A stretch of DNA of 13,610 bases, taken from NCBI GenBank assembly GCA_964595665.1, contig CAZQQS010000015.1:1-13610 (forward strand). The letters are read 5' to 3'. Positions 1 to 13,610 of this stretch are shown piece by piece (the first letter of the stretch is position 1; the number at the start of each line of letters is the position of its first letter). Made by a program: the position numbers and the translations under genes. Source of the stretch: an uncultured archaeon. Its GTDB lineage: Archaea; Iainarchaeota; Iainarchaeia; Iainarchaeales; 0-14-0-20-30-16. The notes under the pieces are model-generated. The model ran no database searches. It saw only the letters and a list, made by a program, of their open reading frames with translations, and was not told where the DNA came from.

Positions 1-326
1 AGGTTTTCCTTAAGCAGGGCTATAATATCATTAATATGCCCATCTAAATCCTTACACAAATTTAAGAAATAACCTTTATTGTCTATCTTATTTCTTATAG
101 AAATATATTTTAAAATTAATGTTAAAACTGCACAATAAATCCTAGGCTTTAATATCTTTTTATTACTAAAACCAAATTCATTTTGATTAAAAAAATCTCG
201 AATACTTTTTTGTAAATTAGAACTAAATTTATATGCATAAACCTTAGAATTATTATAGACTACAATAATACCTGAATTCTTAGCTAATAAATCATCGCCA
301 GTTACATCTACATTATAAACATCCAT
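1..326 (-). CDS. hypothetical protein, N-terminal 108 codons only (gene runs off the left window edge)
   Basis: This ORF is absent from the supplied track. My translation of the minus strand from the ATG (complement of 324-326) gives MDVYNVDVTGDDLLAKNSGIIVVYNNSKVYAYKFSSNLQKSIRDFFNQNEFGFSNKKILKPRIYCAVLTLILKYISIRNKIDNKGYFLNLCKDLDGHINDIIALLKENL, with no stop before position 1. A stop-free run of 108 codons is unlikely by chance in DNA this AT-rich. I recognise no family. Confidence 0.5.
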   Translation of the reverse strand, partial: MDVYNVDVTGDDLLAKNSGIIVVYNNSKVYAYKFSSNLQKSIRDFFNQNEFGFSNKKILKPRIYCAVLTLILKYISIRNKIDNKGYFLNLCKDLDGHINDIIALLKEN

Positions 327-413
327 AAGATCTCGCTAAATATATTATAAAAAGAAATATTTAAAAACCCTTTAATAAAAATAGATTTTTATACTTTAAA
401 GCATGTATTTATT

Positions 414-1046
414 ATGGTTATTAAGGCAATTACATTTGATTTGTGGGGAACTATATTAGATAATGAAACTAAATATAATGAATACCACACTAAATTAAGT
501 GATTATATTATTGATAAGCTAGGATTAAAATACTTCCAAAATATGTTTGTAGAAAATATGGATAAGAAACAATTCTTAGATGATGTGAAAATTCTTTTTG
601 GTGAAATTGAATCTAAATATGCTGAAAAATTATTAAATAAACAAATTAAAACTTTTAAAATATATTCTGATGTTAAATACATTTTTGAATTGCAAAAAAA
701 ATACGATATAAAAATTGGAATTATAAGTAATGCATCTTTTAGAACTTTTGAACTTTTAAAGAATTGGAAAGACTTAAAAAAATTTGATTCTATAACAATA
801 TCTTATGAATACGAAACGAAAAAACCAAATAAAGAAATATTTGAGATTAGTGCAAAAAAATTAAAAGTTCCTTTGAAAAACATCATTCATATAGGGGATA
901 ACTTCATAGATGATTTTGATGGCCCTAAAAAACAAAAAATAAATTCTATTTTATTAGACAGAGAAAATTATTATAAAAATGAAAAACAAAAAGTAAATAG
1001 TTTTAAAGAATTAGAAAAATATTTGTTAGAAAACAAATATTTATAA
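414..1046 (+). CDS. HAD-superfamily hydrolase, subfamily IA-like (haloacid dehalogenase / REG-2-like type)
   Basis: ITFDLWGTI is HAD motif I, with the nucleophile Asp present but Asp+2 replaced by Trp, as in the FDxYGTL/FDxxGTL subgroup. IISNAS is motif II, KKPNKEIF supplies the motif III Lys, and HIGDNFIDDFDG is the motif IV acidic loop. A TATA-like TTTTTATAC lies about 24 nt upstream of the ATG. Confidence 0.85.
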   Translation: MVIKAITFDLWGTILDNETKYNEYHTKLSDYIIDKLGLKYFQNMFVENMDKKQFLDDVKILFGEIESKYAEKLLNKQIKTFKIYSDVKYIFELQKKYDIKIGIISNASFRTFELLKNWKDLKKFDSITISYEYETKKPNKEIFEISAKKLKVPLKNIIHIGDNFIDDFDGPKKQKINSILLDRENYYKNEKQKVNSFKELEKYLLENKYL

Positions 1047-1050
1047 AACT

Positions 1051-1057
1051 AAAAAAA
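1051..1057 (-). terminator. oligo-T tract (T7 on the minus strand) just downstream of the surface-protein stop codon
   Basis: The A7 run at 1051-1057 on the plus strand reads as T7 on the minus strand, 7 nt after the TAA (complement of 1065-1067). Archaeal transcription termination commonly uses oligo-T tracts. The signal is weak in such AT-rich DNA. Confidence 0.3.
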
Positions 1058-1064
1058 GGAGGAA

Positions 1065-3158
1065 TTACTTCCAACCTTTATAAGTAGCTGTTTTTACTGG
1101 CTCTTTGTGTTTGAATTTGCCGCCTTTGTATTTTACTTTTGGAGCATTATCAACACCAAAACCTTGCCAATGATGTTTCTCTTCAACCCTAACAACTTTT
1201 TTATGTTTTTTATAAGGATTAAATCTAGGTTCTCTATTTTTTATTATTTTAATAATTAACCAAATAATTAAAGCTAAAATAATTAAACCTAAAATAACCA
1301 TTGCAATATAATACAAAATTGTACCTTTGTCTGAATTATACAAAACTTTAGGAACATTTACAACATCTTTAGTAAATAATAAACCATAAAATTGAGATTG
1401 TTTATCAGAATTTATTTCATAAGGCAAAGTGTATTCCAAAACATATTTGTTTAAATCAGAATTCAAATCAAACATTAAAAATTTGTTTGTATCAGGAATA
1501 TGTTCGTAAAATACAAAATTTAATAAACTTTCATTTGTATCTGGAATTATACTCAAAGTTACATTTGTTGTAAAACTATTATCATCATTCTTTACAACAT
1601 TAAAATCTCTTTCTAAAGCATATTTTGTATAAACTAAATTCTTATAATTTACATCTAAGTTTGTATTTAAGTCATCTGCGAAATTTCTTAAATCTAAATT
1701 TGCTAAACTATTATCTGCATCTTTAGATAAAGTAATTGTTGGCAAAGTTATTGTTTTTGCAGAAACAACCTTAAATGATTCATAAATAGTATTATTTCCT
1801 GTATATACATCACCAGAAATAGTTACTTTTGCTAAAACATCATATTCTCCAATTGTTTCAGGAACAAAATTACAAGTAAATGCTCTTGTTTTATTTACTG
1901 CAATGCTTGTAGAAGAGCTTTCTTTACAACTTTCAATAGTTTCATCATCTTTACTAATTATTATTTCCATAGTATATTTTGCAGATGTTTTTATATCTCC
2001 ATAATTTTGAAATACAAAACTAATTATTGTTTCTTTATCAACAATTAATTGATTTGCTTTTACAGAAATAGCTTCTAAATCAATTTCTGAATCACTATCA
2101 GAGCCAGATCCTCCTGCAGAAGTTGTTGCTTTTGATATTGTTTTATTAGTAGAATAATTATTATTTTCAGCATTAGACTCCAATAAACTATCTACTGGAG
2201 AAACTTTACATTCTAATTTAAAAGATTTATTCGAAGTTACAGAAGGAGCCCAATCAAAAGCATAATCTTTTATTGCTGAAGCATTATGTGCTCCTGAATT
2301 TGATTTCTTAGAACCTACTTGAACACCATCAACATAAAATATAACCTTATATTTATTATTTGTAGAAACATTACCATTATTTTTTACTTTACATGTTGCT
2401 GTAGAAGCAGTTCCAGAAACAGAACTATTTAAAGTAATGCTTGTGGGTTGCAAATCAATATAATTTACTTTAATTGTTTTATCTAAACAATTGTTTTCTA
2501 AATTGAAGTCATATGGATAATTTAAACAAACTTCTAATTTAATATCTCCAACTTGGTTTGCATACCAATTAAAATCATAAAAATAATTTTCATCTAAATT
2601 AACATTCTCGTCAAAAATAAATGTATTTAAGTCAATATTCTTTACTTTAAAAACAAAAGAATAATTATTGTCTAAATTCAAATATCCAACATTAGAATAA
2701 AGAAAATTCAAATCTAAAGTTCCTTGGTAATTCACATTTACATTAGATAAGAAATCTAATGCTTTCAAATCAATTGAATAAATGTAAACACTACTTTGAA
2801 CACATTCTAAAGCATTATTAGAATCTGAATCCAAATAAGAAATACATGCATTAAAATCATTATTACCTAAATTCAAATCAAAATCCCAAACATAAGAAAC
2901 AGTTTTATTCTCATCAACAGTATTTAATAATAATTCATTTATTAAAACTGTATTTACATAGAAATACACGTTATAATCTGAAACATTATAATCTAAAACA
3001 TTATAATCGTAATCCAATACTAACTCTAAATTAGTATCTACCCCATAAACATAAGAGTTTTTATCTAATGACAAATCTAAATTACTAAATGCGCTAGCAA
3101 AACTAAATAAAAATAAACCTAAAAATAATAGACTAAATACCTTGTTAAAATTAAACAT
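1065..3158 (-). CDS. large secreted, membrane-anchored surface protein with about four CARDB-like repeats (putative adhesin / cell-surface protein)
   Basis: The N-terminus MFNFNKVFSLLFLGLFLFSFASAFS is a signal peptide. Repeated modules end in ENN/E-x-N-E-NN-type motifs typical of CARDB domains (KVKNNGNVSTNNKYKVIFYVDG...ESNAENNNYS; FVFQNYGDIKTSAKYTMEII...TGNNTIYESFKV). An SAGGSGSDSDSE linker separates modules. There is one C-terminal TM helix (ILYYIAMVILGLIILALIIWLIIKII) followed by a 58-aa basic tail. The track start at 3173 is a TTG. I prefer the ATG at 3158 because GAAGGGG lies 5-10 nt upstream of it. Confidence 0.75.
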   Translation of the reverse strand: MFNFNKVFSLLFLGLFLFSFASAFSNLDLSLDKNSYVYGVDTNLELVLDYDYNVLDYNVSDYNVYFYVNTVLINELLLNTVDENKTVSYVWDFDLNLGNNDFNACISYLDSDSNNALECVQSSVYIYSIDLKALDFLSNVNVNYQGTLDLNFLYSNVGYLNLDNNYSFVFKVKNIDLNTFIFDENVNLDENYFYDFNWYANQVGDIKLEVCLNYPYDFNLENNCLDKTIKVNYIDLQPTSITLNSSVSGTASTATCKVKNNGNVSTNNKYKVIFYVDGVQVGSKKSNSGAHNASAIKDYAFDWAPSVTSNKSFKLECKVSPVDSLLESNAENNNYSTNKTISKATTSAGGSGSDSDSEIDLEAISVKANQLIVDKETIISFVFQNYGDIKTSAKYTMEIIISKDDETIESCKESSSTSIAVNKTRAFTCNFVPETIGEYDVLAKVTISGDVYTGNNTIYESFKVVSAKTITLPTITLSKDADNSLANLDLRNFADDLNTNLDVNYKNLVYTKYALERDFNVVKNDDNSFTTNVTLSIIPDTNESLLNFVFYEHIPDTNKFLMFDLNSDLNKYVLEYTLPYEINSDKQSQFYGLLFTKDVVNVPKVLYNSDKGTILYYIAMVILGLIILALIIWLIIKIIKNREPRFNPYKKHKKVVRVEEKHHWQGFGVDNAPKVKYKGGKFKHKEPVKTATYKGWK
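2968..3012 (-). repeat. in-frame tandem repeat, 3 x 15 nt, inside the surface-protein gene
   Basis: The plus-strand units are acgttataatctgaa / acattataatctaaa / acattataatcgtaa. They encode DYNV(L/S/Y) three times, within ...DYDYNVLDYNVSDYNVY.... Confidence 0.7.
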
Positions 3159-3305
3159 TACTACCCCTTCCAACTTTTTAATTAAAAAACTAATAGAAAT
3201 ATCTTAAATATATTTAAATACCTATCGAGGAAATGAAGAAAAAAAATAATAAAAAAACACAAAAGATTAAAAAAGGATTATTTCTATATTGTATAAGGTA
3301 TTAAT

Positions 3306-5147
3306 ATGAATTATAAAGAATTAGGCTTAAAAGCAGGCTTGGAATGCCACCAACAATTAAATACAAAAAAACTATTTTGTAATTGTGAATCAAATATTCC
3401 TGAAGACTTAGGTAATTTTGAAATATTTAGAAAATTAAGACCTGTTGCTTCAGAAACTGGAGAATTTGAAAAAAGTGCGCTACAAGAATTTAATAAAGGT
3501 AGAACTTATGTATATAACGCACATAAAGAAAATATTTGTTTAGTAGAATTGGATGAAGAACCCCCAAACGAGTTAAATAAAGAGGCATTAAATACAGCTT
3601 TAGAAGTTGCATTAAAATGTCAAGCAAATATTTTTGATAATGCCTTCATAATGAGAAAAATAGTTATTGATGGTTCTAATACTTCTGGATTTCAAAGAAC
3701 TGCATTAATTGCACAAAATGGATTTTTAGAAGTAAATAAAAAACAAGTTAGAGTTGGAAGTATTTGTTTAGAAGAAGATGCTTGCCAGAATGTAGAAAGC
3801 TCTTCTCATACAATAAAATACGCTTTAGAAAGATTAGGTATACCATTAATAGAATTTACAACTTATCCTGATTTAGAAAGCCCAGAAGAAGTAAAGGAAT
3901 GTGCCAAAAAAATTGGTGAATTATTTAGAATAACTGGAAATGCAAAAAGAGGATTAGGATCAATAAGACAAGATGTTAATGTTTCTATTAAAGAAGGAAA
4001 TAGAGTTGAAATTAAAGGTGTTCAATATTTAGATTTAATTAATCAATATGTTGAAAATGAAATCAAAAGACAAATTGCTTTAATTGAAACTATGAAAATA
4101 TTAAATGAAAAAAAAATAAAAGAAAAACAAAATTTTAAAATTTATGATTTAACTAAAGAAATGCTAGAAATTGAAAATGAAAAAATAAAAGATTCTTTAA
4201 AAACACAAAAAGCATTAGGATTTTTATTAAAAGGTTTTAAAGGAATCTTAGGCAAAGAAACAATGCCTGGAAAAAGAGTTGGCTCCGAAATATCTCAATA
4301 TGTAAAAACAAAAACTAAAGCCAAAGGATTATTCCATACAGATGAATTACCTAAATATGGAATAACACAAAAATTAATGGATCAAATAAATAAAAAATTA
4401 AATGCAGAAAAAGAAGATTTATTTATTATTGTAATAGAAGAGGAAAAAGAAGCCGAAAAGGCATTAAAGGTAGCATATGATAGAACGTTATTATTATTTG
4501 ATGGGGTAATAAAAGAAACTCGAAACCCTTTACAAGATGGCACTACAGAATATTCTAGACCCTTATCTGGAGAACATAGGATGTATCCAGAAACTGATTT
4601 GCCAACAATTAATATTAAAAAAGAACAATTAAAAGAATTAGAAAAGGATTTGCCAATTTGGTATGAAGAAAGAATTGCAAATTATCTGAAATTTGGATTA
4701 AATAAAAGCATATCTGAATATGTTGCAAAAACAAACTATGCTAGAAACTTTTCTAAATTAGTTACAAAATATAATGCATTAAGTTTAGCTGATTTTTTTA
4801 TGGCTTTACCTGAAAAGATAAACTTAGAAAAATATTTGTGGATTTTGGATTCGGAAAAAGAAAACAAATTAACAAGAAAAGATTTTCCTAATGCAATAAT
4901 AGAATTTTCAAAAGGAAAAACAAAAGAGGAAATATTAAACGCATTACAAAAATCTGAATTAGATGAAAATAGCAAAAAAATAATTATTGAAATATTAGAA
5001 AAAAATAAAGATTTTATTAAAAATCATCATAGTCCAATAACTGCTATGATGGGTACAATAATGAAAGCTTTAGCTGAAAATAAAATTAAACCAGATATGA
5101 AACAATTAACTGAATATTTAAATAATGAAATAAAAAAATATAGGTGA
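3306..5147 (+). CDS. gatE: archaeal Glu-tRNA(Gln) amidotransferase subunit E
   Basis: The N-terminus MNYKELGLKAGLECHQQLNTKKLFCNC matches the characteristic GatE/GatB start (GLExHQQL...CxC). At 613 aa it is GatE-sized rather than GatB-sized. It has an internal insertion domain and a helical C-terminal tail. AAGGTA lies about 7 nt upstream of the ATG. Confidence 0.93.
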   Translation: MNYKELGLKAGLECHQQLNTKKLFCNCESNIPEDLGNFEIFRKLRPVASETGEFEKSALQEFNKGRTYVYNAHKENICLVELDEEPPNELNKEALNTALEVALKCQANIFDNAFIMRKIVIDGSNTSGFQRTALIAQNGFLEVNKKQVRVGSICLEEDACQNVESSSHTIKYALERLGIPLIEFTTYPDLESPEEVKECAKKIGELFRITGNAKRGLGSIRQDVNVSIKEGNRVEIKGVQYLDLINQYVENEIKRQIALIETMKILNEKKIKEKQNFKIYDLTKEMLEIENEKIKDSLKTQKALGFLLKGFKGILGKETMPGKRVGSEISQYVKTKTKAKGLFHTDELPKYGITQKLMDQINKKLNAEKEDLFIIVIEEEKEAEKALKVAYDRTLLLFDGVIKETRNPLQDGTTEYSRPLSGEHRMYPETDLPTINIKKEQLKELEKDLPIWYEERIANYLKFGLNKSISEYVAKTNYARNFSKLVTKYNALSLADFFMALPEKINLEKYLWILDSEKENKLTRKDFPNAIIEFSKGKTKEEILNALQKSELDENSKKIIIEILEKNKDFIKNHHSPITAMMGTIMKALAENKIKPDMKQLTEYLNNEIKKYR

Positions 5148-5151
5148 TATT

Positions 5152-5574
5152 ATGACAGAAGAAATAATCTTTACAGCAAATACAAATGACTGGAAAGCAG
5201 TTAAGAAATTTAAAATAGATGAAAAAGTGCCTTCAATAGATGTGGCAAGTTTTTTAGCATCTGTAAGCATAAGCTTTGATACTAAAATATTTCAATATTT
5301 AAAAAAAGCAACAAATACTAAAACCTTAGATGAACATATTGATAATATTACAAAAGGCACATTTAAAACAGAAGAAGATATTGCTAAAGTATTAAAAGCA
5401 ATTAACTCAATGGCTTCTACAAAAGCAATTAATGCTTGTATTTCAGAAACATTGAGTCCGAAAGAAAAAGATTTGTTAAAATCATTTTTAAAAGCATATT
5501 TAACAAAAGCAACATTAGCAAAAATAAACTTTTGTGTTGATTATACTAATTTGCCTTTGAAAATAAATAAATAA
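5152..5574 (+). CDS. hypothetical small, predicted helical protein (140 aa), translationally coupled to gatE
   Basis: The ORF starts 4 nt after the gatE stop. A strong TAGGTGA Shine-Dalgarno motif is embedded in the gatE 3' end, 4-5 nt upstream of the ATG. I recognise no family motif. Confidence 0.6.
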   Translation: MTEEIIFTANTNDWKAVKKFKIDEKVPSIDVASFLASVSISFDTKIFQYLKKATNTKTLDEHIDNITKGTFKTEEDIAKVLKAINSMASTKAINACISETLSPKEKDLLKSFLKAYLTKATLAKINFCVDYTNLPLKINK

Positions 5575-5597
5575 ATATCATTTACCTTAGAAAATGG

Positions 5598-5617
5598 TCG
5601 TTTCTTTAAAGAAACGA
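5598..5617 (+). terminator. perfect 20-bp palindrome TCGTTTCTTTAAAGAAACGA followed by a T-rich run; terminator of the gatE-orf140 unit and/or operator of the downstream wHTH-MNT gene
   Basis: I checked every base pair 5598:5617 through 5607:5608 and all are complementary. As RNA it would form an 8-bp stem with a 4-nt loop. TTTATATTTCTTTCTATTTCT follows it. It sits 24 nt after the orf140 stop and directly upstream of the TATA-like TTTATATT (5618-5625). Confidence 0.4.
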
Positions 5618-5625
5618 TTTATATT
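5618..5625 (+). promoter_or_regulatory. TATA-box-like element placed for a leaderless transcript starting at ATG 5648
   Basis: TTTATATT is centred about 26-27 nt upstream of ATG 5648, the usual archaeal spacing between TATA box and transcription start. AT-rich background makes this weak evidence. Confidence 0.3.
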
Positions 5626-5647
5626 TCTTTCTATTTCTATATTGTAT

Positions 5648-6187
5648 ATGATTTCAGAATTCAATATTTTTAAAGGTCAAGTTGTGTTGAATTACTTTTT
5701 AGACCATCCAAATACTTTAATAAATATTAACGAGCTTGCAAAAAAACTAAAAATAAGTACAAAAACATCTAAAGAATATATTGATATACTCCTAAAAAAG
5801 CATTTACTTTTAGATAAAAGCTTAAAAAATAATAAAATAGTGTGTTTAAACAATAGTGATAAATTAATAAAAACATTAAAGATTGCACGAATGCTATCTC
5901 TAATAAAAGAACTTAATTTAGAAAAAGAAATAAATAATTCTTTTTACATATTTGGTAGTTGCGCAAATGGAACCTATAATGAAAAAAGTGATTTAGACAT
6001 TTTTGTTATAAAACAAAAAGAATATAATAAAGATGAAGTCATATCCTTAGCCAGCAAAATAAGATTAGAAGTTAATATTAAAGATGTACCCTACTACAAA
6101 TTAAATGAATATATTAAAAAAAATAAAGAATTTATCACAGAAGTAAAAAAGGGAATTTATTTTGGAGATGAATCTTATGAATTATAA
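5648..6187 (+). CDS. winged-HTH plus minimal nucleotidyltransferase (MNT) domain protein, antitoxin-type partner of the HEPN gene
   Basis: FGSCANGTYNEKSDLDIFV is the GS...DxD minimal nucleotidyltransferase signature. The N-terminal ININELAKKLKISTKTSKEYIDILLKK looks like an HTH. The track start at 5594 would add a hydrophobic 18-aa extension that encodes the 20-bp palindrome, so I prefer ATG 5648 (M19). Confidence 0.8.
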   Translation: MISEFNIFKGQVVLNYFLDHPNTLININELAKKLKISTKTSKEYIDILLKKHLLLDKSLKNNKIVCLNNSDKLIKTLKIARMLSLIKELNLEKEINNSFYIFGSCANGTYNEKSDLDIFVIKQKEYNKDEVISLASKIRLEVNIKDVPYYKLNEYIKKNKEFITEVKKGIYFGDESYEL

Positions 6188-6596
6188 TGATTGTTTAAGT
6201 GAAGGGCAAATAAAAATTAATCCTGAAACAAAAAACTGGGTTGATAAAGAATTAAATTCTGCAGAAATGTTTTTGCATCAATCAGAACTAATTATTAATA
6301 CAAATGCTTATGAATCTTGTTCTATTGTAGCATATTCTAGCATGTTTCACTCTACAAGATCTTTATTGTATTCTAAAGGATTCTCTGAAAAAGGACATTA
6401 TTGTTTATTCCAATATGTATTACACTTATTTAAAGACAATAAAGAATTAGTTCCCTTATTAAAAATAGCAAATATGTTTAGAAAAACTCGACAAGATATT
6501 GCATATGATAGTCTAAATACTAGCAAAGAAGAAGCTGAAGAAGCAATAAAAACAGCTAAAGAATTATTTACATTAGTTAAAGAAATTCTAAAATAA
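6177..6596 (+). CDS. HEPN domain protein (classical HEPN type), toxin-type partner of the MNT gene
   Basis: The protein appears all-helical. AYSSMFHSTRSLLYSKGFSEKGH and the C-terminal FRKTRQDIAYD...EEAEEAIKTAKE match the classical HEPN layout (A.Y.A...a..ALL...G...sH ... R....Y ... eeA). It overlaps the MNT gene by 11 nt, or 26 nt from the track TTG start. GGAG (6164-6167) lies 9 nt upstream of ATG 6177. Confidence 0.8.
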   Translation: MNYNDCLSEGQIKINPETKNWVDKELNSAEMFLHQSELIINTNAYESCSIVAYSSMFHSTRSLLYSKGFSEKGHYCLFQYVLHLFKDNKELVPLLKIANMFRKTRQDIAYDSLNTSKEEAEEAIKTAKELFTLVKEILK

Positions 6597-6609
6597 TCCA
6601 CTATTAGAC

Positions 6610-7914
6610 TTATTTCTTTATATTACAAATTAAAGATTTAGCTAAATCTTCAGGAAATTCAAAAACTAAAAAGCTTTCTTGCAATATTTTGGTATATTCT
6701 TGCATAGTAGATATAAAGAAAATATTCTTATTTAATTTTTCTAATTCTAACTTTAATTTAATTACTTCTTCTTTATTTATTGTAGATACTTGTCCTAATA
6801 AAATAATTACATATGTATTCGAAATACTTTTTGTTAAATTAATTGCTGTCAAATATCTTTTACAATCAGAATCACCCATTAAATCTATTGGATTCTTAAC
6901 AGATACACCTAAAGGCAAGTATTTTTTTAATTGATTTCTAACTTTTTCTGATAATTCTAAAATAGGAATATTAAATTCTTCAAAATAATCTGATAATAAT
7001 ATTCCATAGCCCCCACCATTAGTAATAATAGTTATATCTGTAATTGGTTTTTTAGAAATAATTGCTGAATAATTTACTAAATCATTAACAGTATTAGCAT
7101 TTATAACTTTAAATTGATTAAAAATTCCTTTATAAACAGAATAATCTCCTGCTAAATTTCCTGTATGACTTTGAACACTTTGTGAACCTTTCTTACTCTT
7201 ACCAGCTTTTAAAATTATTATTGGCTTTTTTTGTTTTCTTAATATCTCAACAAATCTTTTTCCATTAATAACTTCTTCAATATAGCATGCGATTACGTCA
7301 GTATTATTATCTTTATTTAAATATTCAATTAAATCACATTCATTAATGTCACAAGCATTACCATAACTAACAAACTTATTCAACCCAATATTTTTCTTTT
7401 CAAATTGATTAATTAATATTCCTCCAACAGTCCCTGATTGACTAATTAAAGAAATTTTTCCTCTTTTTGGTCTTTTTTGTGCTTCTGTAGATAAAAATAA
7501 AGTATCTAAATTATTATAATTATCAAATATTCCTAAAACATTAGGACCTACAATTCTTATTTTATTCTTTTTTGCAAACTCTTTTAATTTATTTTCAGAA
7601 ATTAAATCCCCTGCTTCTTTAAATCCAGAACTAATTATAATTACATATTTTGTTTTCTTTTTTGCACAATCTTTCAAAACATCAAAAACATACTCTTTAG
7701 GTACGGCAATTATAGCTAAATCCAATTGTTTTATAGGAATATTTTTTAAAGATGGATATGCTTTCAATCCCAAAACAATTTTCTCATTTAAATTAATAGG
7801 ATAAATTTGTTTTCTAGAATTCAAAATATTCTTTAAAATAGTATAACCTATCTTACCTTGTTTATTTGATGCGCCTATAACAGCAACACTTTCAGGATTA
7901 AATAATTCATTCAT
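6610..7914 (-). CDS. acetate--CoA ligase (ADP-forming) / acyl-CoA synthetase (NDP-forming), alpha subunit
   Basis: ESVAVIGASNKQGKIG is the CoA-binding Rossmann N-terminus. SQSGTVG is present, and QSHTGNLAG is the phosphohistidine loop (compare SHTGSLAG of archaeal ACD alpha). At 434 aa it is alpha-subunit sized. GTGAT lies 4 nt upstream of the ATG, which is only 4 nt after the upstream gene's stop. Confidence 0.85.
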   Translation of the reverse strand: MNELFNPESVAVIGASNKQGKIGYTILKNILNSRKQIYPINLNEKIVLGLKAYPSLKNIPIKQLDLAIIAVPKEYVFDVLKDCAKKKTKYVIIISSGFKEAGDLISENKLKEFAKKNKIRIVGPNVLGIFDNYNNLDTLFLSTEAQKRPKRGKISLISQSGTVGGILINQFEKKNIGLNKFVSYGNACDINECDLIEYLNKDNNTDVIACYIEEVINGKRFVEILRKQKKPIIILKAGKSKKGSQSVQSHTGNLAGDYSVYKGIFNQFKVINANTVNDLVNYSAIISKKPITDITIITNGGGYGILLSDYFEEFNIPILELSEKVRNQLKKYLPLGVSVKNPIDLMGDSDCKRYLTAINLTKSISNTYVIILLGQVSTINKEEVIKLKLELEKLNKNIFFISTMQEYTKILQESFLVFEFPEDLAKSLICNIKK

Positions 7915-7918
7915 ATTA

Positions 7919-9352
7919 TCACTTTGATAAAGATGGTCTTAAAACAAATCTAAATGGTTTCGAATCCTTTATTGTAATTCCAACTTCATTATCTTCTAAA
8001 ACAGATAATTTTGCTGTAATTTTATTTAATAATTCAGACATAAAATCAATTTCGTTTTCTGCAAATAAAACATAATGCTTAGAATTATTTTTTAATAACA
8101 ACTCAAAAAAACTTTTTGATAATAAATCAGTATCAGTTCTTTTAAAATATTTTGTAATGTCATCAAAAAATATTGCTATGTTTTCTTCTTTTTCTAAAAT
8201 CTTTTTTAATTGATTATAAATAATTAATTTATTTGCATAAATACTATCATTTAAAGTAATTAAATGTAAAGCCCCTAAATTCTTATTTTGTTCTTTAAAA
8301 TAATCACTTACACTTACTTCTCCCAAAAATACTCCAGGATTCTTTTGTTTTATTATAGAAATAATTCTTTGTGCTAAATTAATATTATATGATGAAAACT
8401 TTTCATCTGGTTCAAATATATCTAAACTTTTTAATAAATTATCTAAAGTATTTGGTTTCTTTTCCAAAATAACTTTATTTATCAACTCTTTAATGATTGG
8501 ATTATTTATTCCATTTATTTCATTAAATACATTTTCAGGCAAATCTAAAAGATTACAATATATTTTCTCACCTAAAGCATAAGTAATCATTGGAAAACCC
8601 ATTGGCGCCAATTTATTCTTTTCTTGTGCCTCTTTATTTTCATTCGGGTATTTTATATTAGCTAATCCCAAATCAGAAGAAAATGCTACAACATTAACTT
8701 TATTTAATAAAAAGTTCTCTAAAAGAATCCTTTTAGTTGATTTATTTTCTTTTCCAAAAACAAAAGTTCTTAAAAATAAATTACAGGTTTCTAAAACTTG
8801 TTCTCCCGTAATCTTATAATATCCTAAAAAACAATCTGTTGTTGAATTATCTACTTTAGAAACTTCGTGAGATTTAGGGTTTTTATTAACTGATATAAAA
8901 GAAAATAAATTTAATGGATTTGAAAAAATACCTTTTTTGTATTCCAAAGGTAATTCAGAATATTCTTTAAAATTAATTTCATAAGAATTAGCTATACTAA
9001 TTATATTTTTAATATCTTTTCTTAATTTAGTAAATTGAGAATTAATAAAATCAAAAACATCTTTTTGTTCGTAAGCAACAACTTCTTGATCACCTAAAAG
9101 CAATAAATATTTTTTATTTGTTTGAGAATGCATTAAAATAAATATTGCATTTCTTGGCAAAGACTCTACAAAAGATTCAGAATCTCCAAATACCCCTGAA
9201 ATTTGACAAACATATAACACAGACTTAGTTTTCTCAGAGTTTAGTATTTCAGAAATTATAAATCCTTCCTCATTAAAAAATATTTTTAATGAATAATCAT
9301 CATATATTCCAGTAAATAACTCTTTCCAAGGCCCATTTGGGTATTCAATCAT
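7919..9352 (-). CDS. hypothetical protein with a HerA/FtsK-like (DUF87-type) P-loop NTPase layout and a degenerate Walker A
   Basis: TFVFGKENKSTKRILLENFLLNKVNVVAFSSDLG resembles the HerA-type pattern h-h-G-x-T-G-S-G-K-S-x...viifD, but reads G-K-E-N-K-S-T, one residue short and lacking the second Gly. IAIFFDDITKYF is Walker-B-like. HYVLFAENEIDFMSELLNKITAKL resembles the TQrP...ls-type sensor region. The protein ends in the tail FRFVLRPSLSK. These are motif-level resemblances only. Confidence 0.4.
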   Translation of the reverse strand: MIEYPNGPWKELFTGIYDDYSLKIFFNEEGFIISEILNSEKTKSVLYVCQISGVFGDSESFVESLPRNAIFILMHSQTNKKYLLLLGDQEVVAYEQKDVFDFINSQFTKLRKDIKNIISIANSYEINFKEYSELPLEYKKGIFSNPLNLFSFISVNKNPKSHEVSKVDNSTTDCFLGYYKITGEQVLETCNLFLRTFVFGKENKSTKRILLENFLLNKVNVVAFSSDLGLANIKYPNENKEAQEKNKLAPMGFPMITYALGEKIYCNLLDLPENVFNEINGINNPIIKELINKVILEKKPNTLDNLLKSLDIFEPDEKFSSYNINLAQRIISIIKQKNPGVFLGEVSVSDYFKEQNKNLGALHLITLNDSIYANKLIIYNQLKKILEKEENIAIFFDDITKYFKRTDTDLLSKSFFELLLKNNSKHYVLFAENEIDFMSELLNKITAKLSVLEDNEVGITIKDSKPFRFVLRPSLSK

Positions 9353-9432
9353 ACAAACACCATAAAATTTATAAACATCTATTACTTATTATAATATCAT
9401 AATAATATAAATATTTATGCATAGGTGTTTGT
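9353..9432. promoter_or_regulatory. 80-bp divergent promoter/leader region bounded by a 9-bp inverted repeat
   Basis: ACAAACACC (9353-9361) and GGTGTTTGT (9424-9432) are exact reverse complements. Each abuts the start codon of one divergent gene, giving GGTGTTTGT-ATG on the minus strand and GGTGTTTGT-TTG on the plus strand. The AT-rich core contains several TATA-like runs (TTTATAAA, TTATAATAT, ATATAAATATTTAT). Confidence 0.45.
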
Positions 9433-9963
9433 TTGGATCAAGGAATATTGGATACTATTACTAATTTAAAAAATTCTGGATTAAATGATTCTGAAATAAA
9501 AAATATGTTAAAGGATATTGGATTTGAGGATAATGTTATTGATGAAGCATTAAACTATAAAAAAACGAAAGCTCCAGAACAAAAAGAAACAGAATCTGAG
9601 GTAACAGAAGAAATTAAAGAACAAAAATCTAATGAAGATGAAATTAAAAAACATTCAGATACAGCTAAATTAGCGAGTAGTGTTACAATGAATGTTGCTC
9701 AAAATGCATCAGATAAATTAGATGCGCATAAAGAAAGTATGCAAAATATGAATACTAAAATAAATGATCTAAGTTCAGGTTTTGAAAGATTACCTACAAA
9801 AGAACATATTGAGGAAATAAAAACAATGCATTCCTCAATAAATGAGAAAAATACTAATTTAGATAAAAAAGTAGATGCTTTGGATGCTAAAATGGAATCT
9901 TTAACTAAAATAATGAAAGATATTTTAGAAAGCCAAAGAGATATTTTAATGAGATTAAGATAA
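9433..9963 (+). CDS. hypothetical acidic coiled-coil protein with a small N-terminal helical-hairpin motif
   Basis: The start is a TTG preceded by a GGTG Shine-Dalgarno motif at 5-nt spacing. The N-terminal LKNSGLNDSEIKNMLKDIGFEDNVIDEAL fits the common archaeal pattern 'G-x-s-x-x-e-I-x-x-x-L-x-x-x-G-x...i-x-x-A-L', a UBA-like helical hairpin. The remainder is Glu/Lys-rich with heptad-like stretches (KVDALDAKMESLTKIMKDILESQRDILMRL). Confidence 0.55.
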   Translation: MDQGILDTITNLKNSGLNDSEIKNMLKDIGFEDNVIDEALNYKKTKAPEQKETESEVTEEIKEQKSNEDEIKKHSDTAKLASSVTMNVAQNASDKLDAHKESMQNMNTKINDLSSGFERLPTKEHIEEIKTMHSSINEKNTNLDKKVDALDAKMESLTKIMKDILESQRDILMRLR

Positions 9964-9975
9964 AAATAAAAAATT

Positions 9976-9997
9976 AGATGTTCAGAATCGAACATCT
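9976..9997. terminator. hairpin (8-bp stem, 6-nt loop) at the convergent gene junction, flanked by T-tracts on both strands
   Basis: AGATGTTC (9976-9983) pairs perfectly with GAACATCT (9990-9997). On the plus strand it is followed by TTTGTCTTTTTAGTTTTT. On the minus strand the region after the TGA stop reads AATTTTTTATTTTTA. The hairpin overlaps the last codons of the CBS gene. Confidence 0.4.
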
Positions 9998-11034
9998 CCC
10001 ATTTGTCTTTTTAGTTTTTGAACAGCTAATTCTGTTGCGTGCTCAAAACCCCAACCCTCAGTAGATATATTCCAAGTATTCTTAGGTTCAATAATTCTTA
10101 ATCTACAATTTACTAAAGGCAAAGTTCTAAATTTCTCCTTACCCAATTTATAATATACAAAAATCTTTGCATTTGGGCCCAAAAACTTATATAACGATTC
10201 GAATTTCTTCTCAACATCTGGTTTATATATTCCAGAAAACTTTGCAGAAATATAAACTTCTGGTTTTTCATAAATCTCTTGTCCTAAAGAATAGATATAA
10301 TATTCCAAAATATTTGTCTTTGTTACTATACCTGATAATTCATTATTTTGCATTATTAGCACTGATGAAACATTTTTATCTACAAAAGTATCAATTAATT
10401 TAGATAACAAATCAGATTTACTTAAAATAATTATATCTGATTTCATTACTTGCTTTACCAAAGTAGTTTGTAATTGTAATCGAGTAATTTGTGTAGCGTG
10501 TATAAAATAGCCCAAAATTGTAGATAATGTTATTACCCCTTTTACTTTTCCATCAAAAACTACTAATTTAGAAATTCCTTTTTCTTGAAATATAGATAAT
10601 ACTTTTGCTAAATTATCGTTTTCTGAAACAGTTATAGGATTATAATTTATTAATGGTGTAATTGCAATATTTCCTATTTCTTTTGAAATAGTTTTTAAAA
10701 AATCAGTTCTTTGTAAAACGCATTCTAATTTTTGTTTATTTTCATCAAATACAGGTAAAAAATGTGCACCACTTTCTATAAAAATTTTTGCCACATCCAA
10801 ATTAGAGGTATTTGAAGTAATAATTGCTGGTTTATAAACTATAGAATCTATTTTGACTTCTGGAAAAAATAACCCTTCTTTTAGAATATTTTTTCTTGTT
10901 ACTATTCCCAAATATTTTTCTTTATCAAAAACAATTACTTGTTTATCTTTTTTTAATTTAGGAATTATTTTTGAAACTGATTCTGAAGCATCAACTATCA
11001 AATAATCTTTAATATTATTACAAGTCCAACTCAT
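9982..11034 (-). CDS. four-CBS-domain protein with a C-terminal HPF/RaiA-like (S30AE-type) beta-alpha-beta-beta-beta-alpha domain
   Basis: There are four CBS-type units: IVDASESV...VIVFDKEKYLGIVTRKNIL; AIITSNTSNLDVAKIFIESGAHFLPVFDEN...LECVLQRTDFL; ITVSENDNLAKVLSIFQEKGISKLVVFDGKVKGVITLSTIL; IIILSKSDLLSKLIDTFVDKNVSSVLIMQNNELSGIVTKTNIL. The C-terminal residues 261-353 (nt 9985-10263) are discussed in the findings. The track start at 11043 is a GTG. I prefer ATG 11034, with GAGGTG 6 nt upstream. The CBS call is firm, while the HPF-like call is about 0.45. Confidence 0.7.
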   Translation of the reverse strand: MSWTCNNIKDYLIVDASESVSKIIPKLKKDKQVIVFDKEKYLGIVTRKNILKEGLFFPEVKIDSIVYKPAIITSNTSNLDVAKIFIESGAHFLPVFDENKQKLECVLQRTDFLKTISKEIGNIAITPLINYNPITVSENDNLAKVLSIFQEKGISKLVVFDGKVKGVITLSTILGYFIHATQITRLQLQTTLVKQVMKSDIIILSKSDLLSKLIDTFVDKNVSSVLIMQNNELSGIVTKTNILEYYIYSLGQEIYEKPEVYISAKFSGIYKPDVEKKFESLYKFLGPNAKIFVYYKLGKEKFRTLPLVNCRLRIIEPKNTWNISTEGWGFEHATELAVQKLKRQMGDVRF

Positions 11035-11122
11035 ATACATCACCTCTTTACAATATAAGTATGTTTTAAAGATTTATATGTCTTTCTTATATTATATATT
11101 TATTGAGATTTTAGTGAGATTT

Positions 11123-11644
11123 ATGCAAAAATTTTATGGAATTTTAAATGATAGGAAAACTATTATTACAGATAATAATACAATATCTAGATTGTGTGAA
11201 AAAAACATTGGTGAGAAACACAAAAGCTTTTTAGTTTTAGATGAATACGAAACAATGTATTTATTAGATAATAATTGGCTTGAATTAAAAAGTGAAAATA
11301 AAAAAATCACTGCTAAAAAATATTTGGAAAGTCTAATTGTTGAGAAAAAGGAATTTTTACAAAAATATCAAGTATATTTTGAATTTAAAAATTTAGGATA
11401 CATTATTAAAACAGGATTAAAATTTGGTTTTGATTTTAGAGTATACCCTAAAGGTAAAAAAATTAATGAATCTCACACAAAATATGTTGTAAGTGTAATA
11501 TCTGAAAATAAAAAAATTACTACTAAAGATTTAGCAAAAGGTATACGATTATCTATTGGATTACATACAGAAATATTAATTGCAATTGTAGATAATCAAT
11601 TTGATGTAACTTACTATAAATTCTCAAGAGAAAAAATAATGTGA
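11123..11644 (+). CDS. endA: tRNA-splicing endonuclease, homotetramer-type size (~173 aa)
   Basis: GYIIKTGLKFGFDFRVYPKGKKINESHTKYVVSV aligns with my recollection of M. jannaschii EndA, GYIVKTGLKYGADFRLYERGANIDKEHSVYLVKV, which carries the catalytic Tyr and His. ILIAIVDNQFDVTYY aligns with LLIAIVDADGDIVYY. The N-terminus MQKFYGILNDRKTIITDNNTISRL aligns with [25 protein letters not shown], so I prefer ATG 11123 (with GTGAG upstream) over the track start at 11078. Confidence 0.88.
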   Translation: MQKFYGILNDRKTIITDNNTISRLCEKNIGEKHKSFLVLDEYETMYLLDNNWLELKSENKKITAKKYLESLIVEKKEFLQKYQVYFEFKNLGYIIKTGLKFGFDFRVYPKGKKINESHTKYVVSVISENKKITTKDLAKGIRLSIGLHTEILIAIVDNQFDVTYYKFSREKIM

Positions 11645-11648
11645 TTCT

Positions 11649-12128
11649 ATGACAAAAATAATTTATGCTCCTTTAAGAGAAAACTATGTTGAAAATAATA
11701 ACAAGAATAATAAAAATAATGGTTGCCCATTTTGCAATTTAAATAATAAAAAAGATTTATTAGTTTATGAAGGCAATACAGGATATATTTTAGCAAATAA
11801 ATATCCCTATTTATATGGTCATTTAATGATTATTCCAAAAAGACATATTACTGACATATTAGATTTGAATAAAGATGAAGATAAAGACATGATGCTATTA
11901 ATTAAAAAAGCAATTAAATTATTAAAAGAAACTTTTAATCCTGATGGTTTTGATATGGGCTATCAAAGTATATTTGGAGGTGCTTCTGTAGAACATATTC
12001 ATTTTCATGTTGTACCTAGGTTTAAAGGTGATACGGGATTTATGAATTTATTAGATGATGTTAATATAATCGCAGAAAAACCTGAAGAAATGGTTAAAAA
12101 ATTAAAAAAGAAAAATCATATTTTTTAA
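11649..12128 (+). CDS. HIT-family nucleotide hydrolase/transferase of the Ap4A-phosphorylase-like branch ('YAPWR...CxFC')
   Basis: EHIHFHVVPRFKGDTGFM is the histidine triad HxHxHxx with the downstream GDTxFM. The N-terminal IYAPLRENYV...GCPFC and NKYPYLYGHLMIIPKRH match this branch. The start lies 4 nt after the endA stop, with GTGAT upstream. Confidence 0.88.
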   Translation: MTKIIYAPLRENYVENNNKNNKNNGCPFCNLNNKKDLLVYEGNTGYILANKYPYLYGHLMIIPKRHITDILDLNKDEDKDMMLLIKKAIKLLKETFNPDGFDMGYQSIFGGASVEHIHFHVVPRFKGDTGFMNLLDDVNIIAEKPEEMVKKLKKKNHIF

Positions 12129-12136
12129 GTGAGATT

Positions 12137-12562
12137 ATGTCTTATACCATATACAAGCCAAATAATTCAAAAACTGGTTCGGCATTAAATATAGATTTTA
12201 ATAAAAACAAAAAATCAATATTCTTAGAATTCTCTAAACAAATAGAAGAAAAAAAATTTGATTGGCAAAATAAACAAATATTTAAATTAAGTGCCCAAGA
12301 TGCTGCAAAAATTTGTGTATTTGTTAAAGATAAGAAAGAGGAAATGCAATTATTTCATGATCCTAATAAATCAATTAATGAAACTTCAGTTAAAAATGCT
12401 GTTTTAAAAATATCTAGAAATAATTATGGCTACTCATTTAAAATAAATCAACAAGAAAAAGATAATACATTAAATTCAATTCAAATATCATTAACAGAAG
12501 ATGAAATTTATATATTAATTATAATATTCAACAAAGCAATTGAAGAAATTTATAGTGATTAG
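12137..12562 (+). CDS. Whirly-like single-stranded nucleic-acid-binding protein (candidate)
   Basis: By-eye alignment to remembered plant WHY1/p24 sequence gives four matches. [21 protein letters not shown] matches [44 protein letters not shown] matches [33 protein letters not shown] matches [33 protein letters not shown] matches [22 protein letters not shown]. GTGAG lies upstream of the ATG. Confidence 0.55.
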   Translation: [141 protein letters not shown]

Positions 12563-13324
12563 ATGCCTGGATTTACAGCCCCTAAAAAACCAAGTAGAAC
12601 AAACTTAGAAAATAAAAAAATAGAGCTTAAGAAAAAAAGAGATAAATATGAAGAAAAATTTAAAAGAGTAAGAAAATCAATATACGATTATGATGAAGCA
12701 TTAAGAATTGGAGAATATGGTAAAATGGCATTAAACTTTGCAAAGCAAGCAATTAAAAAAGGCAAAATACCTATAATTGTTTTGCCAGATACGTCTATGA
12801 GAACTTCAACTTATTTTTTTAATACTTTATTAGTTAATGCATTTCCAGAAATTTATTTGCCACTATACAAAAAATATAGACAACAAGCAATTACACACGT
12901 TTATTCTTCAAGAGAAAACAACATAGTTAAAATACCTCAATATCTAAAACAAATACCTAATGCTGAATTTATTATATTTGATCACATCCATAGTGGTAAT
13001 TCGGTCAATAAAATAAAATTGTCTTTCGAAAAAGAATTAAATAAATCTTTAGATTCTAAAAATATAAATGAATTCATATTTAATGGAGAAGATAAACCCA
13101 TATTTTATAAAAATACTGTACCTTTTGAAGGTTTTGGAAATGTTGTTAAAGATAAACAAGGAAATATAGAAATTATTAAAAAACGAAAAGGTAAATTCAA
13201 TTTAGATCCTTTAATTAATGAAGATTATGATAATGAAATATTTTTAGAAATGATATTAAGAAGACGAGAATTAAGACAAATGGCATTATATATGGCAAGA
13301 GAATACAAATTAAAAAAAAATTAA
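12563..13324 (+). CDS. hypothetical protein with a type-I phosphoribosyltransferase-like layout and a divergent PRPP loop
   Basis: AEFIIFDHIHSGNSVNKI fits the pattern h-h-h-h-D-D-h-x-x-[ST]-G-x-[ST], except that the second Asp is His. The upstream GKIPIIVLPDTSMRTSTYFFNTLL resembles the 'd-x-iv-x-i-x-rgG...a..l' hood region. There is a basic ~40-aa N-terminal extension (KKPSRTNLENKKIELKKKRDKYEEKFKRVRK). The ATG immediately follows the TAG stop of the Whirly-like gene. Confidence 0.35.
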   Translation: MPGFTAPKKPSRTNLENKKIELKKKRDKYEEKFKRVRKSIYDYDEALRIGEYGKMALNFAKQAIKKGKIPIIVLPDTSMRTSTYFFNTLLVNAFPEIYLPLYKKYRQQAITHVYSSRENNIVKIPQYLKQIPNAEFIIFDHIHSGNSVNKIKLSFEKELNKSLDSKNINEFIFNGEDKPIFYKNTVPFEGFGNVVKDKQGNIEIIKKRKGKFNLDPLINEDYDNEIFLEMILRRRELRQMALYMAREYKLKKN

Positions 13325-13610
13325 ATCTTGCCTAATTTTTTCGCTAGTTCTTCTGTTTCAGTCAATAAAGATTTAACCTCATTAATTCCTTTTAACCAAA
13401 AAGATTCATCAGAAATATCTATGCCCAATTCCAATAAAACATTTTTAGGACTATCTCTATTACCAGAACTCAAGAATTCTTTTATCTTTTTCATATTATT
13501 TGCATCTTGTTTATACATCGCTTGTAAAGCTTTAGATACTAATAATCCTGATGCGTAAGTATAATTATAAAAATAATTTCTTATATGTGACCAATATAAC
13601 CACCAATTTT
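13321..13610 (-). CDS. oligoendopeptidase F-like (M3B family) peptidase, C-terminal ~95 codons (gene continues beyond the right edge)
   Basis: The track lists only the last 65 aa, from an internal Met. My translation extends the same frame to the window edge: NWWLYWSHIRNYFYNYTYASGLLVSKALQAMYKQDANNMKKIKEFLSSGNRDSPKNVLLELGIDISDESFW.... This matches the PepF C-terminal pattern (H..FY.Y.YA.G...s.AL ... L..G.s..P...L...GiD). Confidence 0.75.
   Translation of the reverse strand, partial: NWWLYWSHIRNYFYNYTYASGLLVSKALQAMYKQDANNMKKIKEFLSSGNRDSPKNVLLELGIDISDESFWLKGINEVKSLLTETEELAKKLGKI

Follow-up and report, generated by a model that had tools for sequence, protein, structure and literature searches.

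A HibA/AHA-type CBS-HPF fusion protein encoded in a Diapherotrites-like DPANN archaeon

The hibA-like locus, its neighbours and its relatives

The stretch of DNA analysed here, referred to as the window, comprises positions 1 to 13,610 of contig CAZQQS010000015.1 from an uncultured archaeon. On its minus strand, the list of open reading frames places a frame at 9982..11043 that yields 353 aa from a GTG start, and an ATG at 11034 yields a 350-aa product (Table 1). The ATG at 11034 is favoured as the probable start codon by an identical 350-aa product already on record at NCBI, by the lengths of the orthologues (346-352 aa), and by the candidate ribosome-binding sequence GAGGTGAT, which overlaps the alternative starts GTG (11043) and ATG (11040) and thus argues for the ATG at 11034. 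Residue numbers are given throughout in the 353-aa frame, with an offset of 3 relative to the 350-aa product. The preliminary description of this locus had combined the end coordinate of the 350-aa form with the numbering of the 353-aa frame, a harmless mismatch; the 93-aa C-terminal peptide that it quoted is the exact translation of 9985-10263.

Table 1. Features of the hibA-like gene and its product in the window (residues in the 353-aa frame).
Feature	Coordinates	Strand	Residues	Remarks	Basis
hibA-like gene	9982..11034	(-)		350 aa + stop; 353 aa with GTG at 11043	
Shine-Dalgarno-like GAGGTGAT	11039..11046	(-)		4 nt upstream of ATG at 11034	read from sequence
CBS1	10864..11019	(-)	~9-60	motif GIVTRKN; Asn52 at ribose-Asp position	Pfam CBS, AF2, alignment
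CBS2	10675..10860	(-)	~62-123	Asp114 nearly invariant in clade	Pfam, AF2
CBS3	10504..10668	(-)	~126-180	motif GVITLST; Thr175 vs Asp in most HibAs (..T-x-H-D..)	
Shortened loop 3 ('PTC loop')	10462..10503	(-)	181-194	between CBS3 and CBS4	alignment
CBS4	10285..10461	(-)	~195-253	motif GIVTKTN; Asn244 vs Asp in other HibAs	
HPF-like C-terminal domain	9985..10263	(-)			AF2 models, Foldseek, sub-threshold Pfam PF02482, charge/pI
Long beta2-beta3 hairpin KLGKEKFRTLPLV	10111..10149	(-)	299-311	equivalent to Pa-HibA insertion 324-KFRGVHL-330	alignment

The neighbouring genes include GatE and an archaeal tRNA-splicing endonuclease, which marks the window as part of an archaeal genome, and no tRNA or Rfam family was found in the window. 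The hibA-like gene is monocistronic, with a convergent gene for a coiled-coil protein on one side and the divergent tRNA-splicing endonuclease gene on the other; given these orientations, a functional operon with the neighbours was rejected, and the surroundings of the gene lend no support to any particular function. A search of genome contigs with the single protein returned no confirmed relative, and an alignment-based search of genome contigs succeeded, with the closest loci lying in MAGs of Candidatus Diapherotrites. The gene order is conserved in GCA_053535935.1, and the synteny shared with one related locus (L001) is a sign of close kinship and not of a link in function.

The fusion of CBS and HPF parts is kept in 15 full-length orthologues with 51-98% identity. 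When a profile of the C-terminal domain was run against 1.84 billion representatives, 75 clusters were recovered. In 38 of them, the cluster of the window protein included, the domain stands at the C-terminus of proteins of 340-410 aa, and about 25 further clusters contain stand-alone proteins of ~100-125 aa.

A four-CBS module fused to an HPF-like domain

Four CBS domains are predicted in the window protein from a match to Pfam PF00571 that lies far beyond chance (E 9e-34, in four stretches), and the AF2 model of the full protein (pLDDT 85.5) folds this part into four beta-alpha-beta-beta-alpha units. When the full model was compared with the PDB by Foldseek, the matches were ribosome-bound CBS tetrads of SriA/SriB, SriD and Dri together with AMPK-gamma; among the matches listed for it (PDB entries to 8 April 2026) no HibA chain was present, and those listed were CBS tetrads. 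NCBIfam holds no specific model for the protein and gave partial CBS matches far below the cut-offs, with none for the C-terminal domain.

Among PDB sequences, the best match was HibA of Pyrococcus abyssi (Pa-HibA; 9SR9 chain H), which is collinear with the window protein over residues 16-348 (E 1.9e-24); PDB 9SR9 was reported as HibA (PMC13324472). With a profile of the clade, the E-value against 9SR9_H fell to 1.5e-55, and the haloarchaeal-type chain 9L96_a was aligned over its full length (E 5.4e-50). The CBS part alone was also closest to Pa-HibA (E 1.8e-17, covering residues 13-243), and the window protein is homologous to HibA over its full length. The sequence of PDB 9L96 (with 9L98, 9L9C and 9L9V) resembles the Natronomonas homologue in the alignment.

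The HPF-like domain follows the 255-aa CBS module. In the full AF2 model its strands occupy residues 262-267, 293-305, 308-319 and 322-331, with helices at 274-287 and 333-352, in the beta-alpha-beta(3)-alpha order first recognized by eye, and when modelled alone it reached a pLDDT of 88.2. It is basic, with a pI of 9.65 and a net charge of +7. The 18 best matches of this model in the PDB, 18 out of 18, were bacterial or plastid HPF/RaiA/pY factors, headed by Listeria HPF (8UU4_w, E 9e-6, TM 0.77, rmsd 2.1 A), and no unrelated fold ranked above them.

At the sequence level the link is fainter. The Pfam family PF02482 (Ribosomal_S30AE) scored 15.1 bits with the full protein and 17.8 bits with the domain alone, the match spanning residues 277-348 and lying below the gathering cut-off of 23.7 bits; of the two Pfam families that had been proposed as a check, CBS was thus clearly recovered and S30AE was present below threshold. 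In the alignment of the window protein with 17 homologues, S30AE appeared at E<1 in 17 of the 18 sequences (best 2.6e-5), and the cut-off is exceeded in the relatives P0024 (25.2 bits) and P0063 (24.0 bits), so that the Pfam link of the window protein to S30AE is transitive. A profile of the C-terminal domain run against PDB sequences found HibA (E 2e-7), then 9L96_a (E 4.6e-6) and then the HPF of Vibrio cholerae (4HEI, E 0.15). In this last alignment, computed with HMMER, ...NVSVEGWGVEHAVELAVEKLKRQL pairs with ...EIHAHADDENMYAAIDSLVDKLVRQL, and the helix-2 signature that had been likened to bacterial HPF was in this way reproduced, albeit weakly.

That the domain might be an unrelated small alpha/beta fold of the ACT, ferredoxin-like or dsRBD-like kind, resembling HPF in topology only, is extremely improbable. 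The sub-threshold S30AE score and the appearance of dsRBD-containing chains (Loquacious, DCL4 and Dicer partners) among the Foldseek matches point in that direction, but the dsRBD matches rank below the HPF factors, with E-values of at least 4e-3 and TM 0.39-0.50, and ACT or ferredoxin-like proteins are absent from the top 50 matches; by this ranking the three alternatives were ruled out. The profiles also tie the domain to HibA ahead of bacterial HPF, and on the ribosome the HibA domain was seen at the place where HPF binds.

Conservation within the clade is high in the C-terminal domain, where G301, K304, W331 and F353 are invariant. Two of these, G301 and K304, lie in the long beta2-beta3 hairpin together with the nearly invariant K302 and E303, and KEKFRTLPL (302-310) of the window protein aligns with NEKFRGVHL of Pa-HibA. 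The corresponding insertion in the beta14-beta15 hairpin of Pa-HibA was described as archaea-specific and touches uS12 and the decoding bases (PMC13324472).

The probable HibA/AHA role and the reduced features of the clade

HibA (Nat Commun 2026, PMC13324472), also named AHA (bioRxiv 2026, PMC12934967), is a hibernation factor of archaea that has been characterised by experiment, and the literature on it places it in ~47% of archaeal genomes and in 2,723 archaeal species of 17 phyla; the earlier view, in which bacteria and plastids were the known sources of HPF-family factors, is therefore out of date. The family was defined by the CBS-HPF fusion and not by loop 3, according to the authors of the HibA study. 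Its HPF domain sits on the 30S subunit's mRNA/tRNA channel and its CBS module on the 50S subunit (PMC13324472, PMC12934967), with the CBS module located at the peptidyl-transferase centre (PTC), uL5 or the L1 stalk. HibA inhibits in vitro translation, and strains in which the gene is deleted show a loss of 70S ribosomes or ribosomal proteins and are slow to recover. Binding to the 30S channel and to the tRNA sites of the 50S subunit, inhibition of translation and preservation of 70S ribosomes are known for HibA of P. abyssi and T. barophilus and for AHA of H. volcanii only.

The window protein is very probably an orthologue of this hibernation factor in a Diapherotrites-like DPANN archaeon. 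The ribosome-silencing role that had been suggested for it is supported by the cryo-EM, biochemistry and genetics of its homologues (PMC13324472, PMC12934967), from which we infer ribosome binding and the physiological role of the window protein. By analogy, the archaea-type EKFR hairpin would be placed against uS12, and the tethered four-CBS disc would occupy the empty tRNA sites of that ribosome's large subunit, so that the 70S particle would stay assembled, inactive in translation and shielded under starvation or stress.

The preliminary description had also regarded the protein as nucleotide-gated, with the CBS pairs supplying the dimerisation for which long bacterial HPF uses its C-terminal domain. 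In such a reading AMP or ATP would switch ribosome binding at the Bateman modules and CBS-CBS pairing would produce 100S-like particles. Many stand-alone Bateman proteins dimerise, and CBS tetrads commonly bind adenylates. The CBS module of Pa-HibA binds AMP (Kd 12 uM), ADP and ATP, AHA carries two AMP at CBS3/CBS4 (PMC12934967), and ARC factors are reportedly released by ATP. However, a single molecule of HibA/AHA spans the 30S and 50S subunits of one 70S ribosome (PMC13324472, PMC12934967), 100S-type dimers are not described in the HibA text searched, and a four-CBS chain is already an intramolecular pair of Bateman modules; in the homologues the CBS module attaches to the 50S subunit of the 70S that the molecule already occupies instead of serving as a dimerisation unit. 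Gating is at best putative in Pa-HibA itself, whose binding, occupancy and conformations were largely unchanged by AMP or ATP, and is doubtful in the window protein because Thr175 stands in place of the ribose-binding Asp in CBS3 and Asn244 in CBS4, the latter being the same Asp-to-Asn change that was invoked for the empty nucleotide site of ARC-A. A gated dimeriser is accordingly a very unlikely reading of the gene.

The substitutions at CBS3 and CBS4 belong to a set of reductions in the clade. Loop 3, measured as the segment equivalent to residues 186-210 of Pa-HibA in 45 HibAs (6 from the clade and 39 outside), has 17 residues in the window protein and its 5 clade relatives, the shortest of the 45, compared with 25 in Pa-HibA and 20-50 (usually 25) across the 39 others, and the G-E-K/R tip motif is absent from the loop of the window protein in the alignment. 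The ribose-binding Asp of CBS3 is missing in the clade, and that of CBS4 is replaced in the window protein and retained in two orthologues (L003 and L004). The C-terminal tail is nearly absent, since the window protein stops 5 aa past the last helix motif (..KRQM-GDVRF); most other HibAs have tails of ~14-38 aa, and tails of <=9 aa are found in 7 other representative HibAs as well, so the missing tail is not unique to the clade.

Because of the short loop 3, the substituted Asp residues and the missing tail, parts of the published mechanism may not apply to the window protein. The parts possibly concerned are the insertion into the PTC, AMP at CBS3/4 and the position of the tail near the SD:anti-SD duplex. 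The stub loop 3 would probably stop short of the PTC, binding of adenine nucleotides at the CBS3/CBS4 site may be weak or absent, and the protein would act mainly through its HPF domain and steric occupation by the CBS disc.

These reductions bear on a further reading, namely that the gene encodes a degenerate or repurposed HibA paralogue acting off the ribosome, either regulating another partner as a CBS-type protein or serving as a transcriptional regulator. The window protein has reduced forms of three features on which characterised HibA/AHA rely, Pa-HibA was found in pull-downs together with proteins of DNA replication and recombination (PMC13324472), and a protein 98% identical to the window protein bears the JGI name 'predicted transcriptional regulator'. 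That name, however, comes from the automatic labelling of CBS proteins, and CM-3 regulators do not have the HPF domain. Across the clade the HPF-like domain, the ribosome anchor, is well conserved and keeps its EKFR hairpin, basic surface and ..KLKRQ helix, and Pa-HibA still inhibits translation when its HPF domain has been stripped of the two archaeal insertions, the C-terminal domain being the essential part. We consider such a paralogue very unlikely.

Within the preferred reading of an orthologous hibernation factor, the clade version may, judging from the alignments, be a reduced HibA without nucleotide sensing. As a tentative extension, for which the chances seem clearly below even, the Diapherotrites-type clade could be a naturally 'uncoupled' minimal HibA that silences ribosomes through its HPF domain together with a CBS disc that passively occupies its place, with no adenylate sensing. 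If true, the fact that loop 3 and the neighbouring nucleotide site were lost together would give comparative support to the proposal of the AHA authors that AMP binding controls the exposure of loop 3 (PMC12934967), and it would show a simplification of hibernation in reduced-genome, host-dependent archaea.

The fusion spotted by eye is one that was established by several laboratories with cryo-EM in 2025-2026, and the observation is validated, not new. Its value lies in documenting HibA in a 24% GC Diapherotrites-like DPANN lineage, in allowing the annotation to be corrected where public sources leave the protein unnamed or label it as a regulator, and in presenting a natural variant of compact form, in which loop 3 is a stub, the nucleotide motifs of CBS3/CBS4 are altered and the tail is missing, and which could help to sort the features of HibA into those for ribosome silencing and those for energy sensing.

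Comparison with known hibernation factors and CBS proteins

The window gene is a new, uncharacterised member of HibA/AHA from a Diapherotrites-like DPANN lineage, and the CBS-HPF fusion itself was already known. HibA of P. abyssi (UniProt Q9UYR4; PDB 9SR9-9SRF, 9T7H; Madru et al., PMC13324472) is, like the window protein, collinear in architecture, basic and archaeal, and both carry the archaea-specific EKFR(G) beta-hairpin insertion. Pa-HibA differs in its length (392 aa vs 350 aa), in a loop 3 that is longer by 8 residues and bears a G-E-K tip, in running 24 aa past the last helix motif towards the mRNA exit channel, and in its nucleotide motifs, T-L-H-D in CBS3 and T-V-K-D in CBS4, where the window protein has T-L-S-T and T-K-T-N; its host is a hyperthermophile, whereas the window protein comes from a 24% GC DPANN MAG. 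Sequence identity between the two proteins is low. AHA of Haloferax volcanii (HVO_2384; Souza et al., PMC12934967) shows the same fusion of a CBS tetrad with an HPF domain, but the Asp residues of its AMP site are substituted in the window protein. Haloarchaeal members have a loop 3 of ~50 residues (Natronomonas homologue) and tails of ~28 aa.

The hibernation factors SriA-D and ARC-A/P of Methanosarcina and Methanolobus and Dri of Pyrobaculum, with stand-alone or double CBS modules, share the fold of the CBS tetrad with the window protein (Foldseek E 1e-13 to 4e-17 against 9ZNF_4, 9ZNG_7, 9ZNI_6 and 9E7F_3). They are archaeal and ribosome-associated but have no HPF domain, and for blocking the mRNA channel they use CBS modules or 'occlusion elements'; their phylogenetic distribution is complementary to that of HibA, and the two do not co-occur. 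AMPK-gamma has a similar CBS-tetrad fold (Foldseek E ~1e-14, TM 0.50-0.55), and, as in AHA, a ribose-binding Asp is present in its occupied sites 3 and 4, in contrast to Thr175 and Asn244 of the window protein.

Bacterial and plastid HPF/RaiA factors (YfiA, pY; PF02482) share the fold and length of the core domain, with TM 0.6-0.77 between the C-terminal model and the factors of Listeria, E. coli, Thermus, Vibrio, Coxiella, Mycobacterium and Staphylococcus, and a similar ..(D/E)KL.RQ(L/M) motif occurs in the last helix. Sequence similarity to them is marginal (15-22% identity, Pfam 15-18 bits), and the beta2-beta3 hairpin is extended in the window protein; the archaeal family is not known to form 100S particles. 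Bacterial HPF/RaiA proteins are stand-alone or carry a C-terminal dimerisation domain, as in long HPF, and the window protein fits neither architecture: its partner domain is an N-terminal CBS tetrad, which in the archaeal family binds the 50S subunit.

Domain architecture and predicted fold

The product of the minus-strand hibA-like gene had been described from its sequence as four CBS domains followed by a C-terminal domain of the HPF/RaiA (S30AE) type. Both the fold and the family assignment proved correct, and this architecture in an archaeon is backed by Pfam, AlphaFold2, Foldseek and full-length alignment with HibA. Pfam detected CBS in four stretches (E 9e-34). The sole other match, Ribosomal_S30AE (PF02482) at residues 277-348 of the 353-residue frame (used throughout for residue numbers), fell short of the 23.7-bit cut-off, at 15.1 bits when the full sequence was searched and 17.8 bits (E 0.0055) when the final 93 aa were used alone. 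Among 18 aligned sequences (the protein and 17 homologues), 17 matched S30AE at E<1, and the threshold was exceeded by P0024 (25.2 bits) and P0063 (24.0 bits), which are more distantly related. The AlphaFold2 model, built from an 18-sequence alignment (pLDDT 85.5, pTM 0.82), consists of four CBS units and then a compact domain with strand 262-267, helix 274-287, strands 293-305, 308-319 and 322-331, and helix 333-352, the order proposed in the preliminary description. Modelled in isolation, the C-terminal domain had identical topology (pLDDT 88.2).

Foldseek searches of the PDB with the isolated domain returned hibernation factors almost exclusively: each of the best 18 matches was HPF, RaiA/pY or a related ribosome-bound factor from bacteria or plastids. 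The match to 70S-bound Listeria innocua HPF had E 9e-6, TM 0.77 and rmsd 2.1 A; others were a Coxiella 'ribosomal subunit interface protein', E. coli HPF (6H4N, 2RQL), Thermus protein Y, Vibrio HPF, Chlamydomonas pY, and Mycobacterium and Staphylococcus factors. Proteins with dsRBDs and PelC ranked below these, with poorer TM scores. An unrelated ACT or ferredoxin-like fold, the alternative considered earlier, is very unlikely, because the HPF family ranks top and no such protein is among the PDB matches listed.

Family membership, distribution and gene neighbourhood

The best solved-structure match of the whole protein was 9SR9 chain H (392 aa), deposited under the name 'Dehydrogenase'. It was collinear over the full length, with E 1.9e-24 for the single sequence and 1.5e-55 for a profile of the clade (the protein and its Diapherotrites-like relatives), and was followed by 9L96 chain a (406 aa, E 5.4e-50, clade profile). 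The CBS half alone matched 9SR9_H best across all four CBS domains (E 1.8e-17). A C-terminal-domain profile built from alignment A2 placed two archaeal chains on top, 9SR9_H (E 2e-7) and 9L96_a (E 4.6e-6), then Vibrio HPF, weak (E 0.15) but whole-domain, and a long HPF (E 0.97). Therefore, both halves independently indicate one protein. Entries 9SR9-9SRF and 9T7H are Pyrococcus abyssi 70S-HibA complexes (Madru et al., Nat Commun 2026; PMC13324472). An independent study of Haloferax volcanii named this family AHA and counted 3,160 homologues from 2,723 species and 17 phyla (PMC12934967). Since HibA and AHA are published, the CBS-HPF fusion is not unprecedented, having been known since an October 2025 preprint. 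The protein is an uncharacterised, new member of this known family, and its public annotation (unnamed, or 'predicted transcriptional regulator') should become 'HibA/AHA-family ribosome hibernation factor (CBS-HPF)'. Chain 9L96_a, which four PDB entries (9L96, 9L98, 9L9C, 9L9V) list as 'CBS domain-containing protein', resembles haloarchaeal HibA/AHA; no paper citing these entries was found in the literature searched.

The fusion is kept in 15 full-length orthologues (51-98% identity), among which the C-terminal domain is well conserved. A search of 1.84 billion representative proteins with the C-terminal-domain profile yielded 75 clusters. Proteins of 340-410 aa with the domain at the C-terminus make up 38 of them, the window's own included; ~25 consist of stand-alone proteins about 100-125 aa long; the remainder, shorter or intermediate, are probably fragments. 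This spread agrees with published descriptions, in which HibA exists alongside stand-alone 'HPF/RaiA-like' proteins. CBS-HPF fusions from a Micrarchaeota MAG (L064, 4962-6107) and in P0028, P0031, P0076, P0077, P0080, P0081 and P0093 lack the EKFR hairpin insertion and have a short '..GK..KYS' turn instead, nearer the bacterial HPF hairpin length, an indication that the archaeal HPF domain comes in two or more structural subtypes.

Translation likely starts at the ATG at 11034, for a product of 350 aa, because exactly this product is on record at NCBI for a 13,610-nt contig, orthologues measure 346-352 aa, and a Shine-Dalgarno-like GAGGTGAT lies at 11039-11046, 4 bases 5' of this ATG. The window is the whole contig, with ~24% GC throughout and genes of archaeal character, including HIT and DUF2666 proteins. 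The gene order around the hibA-like gene is the same in GCA_053535935.1, and the closest named relatives are Candidatus Diapherotrites (DPANN) MAGs.

Several neighbours were also recorded. The Whirly-type gene adjoins the HIT gene, an arrangement kept in the related DPANN contig L001; Whirly proteins are best known as plant single-stranded-DNA-binding transcription factors. The overlapping nucleotidyltransferase and HEPN genes form an MNT/HEPN-type toxin-antitoxin-like module, also present in L001 beside DUF2666 and GatE. The very Asn/Asp/Ser-rich CARDB product carries a signal-like segment at its N-terminus, low-complexity 'DYNV' repeats close to that end, and a C-terminal transmembrane helix with a basic tail. 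The 176-aa flanking protein is a predicted coiled-coil with a weak RNase_Y_N-like match (18.6 bits, below cut-off).

Features of the window and their counterparts in L001
Feature	Position (strand)	Length (aa)	Pfam	L001
CARDB protein, probably cell-surface	1065-3173 (-)	702	CARDB x1, E 1.4e-7	
GatE	3306-5147			
HTH + nucleotidyltransferase	5594-6187 (+)		Polbeta/NTP_transf_2	present
HEPN	6162-6596 (+)			present
ADP-forming acyl-CoA synthetase, alpha-type subunit	6610-7914			
Conserved flanking protein	7919-9352 (-)	477	no credible family	5168-6634
Conserved flanking protein	9433-9963 (+)	176	no credible family	4563-5072
hibA-like ORF, from GTG	9982-11043 (-)	353		
tRNA-splicing endonuclease	11078-11644			
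Whirly-type protein	12137-12562 (+)	141	PF08536, E 3.2e-15	1946-2377
Basic protein	12563-13324 (+)	253	no match	
ORF at contig end	13321-13518 (-)	65	no match	

Clade-specific reductions

The protein was aligned with residues 16-368 of the P. abyssi member (Pa-HibA), HibA genes taken from loci in eight phyla, and 36 representative fusion proteins. The segment matching Pa-HibA 186-210, which contains the PTC loop between CBS3 and CBS4 (loop 3), has 17 residues in the protein, L003-L005, P0024 and P0025, whereas it has 20-50 (usually 25) in all 39 other HibAs compared; the loop tip G-E-K/R is missing in the short-loop proteins. Their CBS3 motif is T-L-S-T or ..S/T-N (6/6) versus T-x-H-D in most HibAs, and the CBS3 Asp is missing in just 3 of the 39 others. 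All six short-loop proteins belong to a single lineage, and the joint loss of loop and Asp therefore counts as one event, not a statistic. The CBS4 Asp is replaced by Asn in the protein (T-K-T-N244) and L005 and kept in L003, L004, P0024 and P0025; for ARC-A, published work attributes an empty site to Asp-to-Asn at the equivalent position. Only 5 residues follow ..KRQM in the protein, against tails of ~14-38 residues in most HibAs; tail loss is not unique to the clade, since seven other representatives are nearly tail-less. These alignments suggest a reduced HibA, probably without PTC threading and perhaps without adenylate sensing at the canonical site. In CBS2, Asp114 almost never varies across the clade, and a ligand site may lie in the CBS1/CBS2 pair. 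Such lineage-specific reductions are worth a note, not a headline.

Proposed ribosome silencing, by homology with HibA/AHA

Of the mechanism envisaged in the preliminary description, a ribosome-silencing HPF-type factor is retained; dimerisation through the CBS pairs is unsupported, and nucleotide gating is unproven and doubtful for this protein. In HibA/AHA the four CBS domains of one chain pack into a disc, which binds the 50S subunit of the same ribosome, and no 100S-type dimers are described in the portions of the HibA text searched. The Pa-HibA CBS module binds AMP (12 uM), ADP and ATP, with AMP tightest, and the conformational landscape stayed 'largely unchanged' with AMP or ATP (PMC13324472). 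AHA holds two AMP at CBS3/CBS4, and a coupling to loop 3 is a hypothesis of its authors (PMC12934967). ATP-triggered release was reported for the ARC pair, which is unrelated to HibA.

By homology, the mode of action is most likely that of HibA/AHA, in which case the HPF-like domain and the CBS module would occupy one ribosome. HibA/AHA contacts h18/h23/h24/h28/h44, uS7, uS11 and uS12, while the CBS module of the same molecule fills the large-subunit tRNA sites (PMC13324472; PMC12934967); in P. abyssi this module is positioned at the PTC, uL5 or L1 stalk (PMC13324472). Translation in extracts was inhibited by HibA, not by the CBS module alone, and in delta-hibA T. barophilus 70S was down ~60% at stationary phase and the lag phase doubled (PMC13324472). 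Viability and ribosomal proteins were lost in delta-AHA H. volcanii (PMC12934967). With a net charge of +7 and pI 9.65, the HPF-like domain of the protein is basic, and the predicted ribosome-anchoring elements are retained: the ..KLKRQ.. helix and the archaea-specific hairpin KEKFRTLPL, whose aligned counterpart in Pa-HibA is 322-NEKFRGVHL-330, an insertion in contact with uS12 and the decoding bases (PMC13324472).
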